Shown here in pieces: positions 1-64,000 of a stretch of 64,000 nucleotides of DNA. The position numbers and the translations under genes were made by a program. The notes under the pieces were generated by a model. It worked only from the letters and a program-made list of their open reading frames with translations, did no database searches and was not told the DNA's origin. The stretch spans positions 480,001 to 544,000 of the forward strand of contig CAVVUN010000002.1 in NCBI GenBank assembly GCA_963751455.1, given 5' to 3'. Source of the DNA: Nitrospirota bacterium. Its GTDB lineage: Bacteria > Nitrospirota > UBA9217. Every line of letters starts with the position of its first letter. The stretch's first letter is position 1.

Positions 1-687
1 ATGGCCCAGCAGGTGATGGACAGCCTCATAAAGCATAAAAAAGTCGTACGCGGCTGGCTCGGGGTAAGTATCCAGGAAGTCACCTCGGACCTTGCCGAAG
101 AATTCGGCGTCAAGGATCTTAAAGGCGCCCTTGTGAGCGGCGTCATGAAAGGAAGTCCGGCCGAAAAGGCTGGCATACGGCAGGGCGATGTCATCCTGCA
201 GTATAACGGCAGGGTTGTTGAAGATACCGGCCATCTCAGGAACATGGTTTCCCAGACAGCGCTCGGTACTACCGTAAAAGTGAAGCTGCTCCATCAGAAA
301 AAGGAGATTGAGACCGACGTTGTGATTGCCGAGCTCCCGAAAAAAATCGCAGAAGCGGGCGCCCAGACGGAGGAAGAGCCGGTCTCGGAGGATGAAAGTA
401 CATCGCTGACGGGGATGTCGGTGCGGGCGCTGACGCCCGATGTCGCGAAGCACCTCGGGATCAGCGAAACTGAAAAAGGGGTCGTCGTAGTCAAGATCGA
501 TCCGGAAAGCAGAATCTACGAGGCCGGGATCAGGCAGGGCGACATAATCCTGCAAATCAATCAAAAGAACATAGCGTCCCTCGAAGACTATCGAAAAGCG
601 GCGTCCACGATCCGCGCAAAAGACAGATTACTCCTTCTCATACGCAGAAAAGGCGAGGACCTGTTCGTTACGGTGAGGCCGCAATAA
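1..687 (+). CDS. DegP/DegQ-family serine protease, C-terminal part (two PDZ domains), truncated by window edge
   Basis: VVRGWLGVSIQ...GSPAEKAGIRQGDVI and a second PDZ (AGIRQGDIILQIN), typical HtrA C-terminus. Confidence 0.9.
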   Translation: MAQQVMDSLIKHKKVVRGWLGVSIQEVTSDLAEEFGVKDLKGALVSGVMKGSPAEKAGIRQGDVILQYNGRVVEDTGHLRNMVSQTALGTTVKVKLLHQKKEIETDVVIAELPKKIAEAGAQTEEEPVSEDESTSLTGMSVRALTPDVAKHLGISETEKGVVVVKIDPESRIYEAGIRQGDIILQINQKNIASLEDYRKAASTIRAKDRLLLLIRRKGEDLFVTVRPQ

Positions 688-780
688 TTTCTCCTTTTCC
701 GGACGAGCTTTTTTCTGCGAAAAACGGATAATCTCAACAGCAGTGCTCGCAGTACATTCTATAACAAGGAGGTGAGACAG

Positions 781-1800
781 ATGGGACTTATTCTTATTCG
801 TATTTTATTCATTTGTTTAAGCATGCTGCTCGGATACTATGTATCAACGCAGCTTTACGACCAGGTCACAAAAATGGAAGGTATGATCATCGGCTTCGCG
901 GTTTCCGTCCTCATTATTGTAACCGAATTTCTGTTCAGACGTGTGTCTTTAAAAGTCATTGTTGGCGGTATTCTCGGCTTTATCCTCGGTTTGATGTCCG
1001 CAAACATTATTGCCGCGCCCTTGAAGCTTGTGCCGCTCGAGCGCAGCATCGTTAACTTCATTCTTCTGCTTATGAACGGTTTCTTCGGTTATATCGGCAT
1101 TATGATCGGAATCAGGGAAGGCGAGCGATTCAATCCGTCCAACATCAAGAAGCTTTTCAAGAGCGGCGCCGAAGAGAACATCAAGATCATGGACACGAGC
1201 GTTATCATCGACGGAAGGATCGCCGACGTTTGCGAGACAGAATTTCTCGACGGCACCATAATCATTCCGCAGTTCATCCTGCATGAATTGCAGCATATCG
1301 CCGACTCTTCCGATTCACTGAAGCGGGCGAGGGGAAGGCGGGGTCTCGACATTCTGCACCGTATTCAAAAAATGAGCCATATGGAGGTGCGTATCGTCGA
1401 AGAGGACTTTCCCAAGATCCGGGACGTCGACAGCAAACTGATAGCGCTTGGCAAAAAAATGGGCGCGAAGGTCATTACGAACGATTTCAACCTCAATAAG
1501 GTAGCGGAGCTCCAGGGCGTCAAAGTGCTGAACATCAACGACTTGTCGAATGCGGTGAAGCCAGTCGCCCTTCCCGGCGAAAGCATGCGCGTATTTGTCC
1601 TGAAGGAAGGCAAGGAACCGGGTCAGGGGGTGGCATACCTGGATGACGGGACCATGATCGTGGTGGAGAACGGGCGTAAATATATCAACAAGAACGTTGA
1701 CGTGGCGGTTACGAGCGTTCTTCAGACGGCCGCCGGCCGGATGATTTTTACAAAACTCAAGGAAGACATGGAGCATGATTTGCAGACGGCGGAACGGTGA
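781..1800 (+). CDS. PIN/TRAM domain membrane protein (YacL family)
   Basis: N-terminal TM helices, [13 protein letters not shown] motif, [18 protein letters not shown]; RBS AAGGAGG before ATG 781. Confidence 0.9.
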
Positions 1801-1919
1801 GCGACACCCATGTCAAATTTCAAATTGCAAAGTGAAAATTTACAAAAACACGCGCGGTTTTAATTACATTTTGATATTTGCAATTTGCATTTTGCAATTA
1901 TTATTTACTAGGAGGATCG

Positions 1920-2666
1920 ATGTCAGGTCATTCAAAATGGGCAACAACAAAACATAAAAAGGCAGCTACTGATGCAAAACGCGGAAAGATCTTTACCAAA
2001 ATCGGGAAAGAGATCGCGGTAGCCGCGAAACTCGGCGGCGGCGATCCCGGTGGAAATCCGCGGCTCAGAACGGCCGTCGCAAAGGCAAAGTCGGTAAGCA
2101 TGCCCGCTGAAAATATCAAGCGGGCGATCCAGAAAGGCACAGGCGAACTTCCGGGTGTTTCTTACGAGGAAATCATGTATGAGGGCTATGGCACCGGCGG
2201 CGTCGCGGTTCTCGTGGAGGTCCTGACGGACAATCGCAACAGGACCGTATCCGAGATACGGAATATTTTCAGCAAGAGCGGCGGAAACATGGGTGAAGCA
2301 GGGTGTGTTGCATGGATGTTCCATAAAAAGGGATACATCGTGGTGAACCGGGTGAAAGTGGACGAGGACAAGCTGATGACTCTCGCACTGGATGCCGGTG
2401 CAGAAGACATGCAGACCGAAGATGAAAACTTTGTGATTACTACCCCGCCGAACGATTTTGAGAAGGTAAAAAAAGCTCTCGAGGACGCGGGTATGTCGCT
2501 GGAGGTCTCCGAAATCACCATGGTGCCGCAGACCTATGTCAAACTAGACGGCAAGGAAGCCCAGCAGATGCTTCGTCTGGTGGAAAACCTTGAAGACAAC
2601 GACGACGTCCAAAACGTGTACGCCAACTTCGACATCCCGGAGGAAATACTGAGCGCTGCGGTGTAG
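1920..2666 (+). CDS. yebC: YebC/PmpR family protein
   Basis: [30 protein letters not shown]; RBS GGAGG. Confidence 0.95.
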
Positions 2667-2795
2667 TCGCGTGCGCCCTGCACGAATGAAAATTGGAAAT
2701 TTCAAATTGAGAATTGAAAATTGCAGGGTTCTTCCGTTTCCAATTCTCAATTTGCGCACTTATAATGTTTTTCTGTTTACCGGGGGGAGGATCGT

Positions 2796-3356
2796 ATGAG
2801 GGTTCTGGGTGTTGATCCGGGTACGCTCACGAGCGGATACGGGATTGTTGCCGAGGAGGACCATAAGCTTTTTCATGTAGCGTCAGGCGGCATCAGCCCC
2901 TCCGCGAAGCAGCCCTTTCCCAAGCGCCTAAAAAAAATTTACGAAGAACTCGAGAAAATTATCGACAAGTACCGGCCGCATGTCGTGGTCGTGGAGGACC
3001 TTTTTGTTTCGAAAAACATAAAATCCGCGCTCAAACTCGGGCATGCCAGGGGCGTCGTCATTCTTGCAGCAATGAACGCCGGATTGCCCGTGTTTGAATA
3101 TGCTCCGCTTGAAGTAAAGCAGGCCGTCGTGGGACATGGAAAAGCCGATAAAAAACAGGTGCAGTTGATGGTCAAAGCGCTGCTGGACCTTTCCAAAGTT
3201 CCCCATCCGGCAGATGCGGCTGACGCCCTTGCCGCTGCAATCTGCCACATAAACTCCTGCCGGATGAGAGAGGTGCTCAAGAATTCTTCTTCACTGCGGC
3301 AACCGGGAAGAAGCAGCGGTTTTGTGAGATCGAACACGGCAAGCAGGCTGAAATGA
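2796..3356 (+). CDS. ruvC: Holliday junction resolvase RuvC
   Basis: LGVDPG, GHARGV, DAADALAAAICH. Confidence 0.95.
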   Translation: MRVLGVDPGTLTSGYGIVAEEDHKLFHVASGGISPSAKQPFPKRLKKIYEELEKIIDKYRPHVVVVEDLFVSKNIKSALKLGHARGVVILAAMNAGLPVFEYAPLEVKQAVVGHGKADKKQVQLMVKALLDLSKVPHPADAADALAAAICHINSCRMREVLKNSSSLRQPGRSSGFVRSNTASRLK

Positions 3357-3953
3357 TCGCTTTTTTGAGCGGCACGCTGAGGCGAAAGGCAACCGACCAG
3401 CTCGTTGTCGACGTCAACGGCGTCGGCTACCAGGTTCACATTCCCCTTTCCACGTATTGTACCATTCCCGAAACCGGTGAAGAAGTGTGTCTTCACATCC
3501 ATACTCACGTGCGGGAAGATTCCCTCTCGCTCTTCGGTTTTTTAACACAGGCAGAAAAAAGAGATGTTTCTGCTTCTGATGGGCGTTTCCGGCATAGGGC
3601 CGAAGCTAGCGCTTGCCGTGCTCTCGAGCATTCCGGTGGAAGATCTTTGCAGCGCAATACATTCTGCGGACGATACACGATTGTGCGCAATCCCGGGTAT
3701 TGGTAAAAAAACCGCCGCCCGCATGGTCCTCGAATTAAAAGACAAAATCAAACAGGCGCTTATCCGAGACACCGGAACGCAGACTACGGCCGAAGCGCCG
3801 GATGCGCTCGATGACGTTGTATCCGCTCTGGTGAACCTCGGCTATAAGAAGCCGCAGGCCGAGGAGACCGTCAGAAAAATACAAAGGGGCAGTCCCAATA
3901 TCGCCGTAGAGGAAATGCTCCGACACGCCCTTTCAATTTTGACGAAAAGATAG
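3353..3953 (+). pseudogene. ruvA: RuvA split by a +1 frameshift in an A run near 3555-3560 (probable sequencing error)
   Basis: Frame 1 MIAFLSG...VREDSLSLFGFL continues in frame 2 as MFLLLMGVSGIGPKLAL...ALVNLGY; removing one A from GCAGAAAAAAGAGATG restores the frame. Confidence 0.9.
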
Positions 3954-4094
3954 GAACGAGCCGACCGTGTCGCCGTGAAGATGGCAACACCCTGCATCGC
4001 AGGGTGAAGCATAGACCCGTTGTCGTACCCTTTCGCTTAGATACACGAAAGGGGAATCAATGACAAGACAGGAATCAGGGGTAACAAAATATTT

Positions 4095-5115
4095 ATGCCC
4101 GAGCGTATCATAGAACCCGAACAGAATGGCGAAGACGCTAAATTCGACCGGAGCCTCAGGCCGCGCCGTTTTGAAGATTTTGTCGGGCAGGAACAGGATT
4201 AAGGAGAATCTGCGAGTTTATATCAATGCCGCGAAAGGACGGGGCGAAGCCCTCGATCATGTCCTATTTTGCGGACCGCCGGGTCTCGGCAAAACGACGC
4301 TTGCAAACATAATCGCTAACGAACTTGGGGTGGCCATCAAGGCGACATCGGGCCCTGTCCTGGAACGGGCCGGCGACCTGGCCGCAATTCTTACGAATCT
4401 TCAGGAACACGACGTCTTTTTTATCGACGAAATCCATCGGTTGAACAGGGTCGTAGAGGAGATCCTTTACCCGGCAATGGAGGATTTTCAACTCGATATC
4501 ATGATCGGCCAGGGACCGGGCGCCCGCTCCATAAAACTCGATCTCCCGCGCTTCACGCTCGTGGGCGCGACTACAAGAACCGGCCTCCTCACTTCTCCGC
4601 TTCGCGATCGCTTCGGCGTGATCGATCGCCTGAATTTCTATTCCCCTCCGGAGTTAAGGACGATTGTTGAGCGCTCCGCGGAGCTGATGAAAACTTCGAT
4701 AACCGGCGACGCGGCAGCGGAAATTGCATGCCGGTCCAGAGGGACCCCCAGGATCGTGAACCGCCTTCTGCGCAGAGTAAGGGATTTTGCCCAGGTGCAG
4801 GGGGATGGCACGATTACCCGCCCTGTTGTAGTGTCTGCCATGCAGAGACTCGAGGTGGATGAGCGGGGATTCGATGCCATGGATCGAAGGCTCCTCCTCC
4901 TCATCATCGATAAATTTGAAGGAGGGCCAGTGGGACTGGAGACGCTGGCTGCTGCGCTCAACGAGGAGAAGGACACGCTCGAAGACGTATACGAACCTTA
5001 TCTTATCCAGGAAGGGTTCCTGGACCGTACCCCGCGTGGCAGGCAGACGACCAGAACCGCGTATGAGTACTTCGGCAGAAAGAAATCGGAATTAACGCAA
5101 AAAAAATTATTATAG
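4095..5115 (+). pseudogene. ruvB: RuvB with a +1 frameshift near 4190-4200 (probable sequencing error)
   Basis: ATG 4095 gives [33 protein letters not shown] (canonical RuvB N-terminus) then a stop; the body ([20 protein letters not shown]) is in the next frame. Confidence 0.9.
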
Positions 5116-5135
5116 TCCATTTGCGTGATCAAAAG

Positions 5136-5669
5136 ATGAAGATTTTTTTTCACATATGCTGTGCTCCATGCGCCCTCTACCCCTTCTACAGGCTCAAGGA
5201 GGACGGTATGGAGCCTGCCGGGTATTTCTATAATCCCAATATTCACCCTTATCTCGAATATAAAAAACGGCTCGATACGGTAAAGGAATTCTCGCATCGC
5301 GTGGGACTGGACGTGGTATACCGGGACGGTTATGACCTCGATGAATTTCTAAGCCGTGTGGCGGGCACCGGGGCCAGGCGATGTGAGCATTGTTACCGTA
5401 TGCGAATTGCGGCTGTAACGGCGGCTGCGAAGGAAAACGGGTTCCGTTTGTTTACGACCTCCCTGTTGTACAGCAAATATCAGAAGCATGACCTCGTCAA
5501 GGAGATCGCACGAGAGATGGCGAGCGAGCATGGGGTCGAATTTTATTATGAGGACTTCCGCCTGGGTTGGCGGGAAGGCATCGTGGAGTCGAAGGCCATG
5601 GGGCTGTACCGTCAACAGTACTGCGGCTGCATTTACAGTGAGCGCGAACGATACCGGGCGAAGAAGTGA
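5136..5669 (+). CDS. queH: Epoxyqueuosine reductase QueH (DUF208)
   Basis: HICCAPC, FYNPNIHP, RCEHCY, LYRQQYCGC. Confidence 0.9.
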   Translation: MKIFFHICCAPCALYPFYRLKEDGMEPAGYFYNPNIHPYLEYKKRLDTVKEFSHRVGLDVVYRDGYDLDEFLSRVAGTGARRCEHCYRMRIAAVTAAAKENGFRLFTTSLLYSKYQKHDLVKEIAREMASEHGVEFYYEDFRLGWREGIVESKAMGLYRQQYCGCIYSERERYRAKK

Positions 5670-5760
5670 GAAAGAAGCCAGGCAGCATGCCGCCCACGAT
5701 ATGTTTCAATTAACTAAAAAAAGTTTCACCGCGGGGCCCGCTTTCCCGACCAGTTACAAA

Positions 5761-6852
5761 ATGAAGTTTCCTCTTGTACTGGCATACACCCTCATTTTTT
5801 CCGCAGCATCGGCCTCTGCATCTGAAATCATCCGTGTCGCTGTTTTGGACAACCAGAGCTCTGTGACGATCAAGGCCGCAGGCGGTTTGAGACCGGAGGA
5901 TGCGGTACCCGGAAAGGAATCAAAAAGGACGGTCTTCACGTCCGCGCTCGTCGGCAGTCGGCCGGTAAGAGTGCTGCCAGAGGGACAATATATTCAGGTG
6001 AACGGCAAGAGCTATCGCGGCCTCATAGAGATCAGAAAGAAAAAAAACGATCTGCTTCTTATTGTAAATGAACTCGATATCGAAGATTACCTCAGGGGAG
6101 TTGTCGCATCTGAAGTGCCCTATGACTGGGAATTTGAGGCGCTGAAGGCCCAGGCTGTTGCTTCACGAACGTTTGCCCTGTATCAAAAAAGAATGACACG
6201 GGCAAAACCGTATCACATCGTTGCCTCTGTAAACGGCCAGGTGTACGACGGCAGGAACTCGGAACGGGAACAAGCGGTGAAAGCAGTCAAGGAAACCGAA
6301 GGGGTCATAGTTGCCTACAAGGGAGAAGCTGCGGCCGCCTTTTATCACTCAAGCTGCGGAGGCCATACTGAAAACGCGATGGAGCTCTGGGGCATCAACG
6401 AGCCCTATCTCCAGGGTGTTAACTGCGATTGTCAGGAAATCTCCCGCTATGGAACGTGGGAAAAAAGGATCGGTCTCCCCGTGATTTCGGCCGCTTTGGA
6501 ACGGCAGGGATATCGAATGAAGAACGCTTCCAATGTGCGCATCAACGGCATAACGCCGGCCGGCCGTGTAAAACTGGTCTCGATCCGTACGTCAGAAGGA
6601 AACGTGAACGTGCCGGCCGAAAAATTCCGGGCTGCGCTCGGCTATGCCTCGATTCCAAGCGTTTTTTTTGAAGCAGAGACTTCCGGAAATGAAGTCGTTA
6701 TTTCCGGCAGGGGGCTGGGGCACGGAGTGGGTATGTGCCAGTGGGGGGCCCGCCAGATGGCGCAGCGGGGCAGCGATTTCAAGGCAATTCTCGCTCACTA
6801 TTATCCCGGGACCACAGTATCGAAATCGAACGCCAAATCGAGCCGGCATTAA
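5761..6852 (+). CDS. SpoIID/LytB domain protein
   Basis: Signal peptide; YLRGVVASE, EALKAQAVASRT, GHGVGMCQWGA. Confidence 0.9.
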   Translation: MKFPLVLAYTLIFSAASASASEIIRVAVLDNQSSVTIKAAGGLRPEDAVPGKESKRTVFTSALVGSRPVRVLPEGQYIQVNGKSYRGLIEIRKKKNDLLLIVNELDIEDYLRGVVASEVPYDWEFEALKAQAVASRTFALYQKRMTRAKPYHIVASVNGQVYDGRNSEREQAVKAVKETEGVIVAYKGEAAAAFYHSSCGGHTENAMELWGINEPYLQGVNCDCQEISRYGTWEKRIGLPVISAALERQGYRMKNASNVRINGITPAGRVKLVSIRTSEGNVNVPAEKFRAALGYASIPSVFFEAETSGNEVVISGRGLGHGVGMCQWGARQMAQRGSDFKAILAHYYPGTTVSKSNAKSSRH

Positions 6853-6897
6853 AATCATTTCTTGACCTGAGAATGCAAACAGAATAAAATACCCGCC

Positions 6898-7653
6898 ATG
6901 CAGAAAAATATCCAGAAAAATATCAGGACCATTATTACCGTGCTTGTGGCTGTCGTAATAGCGGCCGGCCTTCTTGTTGCGACGTATACGAGAAACAGGG
7001 TTTATAAGACCCCGGTTACTTTGTGGGAGGATGCATCGTCGAAATCGGCGATGAAAAGAAGAACCCATGAGAATTACGGACAGGCATTGTCAACGGCGGG
7101 ATTTTATCCGGAAGCATTGCGCCAATTTGAAACGGTCCTTGCTCTCAAGGATGACGGAAGCGTTCCGATGCGGGACCTGTACCGCGAAATGGGTGTCGTT
7201 TTTTTCCGGATGGGGCTCTTTGACGATTCCATCAGCGCATGGGAGACCGGACTTCGGCATGCTCCGTCCGACCCGAGCATCCTGAACAATCTCTCGGTTG
7301 TTTTTATTAAGAAAGGTCGAATCGATGAAGCCGAGGCGGTAGTGCGACAGGCGCTTTCGGTGGCGCCATATATGCCTCACCTCCTGAACACGCTCGGCGA
7401 AATACTCATGAGCAAGGGAAAGTTCGAGGAAGCCCTCCAGAGTTTTCTCGCAGCCATTCAACAAAGCCCGGATGTTGCGGCCCGGTACTGGAATGCGGCG
7501 ATTGCTTTTGAAAGAACCGGCAAGTACGACATGGCGTATCAATATGCAAATCAGTACGCAGCCATGGAACCTGACCCGGGACTTCGCCAGAACGCATTGG
7601 GTTTAATGGAAGCACTCCAAAAACAACATTTGTCAAAGAAACCCGCGCCGTAG
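6898..7653 (+). CDS. Tetratricopeptide repeat protein with N-terminal membrane anchor
   Basis: TM helix followed by repeated TPR-like helices (NNLSVVF, NTLGEIL). Confidence 0.75.
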   Translation: MQKNIQKNIRTIITVLVAVVIAAGLLVATYTRNRVYKTPVTLWEDASSKSAMKRRTHENYGQALSTAGFYPEALRQFETVLALKDDGSVPMRDLYREMGVVFFRMGLFDDSISAWETGLRHAPSDPSILNNLSVVFIKKGRIDEAEAVVRQALSVAPYMPHLLNTLGEILMSKGKFEEALQSFLAAIQQSPDVAARYWNAAIAFERTGKYDMAYQYANQYAAMEPDPGLRQNALGLMEALQKQHLSKKPAP

Positions 7654-7716
7654 TACCCGAAAAAATTCCCGCATCAGATTCTTTTCACGTAAACGCTTCC
7701 TTTTTTTCCCTTCCCA

Positions 7717-8592
7717 TTATTCCCTTTGCCTCGGGTCCAGAGCATCACGAATGCCTTCGCCGAGCAGGTTGTAACCGAGTACGGTGAGCAGGATGGCGAG
7801 CCCCGGAAAAGCAGAAAGCCACCATGCAATCTCAATATTGTCCTTCCCCGATGAAAGAAGACTCCCCCAACTGGGCGTGGGCGGCTGAACGCCGAGACCA
7901 AGGAAGCTCAACGCAGATTCAACCAGGATTGCGGCGCCGATGCCCATTGTGGCTGAAACGAGAATCGGCGACAGGCCGTTCGGCAAGATATGGCGGAGCA
8001 TGATCCGGTTGTCCGGAGCGCCTATGGCGCGTGCCGCCAGAACGAACTCGCGTTCCTTGATAGAAATGAATTCGGCGCGAATGAGGCGTGCCGGTTCCAT
8101 CCAGCTTGTAAGACCGATCACGATCATAATATTGATGATGTTCGGTTCGAGGATTGCGATCACGGCCAGGACGAGGAAGATCGTCGGTATGCTTAACATA
8201 ATGTCGACGCTTCGCATGATGATGCTGTCGACCCAGCTGCCGTAGTAACCGGCCAGTGAGCCCAGCAGAACGCCGATGATTGTGGCAATACCGACTGCGA
8301 CAAACCCGACCTTGAGGGAGACCCTGCCTCCCCACAGCATGCGTGAAAGGACGTCTCGTCCGAGGTCATCTGTGCCGAGCGGGTGGGAGAAACTGGGACC
8401 GACCAGGATGTTGCTGATATCGATCGTGGAGGGGTTATGGGGCGCTATAAAGGGCGCAAAAATGGACAGAATGAAAACGAGCAACACCAGGATGCCGCCC
8501 AGCATTGCCAAGCGGTTCTTAATAAGATAATGAAAGGTCTGGTATGTGAAGGATTCGCTGCTTTTTTTTCCTGATTTATCCTGCATACCCAT
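7717..8592 (-). CDS. Peptide ABC transporter permease (DppC/OppC family)
   Basis: HPLGTDDLGRDV, EFVLAARAIGA, LSFLGLGVQPPTPSWG. Confidence 0.92.
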   Translation of the reverse strand: MGMQDKSGKKSSESFTYQTFHYLIKNRLAMLGGILVLLVFILSIFAPFIAPHNPSTIDISNILVGPSFSHPLGTDDLGRDVLSRMLWGGRVSLKVGFVAVGIATIIGVLLGSLAGYYGSWVDSIIMRSVDIMLSIPTIFLVLAVIAILEPNIINIMIVIGLTSWMEPARLIRAEFISIKEREFVLAARAIGAPDNRIMLRHILPNGLSPILVSATMGIGAAILVESALSFLGLGVQPPTPSWGSLLSSGKDNIEIAWWLSAFPGLAILLTVLGYNLLGEGIRDALDPRQRE

Positions 8593-8601
8593 TTCCCGAA
8601 T

Positions 8602-9573
8602 TTATTTAAGCCTGACCCTGGGGTCCGTCAAGGCATACGCGATATCGGCTAGGAAGTTGCCCAGCATGGTAAGAAATGCTGCGGGCACAAGGATTCCCAT
8701 GGCCAGGTTATAGTCGCGCGAGAAGACCGCCTGGAACATCAACTGCCCCATGCCGGGTATGCCGAAAACGGTTTCCATTATCACGCTGCCGCCGATTACG
8801 CCGGGAAGCGACAAGCCCAGGACCGTGATCACCGGCATAAGGGCGTTCCGGAGCGCATGCTTGTAGACAACCGTCCTTTCCGGCAGACCTTTTGCTCTCG
8901 CTGTCCGGATGTAGTCCTGCCTCAGCACTTCCAGCATATTGTTCCTGACATACCGGGAATACCCGGCGAGGCCTCCGAAGGCCGAGACGAAGACGGGAAG
9001 GATTAGATGCTTGGTCCAATCCGATATTCTTCCCCAGAATGTGAGCCCGGTCGTATCAAGGCTTTGAATCCCGGATATCGGAAGAATGCCCCACTGCACC
9101 CCCAGCGCGTAGATGAGAAGGAGCGCCAGCCAGAATGAAGGGGTGGAAAAACCTATGAAGACGAATATCGTGGTGAACCGGTCGATCAGGGAGTATTGCC
9201 TGGTTGCGGACATAATGCCTATGGGAATGGAGATCAGGAGCACAAGCCCGAGCGAGAGGATATTAATCGTGAGCGTGATCGGGAGCCGTTCGAGTATCTT
9301 GTCCTTGACCTCACGGCCGTCCGCAAATGCAGTCCCGAAATCGAGCGTTACAAACTTCGTGAGCCAGGTGCCGTACTGTTTATAAAACGGCTGATCGGCG
9401 CCGTAGAGCTTGCGCAGCCGCTCACGGGCTTCTGCCGATGCCCGGGACGAGAATTCCATCTGCGCCTCAGCGGGACCTCCCGGAGCAAGACGCATAACAC
9501 CGAAGCTGAGGACGGTTATGCCGAAGAGAATCGGTATCATCAAAAGGGAACGTTTTATAATGTAGATCAACAT
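8602..9573 (-). CDS. Peptide ABC transporter permease (DppB/OppB family)
   Basis: [28 protein letters not shown]. Confidence 0.92.
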
Positions 9574-9588
9574 GAGGTTGGTGCTTTA

Positions 9589-9699
9589 CCCCGTTAGAGA
9601 AAGCCGCCGACGGGTCTGCGGTTGGTGTCTTTGCATTTACGGATTGTGGCCTGAAGCCCATAATCTGTCATCCGTTAGAGAACTTGTTCTCTAACGGGG
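9589..9699. mobile_element. 111-bp MITE-like element
   Basis: TIR CCCCGTTAGAGAA...TTCTCTAACGGGG flanked on both sides by TTTA. Confidence 0.7.
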
Positions 9700-9700
9700 T

Positions 9701-9955
9701 TTATCCGGAGACCTTGTAAACAAGATCGAAGGGTTTTACGGGCTGTGAAAGCCTTATGCCGGTGAATTGGCCGCGAAGGGCCTTTTGTACCGGCTGATGG
9801 TCGAACTCCATTATTTCGATCTTCTGGGTAAAGTCGGTGTTGTTTCCCTTGACGTGAACTGTATCGCCGACTGAGAGGTCGCCGAAATCGAGCTTGACGG
9901 CGGCAATCGAGGTTTTGTCGAAGAACTTAATCACGGAACCGATCCGCTCTTCCAT
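9701..9955 (-). CDS. Small translation-elongation-factor-like beta-barrel protein
   Basis: IGSVIKFFDK...LSVGDTVHVKG...DFTQ...VYK pattern. Confidence 0.65.
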   Translation of the reverse strand: MEERIGSVIKFFDKTSIAAVKLDFGDLSVGDTVHVKGNNTDFTQKIEIMEFDHQPVQKALRGQFTGIRLSQPVKPFDLVYKVSG

Positions 9956-10184
9956 GAGGTAATGATAGTATAAAATAAAGGTTATTTCAAGCGTAAAGCA
10001 CGCCTGCAATTGGACAGACTATGATAGAACAGTTACGAAAAAAACACGATAAAAACCATATTTCTCGGACTATACCGCGCTATCCCCAAAAGCATTGTTA
10101 TCTTATGCGGAAAAGTCCGAGCGATGAAGGTTGTCTAAAAACGCGTTTCGCAGAGGAAAGCGCTGATCTGCTGTCTTTCCAGGC

Positions 10185-10213
10185 TTGACAATGCATCGGA
10201 GTCTGCGTATTAT
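10185..10213 (+). promoter_or_regulatory. sigma70 promoter of the tRNA-Pro/Arg genes
   Basis: TTGACA-17 bp-TATTAT, 22 nt upstream of tRNA-Pro. Confidence 0.8.
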
Positions 10214-10235
10214 ACGGGCTGTTTCAGAAGTTCCT

Positions 10236-10312
10236 CGGGGCGTGGCGCAGCCCGGTAGCGCGTCTGCTTTGGGAGCAGAAAGCCGGAGGTTCAAATCCTC
10301 TCGCCCCGACCA
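10236..10312 (+). tRNA. tRNA-Pro(TGG)
   Basis: Full cloverleaf, anticodon arm TCTGC-TTTGGGA-GCAGA, CCA end. Confidence 0.95.
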
Positions 10313-10404
10313 ATTCAAAAAATTGCGGATTGCAGAATGCGGATTGAGAAAAGTCTCGCAAAGAATTTAATTCGAAATCCGCAATTCGAAATCCGAAATG
10401 AAAT

Positions 10405-10481
10405 GCGCCTGTAGCTCAGGTGGATAGAGCAACAGCCTTCTAAGCTGTGGGTCAGGGGTTCGAATCCCTTCAGGCGCGCCA
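10405..10481 (+). tRNA. tRNA-Arg(TCT)
   Basis: Anticodon arm ACAGC-CTTCTAA-GCTGT, CCA end. Confidence 0.95.
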
Positions 10482-10633
10482 ATAAAATAAATTACCCGAT
10501 TGTCGCTTTAATGATAAAAAGCGCTCGGTGAAGAACCACTGACCCAAGGGGTTTCAGGGGAATTATTTCCCCTGATGTTCGGGGGAGAAACCAGAGGGGG
10601 CTGGCCCCCTCTGGGGAGCCCTTTACGGGCGAC

Positions 10634-10666
10634 GGGTCAGCGGGTTCGAATCCCTTCAGGCCGCCA
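10634..10666 (+). repeat. Degenerate direct repeat of the tRNA-Arg(TCT) 3' half
   Basis: GGGTCAGCGGGTTCGAATCCCTTCAGGCCGCCA vs tRNA GGGTCAGGGGTTCGAATCCCTTCAGGCGCGCCA. Confidence 0.85.
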
Positions 10667-10709
10667 ATTGATTGCAGATTATAGCTTGTTCAATTCCGGT
10701 TGGAAGTTG

Positions 10710-10738
10710 TTGACAAATAACAAGCATCATAATACAAT
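10710..10738 (+). promoter_or_regulatory. sigma70 promoter of the tRNA-His/Arg/Arg genes
   Basis: TTGACA-17 bp-TACAAT. Confidence 0.75.
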
Positions 10739-10768
10739 GCGTTGTTTCAACCAAGCTTAATTAAACAT

Positions 10769-10845
10769 GGTGGGCGTAGCTCAGTTGGTAGAGCTCCAGG
10801 TTGTGGCCCTGGTGGCCGCGGGTTCAAGCCCCGTCGCTCACCCCA
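10769..10845 (+). tRNA. tRNA-His(GTG)
   Basis: Encoded G-1, anticodon loop TTGTGGC, CCA end. Confidence 0.95.
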
Positions 10846-10857
10846 ATTTTTTTACCA

Positions 10858-10885
10858 TAGAGACGGTCGAAGCCGACCGTCTCTA
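10858..10885. repeat. REP-like palindrome
   Basis: TAGAGACGGTCG-AAGC-CGACCGTCTCTA, perfect 12-bp stem. Confidence 0.6.
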
Positions 10886-10904
10886 CAAGTTTTCAGAGTG
10901 ACCA

Positions 10905-10981
<77 letters not shown>

Positions 10982-11085
10982 GAATACCGTAAAATAAAAG
11001 CAGGGGACGAAGGATGAGGGACGCAAAATCGTCCATCGTCTCAGCGAAGTGAGCGGTCGTCCCTTATATATCAACGTTCTTTAAC

Positions 11086-11162
11086 GCGCCCGTAGCTCAG
11101 CTGGATAGAGTGTCGGCCTCCGAAGCCGAAGGTCGTGGGTTCGACTCCCGCCGGGCGCACCA
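11086..11162 (+). tRNA. tRNA-Arg(CCG)
   Basis: Anticodon arm TCGGC-CTCCGAA-GCCGA, CCA end. Confidence 0.95.
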
Positions 11163-11405
11163 ATATAATAGCTGACAATTGACAAACCGGTTACCGATAG
11201 AGTAAAAGGTTGCGGCAAGAAGCCACGACTGAAGCCCAATTTAGCAGCTCTCGCGTATCAACAAATCCCATATTCTTATTTTCCGACAAAATATTTTCTT
11301 CCAGAACCACAATAATACGATAAATTGCATTTTGATTTTTTTATAACACTATAGTACAATATATCGCAGGTTTAGTCGACTCTACCTTAGGTATGAGGTG
11401 TCGCC

Positions 11406-12329
11406 ATGAAATCTGTGAGTATTGTCATCTGCACCTATAACCGTGCTGCTGTTCTTGCAGATACACTTGAAACGCTCACATCATCAGTGCTTGGATATCA
11501 AGGACCGCTTGAAATACTCGTCGTGAATAATGCTTCAACAGATTCCACGAAAGAAGTTGCAACAAATTTTATTCGAAAACACCCACTATTGAACATTAAT
11601 CTAGTTTATGAAAAACAACCCGGCTTGTCTTTTGCCAGAAACGCCGGACTTATTCATGCACGGGGAGATATTATCTGCTTTATTGACGATGATGTCCTTG
11701 TGCCGGCGGGGTGGCTTCAAGGTCTGCTTCAGGCGTTTAAATTAGGTGACCGCATCGGTTGCGTTGCCGGGAGGATCACGCTGCGTTGGCCGGAGCTTCC
11801 AATCCCAAAATGGCTTGATAATAAATACTGCGGCGTGCTCAGCGAATTCAATTGCGGGGAAAAGTCATTTGTGCTGGACCGTGGAGGAGTTTTTATAGGC
11901 GCCAATTTCGCTATCACCCGGGAGGCTGCCTCCACAGTAGGTGTTTTCAAACCTGAACTGGGAAGAAAAGGCAATATCCTTTTGAGCGGAGAGGATACCA
12001 ACTACTCACAGCGGCTTTGGGAGCATGGCTTCTCCACGGCTTATTCCGCGGAAGGGCACCTCTATCACCGGGTTCTTCCAGAACAGCTGACGTATTCGTG
12101 GTTCTGCAGACGGTATTTTTGGGCCGGCGTTACGACGCATGTTTTGCGCCAGAAATGGTATTACCCTCTTTCAGGGGTCTGCAGGGTTGTGACCTGTTCT
12201 CTTTTGTTTCTTGCAGGAGTGATCTTCATGAACCAACGACGGATAGTCAGGTCCACATTCCGAATCATTAACACTGCCGGCGCTTTTTATGGCTGGTACG
12301 TCCGGACTGCAAAAAACTCAGTCAATTAA
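11406..12329 (+). CDS. Family 2 glycosyltransferase
   Basis: SIVICTYNR, VVNNASTD, FIDDD, SGED motifs. Confidence 0.9.
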   Translation: MKSVSIVICTYNRAAVLADTLETLTSSVLGYQGPLEILVVNNASTDSTKEVATNFIRKHPLLNINLVYEKQPGLSFARNAGLIHARGDIICFIDDDVLVPAGWLQGLLQAFKLGDRIGCVAGRITLRWPELPIPKWLDNKYCGVLSEFNCGEKSFVLDRGGVFIGANFAITREAASTVGVFKPELGRKGNILLSGEDTNYSQRLWEHGFSTAYSAEGHLYHRVLPEQLTYSWFCRRYFWAGVTTHVLRQKWYYPLSGVCRVVTCSLLFLAGVIFMNQRRIVRSTFRIINTAGAFYGWYVRTAKNSVN

Positions 12330-12338
12330 ACATTTTAG

Positions 12339-12367
12339 TTGCATCCGGCCCTAAAGATTTGTATAAT
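12339..12367 (+). promoter_or_regulatory. sigma70 promoter of tRNA-Lys/Leu
   Basis: TTGCAT-17 bp-TATAAT. Confidence 0.7.
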
Positions 12368-12395
12368 GTGCGGGTTTTGGATCATGCATCCGTTC

Positions 12396-12471
<76 letters not shown>

Positions 12472-12636
12472 TAAAAAAACTCAGGGAGCAGTGAGCAGCA
12501 GCAGCGATTCAAACAGCTGCTATCCGTTCACTGCTCTCTTTGTTGAAGCGTACCCCTCAGGAGCGAGATACGGAGTCCGATTCTTAAGGTGAGTACATAA
12601 CGTATTCGCTCGCTATGCTCCTTCAGAATTTATAAA

Positions 12637-12719
12637 GCGAGAGTGGCGGAACTGGCAGACGCGCCAGACTTAGGATCTGGTGGGCGACCATGGGGGTTCA
12701 AGTCCCCCCTCTCGCACCA
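12637..12719 (+). tRNA. tRNA-Leu(TAG)
   Basis: Anticodon arm CCAGA-CTTAGGA-TCTGG, longer variable arm, CCA end; lies before tig. Confidence 0.93.
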
Positions 12720-12820
12720 ATGATTCCGCTCGCACAGCAGCCGGATCGCCGGGAAGAGCACTGCTTCATCAACTTTTCATACAATCAGGATTTCAATTCT
12801 CACTCAAAGGTGGTATTTAC

Positions 12821-14110
12821 ATGAAAGCCGAAGTAGAAGACATAAGCCCCGTGAAAAAGAAACTGCACATTCAGGTGACGCCTGATGCGATCGCGCAGCA
12901 GATGGGAAAAGCTGTTGCCGATGTGGCGAAGAAGGCGAAGATTCCGGGTTTCCGTCCCGGCAAGGCGCCGAAGGCCGTGGTAGAGAGGCATTATGCGGCC
13001 GAGATCGAGTCAGAGGTCATCAACAAGGTGATTACCACATCCTACCTCCAGGCCCTTCAAGAACACGAATTGAGCCCGGTGGAGCTGCCGAATATCACGG
13101 ACATTTCACCCTTCGATAAGAGCGCGCCCCTTAAGTTCACTGCAGTCGTGGAAGTGCGTCCGAAGATCGATCTGGGTCAATATGAAGGCATCGAAGTGAA
13201 GGATGAGACCATCGAGGTGAGCGACGGAGAACTGAATGAGACGATTGACCGTCTCCGCGAGATGTACGCCCAGCTTGAAGTGGTAGAAGGCAGGCCGCTC
13301 GAGAAGAGCGACACTGCAATTATTGATTTTGAAGGGTTCCGGGAGGGCAAACCGATCGAGGGCGCCAAGGCATCCGGTCACATGCTGGCGCTCGGCACGA
13401 ACAGCCTTATTCCGGGGTTCGAGGAGCAGCTCGTCGGAATGAACCCTGGCGAAACCCGCGAGATCAAGGTCAACTTTCCTGCTGATTATACCAACAAGGA
13501 ACTGGCCGGTAAGGATGCCTCCTTCACGGTTACGCTGAAGGAGATCAAGAAAAAGGTGCTTCCCGAGCTGAACGACGAGTTTGCGAAAGACATCGGGGGA
13601 GACAAATCCGCAGAAGAACTGAAAGAGGGGATTAAAAAGGACATCGAGGCCCGGAAACGCGACGAACTTGCCTCAGAGCAGCGTGAAGAGATACTCACAA
13701 AGCTCGTAGATGCCCATTCCTTCGATGTCCCGCCGGGAATGGTTGAGCGCGAGCTCCAATCAATGGCCAGGCAACAGGCTACCCGCATGGCCAGGAGCGG
13801 GGCGGACGTTAAAAACTTCGATATCTCCGCATTCAGGGAGAAAAACCAGGCACTCGCTGAAAAGCGGGTCAAAGGCCTCCTGCTTCTCGACGTCATTGCA
13901 GAGAAGGAAAAAGTGGAAGTGAGCGACCAGGAATTGAACTCAGCCCTGGCCGTGATGGCGAGAAGGTCGAGCCAGACGGTTGATGCAGTAAAGAAATATT
14001 ACGATTCCCAGGAGGGCGGCCTCGATAACCTGAGAAACTCGCTCGTTCAGGAAAAGACGCTCAGTCTCTTGCTTTCCCGGTCGAAGAAGAGTTATAATAA
14101 AGCGGTTTAA
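12821..14110 (+). CDS. tig: Trigger factor
   Basis: IPGFRPGKAP signature, FKBP domain LIPGFEEQL. Confidence 0.96.
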   Translation: MKAEVEDISPVKKKLHIQVTPDAIAQQMGKAVADVAKKAKIPGFRPGKAPKAVVERHYAAEIESEVINKVITTSYLQALQEHELSPVELPNITDISPFDKSAPLKFTAVVEVRPKIDLGQYEGIEVKDETIEVSDGELNETIDRLREMYAQLEVVEGRPLEKSDTAIIDFEGFREGKPIEGAKASGHMLALGTNSLIPGFEEQLVGMNPGETREIKVNFPADYTNKELAGKDASFTVTLKEIKKKVLPELNDEFAKDIGGDKSAEELKEGIKKDIEARKRDELASEQREEILTKLVDAHSFDVPPGMVERELQSMARQQATRMARSGADVKNFDISAFREKNQALAEKRVKGLLLLDVIAEKEKVEVSDQELNSALAVMARRSSQTVDAVKKYYDSQEGGLDNLRNSLVQEKTLSLLLSRSKKSYNKAV

Positions 14111-14199
14111 GATATATACTTCGTGGGCCGCCTTCAGGGAAGGAAGGTTTTTCCTTTCATTGAAAACGGGAATGGCCCGTTCTACAAGGAGATTTTTAC

Positions 14200-14808
14200 A
14201 TGTCATTGATTCCGATGGTTATAGAACAGACAAGCCGGGGCGAGAGGGCGTATGATATTTATTCCCGCCTTCTTAAGGACAGGATTATTTTTCTCGGCAC
14301 GCCCATCGACGATAACGTAGCAAATACTATTATCGCCCAGCTTCTGTTCCTGGAGGCCGATGATCCCGACAAGGACATATACCTCTACATCAATTCGCCG
14401 GGCGGAGTGGTTACGGCAGGGCTGGCCATCTACGATACCATGAACTACATCAAGTCGCCGGTGTCTACGATCTGCATAGGGCAGGCAGCCAGCATGGGAG
14501 CTTTGCTTCTTTCGACAGGAACAAAAGGAAAAAGATTTTCGCTGCCGAATGCCCGTATCATGATCCATCAACCGATGGGCGGGTTCCAGGGACAGGCTAC
14601 CGACATAGAGATCCATGCCAAGGAAATACTGAAGATGAAGGAAACTTTGAACCGAATCATGGCGACTCATACGGGACAGCCGATCGAAAAAATACAGACG
14701 GATACCGACCGGGATTTTTTCATGTCGGGCGATGATGCAAAATCATACGGTCTCGTCGACGAAGTGATATCGAAGAAAGCGCCTCGTGGTGTTATAAAGG
14801 AGAAGTAG
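14200..14808 (+). CDS. clpP: Clp protease proteolytic subunit
   Basis: [32 protein letters not shown]. Confidence 0.98.
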
Positions 14809-14811
14809 GGT

Positions 14812-16059
14812 ATGACCGAAAAAGAAAAAAAAGAACATGTGACACCGCTCAAGTGTTCTTTCTGCGGCAAGGGGCAGGAGGAAGTAAAGAAATTGATAGC
14901 CGGCCCATCCGTTTTCATCTGCAACGAATGCGTCGATCTCTGCAATGAGATCATCGCGGAAGAATGGGAAGAGGCAAAAGAGGCCAAGCTTCCCCGTCTT
15001 CCGAAACCCGCCGAGATCAAACGGACTCTTGATGAGTACGTCATCGGCCAGGAGCGCGCCAAGAAGATACTGTCAGTAGCCGTTCATAACCATTACAAAA
15101 GGATCGGCATACAGCAGGAAATCGGGGACGAGGTGGAGCTTCAGAAAAGCAACATCCTGCTTATCGGGCCGACCGGAGTTGGCAAGACCCTTCTGGCGCA
15201 GACTTTGGCCCGGATTCTGGATGTGCCCTTCACCATAGCCGACGCGACCACTCTTACAGAGGCGGGATACGTAGGCGAGGATGTGGAGAACATCATCCTG
15301 AAGCTCCTGCAGAACGCGAATTACGACGTCGAGCGCGCCCAGCGGGGCATTGTATATATCGACGAGATCGATAAAATCAGCCGGAAATCGGAAAATCCCT
15401 CCATCACCCGGGATGTGTCTGGTGAAGGCGTGCAGCAGGCCCTTCTCAAGCTGATCGAGGGCACTGTTGCGAGCGTGCCTCCGCAGGGCGGCCGCAAACA
15501 TCCGCACCAGGAGTTCATCCAGGTGGATACCAAGAACATCCTGTTCATCTGCGGCGGCGCCTTTGTCGGCCTCGATACCATCATTGAGCAGAGGATAGGC
15601 CAGAAGGCCATGGGCTTTGGCGCCAACATCCAGAGCAAAAAAGAACGAAAGCTGAGCGAAACTCTTGCCAGCCTCCAGCCGCAGGATCTTTTGAAGTACG
15701 GCCTTATCCCGGAATTCATTGGGCGCATGCCGGTTGCGGCAACGCTCGAGGAGTTGGACGAGCATGCCCTTATCGATATTCTGACCCGTCCCAAAAACGC
15801 TCTCATCAAGCAATACCAGAAACTGCTGTCGCTTGAGGGCTGCAAACTCAGGTTCAGCGAGGGCGCGCTTGTAGCGGTATCGAAGAAAGCGATTACCCGG
15901 AAAACAGGGGCACGCGGCCTCCGCGCCATTCTTGAGGATGTGATGCTGAACGTCATGTACGATATTCCGTCCGAGCCCGGCATCAGGGAGTGCATCATCA
16001 ACGAGGAGGTCATCAACGAGGGGGCTGAACCGCTGCTGATTTATGAAAAAATAGCATAG
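14812..16059 (+). CDS. clpX: Clp protease ATP-binding subunit
   Basis: CSFC/CNEC zinc finger, [18 protein letters not shown]. Confidence 0.98.
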
Positions 16060-16153
16060 GACGCACATACCGGAGGACAGTCGAAAATGACTGTCCTCTG
16101 GACTTTTGAGAGTTTCCGTCTTCCGCTTCCGTTGTCTTGCATGATCGGGATCT

Positions 16154-16741
16154 ATGAAAATACTGTCAGCAGAATTTGTCATAAGCGCGGCCGACCGGAA
16201 ACAGTTTCCCGCAGATAAAAGACCACAAATTGCTTTTGCCGGCCGTTCCAATGTCGGCAAGTCCTCCATTATCAATACCCTGCTTCACCGCAAAAGCCTC
16301 GTGAAAACGAGCACTACACCGGGTAAGACGCAGCTTATCAACTTTTTTATCATTAACGATACTTTTTTTTTCGTTGACCTGCCGGGATACGGGTATGCCC
16401 GTGTTCCCCGCTCGGTGACCGATGCCTGGGCGCCGATGATAGAAGGGTACCTGAAAGGCAGCGCCGGTCTCCGCGCGGTCGTCCTGCTTCTGGACGCACG
16501 ACGCGAGCCGGACGAGCGCGATTTTCTGCTTATCGACTGGCTCCGGCAGTATGAGATTCCCACAATTTATGCTCTCACCAAGTCGGACAAGATAACGCGT
16601 CAGGAAGCAGTACGCTCGCAGCGGGATGTCCATGCCCGTCTCGGAACCACGGAACAGCCTTTGCTCACGTCTGCAAAAAACGGGCAGGGAATCAGCGAAC
16701 TATGGGCTGAAATCAACAATCATCTGCGCAAACCCCGTTAG
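16154..16741 (+). CDS. engB: GTP-binding protein EngB/YihA
   Basis: GRSNVGKSS, DLPGYG, TKSDK. Confidence 0.93.
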   Translation: MKILSAEFVISAADRKQFPADKRPQIAFAGRSNVGKSSIINTLLHRKSLVKTSTTPGKTQLINFFIINDTFFFVDLPGYGYARVPRSVTDAWAPMIEGYLKGSAGLRAVVLLLDARREPDERDFLLIDWLRQYEIPTIYALTKSDKITRQEAVRSQRDVHARLGTTEQPLLTSAKNGQGISELWAEINNHLRKPR

Positions 16742-16820
16742 ATACGTTCTCTCATGATTCTCAGCTGAGTAGCGTTCAACGCCTGAAGACTAAATATCAA
16801 CCGGCCCACAGGAGTGCATC

Positions 16821-18353
16821 ATGCCGATTGCTTTTATAAAAGATCTGACCGGTTCACTGTTCTGGGCCGCGACGTTCAGTGTTTTTATTTATATCATCGC
16901 AACCATTGCGATCGGATTTTTGGCGAAAAAATCTACGTTATTAAAACCGGTCGGCTCAGGCCTGAATCTGATCTTTCTTTTCATCGCCGTGCAGCTTTTT
17001 CTCCGCCTCGGTGCGGCGGAATACCATCCCCGGGTTTCACGGCAGCTCGATTTTTTCTCATGGCTGATCTTTACCTTTGCAGTGCTTCGCCTGGCCGTAT
17101 ACCTCTACGGCGATCTCTACGTGGTCAGGTGGAAACGCGGCAGTTTCCCTGCAGCTTTTAAAAATATAATCGTGGTTTCAGTATTGGTCGTGATTGCCCT
17201 GGTCCTGCTCAAGGAAATACTGAACATCAACGTTACCTCTCTTATTGCGACCACCACCGTATTGACCGCCACTATCGGCCTGGCCTTTCAAGGCACTCTT
17301 GCCAACATCCTTGCCGGTCTTACTATCCACCTCGAGAAGCCGCTTAAGCAGGGCGACTGGATCGCGGCCGGGGGGCATGAAGGCCGGGTCATCGACATAA
17401 CGCTTCGCTCCACGAGGATACTGACAATGGAGCATAACGAAGTTTTTATTCCGAACGGCAAGATTTTGAGTGAAGCGGTCGTAAACTACAGCCTGCCGGA
17501 TACCACGGTGATGCGTGTTTTGTCTATAGGCGTCAGTTATGCAATTCCTCCCAATAAGGTGCGCAGCACGATACTCGATATAATATCATCGGTCCGGGGC
17601 GTGGCCAGGAAACCGGCTCCTGTTGTCAGAGTAAAAAACTACGGCGACTTCGCCATACAGTATGAGATCCGCTATCCCCTGGCCAATTTCGGATCGTATA
17701 TTGATACTGAATCCGAGCTCATGAACCTGCTGTGGTACAGGTTCAAACGGAGCGGAATCGACATTCCCATGCCGATCAGGAGCATAACGGTGCAACAGGT
17801 GACCCCTGAGACCGCGCAGGCCGAGAAGTCGCAACGAATCGATGAAATCGTACGGCTCATGGAAAAAGTGGAAATATTTTCACCACTCAGCAGGGATGAA
17901 CTAACAACGCTGGTCGCCGGTCTGAAGGTGATGTCGTATGCAGCGGGTGAGGTGCCGGTCCGGCAGGGTGCTCCCGGCGATTCGTTCTATATCATAAAGA
18001 GCGGCAAAGTCCATGTGGTGGTTGAGAAATCGTCTGGAGATTCGGCGGTTGTGGCTACACTGGGTCACGGCACCTTTTTCGGGGAAATGAGCCTGTTGAC
18101 AGGGGCGGTTCGGACCGCAAGCATCCACGTGATCGAAGACGCGGAATTCATAGTTATCGATAAAGAAAATTTCCGTTCAACACTCGCCAACAATCCTTCC
18201 ATTGCTGAATCCCTCAGCATCATACTCGCCGAACGGCAGGCAGGCCTGGAGGCCGAACGGGAACGCCTGGACGTGGTCACAATCGAACGCCGAAATAAGG
18301 ACGCAGGCAGGCTCTTGAGCAAGATAAAGGATTTTTTCGGTTTGATCAAATAA
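16821..18353 (+). CDS. MscS-family channel fused to a cyclic-nucleotide-binding domain
   Basis: IGLAFQGTLAN MscS pore helix; FFGEMSLLTGAVRTAS cNMP motif. Confidence 0.88.
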   Translation: MPIAFIKDLTGSLFWAATFSVFIYIIATIAIGFLAKKSTLLKPVGSGLNLIFLFIAVQLFLRLGAAEYHPRVSRQLDFFSWLIFTFAVLRLAVYLYGDLYVVRWKRGSFPAAFKNIIVVSVLVVIALVLLKEILNINVTSLIATTTVLTATIGLAFQGTLANILAGLTIHLEKPLKQGDWIAAGGHEGRVIDITLRSTRILTMEHNEVFIPNGKILSEAVVNYSLPDTTVMRVLSIGVSYAIPPNKVRSTILDIISSVRGVARKPAPVVRVKNYGDFAIQYEIRYPLANFGSYIDTESELMNLLWYRFKRSGIDIPMPIRSITVQQVTPETAQAEKSQRIDEIVRLMEKVEIFSPLSRDELTTLVAGLKVMSYAAGEVPVRQGAPGDSFYIIKSGKVHVVVEKSSGDSAVVATLGHGTFFGEMSLLTGAVRTASIHVIEDAEFIVIDKENFRSTLANNPSIAESLSIILAERQAGLEAERERLDVVTIERRNKDAGRLLSKIKDFFGLIK

Positions 18354-18601
18354 GTTGAAGCGTCATTTTTCCAACCTAAATAACCTCTGAAATGTTTCTT
18401 TTACCATCTCGCCTTTACTAATTTCTGGTGAAATAACCGATACCGTAGTCATAAAACCAATAATATTTCCAATATGATGCATTAAGTTTAACTAAGTATC
18501 TGTTTTTATTTATTTGATACTTAGGAATACAAATTGCAATATTCAAATTCATATTGTTATTTTAGGCTATTTTTTAAATATTCTAAAATCTAAAATTAGA
18601 A

Positions 18602-18631
18602 TTGACAAGAAGCATGAAACTTTGGTATTCT
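18602..18631 (+). promoter_or_regulatory. Candidate sigma70 promoter of the cytochrome gene
   Basis: TTGACA-18 bp-TATTCT in an AT-rich region. Confidence 0.45.
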
Positions 18632-18883
18632 TTAGTCTGTTTGGCTGCATCTTTTGTATTAAACAACGAAAGGAGTAGCCTGGAAGTGCGACATCCTTTG
18701 TCTTACCCTCAGAAGCCCGTCCGGCGACACTACAAATCTTGATGGAATTTAACTAATTTAATAAGAAAGGAGGCTATAGGCCGTACCGCTTAGCGGTGCT
18801 TTTCTTATAGTAATCACTTCTCTTTGCAGCTTTGCAGTTACAGGTACTATAACGATCACAAATGAAGGAAAGGAGAATTATTT

Positions 18884-21154
18884 ATGTATCGTAACTTTTT
18901 TTTAAAAGGAAACATTGTCGTAATTGTACTGGTAGTGCTTTGTATGGCGGTCCTGTTTACCGGCTGTAAAGGCAGCGACGGTGCGGCAGGCGCTGCAGGC
19001 GTGGACGGCCAGGACCTGACGTCTGCAGCCAAGCCCGAGACGTGCGCCGGGTGTCATGTTAGCGCGGGTGCTACGCATCAGGCGGTTTACAATCAATATA
19101 CGGATACCTCCAATCTTGACATTACGATCAATAATGTTTCGAGCTCTGCAAGTGGTACTTACTTTAACACAACGGTCCAGTTTACCGCCAGTGGCTCGGC
19201 GTATGCGCCTACGACAACTAATTTTAAGTCTGGATTCGATCAAACGACAGTTTATGCGGTCAAGTACAACAGCGCTACGCGCACATTTACTGACTCGACA
19301 TCATTTCCGACCGCAAGCTTCACATCAGCAGCATTGGACGGCGTATACACAGCGCCTGCTACGACCCTGACGTATGCGCCGGAGTCGTCTAATGCCCTGG
19401 TTTATGTCTATGCTGTCACGGGCAAACTTGCGACTGAAGGCATGCAGTTGTACTCGGACGTGGCCAACAAAGGGGTGGAATACGGCGATGTGGACACCTA
19501 CGTGTCTACCGCGAACGTATCAGGTTGTGAAAAGTGCCACGGTACGCCTTACATGAAGCATGGTTACAGGGCGGCCAGGGTGACCGGCCTGCCGGATTTT
19601 GCAGCTTGCAAAGTCTGCCATTATGATACGAGGACCGGCGGCCATCAGGGTTGGCAGCTTTTGGTTGATGACCCTGCTGCGTATGCAGCGCAAAATGGTA
19701 CTCCGACGACTGCGCAGAAAACCAAGTACGCATATAAAGCCAGTGTCATGAACGACGTGCATATGTCGCATGCCATGGAATTCGCCTATCCGCAGTCGAT
19801 GGCAAACTGCGCAACCTGCCACGAAGGCAAGCTCGTTTCCCTATTGACGGATACGAATTTCAAAGTGTCGACCTGCAGGAGCTGTCACCCGGTGACCGCT
19901 GCAGACGGGACTGATGCCAAGAGAGCGCCGGCACTGATCACCCTGATGAGCGACACGAGCTTGTCATATACCCATGGTAGCGAGGTTGGCAATCTTTATG
20001 CTGATGCGACGGCGCCAAATTGCGGTATGTGCCATAAGGCGGGCGGTAGTGCTCCGGAATTCAAGACAATTCACACCGGCTATAACTCCGAGATCTATGC
20101 TGATGCTAGTGGAACGAAGTATTCCGACGCCTTTACCGTCTCCATTGACTCCGTATCTGTGGCCAGCAACGTTCTTACTATCAAGTTCAGTGCGACTGAG
20201 TCTCTGGCTACAGCGCTTTCGGTCACGAGTATTAAACCAACCGTAATGGTCGGCTTGTACGGTTATGACACCAAGGATTTCCTCGTCGGCTCCCATGGCA
20301 AAACCATAGACACCTCTAGGGATCTGGAATATGTCGTAGGGACAACGCATCCGCGGTTCACGACCGTTTCGGCGGCTAACGGCAGCTGGGAAGTGACGGC
20401 AGACCTGTCAGCCTGGGCGGACAAGATCGCAGACGGCACGGTCAAGAGAGCGGAAATCGCTGTCATGCCGGAACTGAAAAATGCTGATGGTGTTGTCGTG
20501 GCACTCAATGCTCCTTCCAAAACCTTCGACCTTGTGGCCAAAGCTATTAATAATACGTTCTTCAGCCCCATCGTCAAGGTTGCGAATGGATGCAACACCT
20601 GCCATGACGCGCTTGCAACAACCTTCCATTCCGCCAACAGAGGCGGGAATATCGTTGTCTGCAGATTGTGTCACACTCCGATGTCCGGCGGTTCGCATCT
20701 GGAAATGCAGTCAAGATCGATCGATTCCTATGTCCATGCGATCCACTCGTTCCAGCCGTTCGATATCGGCGATATCGACTTCACCGATCCGGTGGAAGAG
20801 CTGCATTATGAGCATCACATCGAATCCACCTATCCTAACTTCACGATCTTGAATTGTGAATCCTGCCACAATGCGAATACATACAATGTGCCGGATCAGT
20901 CCAATTCACTGCCCGGTCTTCTTTCTTCGTCCGATACTGTCACGACCAGGACCATCAGTGGGGTGCCGAGCTATGTCACCGGTCCTGCTTCAAGGGCTTG
21001 TGGATCGTGTCACAGGACTGAATTGATCAACGAAGATGAAGCCGGCGGGCTTGCAGCATTCAACGAGCATACGAAAACGAATGGTTATATGCTCGAGGAG
21101 ACAGGTAGCGTTCTCGATGCAGTGATTGAGTCAATCATGGCAATATTCAAGTAG
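18884..21154 (+). CDS. Decaheme c-type cytochrome lipoprotein, OmcA/MtrC-like
   Basis: Lipobox LFTGC, G-x-x linker, 10 CxxCH motifs separated by beta-rich domains. Confidence 0.85.
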   Translation: MYRNFFLKGNIVVIVLVVLCMAVLFTGCKGSDGAAGAAGVDGQDLTSAAKPETCAGCHVSAGATHQAVYNQYTDTSNLDITINNVSSSASGTYFNTTVQFTASGSAYAPTTTNFKSGFDQTTVYAVKYNSATRTFTDSTSFPTASFTSAALDGVYTAPATTLTYAPESSNALVYVYAVTGKLATEGMQLYSDVANKGVEYGDVDTYVSTANVSGCEKCHGTPYMKHGYRAARVTGLPDFAACKVCHYDTRTGGHQGWQLLVDDPAAYAAQNGTPTTAQKTKYAYKASVMNDVHMSHAMEFAYPQSMANCATCHEGKLVSLLTDTNFKVSTCRSCHPVTAADGTDAKRAPALITLMSDTSLSYTHGSEVGNLYADATAPNCGMCHKAGGSAPEFKTIHTGYNSEIYADASGTKYSDAFTVSIDSVSVASNVLTIKFSATESLATALSVTSIKPTVMVGLYGYDTKDFLVGSHGKTIDTSRDLEYVVGTTHPRFTTVSAANGSWEVTADLSAWADKIADGTVKRAEIAVMPELKNADGVVVALNAPSKTFDLVAKAINNTFFSPIVKVANGCNTCHDALATTFHSANRGGNIVVCRLCHTPMSGGSHLEMQSRSIDSYVHAIHSFQPFDIGDIDFTDPVEELHYEHHIESTYPNFTILNCESCHNANTYNVPDQSNSLPGLLSSSDTVTTRTISGVPSYVTGPASRACGSCHRTELINEDEAGGLAAFNEHTKTNGYMLEETGSVLDAVIESIMAIFK

Positions 21155-21240
21155 GCGAGGTATGCGAGGCGGGCTTCGGCCCACCTCGCTTCTCTCCTGA
21201 GTTCACCGTGCTAAAAACTGCAGGTGGTAAGCGTAATTCC

Positions 21241-21272
21241 AGGCGGACCTTTTCGAGGGTCCGCCTTTTTTT
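21241..21272 (+). terminator. Intrinsic terminator
   Basis: AGGCGGACC-TTTTCGAG-GGTCCGCCT followed by a T run. Confidence 0.8.
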
Positions 21273-21383
21273 GGGCGTATTCGGGGCACTGCTCTCTATG
21301 TAAATTTTTCTTGCAAAATACTGATAAATAATCATAATAGGCGACTAAGGTCGTAGTTAGATCTTTACTCTAAATTAAATGAT

Positions 21384-21558
21384 CCTGAAAACGGCAGTTG
21401 GGCGCAGATGAACGCAGATAACCGCAGATCAAACAAAAGAATTTTTAGAGAAAAAAATTCACCCGCAGGGTGACTGCTTTTACGATACAAGAACGTTTTT
21501 TTATCCGACCTTATCTGCGTTTATCCGATTTTTCTGCGTCCCAAATGCTTTTTTTAGG
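21384..21558. mobile_element. 175-bp MITE (CCT...AGG family, diverged copy)
   Basis: Ends CCTGAAAACGGCAGTTGG / CCAAATGCTTTTTTTAGG; 5-bp TSD ATGAT; internal CGCAGAT repeats. Confidence 0.8.
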
Positions 21559-21635
21559 ATGATCAAAGGGGAGGTGCGAAAGCTGCCAACGGAAACATTC
21601 TAAGTAATACACTTTGCAACGAAAGGAGGAAGGCA

Positions 21636-22916
21636 TTGAATACATTATCACCATACTTCAGAAGAATATTAAGTTCAGGCAGTAGAGGTGTTTTATTGTT
21701 TTTCATGATTATTGTTTTGTTTCCTGCTGCGGTTCTCGCTCTTGATGTTGCAGGAACTTCAAGAACGTATCTCCAAAGCAGGGAAAGCGCGGACAAGAAT
21801 TTTCTTCCCCTGTATGAATATCTTGATTTTTCCTCGCAGAACAACAGCGAAGCTCTGTATTCCGTCCACTTCGGCGGATGGTACCGGTACGACATCGAAG
21901 ACGAGAACGCTAGTAAAGATGTCCAGTATGGGTACCTGAGCTTCAGGGGCAAAACCGCAAATAGTATTGTGAATCTGGGGCGCGTTATGGTGTTCGAGGG
22001 AGCAGCTGCAGAGCGCCTAGACGGGTTGTATGCTCGCACTGATTTGCAGGGCAACTTCGGTATTTCAGCATTCGGAGGCGCTCCGGTCGAGACCGGTAGC
22101 GACATCCCGGGCAATAATGTCATCTACGGTGCGCGCATATCGCACAATCTTCCGGATGTTTACCGGATCGGCATCTCATATCTGAAAGAGGAAAAGAATG
22201 ACGTCGAATTCAGGGAGGAAGAAGGCCTTGATGTATGGCTTCATCCCGTGAGCAAGATAGACATCGGCGGACGCTCCATCTATAACGCGATTACCTCTGA
22301 CTGGATGCAGCATACCTATAACGTGGTGCTCGGCCCGTTTGATAAACTGAGGCTTATCGCCGAGGCATCGTTGATCAATTACGCTGATTTCTTTTATGCT
22401 TCCACGACGCCGGTTTTCCGGCTGCAGGCCGGCATTCTTGACCCGAACGAAAAAGCCAGAACCCTCGGCGCAACAGCAGGCTATGACGTCACAAACTCGG
22501 TAAACATATCCGCTGACTATAAAACACACAATTATCAAATCGCCGGCGATGCCGCATACCTTGGAGGAAACATCAGGTATGCTGCCGGGCGAACGGGCAG
22601 CGGTCTCTCGGTCCACAGGATGGATGGAGACGCCGACCGTCTTAAATACGACGAGTACAGGGTTTATGTTTTTACCAAGGTCGGACCTGCGGACATCGCT
22701 GTTGACCTTATCGATGTCAAATATGAGGCCGCTGTAAACGGAGTGACGAATTCCTACTCGGCTTCCATTGCAGGGCAGTACAGTGTTACGGAACGATGGA
22801 ACGTGGGCGCCGACGTCGAATATTCGAAGAACCCGGACTTTGACAAGGACATCCGGACATTCCTGAAGGCCATCTACCGGTTCGATATCGGCTCCGGCGC
22901 AGGGAAGGGGGCATAG
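21636..22916 (+). CDS. Putative outer-membrane beta-barrel (porin) of porin-cytochrome module 1
   Basis: Signal peptide, alternating amphipathic strands, C-terminal AIYRF; directly upstream of multiheme genes; paralog of 28163-29455. Confidence 0.75.
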   Translation: MNTLSPYFRRILSSGSRGVLLFFMIIVLFPAAVLALDVAGTSRTYLQSRESADKNFLPLYEYLDFSSQNNSEALYSVHFGGWYRYDIEDENASKDVQYGYLSFRGKTANSIVNLGRVMVFEGAAAERLDGLYARTDLQGNFGISAFGGAPVETGSDIPGNNVIYGARISHNLPDVYRIGISYLKEEKNDVEFREEEGLDVWLHPVSKIDIGGRSIYNAITSDWMQHTYNVVLGPFDKLRLIAEASLINYADFFYASTTPVFRLQAGILDPNEKARTLGATAGYDVTNSVNISADYKTHNYQIAGDAAYLGGNIRYAAGRTGSGLSVHRMDGDADRLKYDEYRVYVFTKVGPADIAVDLIDVKYEAAVNGVTNSYSASIAGQYSVTERWNVGADVEYSKNPDFDKDIRTFLKAIYRFDIGSGAGKGA

Positions 22917-22917
22917 C

Positions 22918-23361
22918 ATGATTACCATGAGGCTCAAAATAATATTTCTTATTGTGCTGTCTGCGCTCGCCCTTGCGCTTTTTGCATGCGCGCATACGCA
23001 GAGCATTGCGGCAAAACACCCCACGGCGGTGGAGGGCACACCTATCTGCAGTGACTGCCATACGGATTATCGCGCTGCCATGAATCATACGGGAGATTTC
23101 AGCACACGGCACCGTTTCTACGCCGTTCAAGGCAAGCAGTCCTGCGCGGTCTGTCATGCAGAGTCGTTCTGCTCCGACTGCCATGCACACAAGGAAGAAT
23201 TGAAGCCAAGCGACAAGTATAAGGATTCTCCTGAACGGTCGATGCCTCACCGGGGAGATTATCTGAACCAGCACAAGATTGACGGCAGGGTGAATCCTGC
23301 ATCTTGCTTCCCGTGTCACGGCCGTCAGAACAATGAGAGGTGCCAAGCATGTCACCGATAA
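22918..23361 (+). CDS. Pentaheme cytochrome c lipoprotein (module 1)
   Basis: Lipobox LFAC; 5 CxxCH. Confidence 0.88.
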   Translation: MITMRLKIIFLIVLSALALALFACAHTQSIAAKHPTAVEGTPICSDCHTDYRAAMNHTGDFSTRHRFYAVQGKQSCAVCHAESFCSDCHAHKEELKPSDKYKDSPERSMPHRGDYLNQHKIDGRVNPASCFPCHGRQNNERCQACHR

Positions 23362-23765
23362 AGAGAACGATGCTTATCAGTTGTCTGCTCATTGCTGCAG
23401 TGGTAACCGCTTTCGGTTGCGGCGATTCAAGTTCCCACGGTATTTTTGATACGGATGGCCATCCGGCAGGGTGGCTGCCTGCAGGGCATGTAAGTCCGGC
23501 AAGGGAAAACATTTCTTCTTGCACCGAATGCCATGGAGCGGAATTAACCGGAGGCATCTCTAACGTATCCTGCACGGCCTGCCATATAGGAGGGCCGACT
23601 TCGGCCCATCCTGTGGGATGGGGGGAGGATATAGAAAACAATCATGGCCCTTACGCTGTGCATAATGGTGTATCTGCCTGCCGGAATATCTGGTGCCATG
23701 GAAACAATCTGCAGGGAGTTCAAGACAGCGGGCCAAGCTGCAATAATTGTCACGATTTTCCGTGA
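23349..23765 (+). CDS. Tetraheme cytochrome c lipoprotein with CxxxxCH motif (module 1)
   Basis: Lipobox AFGC; CTECH, CTACH, CRNIWCH, CNNCH. Confidence 0.85.
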   Translation: MSPIKRTMLISCLLIAAVVTAFGCGDSSSHGIFDTDGHPAGWLPAGHVSPARENISSCTECHGAELTGGISNVSCTACHIGGPTSAHPVGWGEDIENNHGPYAVHNGVSACRNIWCHGNNLQGVQDSGPSCNNCHDFP

Positions 23766-23874
23766 TCCTGATCAAAGAGCCGGGAGCTACGGTTAGCGGT
23801 GCAGCTGCACAACACTGTTTGTTTGAAGAAGCTGAAAAGGGAGGATATATTCCTCCCTTTTTCATTAAGGACTG

Positions 23875-23916
23875 TTATGACAGAGTGATTTCCGTGCCGA
23901 CGCCTTCCTTGGTAAA
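23875..23916 (-). pseudogene. Remnant of the argB 3' end
   Basis: Encodes FTKEGVGTEITLS*; intact ArgB ends [13 protein letters not shown] (30453-30494). Confidence 0.85.
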
Positions 23917-24081
23917 TTTACACACAGCGTGTCGTACACGGCTTGTCAGGAAGGTCCGGCCATCAGCTATCCTTAAGAACACGCTCAGTTATAACGGCAC
24001 AACGTGTACCACCAGTCTTTGCGGACGCCAGAACATGGTAAGGTCTCTCACTGAGATTCATATCGCTGCATAAAAAATAAA

Positions 24082-24245
24082 CCTGAAAAAAGCAGTTGGA
24101 CACGGATAAAATCTGATCAACACGGATTTATAGGAAGTTACGAACAGTAATGGATTCACCCAAAAGGCGAGATGGCTTTTTGCTCTATCACATTGTTTTG
24201 ATCCGCTGTTTCCGTGTTCATCCGTGTTCAAATGCCGTTTTTAGG
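24082..24245. mobile_element. 164-bp MITE (CCT...AGG family)
   Basis: Reverse complement of 57904-58067; 5-bp TSD ATAAA. Confidence 0.9.
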
Positions 24246-24841
24246 ATAAAAGGCCTGGAGGAAACTCCGGGCCTTTTACTATTTATCCTGTCCTCCAATG
24301 CATGTTGTATCATCTTCACGCATTTCATCACTGTAGCTTTTCCCGACACAGCCACTCTCTTGACAATCAAAAAAAAAGAGCTACCTTCCATCTAGAAGTA
24401 CAATAATAATTCGCAAATGCATTAACCCAGCGATCAACTTCAGCTCCAGCAAAAAACACAATCGTGCAGTAAATACGATAAACCCGGCTCCAGTTCATGA
24501 GCCCTGATCATTCTCTCCGGATCATCGCCAGAAAGCCATCGAGGGATGGTCGGGCATTCACCGCAAAGTGAAGGTGCTTGTGTCGTACTTTCTCAGGAAA
24601 TCCCCTGATCACTGCACGATTCGAATCTCATTCCCGACCGTGGGATTAATAACCCAACAATCTAATTGCATGAAAGCGGCAACAGGAGTCTTTTTCACAA
24701 CCTAGATGCACACAAACCGGCACACTACTCGGATTTCGTACGGCCCCTGTTTTTTCCGTGCACGGAGCCCACGACATCATTTAAGAAGCATCAACCAGAG
24801 AAAGGAGAAAACAGTTTATGAATGGTCACAGATCGTTAAAC

Positions 24842-27223
24842 ATGAAGGTTATTGTAATTGGATTGATAATGGCCGGCTTGATGGCCGTGGTCGGATGTGA
24901 AGGTGACACGGGTCCGCAAGGTCCTCCCGGAACTCCAGCGACTTTCGGCGGAGCAGGGTGCAACGATTGTCACCATCTGAATAGCCTCGCCGTCACGCAA
25001 TTTTCCGAAACATTCGTGTCAGGCCTGGCTGGCTCTGACAAAGTGATCACAGCAGGCAGTTTCACGGCACTCACCTTCGATCCGGCAAAACTCCCGGCTG
25101 GCGAGACGGCCCAGGCGTTCTTATGGGAGCGCATCGGGGGTCTCAACTCTTTGCTGTCAGGTACGACAACATCAACTGCCCTTGTCACGTTACCTTCACC
25201 TACTGCCGTCAATTACAAGACGGAACTGGTCAGGCATGTCAAGGGACTTGTCGTTACGACGCTTACCGGAACTGTTTTGTCAGAGCGCGCAATGATCGTT
25301 CCGGTCAATCCGTTCAACCTGGAGGAGGCAACCGCGGCTGAGTACAAGCTGCGGGTGGCGACCGCGAGCGGAAAATATTATTTCGGACTTGCGAAGGTGA
25401 CGGACACTGCAGCAGTAACGGCTGCGGAAGCGTTCGCAGCGGTGAACACTGGTATCAATAACATCCCTGTAAATGTGCCGGTGCTCCTTCGGGCGAAAAC
25501 GTCGAGCGGATACTCCTGGTCGGTTACGTCGGCGCCGAGCGGAACCGCGGCGACTCTGAATGATGCAGCCACGCAATTTCCAGACTTTACCGCCCACGTA
25601 CCCGGTACATACGTCCTCTCCCAGGCAACAGGGACTACGACTGAAATCACCCTTCATGCCGGCACGTGGCAAGGCGCCATTACCGGAGAGGACGCAAATG
25701 GGCGGCCTACATCATCATGCGCTCCTGCATGCCACGGAACAACAGGCGCGAACTCCGTAGTTACAACGAATTTCAATGAATGGGCACAATCCGGTCATGC
25801 GGAAATATTCAAACAGAATCTGAACGCAGGAGGCCACTACGGCCCGAGTTGTTTCCCGTGCCACACAGTCGGCTTCAATACCAATACGACTGCCGTGAAT
25901 AACGGATTTGACGACCAGCCAAATTACAGCGCGTTTATTGCTGATACCAGCATGTTTGCAACAACCGCGGACGCTACCCGCTATTCAAGGATGTTCACGT
26001 CCTATCCAGACTTGGTTTTACAAACCAATGTACAGTGCGAGAACTGCCACGGTCCGAGCAACAGCCCGCTTCACAATAACGGCATCCTGGCAGACCCCGA
26101 ACGGGTGAGCCTATCTGCGGACGTCTGCGGGGCCTGCCACGGGGAGCCGCAGCGCCATGCAAGGTTCCAGCAGTGGGAGGACAGCGGCCACGGCAACTTT
26201 GAGCTTGCAGTAGAGGAAGGCGTTTCGTCGCCCACATCAACGACTCTTCGAAACACCTGTGCCGGGTGCCATACCGCCCAGGGCTTTATGGTATACCTGG
26301 CCCAGCTTCAGGCAGGCAATCCGACCCGGAATATCCCATCAAACATTCCGGGATCGATTGACACGGTCCTGCCTCAGACGTGCGCGGTCTGCCACGATCC
26401 TCATGCGCAGGGCACTACATCCGGTGAGCCGAACACAGCTACGGTCCGTGTTACCGACAATACCCCGAAGCTTCCGAGCGGGTTCGCGGCCACCGGCGTG
26501 GGCCGCGGCGCGATCTGCATCGTTTGCCACAACTCCCGTAACGGCAGCAGCGGCCTCGATTCATTCCTGCACCAGGACGGCGACCCGGTATTCGGTTCTC
26601 TTACGAGCTACAGTGGTCCGCATGAGGCGAACCAGGGCGACGTGTTCATGGGCCATAACGCCTACTTTGTCGGAAGCACCCCGAACACATCGTCACCGTA
26701 CCGATCGCCGCACGCCTTGATAGCCGATACCTGTGCTACCTGCCATATGGAACTGACGCCCCCGCCTCCGCTCCTGAGCTATAACCTGGCGGGCACCAAC
26801 CATACGTTCAGGCCGAGTCTCAATATTTGCAGCCAGTGTCATCCGGTCAATACGAGCCTTGGTCCCATGCTCCAGGCAAGGGTGAAGTCGACCCTGGAAG
26901 CGCTCAAGCTATCCATTGAACAGAAGATCATCTCCCGGAATACGGGCACCCAGATAGATTCGGCAAGTCTTTCCGGTCGGGGCAATGTGGAGGTTCTTTA
27001 CTCGGACGGCACATCAACGAATATCAGTGTGGGCTCCATTCCGGGCCTCTCCACTACCGACTTGAAGACGGACGACCTCGCCAAAGCTATCTGGAACTTC
27101 CACCTGATTGAACAGGACCAGAGCTTCGGCGTCCACAATCCGGATTTCACATACGCTGTTATGGGGGCTTCACAGCTTGCTGTTGATAGAATTCCGAGTG
27201 AACCCGAACCGATCAACGATTAG
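24842..27223 (+). CDS. Large multiheme c-type cytochrome lipoprotein (~10 hemes)
   Basis: Lipobox VVGC, GPQGPPG linker, 9 CxxCH plus CAPACH, C-terminal helical SFGVHNP motif. Confidence 0.85.
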   Translation: MKVIVIGLIMAGLMAVVGCEGDTGPQGPPGTPATFGGAGCNDCHHLNSLAVTQFSETFVSGLAGSDKVITAGSFTALTFDPAKLPAGETAQAFLWERIGGLNSLLSGTTTSTALVTLPSPTAVNYKTELVRHVKGLVVTTLTGTVLSERAMIVPVNPFNLEEATAAEYKLRVATASGKYYFGLAKVTDTAAVTAAEAFAAVNTGINNIPVNVPVLLRAKTSSGYSWSVTSAPSGTAATLNDAATQFPDFTAHVPGTYVLSQATGTTTEITLHAGTWQGAITGEDANGRPTSSCAPACHGTTGANSVVTTNFNEWAQSGHAEIFKQNLNAGGHYGPSCFPCHTVGFNTNTTAVNNGFDDQPNYSAFIADTSMFATTADATRYSRMFTSYPDLVLQTNVQCENCHGPSNSPLHNNGILADPERVSLSADVCGACHGEPQRHARFQQWEDSGHGNFELAVEEGVSSPTSTTLRNTCAGCHTAQGFMVYLAQLQAGNPTRNIPSNIPGSIDTVLPQTCAVCHDPHAQGTTSGEPNTATVRVTDNTPKLPSGFAATGVGRGAICIVCHNSRNGSSGLDSFLHQDGDPVFGSLTSYSGPHEANQGDVFMGHNAYFVGSTPNTSSPYRSPHALIADTCATCHMELTPPPPLLSYNLAGTNHTFRPSLNICSQCHPVNTSLGPMLQARVKSTLEALKLSIEQKIISRNTGTQIDSASLSGRGNVEVLYSDGTSTNISVGSIPGLSTTDLKTDDLAKAIWNFHLIEQDQSFGVHNPDFTYAVMGASQLAVDRIPSEPEPIND

Positions 27224-27308
27224 CAGAAAGGCACGCTGGCTCTCCTGCCGGCGGGCGCTCATCGCCCGCCGGTCTCTTCAACCCGATCACCTTCTTAAGG
27301 ATGACCGT

Positions 27309-28166
27309 ATGAAATTGAAATTCAAGATTATGTATATGCTGCTTTTGATCTTCCTTCTTCTGCCTGCCTGCAAGCCGAAACCCGAGGCAGCGTCCAGGGA
27401 CGGGAGCCTTCTGGCGATTGTCAATGGTGTCGCAATAACCGAAGACGATCTCCACATGAGACTTCATGCCGGGCATGACGATCCCGAGGCGCGTGAGCGG
27501 GTGCTGAAGGAGATCATCATCGAGGAACTTTTCTACCAGAAAGGATTAAAGCTGGGGCTCGATAGGGACCCGAAATACCGTAATGCCGTAACAATCATGG
27601 AGCAGCGTCTGAAGGACTTCAAACGCTCAGAAATGGCGCGCCGGATCAGCAACAGCCAGATTGCGGCAAAGGTCGAAGTTACCTACGAGGACACCAAAAA
27701 ATACTATGCTGAGCACAAGTCGGAAATCTCCGAGGATCTTCATCTAATCGTGGTTCAGTTCGCAAACGAGGACCAGGCGCGAGATGCGCTTCAGAGAATA
27801 AAGGCGGGCGCCGCCCCGGAAACGGTTGCGACGGAGCTGTATTCCGGTGATTTGAACAGGAAGACGCTGTCCTGGGACAGGGGGTTCCTTCACTGGAATG
27901 AGATACCGGTTGACCTGACAGAAACGATCTACAGTCTCAAAAAAGACGAGGTAAGCGGCGTTTTGTGCAGCACGAGGACCGGCGTATGCATAGTGAAGCT
28001 GGTCGATAGAAGAGAGAATACGGCCGCATCGTTCGAAAAGATGAGCGCCGGCATAATGAGCCGCATTCGCGACATTCGCTTGCTCGAAGCACGTGACCGT
28101 TATGTCGAGGATTTGAAAAATGAATCGAAAATCGTAAAGTTCGAGGAAAGGAGGAAAGGGTCTTGA
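27309..28166 (+). CDS. Parvulin/PpiC-type foldase lipoprotein
   Basis: Lipobox LPAC, AIVNGVAIT, ELFYQKGLKLGLDRDP, degenerate PPIase domain. Confidence 0.75.
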   Translation: MKLKFKIMYMLLLIFLLLPACKPKPEAASRDGSLLAIVNGVAITEDDLHMRLHAGHDDPEARERVLKEIIIEELFYQKGLKLGLDRDPKYRNAVTIMEQRLKDFKRSEMARRISNSQIAAKVEVTYEDTKKYYAEHKSEISEDLHLIVVQFANEDQARDALQRIKAGAAPETVATELYSGDLNRKTLSWDRGFLHWNEIPVDLTETIYSLKKDEVSGVLCSTRTGVCIVKLVDRRENTAASFEKMSAGIMSRIRDIRLLEARDRYVEDLKNESKIVKFEERRKGS

Positions 28167-29455
28167 AAAGACAACCGTTGGAGTTCAAACAAAACGGTCT
28201 TTGGTCGCCGGGTCGCTTCCTCAGTTGCGTGGCAGCTATCCTGATATCTTTAGGCCTGGCAGCCGTATGCCCGGCAGTGACCCTGGACGGCACATCCAGA
28301 TCGTACTTGCAGGCCCGAGAGTCAACCGGCGGTACCGGTTTTCTGCCAGGCTTTGAGTATCTCGATCTTGTTGCGAGAGACGTCGGGAGTGAAGAAATTT
28401 CAGCGCATTTCGGAGGATGGGGACGGTACGATTTCAGGGAGGAGACCGGCGACACCGACGTCCAGTATGCTTTCCTGAGCTACAAGCGGAAGTATGACAA
28501 CTCCGTCGTGAACGCGGGTAGAGTCCTCGTTTTTGAAGGGGTGGCAAATGCCGAGCGGGTGGACGGACTGTACGCTCGAACGGATCTTACGGGCGGTTTC
28601 GGCATATCGGCCTTTGGAGGAAAACCTGCCGAAGTGGGCATAGAAACGCCGGGAAATAATATTATCTACGGGGCCAGGATCTTTTATCAACAGCCTAATC
28701 TCTATGGTATCGGTATCTCAACTTTGAAAGAGGAAAAAAACAGCGACTCGTTCAGAAATGAGCAGGGGATCGACCTCTGGTACAGGCCGCGTAATAAAAT
28801 AGAGCTGCTGGGGAGGTCCTCCTATAACTCCCTGGAAGACGATTGGACGGAGCATTCGTACAATCTTATACTGGGACCGTTTGATAAAATCAAACTCAAT
28901 ACTGAACTTGCCTATTATGATTATGACGATTTTTTGAGGACTGTTTCGACCAGTGCCCTGAGCTTCACTTCGGGTATTTTCAATTTCAGTGATACCGCCA
29001 AGATCATTGGAGAGGAAGTTTCGTATTCGGCATCCGATAAGCTTACTGTTCATGTCAATGTACGGTCATTCCGGTACAATATCGCAGGCGATGCCTGGTC
29101 CTACGGTGCGCGGGCCAACTATTCCGAAGGCCGTGAAAAAGCCGCAGGTATTTCCGTTCACAGGGTCTCCGGTGACGAGGAGCGCTTGCGGTATATCCAG
29201 TACAGGCTTTACGCGGCCCAGACAATAGGAAGAATGAACGTGGCCGTTGACCTTATCGACCTGACCTTTGACGAAAACATCGGCGGCACCGATAATTCAT
29301 ATTCGGCAACCATAGCGGCCCTCTATGCTCTGACAGAATCGCTCAGGGCCGGAGCAGACCTCGAGTATCAGAAAAATCCGTTTTTCGACAGAGAGGTGAA
29401 GGCATTCGCCAAGATCCTGTACACGTTCGGAGCGAAGGCGGGAGGTGGTGCGTGA
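28163..29455 (+). CDS. Putative outer-membrane beta-barrel (porin) of porin-cytochrome module 2
   Basis: Paralog of 21636-22916 (GTSRSYLQ, HFGGWGRYD, GRVLVFEG, GISAFGG), C-terminal ILYTF. Confidence 0.75.
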   Translation: MKRQPLEFKQNGLWSPGRFLSCVAAILISLGLAAVCPAVTLDGTSRSYLQARESTGGTGFLPGFEYLDLVARDVGSEEISAHFGGWGRYDFREETGDTDVQYAFLSYKRKYDNSVVNAGRVLVFEGVANAERVDGLYARTDLTGGFGISAFGGKPAEVGIETPGNNIIYGARIFYQQPNLYGIGISTLKEEKNSDSFRNEQGIDLWYRPRNKIELLGRSSYNSLEDDWTEHSYNLILGPFDKIKLNTELAYYDYDDFLRTVSTSALSFTSGIFNFSDTAKIIGEEVSYSASDKLTVHVNVRSFRYNIAGDAWSYGARANYSEGREKAAGISVHRVSGDEERLRYIQYRLYAAQTIGRMNVAVDLIDLTFDENIGGTDNSYSATIAALYALTESLRAGADLEYQKNPFFDREVKAFAKILYTFGAKAGGGA

Positions 29456-29901
29456 TGATGAAGCCTGTTATTGTAAAGTGCATGCTGGCAGTTCTGATTC
29501 CGTTTGTGTTCGCGGGACTCTATGCCTGCGCTCATACGCAATCAGTGGCGGCCATACACCCGGTTGAACCGAAAGAATCGCAGATGTGCGGCGATTGCCA
29601 TACGGACGGGAGGTCGGCATTGAGCCACACCGCCGATTTCAGCCGCCGTCACAAGTTCTATGCATATCAGCAGCAAAGGACATGTTCGCTCTGCCACGCC
29701 GAATCATTCTGTTCAGACTGCCATGCACACAAGGAGGAACTGAAGCCGAGCGATAAATACAAAGAAGCCGTTGCCCGTGACCTTCCCCACAGGGGTGATT
29801 ATCTGAGCCAGCATAGAATCGACGGCCGGATCAATCCTGCATGGTGTGTCAGGTGCCACGGCCGGCAGAACAATGAGAGGTGCAGAGTATGTCATCGATA
29901 A
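29452..29901 (+). CDS. Pentaheme cytochrome c lipoprotein (module 2)
   Basis: Lipobox LYAC; 5 CxxCH; paralog of 22918-23361. Confidence 0.88.
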   Translation: MMMKPVIVKCMLAVLIPFVFAGLYACAHTQSVAAIHPVEPKESQMCGDCHTDGRSALSHTADFSRRHKFYAYQQQRTCSLCHAESFCSDCHAHKEELKPSDKYKEAVARDLPHRGDYLSQHRIDGRINPAWCVRCHGRQNNERCRVCHR

Positions 29902-30311
29902 CCAAAACGACGTTGAGCAGCTTTTTGCTTATTGCCGCACTGTTCACGGCGAGCGGTTGCGGGGATTCCAGCTCTGAAGGAGTTTTTGATACGGATGCGT
30001 CTGTGCATCCCGCCGGCTGGCTGCCTGCCGGACACGTCGGTCCAGCCAGGGAGAATGTTTCAGCGTGCACGCAGTGCCACGGAACCGAATTGACAGGCGG
30101 GATTTCAAATGTATCATGCACCTCGTGCCATCTCGGCGGCCCGACGTCAGCCCACCCGCTTGAATGGGGTGAAGATATATTGACGAACCATGGCCGCTAC
30201 GCCGTAGAAAACGGCTTTGCCGGATGCCGTAATGTCTGGTGCCATGGAAACAATCTGCAGGGTGTACAGGACAGCGGCCCGAGCTGCCGGGAATGCCATG
30301 ATTTCCCATGA
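29889..30311 (+). CDS. Tetraheme cytochrome c lipoprotein with CxxxxCH motif (module 2)
   Basis: Lipobox ASGC; CTQCH, CTSCH, CRNVWCH, CRECH. Confidence 0.85.
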   Translation: MSSITKTTLSSFLLIAALFTASGCGDSSSEGVFDTDASVHPAGWLPAGHVGPARENVSACTQCHGTELTGGISNVSCTSCHLGGPTSAHPLEWGEDILTNHGRYAVENGFAGCRNVWCHGNNLQGVQDSGPSCRECHDFP

Positions 30312-30452
30312 TGGCTGAAAGGTATGGGTTCAAACCCGAGCGCAGATTTAGAAATTAGGGAGCGGTGAGTAAAAGTTGGCTTTTTTGGAGAGGACCGCGG
30401 AGAGCAGGGAGGATAGAATCCTCCCTGTTTTATTATATGGAGATTGAGCCTG

Positions 30453-31349
<897 letters not shown>

Positions 31350-31638
31350 TTAAAGCAAGTTCAAAATTCGAAGCCCGAGACACTAAATATATCGAAGCTC
31401 GAACGATACAAACTCGTCAACAATTGATTAGTAACTAAGGAGTCAAAATCTTCTCAAAACGGGAAGAATATTTACCGCGAAGACGCGAGGGACGCAAGGA
31501 AACCATGCAACATCTTTTCAGGTTTTAAAACCCTGCTGTTGGCTTTGCTTTCCTCGCGACCATTGCGCCTTTGCGGTTCAAGGTTTTACTTCGGGCTTGT
31601 CCGGGTTAGGATTTCGATATTAAAATTTCGTGCTTGTG

Positions 31639-32979
31639 TTACAGGATATATCTGCTCAGGTCTTCGCTCTGTACGATATCTGCCAGTTTCTCACGCACAT
31701 ACTGCGATGTAATCTCCACCTTCGAGCCTTTCCGTTCAGGAGCGTCAAACGATATTTCGTCCAGCAGCCGCTCCATGATCGTGTAAAGCCTGCGGGCGCC
31801 GATATTCTCCATTCGGTCGTTTACCCGGGTAGCGATATCGGCCATCTCCTCGATAGAATCGCTGGAGAAAGATATCGTGACATCCTCGGTCGCAAGGAGA
31901 GCGATCTGCTGCTTGATCAACGCATTCTGCGGTTCGGTCAGAATCCTGATAAACTCGCCCTTGCCGAGCGAATCGAGCTCCACCCGGATAGGGAACCTGC
32001 CCTGGAGTTCGGGGATAAGGTCAGACGGCTTGGAAACGTGGAATGCTCCTGCGGCTATGAACAGAATATGGTCTGTCCTGACAGGCCCGTACTTCGTAGT
32101 GACGGTCGAACCTTCCACGATCGGCAGGAGGTCCCGCTGTACGCCTTCCCGGGATACGTCAGGGCCGTGCGCCTCCCGGCCGGCGATCTTGTCGATCTCG
32201 TCGAGAAATACGATGCCCGATTGCTCGACCCGCTGCAGTGCCTCCTTAATCACCTTATCCATGTCAATCAGCTTTGCTGCTTCTTCCTGGACCAGGAGCC
32301 GCAGCGCATCGGGGACTTTGACCTTGCGGCGCTTCGTCTTTTCCGGAAGAAGGCCCCCCAGCATTTCCTTGAGGTTCATCTCGATCTCTTCCATCCCCAC
32401 GTTCGATATGATGCCGAACGGCATGACCTTTTCTTTCTGCTCGATCTCAACCATCCGCTCGTCCAGTTTTCCGTCCTTTAACTGATGCCGGAGCTTCTCA
32501 CGGGTGTGCTTGTTCTGTTCCTGCTGTTCGAGCGTTGGCTCGGCCCCCGGCAATGGCCTGGCTGGCGGCAGCAGAAGATCGAGCAGGCGGTCTTCTGCCA
32601 GGGCGGCGGCCTTCTCCTGCACCTGCTCCGACATCTCGTTCTTTACCATGTTGATGCTTATCTCGGTGAGGTCGCGGATGATGGAATCGACATCGCGGCC
32701 GACATAGCCGACCTCAGTGAACTTCGACGCCTCTATTTTTAAAAAGGGAGCGAGGACCAGCTTCGCCAGCCTTCGGGCGATCTCGGTTTTCCCAACGCCC
32801 GTCGGTCCTATCATGATGATGTTTTTCGGCAGGACCTCGTCGCGAAGTTCCTCCGAGAGGCGCTGACGTCTCCACCGGTTCCTCAGCGCAATGGCGACCG
32901 CCCGCTTGGCCTTATGCTGGCCGATGATATACTTGTCGAGCTGTTCTACGATCTGTCGTGGCGTGAACGTGTCTTTCAA
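31639..32979 (-). CDS. hslU: ATP-dependent protease ATPase HslU
   Basis: [28 protein letters not shown]. Confidence 0.97.
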
Positions 32980-33100
32980 AATGCGTCTCCCAGTATAAAA
33001 AGATTGCGGAAATGATGCCTGTTCCAGTGGGTAAAGCGTCTTCGGTCATTAACCGAAATACGAACAACGATACGGGCGTCGTAGCCGCCGGACTTTTCCA

Positions 33101-33643
33101 TTATAACTCTTCTACCGTTATCTCCTTGTTGGTGTAGATGCAGATCTCGCCGGCAATTTTCATCGCCTCTGAAACAATGGTGCCGGCATCAAGCGTTGAA
33201 TGTGTAATGAGTGCGCGCGCGGCCGCGAGGGCATAAGGTCCTCCGGAACCGATCGCCGCCACGCCATACTCCGGCTCGATAACGTCTCCATTGCCCGAAA
33301 GAATGAAGGAACGCTCGGCATCAGCCACGATCATGAGTGCCTCGAGCCTTCGCAGTATCCTGTCGGTCCTCCAATCCTTTGCCAGCTCGACCGCCGCCCG
33401 TGTTAAATTGCCGCGATACTGCTCCAGCTTTGCCTCGAATTTTTCGAATAAGGTAAATGCGTCTGCGGTGGCGCCTGCAAAGCCGGCAAGAATTTGATTG
33501 TTATACATCTTGCGGACCTTTCGCGCGTTCTGTTTCATGACCGTGGCTCCGACCGTTACTTGTCCGTCGCCGCCAATCGCGGTTTTACCGTTCCTGCGTA
33601 CGGCCAGAATCGTGGTGGCATGAAAAGCTGCGATTTCAGTCAT
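33101..33643 (-). CDS. hslV: ATP-dependent protease subunit HslV
   Basis: [24 protein letters not shown]. Confidence 0.97.
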
Positions 33644-33754
33644 GGGTTCCTCCCGTTCAGATCAAAGGCGGATGGACGGGGACGCAGGACCAAAATTACA
33701 TCGTCCATGGTCCGAGCGGAGCGGTCGTCCAGCGTCCTTCTTTTTTTCGTATAT

Positions 33755-34648
33755 CTATTTCCCTCTTCTTGCTTTGGGATGCGCTTTATCATACGCTTCC
33801 ATGAGCGAGTCGAGGTTGAGGTGTGTATAGCGCTGGGTGGTCGAAAGGCTCGCGTGACCCAGAAGTTCCTGAATAGCGCGAAGGTCGGCTCCGGACTCGA
33901 GCATGTGAGTTGCGAAGCTATGCCTGAGTGTATGAGGGCTAGCCTTCTGAATAAAACCTAATGTTTTCCTGTAATTCGCTAAAATACGCTGAACAGTGCG
34001 TACTGTCAAGCGTTTTCCAGCGGGTCCGGTAAATACCGCCGCTGGTTCAGAACCGCTTACTGCCGGGCGGGCACGGACATACGCTGCTATTGCATCGAGA
34101 GCTTTGCGACCGATTGGAACTATGCGCTCCTTGCGTCCCTTTCCCTTTACCCGGATGACGCGGTCATGGCGCTCGATGTCTTCGTGGTTTATTCCAATCA
34201 ACTCGCTCGCCCGGATGCCCGTGGAGTAAAGCGTTTCCAGGACAGCTTTGTCTCTCAGGAATGTATACTCCGTGCCGATTCCGCGGCGAGGCGCCTCCAT
34301 CAGCCGCTGCGCATCGTCCGCGGTCAGCACCGAAGGCAGTCGTCTTCCTCTTCGCGGCGTGGCAATCAAGCGTGCCGGGTTTGTCGTAGCATGACCTTGC
34401 CGGTTCAGGTATTTATAAAAAGCCCTCAGAGAGGAAAGCTTGCGTGCAATCGAAGTTTTCGATATGCCCCCTTTGAGAAGGTGAGCGACGAATTCACGGA
34501 GCATCCGGTGATCCACCGCGCCGAGCTGGCGTTCACCGAGAAATTCCGCGAACTGGTCCAGGTCTGACGAATAACTCCGTTCGGTGTGAGGTGATACATT
34601 TTTCTCATTTTTCAGATAATGCAGAAAATTGAATATATGCGTACGCAT
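33755..34648 (-). CDS. xerC: Tyrosine recombinase XerC
   Basis: GKGRKERIVP, HTLRHSFATH, LLGHASLSTTQRY; topA-xerC-hslVU synteny. Confidence 0.9.
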   Translation of the reverse strand: MRTHIFNFLHYLKNEKNVSPHTERSYSSDLDQFAEFLGERQLGAVDHRMLREFVAHLLKGGISKTSIARKLSSLRAFYKYLNRQGHATTNPARLIATPRRGRRLPSVLTADDAQRLMEAPRRGIGTEYTFLRDKAVLETLYSTGIRASELIGINHEDIERHDRVIRVKGKGRKERIVPIGRKALDAIAAYVRARPAVSGSEPAAVFTGPAGKRLTVRTVQRILANYRKTLGFIQKASPHTLRHSFATHMLESGADLRAIQELLGHASLSTTQRYTHLNLDSLMEAYDKAHPKARRGK

Positions 34649-34857
34649 GGTTTTACTTTAGCCCATCATGCGTTTTTTTGCAAGGACTGCCGGTGTTGAG
34701 AAGGGAAGAGGGACGAGAGATGCGGTGAGAGAAAAAGGGACGAGGGATGGCAAATGTGGTGAAGGAAGAAGGAAGAGGGAAGAGAGACGAAAAGACCGCG
34801 ATTTTGGCGTCTATCGTGTCAGCGAGTGCATGGAGCGTTATCCTTCGGCCATCGGTA

Positions 34858-37155
34858 CTACTCAGTCGTGCCGGCCGTTTCCGCGGTCTGTGCTACCGTT
34901 TCGGACTTCGGCTCTTCCTTATAGCCGCACTCTTTCTTGTAACAGGCGATATAGGGCCCGGTCTTCTTTGAGTATTTTTCTACCAGGAACGAAGCGCCGC
35001 ATTGGGGGCATGCGCGGGGAACAGGCTTGTTCCACGTGGCGAATTTGCAGTCCGGATAGTTGGCGCATGAGTAAAACACCTTGCCGAAACGTGAACGGCG
35101 TTCCACGATCTTTCCGCCATCCTCGGGGCAGGCTACTCCCGTGGACATTCCCTGGGTGTGGTTGCACTCTGGATACCGCGAACAGGCGAGAAACTTGCCG
35201 AATCGGCCTCTCTTTACGACCATGGAAGAGCCGCACTTCGGGCACAGCTCGTCTGTTGTCTCTTCGGGCGCCGCTTCGACCTCTCCGTTCTCCTTCCTGA
35301 TAAACGGCTTGGTGCTCTTGCAGTCGGGGTAGCCGCTGCAGGCGAGAAACTGGCCGTTCCGGCCCCACTTGATGATCATCGGCTTGCCGCATTTTTCACA
35401 GCTTATGTCCGTGGGTGTCTGCTCGGCTTTAAAGTCCTTCATCTCGGCCTGGGCTTTTTCGAGGCTTTCGCTGAAAGGTTTGTAAAAGTCCTTGACCGCT
35501 TCGACCCAGCGTATTTGCCCCTCCTCGATCTTGTCCAGCTCTTCTTCCATCTTCGCGGTAAAGGCCACGTCCATGATGACCGGGAAGTGGTTGACGAGCA
35601 GGTCGCTCACGAGAACGCCCAGTTCCGTTGGCCGGAATTTGTTCTCTATTTTCTGAACATAATCCCGTTCCTGAATTGTCGAAATGATCGCGGCATACGT
35701 GCTCGGCCTTCCAATCCCTTTTTCTTCGAGCGTCTTGACGAGCAATGCTTCCGAGAACCGCGGCGGCGGCTGCGTAAAATGCTGCTTTGGATCGAGCTTG
35801 ATGAGAGTGAGTGCCTCGCCCTCCGTCAGGGGCGGCAGAATTCCTTCTCCCGCTTCGTCTTCGGAAGGAGCAACGTCCTCGGCTTTTTCCTCCATGTAGA
35901 CTGCCATAAAGCCTGGGAACTTTACTACCGAACCGGTGGCCCTGAATGTATATCCGCCTGCAGAGACATCAACCGAAGTCTGATCTATGATAGCGGGGTT
36001 CATCTGGCTTGCAACAAACCGGTTCCATACCAGTTTATAGAGCTTGTATTGATCCGGTTCGAGATACTGCTTGATTGCGTCAGGTTCCCGCATGACCGAG
36101 GTCGGCCGAACGGCTTCGTGGGCTTCCTGTGCGCTTTTTGCGCTGGCGTAGACCGGTGGTTTTTCCGGAAGATAATCCTTCCCGTATTTTTCGGAGATGA
36201 ACTCGCGTGCTTCGTCCTGGGCTTCCTTGCCGACACGGGTCGAGTCGGTCCTCATGTAAGTGATCAGACCGACCGTGCCTTCCTTGCCGATGTCCACGCC
36301 TTCATACAAGGACTGGGCTATGCCCATCGTCCTTTTCGCGGTAAAGCCGAGCTTCCGACCGCCTTCCTGCTGGAGCTTGCTCGTCGTAAAAGGCGGTACG
36401 GGATTGCGTCTGCGTTCCTTCCTGTCGACTTTTGATACGGTATAGGGTTTGCCCTGAAGGTCGGCCAGGATTTTCTGCACTTCCTCGTTGTTCTTGACCC
36501 GGAGCTTTTCTTCGTCCCTTTTCAGGAGCCGTGCTTCGAACTGGGGCGGTGTTCCGGCTTCCAGAAGGGCGGTCAACGACCAGAACTCTTCCGGTACGAA
36601 GGCCTTGATCTCTTCTTCCCGCTCGCAAATGAGGCGGAGCGCGACGGACTGCACGCGGCCGGCTGAAAGGCCGCGGCGCACTTTTTTCCAGAGGATAGGA
36701 CTTATCTGGTAACCGACAAGACGATCCAGCACGCGGCGGGCCTGCTGAGCGTCGACTTTGTTCACATCGACCTTGCCCGGGTGCTCGATGGCCAGCAAGA
36801 TAGCCTTCTTCGTGATTTCGTTGAACAGGACGCGGTAGACTTCCGCGTCCTTGATGCTGCCCGAAATGACCTCGGCTACATGTGCGGCAATCGCCTCACC
36901 CTCGCGGTCCGGGTCGGTCGCGAGCAGGATACGATCGGCTTTTTTTGCCGCAGATTTGAGTTCTTTGACAACGGGCGCCTTGCCCTTGATCACAATGTAT
37001 TTCGGTTCAAAGTTATTTTCAATGTCCACGCCGAGCTTGCTTTTGGGCAGATCCATGATATGCCCGACCGATGCCTTTACCGTAAAGTCCTTGCCCAGGT
37101 ACTTCGCGATGGTTTTGGCCTTTGCCGGCGATTCGACTATGACGAGTGATTTCAT
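34858..37155 (-). CDS. topA: DNA topoisomerase I
   Basis: IVESPAK, DPDREGE, SAGRVQS, ITYMRTDS, C-terminal Zn ribbons. Confidence 0.98.
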   Translation of the reverse strand: MKSLVIVESPAKAKTIAKYLGKDFTVKASVGHIMDLPKSKLGVDIENNFEPKYIVIKGKAPVVKELKSAAKKADRILLATDPDREGEAIAAHVAEVISGSIKDAEVYRVLFNEITKKAILLAIEHPGKVDVNKVDAQQARRVLDRLVGYQISPILWKKVRRGLSAGRVQSVALRLICEREEEIKAFVPEEFWSLTALLEAGTPPQFEARLLKRDEEKLRVKNNEEVQKILADLQGKPYTVSKVDRKERRRNPVPPFTTSKLQQEGGRKLGFTAKRTMGIAQSLYEGVDIGKEGTVGLITYMRTDSTRVGKEAQDEAREFISEKYGKDYLPEKPPVYASAKSAQEAHEAVRPTSVMREPDAIKQYLEPDQYKLYKLVWNRFVASQMNPAIIDQTSVDVSAGGYTFRATGSVVKFPGFMAVYMEEKAEDVAPSEDEAGEGILPPLTEGEALTLIKLDPKQHFTQPPPRFSEALLVKTLEEKGIGRPSTYAAIISTIQERDYVQKIENKFRPTELGVLVSDLLVNHFPVIMDVAFTAKMEEELDKIEEGQIRWVEAVKDFYKPFSESLEKAQAEMKDFKAEQTPTDISCEKCGKPMIIKWGRNGQFLACSGYPDCKSTKPFIRKENGEVEAAPEETTDELCPKCGSSMVVKRGRFGKFLACSRYPECNHTQGMSTGVACPEDGGKIVERRSRFGKVFYSCANYPDCKFATWNKPVPRACPQCGASFLVEKYSKKTGPYIACYKKECGYKEEPKSETVAQTAETAGTTE

Positions 37156-37279
37156 ATAATATTGAAAATGCCCCTCGGGCGGGTATTCCTTTGTCCTTGT
37201 GAATTATTAGTTATTTGGAGCGCGCCGACCATGTCGGCGTCAATTACGGCAACATGGTTGCCGTAGTCCATATAGTCTG

Positions 37280-37741
37280 TTAATTCCAAGCCGTTTTTCG
37301 GATTCTTCGGGGAGAGGGGTTCGCCATGGGCTCGCCGTGCGGAGCGGCGAACACGGTAAACGCGATCAGCATCTTGATGCAGTCCAGGTCGATTCGGGTC
37401 CTGAAGGTGTTCATCGCTTTCTCGATAATATCTTCCCTCTGTTCCTCGGAAATGATTCCCAGAAGCGCCAGCTTCAGCACGAATCCAAAGGCATCCGATG
37501 TGAAACGCTCGCGTTCCTCGGCTGTCATCGTCCTGATCCTTACGGAGTGGAGCGCCCGCTCGGGATCGATCAGGTTATCGACCTCCCGCTGAACCAGCGT
37601 CTGCATCAATGTCAGCGCCGCGTCCGCTTCCTGCAGGCGATAGCCGCTGTTGACCAGCGCCTGCATAATCTTGCCTTCGTCGTCGAACAACTCCTGTTTG
37701 GTTCTCACCTGGTCCGCGATAATCGAGAACAGGTTCATCAT
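37280..37741 (-). CDS. Smg/DUF494 family protein
   Basis: dprA-X-topA position; RIRTMTAEERERF...GII...EDIIE pattern. Confidence 0.7.
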   Translation of the reverse strand: MMNLFSIIADQVRTKQELFDDEGKIMQALVNSGYRLQEADAALTLMQTLVQREVDNLIDPERALHSVRIRTMTAEERERFTSDAFGFVLKLALLGIISEEQREDIIEKAMNTFRTRIDLDCIKMLIAFTVFAAPHGEPMANPSPRRIRKTAWN

Positions 37742-37844
37742 CAGTTCTTCCAAAATATTCTCCGGTTTTTTATCACTAAGGCACAAAGGAAACTGCAAAA
37801 GTTAAGTTGTTTTCTTCGTAGCTTGGTGACGTGGTGGTCTTTTG

Positions 37845-38948
37845 TTAAGACTCAGCCCTCACATAATACTTTCCTGTAAGCTGCTTTGCCAGTCCTTTCA
37901 GCTCGAGCCCGATTAATATCCCGCTCACCCTGCCAGCCGAGAGTCCCGATTCATTCATGATACTGTCGATATGTCTCGGCTCATTCGTAATGCAACCGAG
38001 CACCTTTTTCTCGTCCGGCGAGAGGCCGGGGGGCGGCTGCCCGGCGGCCTGTTCCCTCTTTAGCTCAGGTTTCTGTATTCCGAGTCCGCGAAGAACGTCA
38101 GCGGCATCTTCGACCAGAACTGCTCCCCGTTTGATCAGGCTGTTTGTTCCCTTGCTGTTCGGCGACCCGATGTTGCCCGGCACTGCAAACAGTTTTCTGC
38201 CCTGCTCAATTGCGTAATCCGCGGTAATAAGCGATCCGCTGTCTTCGGCGGCTTCAATGATGACCGTCCCGACAGAAAGCCCGCTGATGATCCGGTTCCG
38301 GGCGGGGAAGTATCCGGCCTCGGGTTTCGTTCCGAATGCGTTCTCGCTTACAACGGCGCCGTTTTGAGCTATTTGCTGCAGCAGCGCCTTGTTCTCCGGA
38401 GGATAGGCCACATCGATTCCGCAGGCGAGCACTGCTATCGTTTTGCCCTTCGCTGCAAGCGCACCTTTATGCGCCTGGGTATCGATACCTCGCGCAAGCC
38501 CGCTTACGATCGTGAACCCTGCTGAAGCGAGCTCAAACGCAATCCGGTGCGTAATCGTGAGCCCATAGTGGGTCGGTTTTCGCGTACCGACGATCGCTAT
38601 TCCATCCGCCTGCCCGAGACTCCCTTTTATATAAAGGAACGCCGGATGGTCGGGCGTATTCCTGAGAGAAGCGGGATACGCCTGACTCTCGGCAGTCAAG
38701 ACCGTGACGCCGGCTTCGCGCGCTTTTTTCAGTTCCTGCTCTGCGTTCTCTCTCCAGGCGTAAGAGGTAATGCCTTCAATTGCCTTGTCGGACAAGCCGC
38801 CGACCGCGGCGAGCATTTCCGGTGAGGCAGAAAGAGCGCCTTCCGGAGATCCGAAGTGCTGTACAAGCTTCCGGAAACTGACCCTGCCGATTCCCGGAAT
38901 ACAGTTCAGTCCAATCCAGTAGAGCTCAGAAGCCGTGCTCGTATGCAT
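37845..38948 (-). CDS. dprA: DNA-processing protein DprA
   Basis: IVSGLARGID, FPARNRIISGLS, SGSLITA. Confidence 0.95.
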   Translation of the reverse strand: MHTSTASELYWIGLNCIPGIGRVSFRKLVQHFGSPEGALSASPEMLAAVGGLSDKAIEGITSYAWRENAEQELKKAREAGVTVLTAESQAYPASLRNTPDHPAFLYIKGSLGQADGIAIVGTRKPTHYGLTITHRIAFELASAGFTIVSGLARGIDTQAHKGALAAKGKTIAVLACGIDVAYPPENKALLQQIAQNGAVVSENAFGTKPEAGYFPARNRIISGLSVGTVIIEAAEDSGSLITADYAIEQGRKLFAVPGNIGSPNSKGTNSLIKRGAVLVEDAADVLRGLGIQKPELKREQAAGQPPPGLSPDEKKVLGCITNEPRHIDSIMNESGLSAGRVSGILIGLELKGLAKQLTGKYYVRAES

Positions 38949-39221
38949 GCGAATATCCGTAACGGTAGTTTTCCGCGCTTAAGCGTAGAAATTATACAGA
39001 GTCAGGGCAGATAGTCAAGGTTTTTTTTGTCAGAGGCGTGCGGGGAAAGGTTTTTACTGGTTTTTTTACCCGTGAACGCAATTTTTGTCCGGTCTTCTCA
39101 AACTTCGGTATCTAAATTTATTCTTTATCTCGAACTCAAAATCGGATATACTTTCGACCGGCATTCATTCAGCAGGGGTCACGGCCAGGGCTTTCGAAAA
39201 GAAAGGGCATCCGGCATACCT

Positions 39222-39977
39222 ATGTTTAAAAGGATCCGAAAAAGGCTGCTGCAATTCAGTAATTTCTGGTTCGGTATTCAGGAAAAGAAACGACACATCA
39301 TCCTGTTTCTTTTTCCCCTCGCTTCAGGGTTGCTGCTAACGGCGGTAATGACGTTCGCGTACAAATCAGTCGAGAAATATTTCGACTCCCGGATCTATAT
39401 CTTCTGGTTCGTCGTCTGCTCTGTCGTCATGTTCGTCTTTGTCTGGCTGTTTGCTATAATCCTGGACGAGCGGAGAAAAATAGAAGAGCAGACCTGCAGG
39501 GATTACCTGACCGGTGTCTATACCAGACGATTCACGTATGAAGAGGCGGTAAAACTGGTCGCTGAGGCCAGCCGATCGAATAAAATAATCTGTGTATGCT
39601 TTGTCGATCTTGATAACCTGAAACCAATCAACGACACCTATTCACACGCCGCCGGCGACGAGGCTCTGATCCTCGTCGGTCAGACGCTCCTCGACGTCGT
39701 CAGGGTAAACGACCTGGTGGGCCGCTATGGCGGAGATGAGTTCCTGCTTATCTGGACCACGGAAGACAAGAACACAATCAGCGAAACCTTCAAAAGAATC
39801 AAGGATTCCCTGAGTCGTATGGTTCTGAAGTGGCATGATAAGGAGATTATTATTACGGCAAGCACGGGCATTACGCAGGGTTATTGCGAGGAGAAAAGCG
39901 ACCCCGAAAAAACGCTGAAGGATCTGATCAAGCAGGCTGACAGCGTTATGAAGGGAAGTAAGAGTAATAAAAGGTAG
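39222..39977 (+). CDS. Membrane-bound diguanylate cyclase
   Basis: Two TM helices, DYLTG, RYGGDEF. Confidence 0.9.
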   Translation: MFKRIRKRLLQFSNFWFGIQEKKRHIILFLFPLASGLLLTAVMTFAYKSVEKYFDSRIYIFWFVVCSVVMFVFVWLFAIILDERRKIEEQTCRDYLTGVYTRRFTYEEAVKLVAEASRSNKIICVCFVDLDNLKPINDTYSHAAGDEALILVGQTLLDVVRVNDLVGRYGGDEFLLIWTTEDKNTISETFKRIKDSLSRMVLKWHDKEIIITASTGITQGYCEEKSDPEKTLKDLIKQADSVMKGSKSNKR

Positions 39978-40018
39978 AATAAGAGCCGCTTCGGTATTAT
40001 CCGCAAAGGCGCCTTCAG

Positions 40019-40642
40019 TCAGGGGGCTGTAACTGAAAAAGGACCGAAATGAAGTCTTTCGTTTGTTTCAAGGTCTGTTACGGCGATGCGGATTTTGAAA
40101 CCGCCCTCCTGGACAAGCTGCGGCATGCTGAAAGCGGCTTCATCGCTGACTGACCGGTCCGCGTTAGGGCGGTTCGGCTTCAGAAATACAATGCCTTGGT
40201 AGTTATCGCGGGGCGCCAGCACGGTCTCCTTCAGCATTACTTTGCCGAAATAGGCGTTCACCTTCGATGCTGTTTCCTGTGACATCCGTCCCAATACATT
40301 GTTGACCGCGGCTGCCATTATCTTCATCGGTACAGGATCGATCACTTCTTTCCCATGCATAAGCAGTACATCGGACGGCTTGATCACGTAGCGGCCCTGC
40401 CCGTGGTTGGATACGATGATGTTGATCGGCAAGACCTGCGCTTTGATAAGGTCAACCCCGAAATACTGCTTTGCACGCTGAGGGTAAGTCATCTGGTCCA
40501 CGGCAACTGCAACTCCTGCCTTGGTTTGGGAATCGGGATACATGTCCGCATCCCGCATCGGAATCGGCGTAAAACTATGGGGTGCAACGCACGCGGCCAG
40601 TACTGCACTGAATAACAGTATGCTTACAATCAACCTGCCCAT
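40019..40642 (-). CDS. Hypothetical lipoprotein
   Basis: Lipobox LAAC; no recognised catalytic motif. Confidence 0.7.
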   Translation of the reverse strand: MGRLIVSILLFSAVLAACVAPHSFTPIPMRDADMYPDSQTKAGVAVAVDQMTYPQRAKQYFGVDLIKAQVLPINIIVSNHGQGRYVIKPSDVLLMHGKEVIDPVPMKIMAAAVNNVLGRMSQETASKVNAYFGKVMLKETVLAPRDNYQGIVFLKPNRPNADRSVSDEAAFSMPQLVQEGGFKIRIAVTDLETNERLHFGPFSVTAP

Positions 40643-40910
40643 GCCTCGCCTCCATTCTTTTTTTCTTAAGAACAAAGCATATGATATCTAATTATCATTT
40701 TTTCCGGCTTTGTCAATATAGTACTAAGTATTAGATGTTCTTCCTGGTTCTGACGCAGCCGAAAATAGTTATTCCCGTAATAAAGATGAACGACAATTTA
40801 ATCCCAAGCAACCCGCGTTACTGACTCTTGACGCTGCAAATCAACTATAGTATGCTTCAGTATTGCTAAAGAGCAGGAATGATCGAAATTTATTCAGGGA
40901 GGGTAGTGCC

Positions 40911-41354
40911 ATGAAGAAATTGAGTTTTGCAGCAGCATTCGTCGTTATCATTGCGGGCTTCGCATCAACGGCCCATGCCGATCTCGGGAGTTTTCTGAAG
41001 AGAGTGGACGCGCAAGCCCGGGCGGACATAAAGGACTTCAACGTCCAATTAAGCGCGCAGTTCGGGATCCCCGTACCGAGGGTCGATGCAATCATCAGGA
41101 GCGTACCCGCGCCTTCGGACGCCTTTATGGTCCTTCAACTCGGCCAGATGGCAAGCAAGCAGCCTGAGGCTGTGATGCAGACATACCAGCGCAATCGGGG
41201 CAGGGGCTGGGGTGAAATTGCCAAGGAGCTGGGCATCAAGCCGGGCTCTCCAGAATTCCATGCGTTGAAGAACGGAGATCTGTCGTTTACCGGGGAGCCG
41301 GCGGGCGGCGGACACGCACACGGCAAGGGCAAAGGAAGGGGACACAACAAATAA
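40911..41354 (+). CDS. Secreted hypothetical protein with basic Gly/His tail
   Basis: Signal peptide ending AHA; GWGEIAKELGIKPGSPEFHALK. Confidence 0.75.
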   Translation: MKKLSFAAAFVVIIAGFASTAHADLGSFLKRVDAQARADIKDFNVQLSAQFGIPVPRVDAIIRSVPAPSDAFMVLQLGQMASKQPEAVMQTYQRNRGRGWGEIAKELGIKPGSPEFHALKNGDLSFTGEPAGGGHAHGKGKGRGHNK

Positions 41355-41895
41355 TTGAAATAATCATATTCGCTCCCTGTTCTTTTCAGGTCGGGGGGAA
41401 GTCTAGCTCCGGAGAATTGAATTAACAGGTATACCGCAAAAGTCTTGCTTACAACACGGGGAACAGCGACACGCGGCGGGATTATCCTTCTGACGCTTCT
41501 TTTTTTCCGCACCAGCGGCAGCGCTTCCGGCCCGGACGTACTCAGGACACGGCGGCAGGATTATGGTCTTTCAATGGGGCTCGGAGGGAGCCGGCGGCTC
41601 GACGATGCACACACTCTTCAAGGCCGTTTTATACTTTTCTCGGAAAGTCCACTCTCGTATTTCGCAGGCTCGTATGGGGACGGGGGGGCAGGCCGATTTC
41701 TGGCAGGTTGAGCTGGCGTGGGTCTTCGTTCCGGCCAAAAACATGAACGTGCGGGCCGTTTATTCCGTTTCGGAATCCACTCCCAAGACGCGACCGAATG
41801 AATCGTCGCTGGAAGCCAAGCTGAACAGCCGTTCCTCGGCCTCGGCCTTTCGTTCTGATTACCGGCGCCCTGTGCGCTTTCGAACTGACTCGACG

Positions 41896-43956
41896 TTATG
41901 AGGAGCGAACGGTTTTTCTTGTCTTAAATTTTTTCATCTCCTGCTTCAATAGATCGATTTCTTCCTTAAGCCTGCTGAACGAAACAGTTACATCTTCCAT
42001 TTCCTTCATTGCGGAAATTCCCGCATCTTTCATCTCCTCGACCGCCCGGACGATACCCTCATTCACGTTCAACTGTCCCCTCGCGGATTTATGCATCTCG
42101 CCGACCATATCCGATGTCAACCGGAGATTCTTTGAAATCACGGTCGTTCCCCGTACATGGTCCCCGGCGCCTTTTTTCACCAGCTCCGCGACTTCCTTAA
42201 CGTCGCCGATGGTCTCGAGCATATGGGTTGAGCCTTTTTTCTCCTCTTCCATGGCCTTTGCCATTTCTCCGATCATGGCGCGGACATTTTCCATGGACGA
42301 CCGTATCTGCTTCAATCCCTCGGCCTGTTCCCCGGTGGCTTTTTCTACAACGGCGGCCATCTGTGCCGACTTCTGCGCGGCCACCAGCGATTCGCCGATG
42401 GCTTCACCGGATTTCAGGATACAGCTCTTTCCCTCTTGTACCTTTACGACGCCGGTCTCTATGGCCGCCACTGCCTCATGGATTTCCGCCTGTATTCTCA
42501 GAAGGATAGCAGCTATATCGTGTGCGGAGGACGAGGTCATGTCCGAGAGTCCCCGTATCTCGTCCGCGACTACGGAAAACCCCTTTGCATGTTCGCCCGC
42601 TGCCGCCGCAAGAATGGATGCATTGAGGCCCAGTACCTTGGTTTTGGCGTTCACATCCGTTATTACCACAAGGATCTTTTCAATGTCTTTTGACCGCTCG
42701 GCAAGCCGTGTAATGATTTTTTCCGTGCGCATCACTTCATCCTCGATCTTTTCCATGGCGTCCACTGCATCCGCTACCAGCAGGGTGCCCCTGTCGGTTA
42801 GCAGCATTCGCACATGCGAGCTGAGGTCCGAGGACGTCTTCGTATGGTCGCGTACGGCGCTTAGGGAGGCGCTGATCTCCTCGACGGACGAGGAAGTATT
42901 TTCCACCGCATGGGAAACCTCGCCGGCATTTACGGCGATGGTCTTGGAGGTCTGCGACATCTCGGCGATCATCGCATACGAATCCTCAGTGGATGCGAAC
43001 AATCTTTCCGTTCCGGCAGCGATTTCCTCGGCTGCGGCTTTCATTTCGAGGAGGAACGCCACATTCTCGGATGACGCATGCGAGAGCCTGTCTGTGTTCT
43101 CTGTTATTTTTTTCTGCGAAGTGCTGGCCTCCCGGATGGCAGAAATCACGCCGTCTATCGACTCAGCCTGATTTCGTGCGGTCGCAGTCACGTGCGCAAG
43201 CGTCGCGGTTAGCCGCTCCATTGCTGATGCGGCATGAGTCGAGAGGGAGTTGAACCGTACAATGGTCATCGAGAGGTTCTCGATCAGGAATCGCAAGCCC
43301 TTAGCAATACTTCCTATCTCGTTTTCTCCGAACTCGGGCACCTCTATTTCGAGATCGCCTGCGGTAATGCCCTTCAGCACCGTGTTTATGCTTTGCACCG
43401 GCAGCGTGACCTTTTTTCTAAAGAAGGTAATGATTGCGTATATCACAACGACGAAGGTTATGAACTGCATGATCGGAGGAATCACGAGGAAGCGCTTCAT
43501 CACCTCATTGACCGGTTGGCCGCTATACAACAGCTGGACGGTCCCAGCCTGCGCCTTCAGCGGAACACGAACGGTGTTCACGGAGGGTATGAAAAAAACG
43601 GAGAACGGTCCCCAACCTTTCTTGTCCGCCTGGTCAGGCTCGAAGCGGCTGGGTCCTTCGGTCCTTTCCTCGATCAGGGTCCCTGTTCCGTCCGTTACTT
43701 TGATCGAGAGGGCAAGCCCTCTTTTCCGGTGTATATCCAGCAGCTGTTGAAAGGCTTTCTCGTCGCTTTCCCGCATTGAAGCCGCGTCGGCAATCTGCTG
43801 TGCGGAGATCAGGACATTGTTTTGCAGCCTCTCCTCGAGATACCCTTTTTGGTACAGAAGGAGCCAGGTATAGAGTATTCCCTGTCCCACGGCAAGGATG
43901 AAAAGAATCATGATGGTAAATCGTGCGACAAGCGAATTTCCGAAATGTCTGCTCAA
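41896..43956 (-). CDS. Methyl-accepting chemotaxis protein
   Basis: 2 TM + HAMP; hairpin LNASILAAAAGEHAKGFSVVADEIR; TTG start after GGAG. Confidence 0.88.
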   Translation of the reverse strand: MSRHFGNSLVARFTIMILFILAVGQGILYTWLLLYQKGYLEERLQNNVLISAQQIADAASMRESDEKAFQQLLDIHRKRGLALSIKVTDGTGTLIEERTEGPSRFEPDQADKKGWGPFSVFFIPSVNTVRVPLKAQAGTVQLLYSGQPVNEVMKRFLVIPPIMQFITFVVVIYAIITFFRKKVTLPVQSINTVLKGITAGDLEIEVPEFGENEIGSIAKGLRFLIENLSMTIVRFNSLSTHAASAMERLTATLAHVTATARNQAESIDGVISAIREASTSQKKITENTDRLSHASSENVAFLLEMKAAAEEIAAGTERLFASTEDSYAMIAEMSQTSKTIAVNAGEVSHAVENTSSSVEEISASLSAVRDHTKTSSDLSSHVRMLLTDRGTLLVADAVDAMEKIEDEVMRTEKIITRLAERSKDIEKILVVITDVNAKTKVLGLNASILAAAAGEHAKGFSVVADEIRGLSDMTSSSAHDIAAILLRIQAEIHEAVAAIETGVVKVQEGKSCILKSGEAIGESLVAAQKSAQMAAVVEKATGEQAEGLKQIRSSMENVRAMIGEMAKAMEEEKKGSTHMLETIGDVKEVAELVKKGAGDHVRGTTVISKNLRLTSDMVGEMHKSARGQLNVNEGIVRAVEEMKDAGISAMKEMEDVTVSFSRLKEEIDLLKQEMKKFKTRKTVRSS

Positions 43957-43981
43957 GTCTTTCTCCGTAAAGTAATTATTC

Positions 43982-44185
43982 TCACACAGCCGGGAACGAC
44001 CATTTGACAGGTCGCTCCACCGGTCCCGACGAGAGGGCGATAATGATTGTGTATCCGTGCAAGCTCGGATTATAACGCGTATGGAAGAAGAGGGTGTTCT
44101 GGATGAAAACGGGTTTCTTTCCGTTCCCACGGGATGTGATATCATAGAAGGACCCGGGGAATTCTATTCGAAGAGGTCCAGCCAT
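43982..44185 (-). pseudogene. Decayed REP-associated tyrosine transposase (Y1/RAYT) fragment
   Basis: MAGPLRIEFPGSFYDITSRGN resembles the MARPLRIEFPGAxYHVTSRGN N-terminus; out-of-frame NHY remnant of the HUH region. Confidence 0.7.
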
Positions 44186-44299
44186 GTAGCACTATAACAT
44201 GAGAAAGGGTGGTTTGCAATGAGAACGAATTGACGGTAGTGTCTCAGTTTGAAAATATTCCCCGTTGAGCTAAAGCCAAAATCATGCTATTATGGATTC

Positions 44300-44530
44300 A
44301 TGCCAAAAGGACCGCAAGGACAAAAGAGGCCCGCTGATGTGATCGGGAACGCTATTAAGATCGCCAAGATCGCTACGGGCGAGATTGAAGAAAAGACCGA
44401 TGGGAAAGAGTACGCCCGTAAAGGTGGCCTTATAGGTGGCAAAGCTAGAGCGGATAAATTGACACCCGCCCGACGAAAGGCAATAGCCAAGAAAGCCGCA
44501 AAAACCCGCTGGGAAAAGCCTCGACCGTAA
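44300..44530 (+). CDS. Small basic KGG-like protein of the IS element
   Basis: MPKGPQGQKRPADVIGNA...KGGLIGGKARA...AAKTRW; promoter TTGAGC-17-TATTAT ends 6 nt before the ATG. Confidence 0.8.
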   Translation: MPKGPQGQKRPADVIGNAIKIAKIATGEIEEKTDGKEYARKGGLIGGKARADKLTPARRKAIAKKAAKTRWEKPRP

Positions 44531-44695
44531 CCCCTTGACCCATTGATAAAATTGCATTAATACTTTAGTACTGCCAACTATTCCTCTCCTGTATTGCCTA
44601 TATCGGGGCAATAAATCTACAGGGTCAATGAAAAGTATTGACTCTCTCCTCAATATCTGCTATAAATAATCATCCTAAAGGAAGGGGGTTAGCCT

Positions 44696-45127
44696 ATGCC
44701 TCGGATGGATACAATAGATCGAACGAAGGCCAATTTTAATTTTTCAGAGATGAAGCAAAAACTTCAGTCTCAGCTTGCACAGTATCAACAGGCTGTCGAG
44801 GAAGTGAAGAGGGAATTGGATGCGCTGGCCATCATAGAAGGGTCCAAATATCTCGCAATCGAGTCAAGAACAGACCGGTCTCGATCACAGACAAGTTTAT
44901 TCAGCAAGTCTTCTCTAAAAGATAGAATGATTGCCACAGTCAATACCATGCCAGAAAAATTTACACGCATGGAGTTTTTCGAGTGCGTAAAAAAAACAGG
45001 AGAAGCTAACGACGGATCATTGAGCGTATATTTCCCTCAGCTGAAAGCTGAAGGGTATATTATGGTTCTTGAAGAACCACACGGGCATCAACCTGGCTAT
45101 TACACTAAGGGCAATAGGCACGAGTAG
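44696..45127 (+). CDS. Hypothetical protein, coiled coil plus possible winged helix (IS cargo)
   Basis: RBS AAGGGGG; promoter TTGACT-17-TATAAA; N-terminal heptads. Confidence 0.65.
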   Translation: MPRMDTIDRTKANFNFSEMKQKLQSQLAQYQQAVEEVKRELDALAIIEGSKYLAIESRTDRSRSQTSLFSKSSLKDRMIATVNTMPEKFTRMEFFECVKKTGEANDGSLSVYFPQLKAEGYIMVLEEPHGHQPGYYTKGNRHE

Positions 45128-45155
45128 CAAGTTTTTGAGTTGGGAGGTGATGTGA

Positions 45156-45212
45156 ATGAGAAGAAGATCTAGCGCCATAGTGGACGGCGTGGACATAAAT
45201 AGACAGAAATAG
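45156..45212 (+). CDS. Putative 18-aa leader peptide MRRRSSAIVDGVDINRQK
   Basis: RBS GGAGGTGA; ATG AGA AGA AGA; stop codon inside a 13-bp stem. Confidence 0.45.
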   Translation: MRRRSSAIVDGVDINRQK

Positions 45213-45274
45213 CGTGAGCTTTTAAGCCTGACCAGCCGAAACTCACGCTATTTCCCACTCCCTGATACATATAT

Positions 45275-45347
45275 GCCCCTGTAGTTCAACGGATAGAACA
45301 CGCGTCCACTAAACGCACTATCCCGGGTTCGAATCCCGGCAGGGGCT
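45275..45347 (+). tRNA. tRNA-like gene with anticodon ACT (atypical, no encoded CCA)
   Basis: Acceptor GCCCCTG/CAGGGGC, D arm GTTC-AACGGATA-GAAC, anticodon arm CGCGT-CCACTAA-ACGCA, T arm CCGGG-TTCGAAT-CCCGG. Confidence 0.8.
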
Positions 45348-45360
45348 CTTTTGTTGTTTA

Positions 45361-45388
45361 ATTATAAACCAATTGGCTTAAATGTCAA
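45361..45388 (-). promoter_or_regulatory. Consensus sigma70 promoter antisense to the tRNA-like gene
   Basis: Minus strand TTGACA-16 bp-TATAAT. Confidence 0.6.
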
Positions 45389-45411
45389 TTGTAAATTATA
45401 GGAGTACAACT

Positions 45412-45744
45412 ATGAGCGATACGGGTACAGCTACTTGGTTAACTTACACCTTCACGGTTTATCCCCATGCAGGTACATCATGGAACAGTGTTGCGGGAAT
45501 TTACATTTTGACAGGTGTAAATCGACAGAATCAGTGGGAACCTTTGTATATTGGGCAATGCGACAGTTTTCTAAGCAGAATTCCATCGCACGAGAGATGG
45601 GATGAGGCACAGGCTCTAGGGGCGCGCCATATACATGCGCTGGTGGTGTCGAAGCAGGAAGATCGTGACATAATTGAGAAGGCTTTGATTCGTGCATATC
45701 AGCCACCTCTAAACGATCTATTGAAAAAGTATCTTTCACTTTAA
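45412..45744 (+). CDS. Stand-alone GIY-YIG nuclease-like protein (IS cargo)
   Basis: AGIYIL...LYIGQ, SRIPSH, IEKALI...PPLN; RBS AGGAG. Confidence 0.8.
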   Translation: MSDTGTATWLTYTFTVYPHAGTSWNSVAGIYILTGVNRQNQWEPLYIGQCDSFLSRIPSHERWDEAQALGARHIHALVVSKQEDRDIIEKALIRAYQPPLNDLLKKYLSL

Positions 45745-45766
45745 TACCTCCACAATAGGTTCAACC

Positions 45767-45810
45767 TGGGGTTTTGCGCAATCCATCCGTGCAAGGCCCC
45801 TTTTCTTTTC
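45767..45810 (+). terminator. Intrinsic terminator after the GIY-YIG gene
   Basis: GGGGTTTTGCGC...GTGCAAGGCCCC followed by TTTTCTTTTC. Confidence 0.6.
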
Positions 45811-45819
45811 TTGAGTACT

Positions 45820-45848
45820 ATTATAGGTGAACGATCGTTCACTGTCAA
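45820..45848 (-). promoter_or_regulatory. Consensus sigma70 promoter with a 16-bp palindrome, antisense to the GIY-YIG gene
   Basis: Minus strand TTGACA-GTGAACGATCGTTCACC-TATAAT. Confidence 0.7.
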
Positions 45849-45876
45849 GGGTATTATTTTAAACTGAAAATAATGC

Positions 45877-45905
45877 TTGACACTCAAGCATAAAGTTCAT
45901 ATAAT
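45877..45905 (+). promoter_or_regulatory. Transposase promoter (likely leaderless mRNA) with an inverted repeat over the -35
   Basis: TTGACA-17-TATAAT-6 nt-ATG; TGCTTGA-CAC-TCAAGCA. Confidence 0.7.
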
Positions 45906-45911
45906 AAGAAC

Positions 45912-46742
45912 ATGAACAAACTACCTATCAATAAACGAGTCCAAATACTAAACATGCTTTGCGAAGGAAGCTCAATGCGATCTATCTCGCGGATCGCAGA
46001 CGTTTCGATCAACACCGTTACGAAGCTGCTTGTTGATGCAGGGACGGCATGTAACGAGTACCATAATCAGAACGTAAAGGAACTTACCGTTAAGCGCGTC
46101 CAGGCCGACGAGATTTGGAGTTTTTGTTACTCGAAAGAAAAGAACGTTCCCGAGGAAAAGCAGGGTATATTTGGTTACGGTGATGTATGGACGTTTACGG
46201 CCATTGATGCGGATTCAAAGCTGATCGTATCCTGGCACGTAGGCAGTAGGGATATGGAGAACGCGACCATGTTCATGAAGGACGTAGCATCAAGGCTTAA
46301 AAGCCGCGTCCAGTTAACCACAGACGGCCATAAAATGTATTTGGAAGCTGTAGAGAGTGCTTTCGGTTCTGATATTGACTTTGCGCAGCTTGTGAAGATA
46401 TATAGGAGTGTGCCGAGTAGTGCTGAAACGCGGTATAGTCCTGCCAAATATGTCGGGGCTGAAAAAACAAAGATCACCGGCAACCCTGACAGGAAGGAAG
46501 TATCTACTTCCCATGTTGAACGTCAAAACCTTAACATGCGTATGGGGATGCGCAGATTTACCCGGTTGACGAACGCATTCTCAAAGAAACTGGAAAATCA
46601 CTATCACGCGCTTTCGCTCTATTTCATGTTCTATAACTTCGTAAGGATTCACAAAACCTTGAGTGTTACACCTGCAATGGCAGCTAACTTAACCGATAGG
46701 CTTTGGACTATGGAAGATATAGTTGCTTTGATAGAGAAATAA
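45912..46742 (+). CDS. IS1-family DDE transposase
   Basis: N-terminal [34 protein letters not shown]. Confidence 0.92.
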
Positions 46743-46829
46743 AGCAGAGGCCGGATTTTTTTTATTTTCCCCTTGACAGTAAGTACTTACTTACATTATA
46801 CTATAGGTGGATATAGGAAAGGAGTGCTT

Positions 46830-46982
46830 ATGCCAGAACAAAACAAGGATGGGAAAATATTAACAACGTATGATTTTACTTTAATGACGTGGAAAGCCGT
46901 TCGTTATCTCCGGTTTTCGATAGCCTTGATTATATCGCTTCTAATTGCGATTGGGTCAATACTGGCATTCAAAGCTTTTTGA
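46830..46982 (+). CDS. 50-aa single-TM protein overlapping the antisense Zn-ribbon gene
   Basis: Promoter TTGACA-18-TATACT (46773-46802), RBS AAGGAG, hydrophobic C-terminus. Confidence 0.5.
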   Translation: MPEQNKDGKILTTYDFTLMTWKAVRYLRFSIALIISLLIAIGSILAFKAF

Positions 46983-47101
46983 CAGCTAGGGCAGGAGTAA
47001 ATAACCGTTTTCCATTCTTGCCCCATAAATGCGGACGAATTAACCGAGTCTAAATTTAATCTGAATAAAGGTTGATTACAATGTGGACAGTTAGCAGCCA
47101 T
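46904..47101 (-). CDS. 65-aa zinc-ribbon protein (IS cargo)
   Basis: CPHC...CPSC; RBS AAGGGGG. Confidence 0.65.
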   Translation of the reverse strand: MAANCPHCNQPLFRLNLDSVNSSAFMGQEWKTVIYSCPSCQKALNASIDPIAIRSDIIKAIENRR

Positions 47102-47477
47102 AGTTCCCCCTTTTATTCTATGAGATTGATAGGGCATCATATCATTTTTAGTAAAAATAAGGGGATTTTTTATAAAGGATTGAAACTGAGACACTACCGA
47201 ATTGACGGTTATGATGGAACCATGCCGGCCATGGACAGCTTCAAGCGGTATATCAACGCTATGGCATTCCACAGAGCGTCTATTTGGACAGGCACTCAAC
47301 GTATAAATCCACGGCCAAGCAGAGCATCGAGTATGAGTTGTTTATGTCTCTCCAATTACGCATTATGAAAAAAGCAATAAAAGCCGAAAAATAAACAGCA
47401 ACAATTGCCGAGAGAACCTGTAAATATTCTGCTACAATATGTCCGAGTGAAAAAAGCGGCATCTGCGATTACCTCTC

Positions 47478-47957
47478 ATGAAAATATCCGATATGATCAG
47501 ACAAAAGCTGGAGGAAAAAGGTTACACTTCCCTGAAGGAAGCGTCGAAATATCTTGGGATAAGCTCCGAGCTTCTGAGGGTGACTTTGAACAAAGAGCAC
47601 ATTCCGAAGGATAAAATCCTAGATCGTATAGCCCGAAAACTGAACTTGGATCCATCCGCGTTGATACTGGAAGCGCACAGGGAAAAAGTGCCGACCGGAG
47701 TAAAAGGATATTTCCTTTCTCCTAAAGAAAAGAATACATATAGCAAAAAGCGGAAGTGGCCGCTTTCCGAAGAGCAGTGCGATCATATCGGGAAGGTGAT
47801 GACATCCGAGGAGATTCAGGTGACAAGAATGCTTCGGCAGGTGACAGATGATGCAAAGGTGCAGATCATGGGGTATATCACTTTCATGTTTACGACAAAA
47901 AGAAAAGAAATCTCATCGATGGCCGAAACCGATGATAATAAGGCGAAAGCCGGATGA
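47478..47957 (+). CDS. XRE-like HTH transcriptional regulator
   Basis: SLKEASKYLGISSELL...IARKLNL. Confidence 0.65.
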   Translation: MKISDMIRQKLEEKGYTSLKEASKYLGISSELLRVTLNKEHIPKDKILDRIARKLNLDPSALILEAHREKVPTGVKGYFLSPKEKNTYSKKRKWPLSEEQCDHIGKVMTSEEIQVTRMLRQVTDDAKVQIMGYITFMFTTKRKEISSMAETDDNKAKAG

Positions 47958-48080
47958 TCCTTGCTCTTGAAAAGCACTACCAGACTACCCTTATAATCGA
48001 TTTGACCCACATCTATTCCAGCCCCAAAGCACGGCCTGTCTAACCCTGACATTTTGCCGATCATAAGGTATAGAATATTT

Positions 48081-48247
48081 GTAACTACTCAGGTCATTTT
48101 TTTATCCGCAGATTACGCAGATTTCGCAGATAAAAACAAAACCAGAATTCCGGTTTTAGAATCTGCGAAATCTGCGAAATCTGCGGATAGAAGGGCTTTT
48201 TCTTAGATTTGTCTTAATGCTGTTCTGAAAAGAAGCTGAATAGTTAC
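48081..48247. mobile_element. 167-bp MITE (GTAAC family)
   Basis: TIR GTAACTACTCAG / CTGAATAGTTAC; 8-bp TSD GAATATTT; internal CGCAGATT repeats forming a palindrome. Confidence 0.85.
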
Positions 48248-48336
48248 GAATATTTAAGTATCAAAAACTTTTGATTTTTGATCCTTGACAGAGTTATAAT
48301 TTACGTCCTCTTTCCGTAGCCATAGGTAGGTATTCC

Positions 48337-51300
48337 GTGAAAATATTAATCGTTGACGATGATCCCGAGATCCGGGATGCAGTAGCCCTGACGCTCACCG
48401 AGCATGGACATGACGTTCTGGAAGCCGAAGACGGGGCGCAAGGACTGGACGTTGCAACAGGTCATCGACCCGATGCTATTGTCTCGGACGGCCTTATGCC
48501 CCGCATGGATGGATACCAATTTTTAAAGGCACTGAAATCCGATCAAAAATTGAAGGCAACGACGTTTATTTTCTATACCGCGGTTTATACCGGAGAAGAG
48601 GCGATAAAGTTTGGTTCCTCATTAGGTGCGGACGGGTTCATCGCGAAGCCCAAAAGACCGGATCTTTTCTGGAAAGAATTTTCCGCGATCCTTGCAAAAA
48701 AAACAAGCGGAGGAAAGGACGTTGTTCAATCTCCGGGAAACGGCAGTGAGGAAGAATACTTCAGGAACTACAGCAGCATTATCGCGGCACAGCTTGAAGC
48801 GAAGGTGCGTGAACTCGAACAGGTCATCGATGAGCATAACCGGGTCAAATCCGTATTGCAGGATAGCGAAGAGCGATATCGCAGCTTATTTGAGAGCAAC
48901 CCTCACCCAATGTGGGTCTATGATATTGAATCCCTGTCGTTTCTTGCTGTAAACGACGCTGCGATCCAGAACTATGGCTATTCCCGGGACGAGTTTCTTT
49001 CTATGACCATCAAGGAAATCCGTCCTCCTGAAGACATTCCCGCCCTGCAGAAAACACTTGATAATGTTGGCCAGGGGTACTCGCAATTCGGGTCCTGGAG
49101 ACATCGAAAAAAAGACGGTACTCACATCGATGTCGAAATAACCGCTCATATTCTGACCTTTTGCGGAAGGCCGGCCCGTCTGATCCTCGCCCAGGACGTA
49201 ACGGAAAAGAAACGCCTGGAGAGGGTAATCAAGGCCGCCGCGGTAGAATGGCGTCGGACGTTTGACGCAATAACCGATGCAATATGCTTATTGGACGAAC
49301 AAGGCATAATCCGCCGCTCGAACCAGGCCATGGCCGGTCTTTTTGGAAAATCCATTAACGAAATCATAGGCCGGCATTGTTGTGACATAGTACACGGCAC
49401 AAGCCATCCGGCCGAAGAATGCCCATATGCCGTGACCCGAATCACGAAAAAAAGAGCCAGCACTGAAATGACCCTTAGCGAAAGATGGTATGAAGTGACA
49501 ACCGATCCCTATTTCGATGCCTCCGGGAAATTGATCGGCGCTGTCCACATCATGAGCGATATTACCGGGCGGAAACAGTTGGAGGATGCCCTCAGAGCGG
49601 CCGTCGTAAAAGCCGAAGACGAAAAGGCCAAATCACACGGAATTCTTGATGCGGTCGCAGACGGCATTACTATTCAAAACCGGGATTTCAGAATTGAATA
49701 TCAAAATCAATATCTGATAAACATCTTCGGAGACCGGGTCGGCGAATTCTGCTACAACGTGTATGAAAAGAAAGATAGGCAATGCGAGGGGTGTCCCGTG
49801 GCATTGTCGTTTGAAGATGGCGAAATTCATACTGCAGTAAGGACCGTTCCCATGAAGAACGGCATTATGTCTTTCCAGAATACCGCTTCTCCGATACGGG
49901 ATTCAGGCGGGAACATAATATCCGCGATTGAGGTTGTCAGGGACGTTACGGAGCGTGAGCGATATCGGGAAGCATTGGAAGCGTCCGAAAAGAGATACCG
50001 GGATCTCTTCGAAAACGCCAATGATGCGATAGTTCTGGTCGATTCGGACTTTCGGTTCATCGATGTGAATAAAAAATCGGAGGAGATGACCGGCTTCTCC
50101 AGGGGCGAACTGCTGCAAATGGGCATTCTCGATATGGTTGATCCGGAACAGATCCCGGCATCGAAAAAAGAATTTTTAAAATTGAGCAGCTTATGGGGAT
50201 CCGAAAAGTTTCACGGAAAAATCAGGACCAAACAAGGGCGGTGGCTCGATGTTGAGGTAAGCTCTTCCGCAATTCGCAAAAACGGAAAAACAGTGGGCTC
50301 TCGTGACATCATCCGGGACATAACTGATAGAAAGCGGGCTGAAAAAGCATTGCGAGCGAACGAGGAGATATTGTCCGTATACAGCAAAGAGCTTACCGCC
50401 CTGAATGTGGCGTCAAACACTTTGATGCTCATTACAAATCTCAAGGATATGTATCAGGCAATATGCGACATAATCTATTCGGTCTTTGAATTAAAGATGG
50501 TGTGGTTGGGCATTATTGAAAAAGGAAACCAGGATGTGAAAGCTGTGGCGTATGCAGGTGAGGAGAAAGGTTATCTTTCCAAGATTCAGATCACTTGGGA
50601 CGACTCACCCACAGGCATGGGGCCGACCGGCATGGCCATCAAAACAAAAAAGAGCTGCCGCTCCCATATCGATGATGCAGCGTATGCGCCGTGGCGCGGT
50701 TCGGCCGTCCAAAACGGTTACCATGCCTCGCTCGCGGTTCCTTTAATCTATGCTCGCGACAAGTGCATCGGCGCCCTGAATTTTTACAGTGAAGACCCTG
50801 CTTATTTCTCTCCCGACAGAATCAAGTTGTGCGAAATATTCGCCAACCAGGCCGCCATCGCAATAGAAAACGCGATGCTTATCGAGGAACTCAAGGAAAC
50901 GGTACTCGAAAGAACCAGAGAAATAGAGGATGCCAACCGGGAGCTTCAGTTCATCAACCGGGAGCTTGATGTGCGGAGGGAAGAGGCAGAGGCCGCCAGC
51001 AGATCCAAGACGGATTTTCTGGCAAATATGTCGCATGAACTCCGGACGCCTCTTAACTCGATTATGGGCTTTTCAGAAATCATGTCGCTCGGAATGGCAG
51101 GACCTCTGACAGAAAAGCAGAAAGAATTTGCGAGAGACATTAATACGAGCGCGAATCATCTGCTGGCCCTTATCAACGACATTCTCGATTTATCCAAGAT
51201 CGAAGCAGGAAAAGTTGAGCTTGAATTAAGCTATGTGAAGCCGAAGGAGCTTGTCGAAAGCAGTCTCTTTCTGTTCAAGGAAAAGGTACTGAAACATGGA

Positions 51301-51708
51301 ATAAAACTGGACATCAACATTGATGACCGGATTGACAGTATCCGGGTCGACCAGAGAAAGTTAAAGCAGGTATTGATAAATCTGCTCAGCAACGCACTCA
51401 AGTTCACTCCGGAGGGCGGCAGCATCCGGGTGTCTGCAACAAAGTCGCCGGATTCCGATCGCTTCCTCGAGATTTCCGTCGCGGATTCCGGAATCGGAAT
51501 TTCACGCGAAAACCAGAAGAAGCTTTTCCAGCCCTTTCAGCAGATTGAGACGAGCCTTACCCGGAAATATGCCGGTACGGGTCTCGGACTCAGCCTATGC
51601 AGAAAATTCGTAGAATCGCACGGCGGGAAAATATTTGTTGAAAGCGACGTCGGCAAAGGAAGCACATTTACGTTTACCATACCGATCCGTCCCGAGACGC
51701 AGGCATAG
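48337..51708 (+). CDS. Hybrid sensor histidine kinase (REC-4xPAS-GAF-HisKA-HATPase)
   Basis: ILIVDDD, repeated PAS/PAC ends (DVTE/DIT), MSHELRTPL, NLLSNALKFT, GTGLGL. Confidence 0.93.
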   Translation: MKILIVDDDPEIRDAVALTLTEHGHDVLEAEDGAQGLDVATGHRPDAIVSDGLMPRMDGYQFLKALKSDQKLKATTFIFYTAVYTGEEAIKFGSSLGADGFIAKPKRPDLFWKEFSAILAKKTSGGKDVVQSPGNGSEEEYFRNYSSIIAAQLEAKVRELEQVIDEHNRVKSVLQDSEERYRSLFESNPHPMWVYDIESLSFLAVNDAAIQNYGYSRDEFLSMTIKEIRPPEDIPALQKTLDNVGQGYSQFGSWRHRKKDGTHIDVEITAHILTFCGRPARLILAQDVTEKKRLERVIKAAAVEWRRTFDAITDAICLLDEQGIIRRSNQAMAGLFGKSINEIIGRHCCDIVHGTSHPAEECPYAVTRITKKRASTEMTLSERWYEVTTDPYFDASGKLIGAVHIMSDITGRKQLEDALRAAVVKAEDEKAKSHGILDAVADGITIQNRDFRIEYQNQYLINIFGDRVGEFCYNVYEKKDRQCEGCPVALSFEDGEIHTAVRTVPMKNGIMSFQNTASPIRDSGGNIISAIEVVRDVTERERYREALEASEKRYRDLFENANDAIVLVDSDFRFIDVNKKSEEMTGFSRGELLQMGILDMVDPEQIPASKKEFLKLSSLWGSEKFHGKIRTKQGRWLDVEVSSSAIRKNGKTVGSRDIIRDITDRKRAEKALRANEEILSVYSKELTALNVASNTLMLITNLKDMYQAICDIIYSVFELKMVWLGIIEKGNQDVKAVAYAGEEKGYLSKIQITWDDSPTGMGPTGMAIKTKKSCRSHIDDAAYAPWRGSAVQNGYHASLAVPLIYARDKCIGALNFYSEDPAYFSPDRIKLCEIFANQAAIAIENAMLIEELKETVLERTREIEDANRELQFINRELDVRREEAEAASRSKTDFLANMSHELRTPLNSIMGFSEIMSLGMAGPLTEKQKEFARDINTSANHLLALINDILDLSKIEAGKVELELSYVKPKELVESSLFLFKEKVLKHGIKLDINIDDRIDSIRVDQRKLKQVLINLLSNALKFTPEGGSIRVSATKSPDSDRFLEISVADSGIGISRENQKKLFQPFQQIETSLTRKYAGTGLGLSLCRKFVESHGGKIFVESDVGKGSTFTFTIPIRPETQA

Positions 51709-51752
51709 CGCGCGGGGGGCTTGAGCGGAAACAGCATTATAGAGGGTAAAAC

Positions 51753-52871
51753 ATGTCAGAAAAGTGTTCTCAGCAGAAAATTTTAATCGTAGACGATGAA
51801 GAAATGAATCGCAAAGTAATATCGTACATGCTCCAAAACAACGGGTACCTTCTTGAAACAGCGTGTAACGGCATCGAAGCCCTCGAAAAGGCGGAAAAGA
51901 CAGGTCCGGACCTGATCCTGCTGGATATAATGATGCCGGACATGGACGGATTTGAAACTTGCAGGCGATTGAAGGAAAATGCGTCTACGGCGCATGTGCC
52001 CGTCGTTATGGTTACGGCGCTGGCAGATAAGGACTCGAGAATTCGCGGACTGAGCGCCGGCGTCAATGATTTTGTTACTAAACCTGTTGACACCCTCGAA
52101 TTGATCCTTCGGACCAAGAACCTGCTCAAGGTAAAGGAGTACGGAGATTTATTGAGGCGTCACAAGGAAGAGCTGGAAATTGAGGTCGCAACGCGGACGA
52201 TGGACCTTGGGTCCGCCCTGAACGAACTCGGGAAGATGAACCAGGCGCTGAAGGAATCTCAGAACGGGATCAAACAAAGTTATATCGATACGATCTATCG
52301 GCTTACGATGGTCGCTGAATTCAAGGATGAAGACACGGGAGCCCATATTAAAAGGATCGGGCAGTATACGGCCCTCATGGCTCGGCATCTGGGTCTCCCG
52401 GAAGATTCGGTCGATATGATACGGTATGCAAGCCCAATGCATGATATCGGCAAGGTCGGTATTCCGTCAGATATTATCCTGAAACCGGCGCGGTTGTCGG
52501 TTGAGGAATTCGCTCTGATGAAAACGCATACAACGATTGGGGCGAAAATACTTCAAGGGTCAAGTTCCGAGCTGCTCGCCATGGCCGAGCGGATCGCATT
52601 GGCCCATCACGAACGATGGGACGGCAGCGGATATCCAAAAGGACTCAAGGGCGATGAAATTCCGATTGAGGGAAGAATCATGAATCTTGCCGATCAGTAC
52701 GATGCTCTCCGCAGTCTAAGGCCGTACAAACCGCCATTCGATCATACCAGGACGGTGAAAATAATCACGGAGGGCGACGGGCGTACCATTCCGGAACATT
52801 TCGACCCGAGGATAATGGAAATATTCGGTGATATCCATAAAGAATTCGACGTAATATTTGAAAACTATTGA
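51753..52871 (+). CDS. Response regulator with HD-GYP phosphodiesterase (RpfG-like)
   Basis: REC domain; MHDIGK; [11 protein letters not shown]. Confidence 0.93.
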
Positions 52872-53042
52872 GAATGAATTCCCTCACATGTGGGATTGCA
52901 AAGTGCAAAATAGAATATCATCGATGTGACTCATGGCGTCAAAACCAGTTGACATCAGAACTCAAATGCTTTACAAATGCTTTAAACACCAATTCAAGTC
53001 CGCTTCAAAATCCCTTACAGGCCCGCCGAGGAGGAGGTATTT

Positions 53043-53766
53043 ATGTTTGCTGAAAAGCATGTCTTGATCGTCTGTCATACGGCTGCAGGCCAAATGTACC
53101 TTGGCGTGCTGATGAAGCGGATTTGGTACAGCCCGATGCTGGCCAAAGACGTGGAGGAAGCGCTTGCGCTCACGCACAAGAACCGCTTCGACGTCATAAT
53201 CCTAGATGGGGATTCTGCCCGATCCAAATTTGCGTAGATCCCTTTCGCTTCTCAGAGATAATTCAGCCACCAAGGACCTTCCGCTGGTAGTGTTCATGGT
53301 TGAGGAAAGTTCTGCGAAGAAAGAAGCGTTGATCAGCGAGGGGTGTACCGCGATTCTGAGCAAACCGCTGGACCTGGCCCTTGTATACGGAGTGCTCGGC
53401 CGGCTCTGCGACGAACCGAGGAACGCTCCCAGGATACCGGTCAAGTTCAGGGTCGCCATTGAGGAAGATGTCCCTGAAAGGGAGCTGACGTGCATCAATC
53501 TGTCTGAAGGGGGAATGTACCTTCGCACATACATACCCCTTCCGGAAGGACGAATCATAAACGTCGCGTTTACGCTGCCGCACGATACGAACATCGTGAA
53601 ATTAGAGGCCCAAGTCGTGCGGACAGCCGCTCTCGGAACGCAGATGGAAGTGGAGCCGGGCATGGGACTCCGTTTTTTGATGATGCCCGATGATATGAAG
53701 CAGCTTATCAGGAACTTTGTGCAGTGGGAAATGGTGGGCGATCTCACGTGGGAGCCTAATTTATGA
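53043..53766 (+). pseudogene. REC-PilZ protein with a +1 frameshift near 53213
   Basis: REC-like start (...FDVIILDGD) continues in another frame into RNAPR and NLSEGG PilZ motifs. Confidence 0.75.
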
Positions 53767-53889
53767 GAAAAATCACCTTATATTTCAAAGCATTTCTGTT
53801 TAACTATAATTATTTGAAATTAACAGTTAATTTTGTTATAATTGGGCTAAGGGAAAAGGATTAATGTAAATCTCGAAATAGAGGTCATC

Positions 53890-54990
53890 ATGTTTAACCT
53901 GTCAAATAGACCGATATCCTGCAAAACAACAAAACGCCAGCTTGGTAAAATATTGGTAGATGGCGATTTTGTCACGCCCGATCATATTAAGACCGCGCTC
54001 GAACAGCAAAAGCAGACCAATGAGCAGCTGGGGGAAATACTTATCCGCAGCGGAGTTTTGAGCCCGTTTGAACTCAAGGCCGTTCTTTCGATTCAGACCG
54101 AGCTCGCTTGCCCGGAAGATGCCTTGAAGGCGGCTGCTGGCGCCCGGCTTCTTCTCGGTGAAATCCTCCTCAGGGCAAAGCGGATCAGCCGGGAGCAGCT
54201 CGATTGTGCTCTTAGCGAGCAGAAGCGTACAGGCGATAAGCTTGGTACCGTATTGATACGGCTTGGGTTGCTGACCGAAACTGAATTGAAGGCTGCACTT
54301 GCATTTCAGCTGGATCAAGATGGCGAGGCTCCGGTACTTAACAAATTACGCCTCGGAGAGATACTCGTAACTACAGGACAGATCAGCCGAACCCAACTCG
54401 AGGATGTTCTCAACCGACAGAAAATGTCCAAAAAGAAAATAGGAGAACTGCTCGTAGAAGCCGGGTATCTGGAGGCCCAGCAGGTCGACTATACTCTTAA
54501 ACTGCAGCAAAAGCTTCTGACTGCCGCCCTTATAGCGGCGCTTTCCATGTCCAGTATGCTGGGCGATCAGGAAGCGCACGCGATGAGTTCGGGAGTAAGT
54601 ACCAAGATAAACATAGCAGCTACCGTGTTGCCACATACCAGCATCACGGTTCTGAGCCAGGTACCTGAACTGGTTGTTACAAATATCGACATCAAACGCG
54701 GGTATATTGAAGTCCCTTCGGCTACGCGCATTAGTGTGAAGAGCAATAACCCTGCCGGATATTTGCTCGCGTTTGAGCCAATGGGCGCTATTGATTCATT
54801 CTTCACTTCAGTTAACGTTCTTATCGCGGGACGAGAGATGCAGTTGTCGCCGAACGGAGCAGGCTGGGTCCCGCAGCCTTATATTCGAGGCGGTGTAATA
54901 CAGAACGTGAATTACCGATTCGCGCTTTCAAAGAACGCTCAACCAGGCACTTACAACTGGCCGTTGATGATTTCAGTCCATCACATTTAG
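53890..54990 (+). CDS. 3xMshEN (GSPII-E N-terminal) domains + internal signal peptide + pilin-like beta domain
   Basis: Six (R/K/Q/L)LGxxL..G....L...L..Q motifs, then KLLTAALIAALSMSS...EAHA, then a beta-rich domain ending GTYNWPLMISV. Confidence 0.75.
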   Translation: MFNLSNRPISCKTTKRQLGKILVDGDFVTPDHIKTALEQQKQTNEQLGEILIRSGVLSPFELKAVLSIQTELACPEDALKAAAGARLLLGEILLRAKRISREQLDCALSEQKRTGDKLGTVLIRLGLLTETELKAALAFQLDQDGEAPVLNKLRLGEILVTTGQISRTQLEDVLNRQKMSKKKIGELLVEAGYLEAQQVDYTLKLQQKLLTAALIAALSMSSMLGDQEAHAMSSGVSTKINIAATVLPHTSITVLSQVPELVVTNIDIKRGYIEVPSATRISVKSNNPAGYLLAFEPMGAIDSFFTSVNVLIAGREMQLSPNGAGWVPQPYIRGGVIQNVNYRFALSKNAQPGTYNWPLMISVHHI

Positions 54991-55124
54991 GACTATGCTT
55001 TTCAGGGCCGCTTTACTAACCCGCTACAAGCAAATAAGCAATCGATTCAAATTCGTCACCTTAGTTTTTTCTCGATATATGCGTATTAATTTTGTGTCAG
55101 TAAAATAAACGGGGAGGCGGTGTC

Positions 55125-55220
55125 ATGACAACGATCTTGATTATGGCAGGAGTAATGGCCCTGGTCTATGTTTACGCGGCGATCTCATTCCACTACGCGT
55201 TCAAGAAATTCCCGGTCTGA
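55125..55220 (+). CDS. 31-aa membrane peptide MTTILIMAGVMALVYVYAAISFHYAFKKFPV
   Basis: RBS GGGGAGG, single hydrophobic helix, GC-rich hairpin downstream. Confidence 0.55.
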   Translation: MTTILIMAGVMALVYVYAAISFHYAFKKFPV

Positions 55221-55514
55221 CGAGGCGCCAAATCGCCGGCGGCGCCGGCGAAAGGACAACTCCTCAGGTTCGACAGTAAAAAATAATAAACGAGCAATTT
55301 GAAAAATACCTTCCTAGCCGTCTTGCCTGTAAAAGCTTCCGGAGTTCGCAACATCCGGTCGGTTCATCTCGCTCTTCTAACTATTTTCTCATAGCCGATA
55401 TGCCCCTCTCTTGTGAAAATAGAGTGATACAATTGAGATAGAGAAGTACTCCTCCAATTTGCAAAATGCAAACTGCAAATCCTTCACTGTATGATCGCTA
55501 AGGGAGCTATCTTC

Positions 55515-56483
55515 ATGGACAAGCGTGAACTCGGAAAATCAGGACTGAAAGTCGCGCCTTTTGCCCTGGGTTGCAATGTGTTTGGATGGACCGTGGACGA
55601 ACCAACGGCATTTGCTCTTCTAGACGCGTTTACAGCGTCCGGTTTCAACCTGATCGACACCGCGGACGTGTACTCGCGCTGGGTCGTGGGCAATAGAGGA
55701 GGCGAATCAGAAGTTATTATCGGCAAATGGCTGAAGCGGAAAGGGAACCGAAGCAAGGTGCTTGTGGCGACCAAGGTCGGCAGCCCCATGGGCCGCGGCG
55801 AAGGAGGACTGTCAAAAAGGTACATTATGCGGGAATGCGAGGAGTCCCTTCATCGCTTGCAGACAGACCATATAGACCTGTACCAGTCCCATTTCGATGA
55901 TCCGGACACTCCCTTGGACGAGACGCTGGAAGCGTATGCGGAACTGGTCAGGCAGGGTAAGGTCAAAGCCATCGGCGCTTCAAACTATTCGCCGGACAGG
56001 CTTCGAGAATCGCTGGAGCTCAGCAAAGAACGCGGTTTGCCAGCGTACCAGAGCCTTCAGACATTATACAATCTGTACGAACGCCGGGAGTACGAAACCG
56101 TTCATGAGCCGTTCTGCAGGGAGCATGGACTGGGCGTTCTGAGCTACTACTCACTGGCCAGAGGCTTCCTGACCGGAAAATACCGGTCTCCGGAGGACCT
56201 GTCCAAGAGTGTGCGGGGGATGATGATCGCAAGGTTCCTGAATACCCGCGGACAAAGCATCCTTCAGGCCCTCGATTCCGCGGCCCGGAAGTATCATGCA
56301 TCGCCTGCGGCAGTGGCGCTGAACTGGGTGATGGCGCGGCCCACGGTAACCGCCGCTATAGCGAGCGCAACCAGTGTGAGTCAATTGCAGATGCTGATCG
56401 AAGCAGCACGGCTTGACATGGATTCCGAGACGCTTAAGCTCCTGAACGCGGCGAGCCGGGAGGACAAGGCTGTGGCCGCGTGA
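55515..56483 (+). CDS. Aldo/keto reductase
   Basis: DTADVY, ATKVG, IDLYQSH, IGASNY. Confidence 0.92.
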   Translation: MDKRELGKSGLKVAPFALGCNVFGWTVDEPTAFALLDAFTASGFNLIDTADVYSRWVVGNRGGESEVIIGKWLKRKGNRSKVLVATKVGSPMGRGEGGLSKRYIMRECEESLHRLQTDHIDLYQSHFDDPDTPLDETLEAYAELVRQGKVKAIGASNYSPDRLRESLELSKERGLPAYQSLQTLYNLYERREYETVHEPFCREHGLGVLSYYSLARGFLTGKYRSPEDLSKSVRGMMIARFLNTRGQSILQALDSAARKYHASPAAVALNWVMARPTVTAAIASATSVSQLQMLIEAARLDMDSETLKLLNAASREDKAVAA

Positions 56484-56825
56484 TCGGTTATTTTCAGCAA
56501 CTTACCACAGCAGGTTCGGAAATGTGTGCCGTGATATAAGCCTTATAATGGTCAAGCATACGTCAGTGAATTTCTCCGACGGATAACTTGACTCCTCGCA
56601 ATGATCGCATTGACTTCAATTTGCTGTCTCTCCATACACTTTCCCATATTTTCTGATATAACAGAAATAGCAGCATAACGGTGCCGGTTTAATGCCATCT
56701 TTGCGAGCGAAGAGAAGCAATATTGCGTTCATAACGCTTTTAAATACAGTTTGCCGCCTCGCAAAATAGTGTCTCGCAATGACACCGAGGAGTTTATTAA
56801 GAGCTAGACCTGTGTCTTTCAAGAT

Positions 56826-57902
56826 ATGAATAATGCACAGAATAAAAGGGACTCGGGTTTGTACGCTAAAGGGGGATGGTTTTCGCGAGCAGGAGTTATC
56901 AACGTGGTGCTGTTTATGGCGACAGCACTTGCTTTCTATGTCTGTTATCTGCTTTTGAATCCATTCCTGCCCTCCATTACCTGGGCGCTGACCCTCGCCG
57001 TGGTTGCCTATCCCCTGCACGATCGGCTGGTCAGGCGCTTCAAATACCCGAATATTGCATCCGCGCTGACAGTCACAATCGTCACACTCCTGATCGTGGG
57101 TCCAGGAATATTTGTCGGGCAAACCATCGTAAACGAAACCATTGCAGGAGTTGAAAGCCTGCGGAAGCAGACCGAGTCCGAACAGTGGCGCGCTACTATC
57201 GAGAAACATCCACAGCTGGCACGAGCCTTCAACAGGGTGCAGCCTTATCTGGACATTCGCGGCATAGCCGAGCGTGCGGCAAATGCGCTGGCGAAAGGGC
57301 TTTCCGCTCTCGTTGGCGGCTCTATCTGGCTCCTGGCCCAGCTTCTCATTACCTTATTCACCCTCTTTTACCTGCTTCGTGACCGGCACACGATACTGAA
57401 GGCAGTCGCGTCTCACATGCCTCTGTCGCAGCCCGAGACTGACAGGCTGTTTTCACGTGTAACCGATACCATTCAGGCTACAATCTATGGAATCTTCGCT
57501 GTCGCTCTTGTGCAAGGCACCCTCGGCGGGCTTATGTTCTGGTGGCTCGGGCTTCCCGGGCCGGTGCTGTGGGGAATTGTCATGGCTTTGCTCGCGCTCA
57601 TACCTGTGCTCGGCGCACCCGTGGTATGGGTACCGGCTGCAGTCATTCTTGCGCTTACCGGAAGCTGGGGCAAGGCTATAATCCTGACAGCCTGGGGATT
57701 TATTGTGATAGGAATAATAGATAATCTGCTTTACCCTATCCTTGTCGGCGATAAACTGCAGATGCACACGCTTCTGGTCTTTTTTTCGGTAGTCGGAGGA
57801 CTGGTTCTGCTGGGTTCATCCGGGCTTATATTCGGTCCGGCAGCCGTTGCCGTAATAACTGTGTTGATGGATGTATGGCGGGAGCGTACGTCGGAGCAAT
57901 AA
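56826..57902 (+). CDS. AI-2E family transporter
   Basis: Multi-TM; IPVLGAP, IDNLLYP, GLIFGP. Confidence 0.88.
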   Translation: MNNAQNKRDSGLYAKGGWFSRAGVINVVLFMATALAFYVCYLLLNPFLPSITWALTLAVVAYPLHDRLVRRFKYPNIASALTVTIVTLLIVGPGIFVGQTIVNETIAGVESLRKQTESEQWRATIEKHPQLARAFNRVQPYLDIRGIAERAANALAKGLSALVGGSIWLLAQLLITLFTLFYLLRDRHTILKAVASHMPLSQPETDRLFSRVTDTIQATIYGIFAVALVQGTLGGLMFWWLGLPGPVLWGIVMALLALIPVLGAPVVWVPAAVILALTGSWGKAIILTAWGFIVIGIIDNLLYPILVGDKLQMHTLLVFFSVVGGLVLLGSSGLIFGPAAVAVITVLMDVWRERTSEQ

Positions 57903-57903
57903 A

Positions 57904-58067
57904 CCTAAAAACGGCATTTGAACACGGATGAACACGGAAACAGCGGATCAAAACAATGTGATAGAGCAAAAAGCCATCTCGCCTTTTGGGTGAATCCATT
58001 ACTGTTCGTAACTTCCTATAAATCCGTGTTGATCAGATTTTATCCGTGTCCAACTGCTTTTTTCAGG
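57904..58067. mobile_element. 164-bp MITE (inverted copy of 24082-24245)
   Basis: Matches the other copy by eye; 5-bp TSD ATAAA overlapping the upstream stop codon. Confidence 0.9.
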
Positions 58068-58210
58068 ATAAAGCATTCAGAAAAAAACTTATCGGTGATC
58101 AACTTGGGGCTTCCGGATGGTGCGAATGTCATGAACTGCACGCTGTTTTGTTGTGCGGCATAAAAAAAGGCCCTCGTAAAATGAGGGCCTTGACATTTTC
58201 CTTCTTGAGA

Positions 58211-58357
58211 CTACTTAGTTGCGGTGGCCGTCGGCGCTGACTCGGTCATGGTAGGCGCAGACTTTTCCGGCGCAGGGGTTTGACTCTTCTCGCACCCGGC
58301 TATTGCAAAAACCACGGCAATTGCCGTGCCTGCTATGATTACAGTGATCTTTTTCAT
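58211..58357 (-). CDS. 48-aa Pro/Thr/Ala-rich lipoprotein
   Basis: RBS AAGGGGGTG; MKKITVIIAGTAIAVVFAIAGC lipobox; terminator hairpin AAGGCCCTC/GAGGGCCTT downstream. Confidence 0.7.
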   Translation of the reverse strand: MKKITVIIAGTAIAVVFAIAGCEKSQTPAPEKSAPTMTESAPTATATK

Positions 58358-58773
58358 GTGATTTCACCCCCTTTCTTGTCTTCCATATGACCCGCAATGC
58401 GTTTTCGTAAAAGAATCAATATAAATAAAAAGCGCACCGCAGTATGGGATTATGGGGAGACCGTTTCCACAAAAGCTTTATTTTGGCCTTGAAGCCCCGA
58501 ATATCGCTGTTTCAAACGGTTGAGATTATATTCTTTCTGTCGCGAAAATCAAGAGAATTTATACATCTGTGAAGTCAAAGTCAAAATGCCCGGCTGGTCA
58601 CTCGGAACGGCCGCAAACGGCTTTCGGTGTTTCCTGCAAGTATCTGTTCCATGCAGCAGTCTCCCGGCCTGCGCGACTTTCTGAAGCATTATTCAGGCGA
58701 AGCTTGAGAAGGTCCCCGACAGATGTTAAACTTATAAAGTGGCAGGTTGGCAGGCGCTTGAAAGGGGACCCAT

Positions 58774-59541
58774 ATGAATGCCGGGGAACAATTGCCTAAG
58801 CTGATCCTGAACAAGACTGACCTCCGGCTTGTCGAGCCCGGCATTTACTCCCTTGACCCGCACGGCGAAAATGCCAACGCATATGACCGGCTCTTCGGGT
58901 CGGTCTATGATCTCGTGGCTTGCAACCGGTTGTATAACCGCATCGTGTGGGGCTACGAGACAGCCAAGTATCACAACCTCTGTCTTGATGCCCTCGAATC
59001 ATCAACCGGCTGGGTGCTCGACGCCGGATGCGGGTCGCTGGCCTTTACGGCACGGGCCTATGTGGCCTGCCCTGTACGGCCCGTTGTGCTGCTGGACCAA
59101 TCGATACATCTTCTCAGAATGGCCAGGCAACGGCTGATAAAACTGAACGGCACTGTTCCGCAAAATATGGTATTTGTGCGCGGGGATGTTCTCCATCTGC
59201 CGTTTAAACCGTCGAGCTTCGACTCTATTCTTTCGTTGAATCTGCTGCACGTGCTCGAAAGTCCGGTCGCCGCGCTGATCGAACTGAGAAAGGTGCTGGC
59301 GCAGAGAGGAACACTCCATTGCACAACCCTGGTCAAGTCCGACCGTTTTGCGGACCGGTATCTTGACAGGCTCGCTGCGTCAAAGCTGCTTGTGCCGAGA
59401 CATGCCGAACAGGTGGCCGAATTTTTCGATAAGGCAGGGCTGGATAAAATGTATAGTATCAGCGGCAGTCTGGCAACCATTCGCGCGAAGGCCAAGGATA
59501 CGAGTTGGATGAGCAGTACATGGCGGATTGCGCGGGCCTGA
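58774..59541 (+). CDS. Class I SAM-dependent methyltransferase
   Basis: VLDAGCGS, GDVLHLPFKPSSFD. Confidence 0.85.
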   Translation: MNAGEQLPKLILNKTDLRLVEPGIYSLDPHGENANAYDRLFGSVYDLVACNRLYNRIVWGYETAKYHNLCLDALESSTGWVLDAGCGSLAFTARAYVACPVRPVVLLDQSIHLLRMARQRLIKLNGTVPQNMVFVRGDVLHLPFKPSSFDSILSLNLLHVLESPVAALIELRKVLAQRGTLHCTTLVKSDRFADRYLDRLAASKLLVPRHAEQVAEFFDKAGLDKMYSISGSLATIRAKAKDTSWMSSTWRIARA

Positions 59542-59986
59542 GGATTACGAGTCAACCAGTTTCATATCAGCGTTGCTTCTCCGATTCGCTATAGACATGC
59601 TGAAGACTACTGCTTTCGGAAGCAAGCGGTCGCACTTATTTTCGTCTCGGGCAGTTCATGACCGAGCAGCGAGCGCAATTCTCCTCGTCATTTTTTTCGA
59701 GACCGAACGGAATCATCTCTCCGCATACGCAGATCCAGCCGTCGGATCTTTTCGTTTCCAGTTCTTCATCACAAAAAGGGCATGCAAGCATGCGGTCCTC
59801 CTTCCTTTCTGAAATGATAACCCGAACGGGCCCCGACAGTTATGATATAGATCAGGTAAAATGCATGGACAGCGGAATTGCAGAGTGCAAATTATAGATT
59901 GCAAAATGCAACTTCAAGGTTTTCTGATTTCCCTTGCAAAAGGTTCGAATGTTCGATACTATTCCGATAAAGGAAATCGGAATCCC

Positions 59987-60853
59987 ATGCAGATCAATAA
60001 GCACGTTCATGCAATCAAGATACCTTTCACCGTAATGACGCCGTGGGGCCTCATGGAAAGGTTTGTTTACGTTTATCTCATTTACGGTACCAACGGAGTC
60101 TGCCTGATCGATACAGGGGTTGCGTCTTCCGAACAGGCGATCTTCAATTACCTGAGGTCCACGGACCGGAGGGTGAGCGATATTTCGCTGATTATCCAGA
60201 CGCATTCTCATCCGGACCATATCGGCGCGTCGCGCACCATCAAAGGAGAAACGGGATGCTCTGTCGCGGCACACCCCGCGGAAAAGGCCTGGATCGAGAA
60301 CGTCAAACTGCAGGCGGCCGAAAGGCCGGTGCCCGGTTTCGACTCGCTTGTGGCAGGCTCACTGGTGGTGAACAGACTGCTCGAGGACGGCGAGGTGTTC
60401 GACCTGGGCTGCGGCCTCAAACTGCAGGTCTTCCACACCCCTGGCCACTCGAAAGGCTCGATTTCCATACTGCTGCTTGGATACATGACGCTCTTTTCGG
60501 GGGATGCCGTCCCTGTTCCCGGCGAGATGCCCATATACGAAGATGTCCTTGCTTCCGTCGCATCGATAAAAAAGCTCAGGGCGGTCGCTGATATCCATTA
60601 TCTCCTTCCGTCCTGGGATGAACCGCAGAAAGGGCCCATGGCCTACCAGAGGATGGATCAGGGACTTGAGTATATTCAGCGCATTCATTCCGCGGTCAGC
60701 AAATGCTCTCAAGATCTATCCAAACCCGACGCCATGGAAGTATGCGGCTGCGTGCTGAAAGACCTGGGATCCCCTCCGGAACTCGCAAACCCTCTCATGG
60801 CTCGGTCCATTGCCGCCCACCTGGCTGTCCGGAATCAGACATCCATCCTGTAG
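59987..60853 (+). CDS. MBL-fold metallo-hydrolase
   Basis: LIDTG, THSHPDHIG, TPGHS, SGDA. Confidence 0.9.
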   Translation: MQINKHVHAIKIPFTVMTPWGLMERFVYVYLIYGTNGVCLIDTGVASSEQAIFNYLRSTDRRVSDISLIIQTHSHPDHIGASRTIKGETGCSVAAHPAEKAWIENVKLQAAERPVPGFDSLVAGSLVVNRLLEDGEVFDLGCGLKLQVFHTPGHSKGSISILLLGYMTLFSGDAVPVPGEMPIYEDVLASVASIKKLRAVADIHYLLPSWDEPQKGPMAYQRMDQGLEYIQRIHSAVSKCSQDLSKPDAMEVCGCVLKDLGSPPELANPLMARSIAAHLAVRNQTSIL

Positions 60854-61242
60854 CAGGGCGATGACGGCGTCACTTGGCGACGCGGATAATGGAAGTTTGG
60901 GCAAAATCTTTTTTCTGTCAAACGACAAGACAAGATGCAGCAGCTTTTACTTTTCCAGACACCCCTGCATCCCGTGAGCACGGCCTGCATTCGCGCTTCG
61001 CACCCATAAGCACTTGCCCGCAGGGTGTCCGCGCATTACCATGACCAGCAGCAGAGTCGGTTAACCACAAATCGTGCATGCGCGTGCGTAGCGTAGCGAA
61101 GCTCAGCGCGATGAGCGGCTGAGTCGACAGGTAGAACTTAAGACAATCTGGCATGTTTGCGCGGCGCTGAGAACGGCGGTGCAGAAGAAAAACAAGGATC
61201 CTGCACAGCCTGAAAGCCTTACGGGTTCAGGATCCTTCTCCC

Positions 61243-61878
61243 TTATATATCTCTCGACGGACAGATGTTGTACAGGACGCACTCCTTGTGCTTCGGTTTC
61301 CGGGCCACGCAGACGGCACGGCCGTGGAAGATAAGAAGGTGCGCGAGCTCTCCCCACTCCTCCCGCGGCGTCACCTCCATCAGATCCTTTTCTATTTTCA
61401 CGGGCTCCTCGTGCTTTGTCAGGCCGAGCCTGAAGGCAAGCCGTGTCACATGCGTGTCCACTGCGATCCCCTCATTGATGCCGAAGGCGCTCGAAAGCAC
61501 GATATTCGCGGTTTTGCGGCCTACACCGGGGATCTCGACGAGCTGTTCCATGGTCTGGGGAACGTTTCCTCCGAACTTCTCCACGAGCATCTTCGCCGCT
61601 TTATTGATGTTCCCTGCCTTGGTGCGGAAAAAATTAACGGGTCGGATGTCGGCGGCAAGCTGCTCCGGCGAAGCATCCGCATAATCCAGCGCTGTCCGGT
61701 ATTTCTTAAAAAGCCCTTCTGTCACCTTGTTCACGAGCGCATCGGTGGTCTGTGCCGAGAGTATTGTCGCTATGAGCAGTTCGACCGGGGTCGAAAAATG
61801 GAGGGCTGTCTGCGGCGTGCCCGTGTATGCTTTTTTCAACCGCTTCAGTATCTGGGCCACCTGCTTTTTCCTGTCCAA
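61243..61878 (-). CDS. nth: Endonuclease III
   Basis: LIATILSAQTTD, PGVGRKTAN, VDTHV; Fe-S motif C-x6-H-x2-C-x5-C. Confidence 0.93.
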   Translation of the reverse strand: MDRKKQVAQILKRLKKAYTGTPQTALHFSTPVELLIATILSAQTTDALVNKVTEGLFKKYRTALDYADASPEQLAADIRPVNFFRTKAGNINKAAKMLVEKFGGNVPQTMEQLVEIPGVGRKTANIVLSSAFGINEGIAVDTHVTRLAFRLGLTKHEEPVKIEKDLMEVTPREEWGELAHLLIFHGRAVCVARKPKHKECVLYNICPSRDI

Positions 61879-61912
61879 TTGGGTTCCTCGCTTTCTGTGC
61901 CCTCAGCACTCG

Positions 61913-62596
61913 TCAAAGCCTGCTCCGCTTCGATTGAAGGCTGTTCATCACGGCCGGGAGAATCGCCAGAAGGGCCAGGACTGCGAAGGCGGCGATCACT
62001 CTCGCGGAAAGTATGTCGCCAGGCGAATCTATGGATCCTATCTGCCGGCCCGCATATGCATAGACTGCCGTGCCCGGGATAATGCCAAGTGCGGTTGTCC
62101 AGACGAACGTCCTTAACCGCACAGTGGTGAACCCGGACAGGATATTGATCAGAAAAAACGGAAAGGCGGGAATGAACCTCAGGGTAAGCAAAAAGCTTGT
62201 TCCGTTCCTGGAAACCTCTTCATTGAACCTGCCCAGTTGCCGTCTGTATTTGTTTTGGAGCCACTCGCCGAGCAGATAGCGCGCCGCGAGGAAGGCGAAA
62301 GCCGCTCCGAGCGTGGCTCCTACATTCACATACAGAATCGCCGGCAGCACGCCGTACAGAAAGCCGCCGGCGAGCGTCAAGACGGTTGCACCCGGGATAG
62401 ACAGCGCGGTCACGCCCACATACGCCGCAATGAATGACAGAACCGAAACAACATAGTGAGTACGCACGGTCTCCCTGAGCGCGTCGCGCTCTCTCTTTAC
62501 CGTGTCAAAGGTCAGCATATCGGCCATAAACAGAAAGCGGGCCGCGGTGATTGCGGCAATGAACACAATAAGAAGCACGATTTTTCTTTTCCGCAT
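61913..62596 (-). CDS. TVP38/TMEM64 (VTT/YdjX) membrane protein
   Basis: LTLAGGFLYG, LRFIPAFPFFLIN, GIIPGT. Confidence 0.88.
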   Translation of the reverse strand: MRKRKIVLLIVFIAAITAARFLFMADMLTFDTVKRERDALRETVRTHYVVSVLSFIAAYVGVTALSIPGATVLTLAGGFLYGVLPAILYVNVGATLGAAFAFLAARYLLGEWLQNKYRRQLGRFNEEVSRNGTSFLLTLRFIPAFPFFLINILSGFTTVRLRTFVWTTALGIIPGTAVYAYAGRQIGSIDSPGDILSARVIAAFAVLALLAILPAVMNSLQSKRSRL

Positions 62597-62640
62597 ATCT
62601 CTCGGTCTCTGCCGGCCGCTCCTGAAAGCGGCCTACACGC

Positions 62641-63321
62641 TTACGGTTCTTTGAAAATATTTTCCCGTAAAAGATAAGCCAGTGTCCGCGACTCATGGAA
62701 TGCGGTATCTTTTGTCCTTTCATACAGCGCGCGGAGATCGTCCACGGTGTCTACATCCCTCCAGCGGGGCGCAAAGTGTATCCTGGCCGGATAGCTTTTC
62801 AATTTCTCAATGGTTGCCGGGAAAACCGTGTTCGTGCTCCATGCGATGCCGTTGAAAATGCGCGGCGCAAAGGTGCTGTCGTTAAAGCCGATCAGGTAAT
62901 ATCCCCCGTCCTCGGCCGGGCCAATGACGACATCATTCGCCTGCAGTGACTCGAAGGCATCGAGGATTACATCGGCGGTCAGGTCCGGGATGTCGCTTCC
63001 CATCAGCACTGCCCGGTGCCATCCTTCCGAAAAAACCCGGCTGAAGGCATGCTCCATTCTTTCTCCCAGGTCCCTTCCTTCCTGCGCCATGCACTGATAC
63101 TGCGGACCGAGCAGCACGGTCACGGCATGCCGGGTCCAGGCCGGATAAAAAAATATCCGGAAGGCGCAGCCTGTTTTTCGTATGGTCTCGATGCTGTCGA
63201 GAACAAAGTTGCGATACAGCTCCAGGGCTGCATCCTGGCCCAAATCCACAGCAAGACGTGACTTGACGAGCCCCTTTATCGGGCCCTTTATAAACAGAAG
63301 GATGACGCGTTTTTCAGTCAT
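62641..63321 (-). CDS. DUF2064/TIGR04282-like glycosyltransferase-fold protein
   Basis: [41 protein letters not shown]. Confidence 0.85.
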
Positions 63322-63463
63322 AGGGATTAATACTGCATATTTCAGTATTGCACAAAAGGACAGGGAGTTCAAGGGCGCCCGGGCCGCCTCCCTAAGGACG
63401 CGCAGTTGTTCAAGAGGGACATCATTCAAATGCGCTATACTAAAAGTTGAGGAGTGGGATGCT

Positions 63464-63694
63464 ATGCCGAAAGAAGATGCTATAGAGCTTCGCGGAAAGG
63501 TTCTCGAGGCGCTTCCCAATAACATGTTCAGGGTAGAATTAGAGATGGGCCAAAAGGTTCTGGCATACCTTTCTGGAAAAATGAAAGTGCGCCATGTCAG
63601 GGTCGTTCCCGGCGACACGGTAAAAGTGGAAATGAGTCCGTATGATCTCTCACGCGGAAGGATTACATTCCGTTTGAAAAGTGAAGCGGCGTAA
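63464..63694 (+). CDS. infA: Translation initiation factor IF-1
   Basis: [12 protein letters not shown]...SGKM...[10 protein letters not shown]. Confidence 0.95.
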
Positions 63695-63867
63695 CGCGCT
63701 TTTAATCCGGACCGCGCTATTCTGTTCGGCACTGAAAACAGACAACCCCTTTTCCGACCTGAATTTGCAACAAAGGCCACTTACAACTCATATCTTACCT
63801 TCCCTGGATTTTTTATCTCTACAATTCGTTTCATTTAGCGTATAATTCAACTCAAGAAGGACAATTA

Positions 63868-64000
63868 ATGGTTCATGCGGAGCGTAAAAAATTATCGGTC
63901 AGCAGGTCCTTGTTCCTGACGCTGATCCTGGGAGCATTCGCACTCGGAATATTTATCGGAGCAGGTACGATGGGACTGACCCCGTCGCTGCAGGCCGACA
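63868..64000 (+). CDS. Secreted or membrane protein, N-terminus only (truncated by window edge)
   Basis: RBS AAGGA; basic N-region and hydrophobic helix. Confidence 0.55.
   Translation, partial: MVHAERKKLSVSRSLFLTLILGAFALGIFIGAGTMGLTPSLQAD

Follow-up and report, generated by a model that had tools for sequence, protein, structure and literature searches.

An intact IS1-related transposon with a two-gene backbone, swappable cargo and a tRNA that may place arginine at serine codons

Classical IS1 elements are about 0.8 kb long and encode InsA, with its zinc finger and helix-turn-helix (HTH), from which a frameshift leads into InsB. Passenger-carrying members occur in the IS1 family too; these members and the ISMhu11 subgroup are close known relatives of the element described here. 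Passenger-carrying insertion sequences (“tIS”) are found in several IS families (available text of PMC7986276 and PMC9330008); the novelty that the earlier note saw in a cargo-bearing element was thus overstated, the present family being very widespread besides. Off-code tRNAs that occur in nature cause mistranslation and toxicity in E. coli (available text of PMC5389517 and PMC10404621); in the former source, six allo-tRNA-UAU variants gave no amber-codon suppression and two His-charged off-code tRNAs failed to insert His. Few dedicated mistranslating tRNAs are known. In bacteria, arginine identity consists of A20, C35 and U/G36, and serine identity of a long variable arm (available text of PMC9976931).

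Within the window, a 64,000-nucleotide stretch of a Nitrospirota genome, positions 44235-47198 form a complete IS1-related, cargo-carrying insertion sequence of 2964 bp. Its inverted ends (left, 44235-44253, plus strand; right, 47180-47198, minus strand) are 19 bp long with one mismatch, and of 80 loci, 63 have related ends at their borders; the repeat search, which counts one extra pair from the flanking duplicate, gives 20 nt at 95%. The 8-bp direct repeat GAATTGAC is exact at both borders (target-site duplication copies at 44227-44234 and 47199-47206), and the ends begin with GG; ends of this kind and a target duplication of 8-9 bp are traits of the IS1 family. The GC content is 43%, against about 51% across the genome contigs; the cargo, minus the two backbone genes, amounts to 1837 bp at 41% GC. 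The element is an intact transposon in which two backbone genes are constant and the cargo is exchangeable: repeats and open frame bear out the matching ends, 8-bp duplication and uninterrupted 276-aa DDE transposase described earlier.

The first backbone gene (45912-46742, plus strand) encodes this transposase in a single frame, with an N-terminal HTH and an IS1-related DDE domain identified by profiles and homologues: the catalytic residues D66, D138 and E203 are each at least 97% conserved among 63 relatives, the protein matches PF03400 at 26.6 bits (cut-off 24.1) and scores 66.7 on the NCBIfam IS1 model NF033558, under its cut-off of 100, and homologues are annotated “IS1 family transposase”. 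The second (44300-44530, plus strand) encodes a 76-aa basic protein, named a putative RNA-binding protein in database (Atlas) clusters. It matches no Pfam family, KGG included, at E up to 1, so that its former label “KGG-like” falls away; nor is it cargo, as first counted, since it belongs to the backbone in 50/50 complete relatives.

A second copy in the same genome, sought as the earlier note advised, has a transposase 89% identical and different cargo. One scan returned 143 relatives of the element family; 50 of 80 GTDB loci, 2.2-7.3 kb long, are delimited by ends that match and by an 8-bp duplication free of mismatches. In these 50 complete elements the basic protein and the transposase stay constant while the cargo differs: clustering leaves 140 candidate cargo ORFs in 120 groups, and the second copy, the constant backbone and these groups together confirm the notion of a minimal transposon with cassette-like cargo. 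Pfam domains among 117 scanned cargo proteins include Panacea, PIN, PemK, Gp49/HTH, Fic, Abi_2, MqsA, SecB and DNA methylases. The cargo of the family is often toxin-antitoxin or defence-like, and these domains, together with the tRNA family described below, support the defence- or translation-related flavour suspected earlier; a defence role for the present module, argued from its neighbourhood alone, is speculative.

The element lies beside a host promoter (44191-44219, minus strand; promoter scan and family comparison) whose -35 box starts 15 bp from the element end, and insertion 15 bp upstream of a -35 box recurs at 18 of 51 sites, the present one, overlooked by the earlier note, among them. 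This fixed distance suggests a targeting mechanism in which the constant basic protein is a candidate factor. The empty site expected in relatives did not materialize: a left-flank search of 61 family genomes found no orthologous one and matched only paralogous promoter regions, up to the duplication.

Among the cargo, a 143-aa protein (44696-45127, plus strand) combines a coiled coil with a probable winged helix, the latter part of the original description being backed weakly by profile and model (Pfam E 0.026, hhalign probability 48%, single-sequence model pLDDT 58). Its homologue search returned only itself, and it is not matched by the profile built from winged-helix proteins of the family. 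Genes of winged-helix type occur in 8 of 10 tRNA-bearing complete elements versus 3 of 40 others, and the 143-aa protein is likely the regulator of the tRNA module. The next protein gene (45412-45744, plus strand) encodes a stand-alone GIY-YIG nuclease domain, as had been proposed: the motif residues (GIY, YIG and the catalytic Arg, His, Glu and Asn) are invariant in 14/14 aligned sequences, and the predicted structure (pLDDT 91) has UvrC GIY-YIG domains as its top fold matches. PADLOC, recommended earlier for the cargo, gives partial GIY-YIG motif matches and no full system model. The right-hand cargo slot holds a 65-aa Zn-ribbon protein (46904-47101, minus strand) with four homologues of 65-66 aa and weak zinc-ribbon Pfam matches; the nuclease and Zn-ribbon genes are likely passengers captured separately. 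Antisense to the Zn-ribbon gene, the promoter scan places an outward promoter with a 50-aa ORF (46773-46982, plus strand), rejected as a conserved gene for its 0 homologues.

Between the regulator and nuclease genes lies a tRNA (45275-45347, plus strand; Rfam RF00005, 56.6 bits, E 8.6e-11). The earlier “tRNA-like RNA” was right as to its nature and missed that it joins an arginine body to a serine anticodon. ARAGORN labels it Ser(ACT), and its ACU anticodon pairs with AGU (Ser), not with an arginine codon; yet alignment shows the arginine identity marks A20, C35 and U36, with a permitted U73. It is 73 nt long, with a 5-nt variable loop, a 7/5 acceptor/T-stem and no encoded CCA, whereas host serine tRNAs measure 86-90 nt and have the long variable arm that it lacks. 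The two host tRNAs scoring highest against it are Arg(UCU) and Arg(CCU). A strict pattern finds A20 in six Arg tRNAs, one Gln tRNA and the element tRNA among 53 host tRNA calls, a count preferred to those from looser patterns, which also caught Val and Ala tRNAs. Besides one ArgRS, the host possesses ordinary Arg(UCU) and Arg(CCU) tRNAs and a Ser(GCU) tRNA with the long arm; the normal Ser(GCU) speaks against a host code change at AGY. An amber-suppressor reading (CUA by a one-base shift) was rejected, the stem being unpaired in that register.

The tRNA belongs to a conserved family in which, to judge by sequence, arginine identity marks are kept alongside ACU or GCU anticodons. Of 104 distinct ACU/GCU relatives, 101 keep 17 or more of their 21 stem pairs, and T-stem positions are paired, by several pair types (compensatory), in 99-101 of the 101. 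The sample is narrow because the DNA search pattern fixed acceptor stem and D arm, and the relatives are not independent; A20 is likewise present in the ACU/GCU tRNAs reached by way of the transposase, and freeing position 20 returned the same 12 viral matches, so that A20 is kept in 12/12. With the anticodon left free on the same body, 100 of 104 viral sequences carry arginine anticodons, and 12 stretches have one of the two anticodons ACU/GCU versus seven for the 44 other non-arginine anticodons; the change retained is therefore the one that preserves arginine identity. Of 96 distinct metagenomic tRNAs, 45 adjoin the transposase or basic gene of this element family, others lying near IS1595 transposases (seven loci) or phage integrases and prophages; a search against plasmids gave no match. 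In four loci this cargo slot is taken by long-arm tRNAs of serine-like type, whose anticodons are UAU or UAG; two low-score reverse-strand “Stop” calls that overlie the basic gene (L022, L041) were excluded from the tRNA count. Literature searches, with the available text of PMC7609411, PMC11415595, PMC5389517 and PMC10404621, showed no description of an arginine-body ACU/GCU class.

How might such a tRNA be controlled? A strong predicted hairpin directly upstream (45206-45254) is possibly the terminator of an antisense transcript or a processing signal, and in 21 of the 29 relatives that adjoin a transposase, the sequence ahead of the tRNA has a folding z-score under -2. A putative antisense promoter of perfect consensus (45361-45388, minus strand; 12/12) is directed back at the tRNA. 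Similar ones occur in 9 of 30 transposase-adjacent relatives (0.9 expected), 4 of 54 loci lacking the element and 0 of 15 with the transposase in another position; antisense control was rejected as a general tRNA feature, being a local one that mainly adjoins the transposase promoter region. Downstream of the nuclease gene, a hairpin followed by a T run (45768-45800, plus strand) reads as terminator-like for its transcript and is absent from the terminator scan. An inward promoter of perfect consensus (45820-45848, minus strand), overlooked by the earlier note, has a LexA-type box in its spacer (45827-45842); the box recurs in the promoters of host dinB-lexA and a second LexA-family gene, and the promoter is absent from the second element copy. 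A 95-aa minus-strand ORF sits behind this promoter. The transposase promoter (45877-45905, plus strand; promoter scan), likely leaderless, is overlapped by a palindrome (45874-45890), and most complete relatives have, by eye, a similar layout; a promoter-like site with an extended -10 (44265-44293, plus strand), recognized by 9/12 consensus matches, precedes the basic gene and would likely give a leaderless transcript.

The reading that we consider somewhat probable is that of an intact IS1-related transposon with a two-gene backbone whose tRNA is charged with arginine by the host and inserts it at AGU serine codons. The host ArgRS would charge the tRNA and SerRS would not, because the long variable arm is missing; the charged tRNA would decode AGU, and GCU versions AGC/AGU. 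Such a tRNA would be toxic when freely expressed, and would hence be held in check by the regulator gene ahead of it, by promoters that converge on each other and by bases that weaken it, C33 among them. Most speculatively, the module could be an inducible stress, addiction or anti-phage device, in the manner of the toxin-antitoxin genes that occupy this slot in relatives. Spelled out as a mobile tRNA toxin that mistranslates, with an autoregulated winged-helix gene and antisense promoters silencing the arginine-charged, serine-reading tRNA until stress or phage arrives and the freed tRNA corrupts the proteome, the idea is possible if doubtful; equally doubtful is its extension to the vehicles, by which promoter-seeking IS1-related transposons, IS1595 elements and prophages would carry a tRNA-toxin form of toxin-antitoxin system or abortive infection. 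The AGY share of serine codons is 41% in the transposases of 23 tRNA-bearing elements versus 34% in 37 tRNA-free ones, and the element's own transposase is therefore not shielded from mistranslation; AGY avoidance in element genes was rejected, none being seen. A recoding switch, with a transposase needing arginine at AGY, was likewise set aside: AGY is missing from the highly conserved arginine columns of every tRNA-bearing element, and at transposase position 251 AGY occurs in tRNA-free copies too.

The family could instead work outside decoding, as a decoy for ArgRS or for a tRNA-cutting or -modifying toxin, or as a transcript processing signal. We think this unlikely, even though charged yet non-translating off-code tRNAs are documented (available text of PMC5389517), C33 and altered T loops are enriched (C33 in 22/101 family members versus 0/71 canonical arginine tRNAs, altered T loops in 30/101 versus 1/71), and two relatives (L072, L079) have structured sequences other than tRNAs downstream of the winged-helix gene: a processing signal has no need of a restricted anticodon, and the family is confined to ACU (45 of 101) and GCU (56), which interchange, this body seldom carries any other non-arginine anticodon, and U33 is retained in 79/101.

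The same weakening features raise the question of decay. C33, U73 (3/101 family members) and a C27-A43 mismatch, three rarer states, coincide in this copy and would fit decay as well as tuning. The transposase sits among tRNA-free elements in a quick tree, which suggests that the tRNA module was acquired from another source and perhaps stripped of its context, and the nuclease gene now stands between the tRNA and the transposase promoter region. That the present copy, of a possibly functional family, is a decaying, inactive passenger of an ordinary selfish insertion sequence with random cargo is nevertheless quite improbable, given a tRNA with 20/21 stem pairs intact and its Rfam score, a C33 common to 22 relatives, neighbouring genes that are all open and promoters that match consensus. 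We regard as highly improbable a correctly decoding accessory tRNA, be it a supplementary arginine tRNA that reads AGA by inosine or four-way wobble or one that SerRS charges with serine. A34 could become inosine because the host encodes a likely TadA-type deaminase, and AGA is modestly frequent in the host (7.4 per 1000), but a GCU anticodon, found in the majority of the family, cannot by wobble rules read AGA/AGG, the host already has its normal tRNAs for these codons and AGY, and the missing variable arm argues against SerRS.

If arginine insertion at AGU holds, mobile elements could pass a switchable code change between phyla by means of a large, mobile tRNA family needing the host's own synthetase alone; the “tRNA-Ser” annotation of ACU/GCU arginine-body genes would be wrong; and odd tRNAs beside transposon or toxin-antitoxin genes would gain a vehicle and a purpose. 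The allo-tRNAs (available text of PMC5389517, in which no mention of A20 and ArgRS was found) are likewise off-code tRNAs near transposon and toxin-antitoxin genes, some of which kill E. coli, and long-arm UAU tRNAs like theirs also occur in this element family; they differ in that their acceptor/T-stem structure is 8/4 or 9/3, their variable arm long and their identity that of Ser or Ala, whereas the element tRNA has a 7/5 architecture, a short arm and arginine identity. The tRNA-ProX of Streptomyces (available text of PMC10404621 and PMC11415595), toxic on expression, shares the mismatched body and anticodon, A34 and a non-U33 loop, but has proline identity, chromosomal loci and a dedicated synthetase; the element tRNA has arginine identity and no element synthetase, and its family travels on IS elements and prophages across several phyla. 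As a vehicle, the element resembles the IS1595-family tIS tISCpe8 and MTnSag1 (available text of PMC5704250), small insertion sequences with passengers and 8-bp duplications, which however use another transposase family (zinc ribbon and ISXO2 domain) and carry resistance genes. With the IS1 family it shares the IS1-type DDE domain, GG-starting ends and 8-bp duplication, and with tIS the passengers within its ends. Unlike classical IS1, it has one 276-aa frame with an HTH only, without InsA zinc finger or frameshift, and a length of 2964 bp; what sets it apart from IS1 family and tIS alike is the fixed small basic gene, the cargo on both sides of the transposase and the fixed distance to -35 boxes.

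The element at 44235-47198 (2964 bp; 43% GC in a genome of ~51% GC) ends in 19-bp inverted repeats that differ at a single position and is flanked at both borders by the 8-bp direct repeat GAATTGAC; these ends and the uninterrupted reading frame of a 276-aa transposase bear out the intact element proposed in an earlier note. The transposase exceeds the Pfam cut-off for the IS1 DDE domain, yet falls under the NCBIfam IS1 cut-off; its N-terminus is an HTH without a zinc finger, its plasmid homologues are annotated as “IS1 family transposase”, and a scan of GTDB genomes places its closest relatives in Nitrospirota assemblies, which makes a host from this phylum likely. That scan found 143 relatives, of which 80 were retained: 63 of these 80 loci have paired ends and 50 the exact 8-bp duplication, the complete elements spanning 2.2-7.3 kb.

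Which genes are backbone and which are passengers? A second element in the host genome (L001, contig C8, 245176-247588) shares the ends and the basic gene, is flanked by an 8-bp duplication of its own, has a transposase 89% identical to the window's, and carries a 307-aa ClpP/SDH-like protease ORF (so labeled from its resemblance to relatives named in the Pfam-scanned cargo set) and a small basic ORF, without a tRNA. The basic “KGG-like” gene, counted as cargo in the earlier note, belongs to the backbone because it is found in 50/50 complete elements; the constancy of this gene and the transposase against a varying cargo, proposed as a check in that note, is confirmed by the C8 copy and by the 120 clusters formed by 140 candidate cargo ORFs (48 of the 50 complete elements, leaving out two duplicates). 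Among the 117 clusters scanned, Pfam matches include Panacea, PIN, PemK, Gp49 with an HTH partner, Fic, Abi_2, MqsA, SecB, DNA methylases, P63C and IrrE-like peptidases; more than half of the 117 have no match. A quick tree built from 63 transposases places the window's protein in a supported 20-row group in which its element is the only carrier of an ACU/GCU tRNA, so the tRNA module likely entered this backbone by cargo exchange.

The tRNA (45275-45347) scores 56.6 bits on the Rfam model and folds into a 7/5 cloverleaf whose variable loop is 5 nt long and whose anticodon is ACU; host serine tRNAs are 86-90 nt long, and Arg(UCU) and Arg(CCU) score highest among the tRNAs of the host. It bears A20, C35, U36 and U73, which all belong to the bacterial arginine determinants, serine identity resting on the long arm (PMC9976931); in this one copy, C33, U73 and an anticodon-stem mismatch occur together. 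The host has a single ArgRS and uses AGU and AGC at 5.6 and 16.1 per 1000 codons; a second Arg(CCU) tRNA, present as a partial copy, lies at C12:361367, and selenocysteine tRNA is called a second time at C13:3947.

This tRNA has a family. The 50 complete elements hold six short-arm ACU/GCU tRNAs, three long-arm serine-like tRNAs (UAU or UAG) and one possible pseudogene, and a body-pattern search returned 12 viral and at least 119 metagenomic loci (~140 estimated). Among the matches listed, no fewer than 17 of the 21 stem pairs are retained in 101 of the 104 distinct sequences that could be parsed (56 GCU, 45 ACU), T-stem positions, which the pattern left free, are paired in 99-101 of the 101 with several pair types, and for 90 of the 102 ACU/GCU sequences the nearest neighbor is another of this class; within the same listed set, C33 occurs in 22/101 members versus 0/71 canonical arginine tRNAs and an altered T loop in 30/101 versus 1/71. 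With position 20 unconstrained, the viral matches were the same 12; freeing the anticodon gave arginine anticodons in 100 of 104 distinct viral matches, drawn from half of the collection. Separate scans with 44 other non-arginine anticodons (12 more, ending in G, were left out) found 7 stretches in total on this body.

How might such a tRNA work? The single host ArgRS would charge it with arginine, and the product would compete with Ser(GCU) at AGU codons, making it a putative Ser-to-Arg mistranslating tRNA. Natural off-code tRNAs mistranslate and are toxic in E. coli (PMC5389517; PMC10404621). Several points count against a mistranslating role: the former report also describes some off-code tRNAs that are charged or folded, yet do not act in translation; this copy unites C33, U73 and the anticodon-stem mismatch; and the element showed neither avoidance of AGY codons nor their use at conserved arginine sites. 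The tRNA could be held in check by the upstream regulator (the 143-aa protein, described earlier as coiled-coil/wHTH-like, its winged-helix part being weakly supported), by a predicted promoter of perfect consensus that faces the tRNA, at 45388, together with a hairpin at 45206-45254, and by weakened tRNA features (C33, altered T loop). This antisense promoter goes with the surroundings that the element provides and is no trait of the tRNA family. A second predicted inward promoter, at 45848, has a LexA-type box; because this box is shared with promoters of the host dinB-lexA region and of a second LexA-family gene, DNA damage would likely switch on transcription from it in antisense to the nuclease gene. 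The box occurs at five promoters in the host genome, and the C8 copy lacks the 45848 promoter. Host promoters at C1:612746, C3:358191, C2:413648 and C2:655188 have the box in the -35/-10 spacer, and two of them lie ahead of 190-aa ORFs, related and of unknown family. In the window, the LexA-box promoter is followed by a 95-aa ORF with a ribosome-binding site (45452-45739, minus strand), the whole of which is antisense to the GIY-YIG gene.

Where readable, the context of ACU/GCU tRNAs is mostly mobile, many contigs being too short for judgment: among the matches listed, this transposase or the basic gene lies near 45 of 96 distinct metagenomic tRNAs, an IS1595 transposase adjoins at least seven loci, and other neighbors are integrases, IS5-type transposases and PIN or HicB genes. 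A coiled-coil/winged-helix or DUF5343 gene is present in 8/10 tRNA-bearing versus 3/40 other complete elements, with profiles built from other loci and kin not independent. The GIY-YIG assignment of the earlier note stands: the protein has 13 homologs at 55-79% identity, its catalytic residues do not vary, and its fold, modeled with confidence, is UvrC-like; the Zn-ribbon gene has four homologs. At 1 of the 8 GIY-YIG loci examined, in one other genome, the nuclease gene accompanies a related transposase and a short-arm GCU tRNA; in such a trio, in the distant element L382:3671-5080 (G264:C1), the short-arm GCU tRNA has a different body and keeps A20. Judged from what else fills the cargo slot, a defense role may be considered.

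Other RNAs stand out as well. Serine-like tRNAs that have a long arm and a UAU or UAG anticodon occupy this tRNA's slot in the element family at L027:5806-5902, L039:5017-5108, L049:5822-5915 and L038:5475-5565, the last 8/4-like in appearance and in tandem with a GCU arginine-body tRNA. Seven loci (L099, L229, L232, L250, L252, L261, L341) carry two or three odd tRNAs in tandem, some with 8-nt anticodon loops. At L072:5787-6001 and L079:5668-6001, a structured-looking non-tRNA sequence sits between the winged-helix gene and the transposase, the tRNA position of other elements.

Target choice shows a pattern: the insertion lies 15 bp upstream of a -35-like hexamer at 18 of the 51 distinct sites (right flank 13, left flank 6; background elsewhere 1.4% per position, binomial p ~1e-15), the next highest position holding 6. 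The window's element follows this pattern, its end being 15 bp away from a promoter on the minus strand at 44219; it thereby sits just upstream of the promoter of a short broken ORF (43982-44185, minus strand) that has no Pfam or PHROG match and many paralogous starts in the genome; we take it to resemble the start of a REP-associated tyrosine transposase. Several alphaproteobacterial insertions (right flanks of L019, L023, L029, L037, L041, L046, L059 and L061) adjoin promoters with repeated GAAC motifs, presumably akin to those hosts' SOS boxes.

How new is this? Passenger-carrying examples exist in the IS1 family, and a tRNA passenger is known in the IS1595 family. Passenger-carrying IS elements as such are already known (PMC7986276, PMC9330008, PMC5704250). 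Mistranslating tRNAs are known too, namely allo-tRNAs and tRNA-ProX, and the published allo-tRNA-UAU class may travel on elements of the present family. In the accessible parts of the literature searched, two reviews among them, the arginine-body ACU/GCU class was not found, though supplements or subscription papers may contain it.

Follow-up and report, generated by a model that had tools for sequence, protein, structure and literature searches.

An IS1-Family Transposon with a tRNA Gene among Its Cargo

The window, by which we mean the whole stretch of 64,000 nucleotides of Nitrospirota DNA that was analyzed, contains a 2,964-bp IS1-family cargo transposon (44235-47198), inside which lies a tRNA gene with the anticodon ACU (Table 1). 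The original prediction called this gene transposon-borne, and the 19-bp inverted ends, the 8-bp direct repeat on both flanks, and an IS1 transposase scoring above the PF03400 cut-off (26.6 bits vs. 24.1) bear this out. The transposase also matches NF033558 with an E value of 2.6e-18, yet falls below that model's cut-off, and its homologs carry the name IS1 family transposase. The element is intact, its target duplication is exact, and the genome contains it once. A sister element of that genome (L024, in the locus labels used here) has the same ends and an 89% identical transposase, with other cargo and no tRNA.

Table 1. Features of the tRNA-carrying transposon and its flanks (window positions)
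Feature	Position	Strand	Basis or remark
8-bp target-site duplication, left copy	44227..44234	.	direct repeat
Left terminal inverted repeat, 19 bp	44235..44253	+	repeat search; sister element L024 has the same ends
Small basic ORF, 76 aa, left end	44300..44530	+	no family match
Passenger ORF, 143 aa, weak winged-helix signal	44696..45127	+	
Mini-ORF, 18 codons, Met then three AGA codons	45156..45212	+	strong Shine-Dalgarno
16-bp hairpin, 20 nt 5' of the tRNA	45206..45254	+	inverted repeat
tRNA gene, Arg-type body (A20, C35, U36), anticodon ACU	45275..45347	+	sequence, ARAGORN, Rfam
Perfect sigma-70-type consensus, antisense across the tRNA	45361..45388	-	consensus match only
Passenger ORF, 110 aa, GIY-YIG-like, lying between tRNA and transposase	45412..45744	+	
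Perfect sigma-70-type consensus before the transposase	45877..45905	+	divergent twin at 45848-45820
Single-ORF IS1-family DDE transposase, 276 aa	45912..46742	+	PF03400
Small zinc-ribbon passenger ORF, 65 aa	46904..47101	-	
Right terminal inverted repeat, 19 bp	47180..47198	-	repeat search
8-bp target-site duplication, right copy	47199..47206	.	direct repeat

The small basic ORF at the left end is common to many elements of this IS group (a cluster of 11 loci, and also L024), and the GIY-YIG-like ORF had no homolog in the other fetched loci. A search of the passengers for defense systems gave no match beyond a partial one to PDC-S14 on the GIY-YIG motif. We take ISMhu11 to be the subgroup name for these single-ORF IS1 elements with passengers; a literature search found no paper on ISMhu11 or on tRNA cargo in IS1 single-ORF elements. 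To the right of the element, nested inverted repeats with 32-nt arms, 94% complementary, occupy an intergenic stretch (48074-48254).

An Arginine-Like tRNA Body with an Anticodon for a Serine Codon

ARAGORN calls the gene tRNA-Ser(act) at 45275-45348, and Rfam RF00005 matches 45275-45347 over model positions 1-71 of 71 with 56.6 bits (gathering threshold 29; E value 1.6e-9), the weakest RF00005 score among the eight tRNAs in the window. The sequence shows the cloverleaf described in the original prediction, namely an ACT anticodon with C33, a C27·A43 mismatch (flagged as nonstandard in the RF00005 alignment), A20, a variable loop of 5 nt with the long arm absent, U73 as discriminator, and no encoded CCA; an A·C pair at 15-48 had been overlooked. 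The tRNA is 73 nt long, with a 7-bp acceptor stem and a 5-bp T stem (a 7/5 layout), G18-G19-A20 in the D-loop, and the anticodon loop C32 C33 A34 C35 U36 A37 A38. Its folding z-score is -4.35, with 0 of 200 shuffles equally stable, and the lowest-energy fold opens the D stem. A sequencing artefact at A34 was considered and is unlikely, because the nearest relative, L155, shows the same stem and anticodon.

The host already has a full tRNA set, including Ser(GCT) and Arg ACG, CCG, TCG, TCT, and CCT genes with encoded CCA, so the transposon gene is an extra one. Among host genes, Arg(TCT) and Arg(CCT) match it best, at 47/73 each, and L155, from another organism, reaches 57. The host Ser tRNAs measure 86-90 nt; the host genome also has two tRNA-Sec calls that differ from each other, and its Arg genes include both ACG and TCG.

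Bacterial ArgRS reads A20, C35, and U/G36 (PMC9976931), and the window tRNA has the A20 and C35/U36 features of a bacterial tRNA-Arg, which upholds the earlier view of an Arg-like body; A20, C35, U36, and C3-G70 are among the bacterial Arg determinants in Table 1 of that paper, as is U73. The anticodon is not one for an Arg codon, since ACU pairs with AGU (Ser). On these features the tRNA would work like a tRNA-Arg at charging, and we do not file it as one. The host genome encodes one full ArgRS, TadA, and three nucleotidyltransferase genes of PF01743; the N-terminal motif of ArgRS forms the A20 pocket.

That the tRNA is charged with serine and simply helps to read AGU is very improbable. The AGT codons of linked transposases do align with Ser-type columns, including an invariant Ser, as such a helper would predict, but the tRNA has neither G73 nor the long variable arm that SerRS needs (PMC7609411), and A20 is invariant in the copies at IS elements. 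A possible precedent, the plasmid-borne tRNA-Ser(GCU) of Nostoc PCC 7120, is 90 nt long and has the long arm.

Predicted Charging and Decoding

The reading that we favor, with a probability of roughly 45%, is that host ArgRS charges the window tRNA, that A34 stays unmodified, and that AGU would be read as Arg at a low rate. The tRNA would be transcribed together with the upstream passenger and mini-ORF, trimmed, and given its CCA, and then arginylated via A20/C35/U36; with A34 left unmodified it would read AGU, and AGG at most in traces. Competition with host tRNA-Ser(GCU) would then yield partial Ser-to-Arg substitution and no change of the code, at a rate probably lowered in this copy by C33 and A15·C48. 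In E. coli, an engineered ACU tRNA with a body different from that of the window tRNA escaped deamination and decoded AGU at 9.4% and AGG at 0.36%, with AGC and AGA below detection (PMC11066159); the branch of the original prediction in which A34 becomes inosine and AGU, AGC, and AGA are all read is therefore unlikely.

A Mobile Family of Short-Arm ACU tRNAs

Searching for short-arm tRNAs with ACT required (position 20 left free as A, G, or T in the GTDB pattern), we found 21 viral loci and 81 loci in GTDB genomes from many phyla. All GTDB loci but the truncated L182 were scored, and 70 of these 80 have A20. They fall into 30 IS-linked loci (19 with an IS1-type transposase match, 9 with an IS1595 match, and 2 with shared passengers), 12 tRNA arrays or SPFH neighbors, and 38 others. 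A20 is kept in 30/30 IS-linked copies, the acceptor stem is perfect in 27/30 as against 15/38 other loci (p=1.7e-5), and A/G73 is found in 26/30 as against 21/38 (p=0.008), the discriminators of the other 38 loci being mixed. CCA is encoded in 13 of the 30 IS-linked copies.

The original prediction had proposed looking for stem covariation in homologs from related IS elements. The stems of the family covary: in an alignment of 29 copies, both partners vary at 19 of 21 pairs and pairing holds in 96.7% of cells, a signal that is partly generic because ACT was required, the copies were hand-picked for intact stems, and they may descend from several ordinary Arg tRNAs. For this last reason the alignment is evidence of intact folding, not of single descent. 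Judged by these sequence comparisons, the short-arm ACU tRNAs are a genuine family, both conserved and mobile. Where A20 bodies in IMG/VR combine A34 with a base other than G at 36, the anticodon is ACT in 25/37 matches (15/25 distinct), ACA in 1, and ACC in 0. ACT is the A34 choice that retains both Arg anticodon determinants, and its lead is inflated because one change from three Arg anticodons reaches ACT and from only one reaches ACA. Short-arm GCT is also common in viral contigs (35 matches vs. 44 for ACT, with false matches in both). About 20 non-tRNA matches of a loose pattern were dropped.

These patterns bear on a rival explanation that we consider somewhat unlikely, in which the RNA is not used in translation and serves as a decoy for anticodon nucleases or tRNA-sensing defense, or as a processing or regulatory signal before the transposase, the off-code anticodon barring it from normal decoding. 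Of the IS-linked copies, 13/30 have a broken 27-43 pair, so that the break is a family trait, and most transposon-tied allo-tRNA(UAU) genes were inactive in E. coli translation (PMC5389517), both of which would suit such a role. Yet copies at IS elements preserve A20, the acceptor stem, and A/G73, the features that charging needs, and the anticodon is strongly biased to RCT.

Several neighborhoods recur around ACT genes in the wider set. At L110, L115, L117, L135, L139, L140, L142, L154, L159, and L180, ACT tRNA-like genes lie 140-670 nt before an SPFH/band-7 gene (neighbor clustering included 11 SPFH loci); most of these have 3-4 acceptor pairs, several stand directly 5' of NCCA, many are in long tRNA arrays, and they are mostly without A20. 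In lambdoid prophages (L003, L012, L014, and L123), an ACT tRNA with a frayed acceptor lies 3' of the NinG gene, upstream in three loci of an ORF that we take to be holin-like. In L162, L166, L168, and L171 the region immediately 5' of the ACT tRNA promoter has an HTH gene on the opposite strand, joined in L162, L168, and L171 by a Gp49/RelE-like gene. L108, L129, L136, and L156 share a structured stretch of ~110 nt that lies between tRNA and transposase and ends in an antisense promoter consensus.

Nearest Relatives and the tRNA Slot before the Transposase

The nearest relative, L155, has the same acceptor stem, gene order, and ACT anticodon, and L219, which was found without using the tRNA, has the same acceptor stem and the anticodon GCT. 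Both tRNAs also lie upstream of an IS1 transposase, and their anticodons are ACU and GCU, not the UCU or CCU of a simple tRNA-Arg pseudogene. The earlier suggestion of a decaying tRNA-Arg is therefore wrong for the family, whose nearest members keep ACT or GCT, although this copy carries rare deviations: C33 is found in 2/30 IS-linked copies, A15·C48 in 0/30, and U73 in 2/30. This copy thus looks attenuated by its sequence.

It is a further step to suppose that the family is functional and this copy a dead or dying relic, which we regard as unlikely. The co-occurrence of the three rare deviations fits a relic, as do the lowest Rfam score in the window and the lack of any tRNA in the sister element and in two close relatives. 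However, no mismatch breaks the acceptor, D, or T stem, and one T-stem pair is flipped relative to L155; C33 recurs in 7/80 scored family members; non-U33 bases are described as a brake that lowers the activity of a natural mistranslating tRNA (PMC11415595); and the element itself is intact, down to its target duplication.

Other searches for relatives of the window tRNA gave little. BLAST of a 291-nt region returned no plasmid match and three weak phage tRNA-Asp matches, 100 related genomes gave one weak 63-nt match outside the tRNA, and the window's variable-loop pattern with a free anticodon had 0 viral matches. Its five metagenome matches were other tRNA-Arg genes (4 TCT, 1 CCG) and are not counted as homologs, because their acceptor stems differ and an IS1 transposase is absent. 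A one-mismatch scan of 401 genomes matched ordinary Arg tRNAs and was uninformative.

A sample of 89 IS1 loci drawn without regard to tRNAs has six with tRNA-like genes 170-375 nt 5' of the transposase: two are Arg-type and carry ACT or GCT, and the remaining four are mostly odd. Among 80 IS1595 loci sampled in the same blind way there were one Arg-type ACT gene, one Arg-type ACC gene, and several Leu-type genes with TTA or TGG. Identity-mismatched tRNAs thus turn up repeatedly in this slot, and the variety of odd tRNAs there suggests that shape may outweigh codon, which again speaks for the decoy or signal. So does an antisense promoter consensus 3' of the tRNA in 11/25 IS1-linked loci, although it is common in tRNA-less elements too (17/73; p=0.07).

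Occupants of these elements include Leu-type long-arm tRNAs with a TTA (ochre) anticodon at IS1/IS1595 elements (L264:2776-2859, L323:4611-4696, L362:4632-4714, and L177), accompanied in L177, L323, and L362 by an Arg-type ACT or ACC tRNA; Leu-type bodies with TGG near IS1595 transposases (L313 and L325); A20 bodies that have G33 and a Pro-like anticodon loop and lie 5' of IS1 transposases (L441:2407-2481 and L252:2679-2753); and Ser-type long-arm tRNAs with the anticodon TAT in the same slot of IS1 elements (L453:2337-2429 and L454:2450-2547).

A mini-ORF with a strong Shine-Dalgarno occupies the same place in the window, L155, and L219, and in all three its AGC codon falls at position 6-7, where a hairpin starts, with a second hairpin before the tRNA (45156-45254 in the window, 2654-2780 in L219). 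In CreT-type RNA toxins, a strong start is followed by a conserved run of rare Arg codons and then by a hairpin. The tRNA might accordingly be a spare decoder of Arg AGA/AGG, through I34 or loose A34 pairing, and possibly the antidote to an AGA-rich mini-ORF in a CreT-like pair. A Shine-Dalgarno, an ATG, and consecutive AGA codons do lie 120-140 nt upstream in the window and L155 and in 0/66 tRNA-less loci, linked transposases show a mild excess of AGG (p=0.009), and the host has TadA. We nevertheless hold this to be improbable: the L219 mini-ORF is without AGA codons and its GCU anticodon cannot read AGR, the engineered ACU tRNA cited above was neither deaminated nor able to read AGA, and the host already has Arg(TCT) and Arg(CCT) genes.

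Codon Use in the Linked Transposases

If the window tRNA is arginylated and reads AGU, its targets should be sought among AGU-containing messages. A private code in which AGU means Arg was rejected: AGT falls in columns that are Ser-type or variable when 15 IS1 and 8 IS1595 transposase ORFs, as well as 11 SPFH proteins, are aligned, the mean Arg share of the columns at 49 AGT codons in linked genes is 0.02, and 11 small basic ORFs held one AGT in total. AGU is the rarest Ser codon of the host (7.8%) and AGT makes up 8/23 Ser codons in the window transposase, which points, weakly, to the element's own transposase as the message most likely to be affected.

For the codon comparison, short, stop-holding, and duplicate transposases were dropped, leaving 95 from IS1 and 83 from IS1595 elements. 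In 14 ACT-linked IS1 transposases AGT accounts for 0.205 of the Ser codons, vs. 0.066 in 76 tRNA-less ones, which are mostly viral (p=1.6e-4). AGT shows the largest shift among 59 codons after GC3 correction, and this shift holds in two GC3 bands and is absent in neighboring ORFs (p=0.68) and in out-of-frame triplets. Furthermore, AGT in linked transposases stands at highly conserved Ser columns in 5/48 cases vs. 20/50 for AGC (p=0.001); the same avoidance appears in tRNA-less transposases (AGT 21/87, AGC 157/412; p=0.014), and comparing the linked with the tRNA-less set gives p=0.07.

The excess is not significant in six independent tree pairs (p about 0.25; quick tree), in cellular elements only (0.229 in 14 vs. 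0.180 in 10, the latter set excluding L229, L453, and L454; p=0.32), or in four same-genome pairs (21/81 vs. 11/68; p=0.17), and none was seen in IS1595 transposases (9 vs. 74; p=0.12). The three closest tRNA-less relatives of the window transposase are equally AGT-rich (5/22, 7/20, and 9/26), the short-arm ACT pattern found no such tRNA in the genomes of two AGT-rich tRNA-less relatives, and the two IS1 elements with UAU tRNAs are AGT-rich as well. Lineage may account for much of the AGT signal, and control of the transposase in cis by the tRNA is therefore a lead, not a result.

A wider proposal, which we think unlikely, sees in the cargo of IS1 transposons a mistranslation module made of RNA alone: a tRNA-Arg with a swapped anticodon, charged by the host, that would rewrite AGU as arginine. 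Such a module might set the yield of active transposase from an AGU-rich message, or might harm AGU-rich invaders while sparing an AGU-poor host. The antisense promoter and the non-U33 variants would act as its brakes, and the Leu-type TTA/TGG and Ser-type UAU tRNAs of the slot would be parallel versions.

Significance and Comparison with Known Systems

A review describes A34 as universally missing in the Ser-Arg split box (PMC8007984); against this, the mobile DNA of many phyla repeatedly carries intact ACU tRNA genes. Gene finders file these genes under tRNA-Ser, so the family stays hidden, and our literature search, which took in few subscription papers and no supplements, found no description of Arg-type ACU/GCU tRNAs on transposons. 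If charged, these tRNAs would be natural mistranslators, putting Arg for Ser with no help from a partner enzyme and spreading with their transposons; the tRNA pool would thereby be tied to the control of transposons or to genetic conflict.

The window tRNA shares with bacterial tRNA-Arg (PMC9976931, Table 1) the 7/5 cloverleaf, the short variable loop, A20, C35, U36, and C3-G70, and differs in its ACU anticodon for a Ser codon, in C33 and U73, and in having no G2-C71; it is carried by a transposon and is no recent copy of a host gene. It resembles tRNAProX and the allo-tRNAs in mode but lacks the features that define them. Like the tRNAProX of Streptomyces (tRNAProA/N/T; PMC11415595), it combines one amino acid's identity with another's anticodon and has A34 and a non-U33 base, making it a natural mis-sense candidate. 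However, tRNAProX is described as having a Pro-identity body and a co-encoded ProRSx, whereas the window tRNA has an Arg-type body, its family rides IS elements across many phyla, and no partner synthetase was found among the 45 largest neighbor clusters, the host having one ArgRS. The allo-tRNAs (Mukai et al. 2017, PMC5389517; PMC7609411) are likewise identity-mismatched and found near transposon-related and toxin-antitoxin genes, and the Ser-type UAU tRNA genes recall them from the same slot of two related IS1 elements; but allo-tRNAs have 8/4 or 9/3 stems, long arms, and Ser or Ala identity, whereas the window tRNA is 7/5, short-armed, and Arg-type. Finally, the element agrees with single-ORF IS1 elements with passengers in its DDE transposase, short inverted repeats, 8-bp duplication, and exchangeable cargo, and differs from them in that its cargo includes a tRNA gene.
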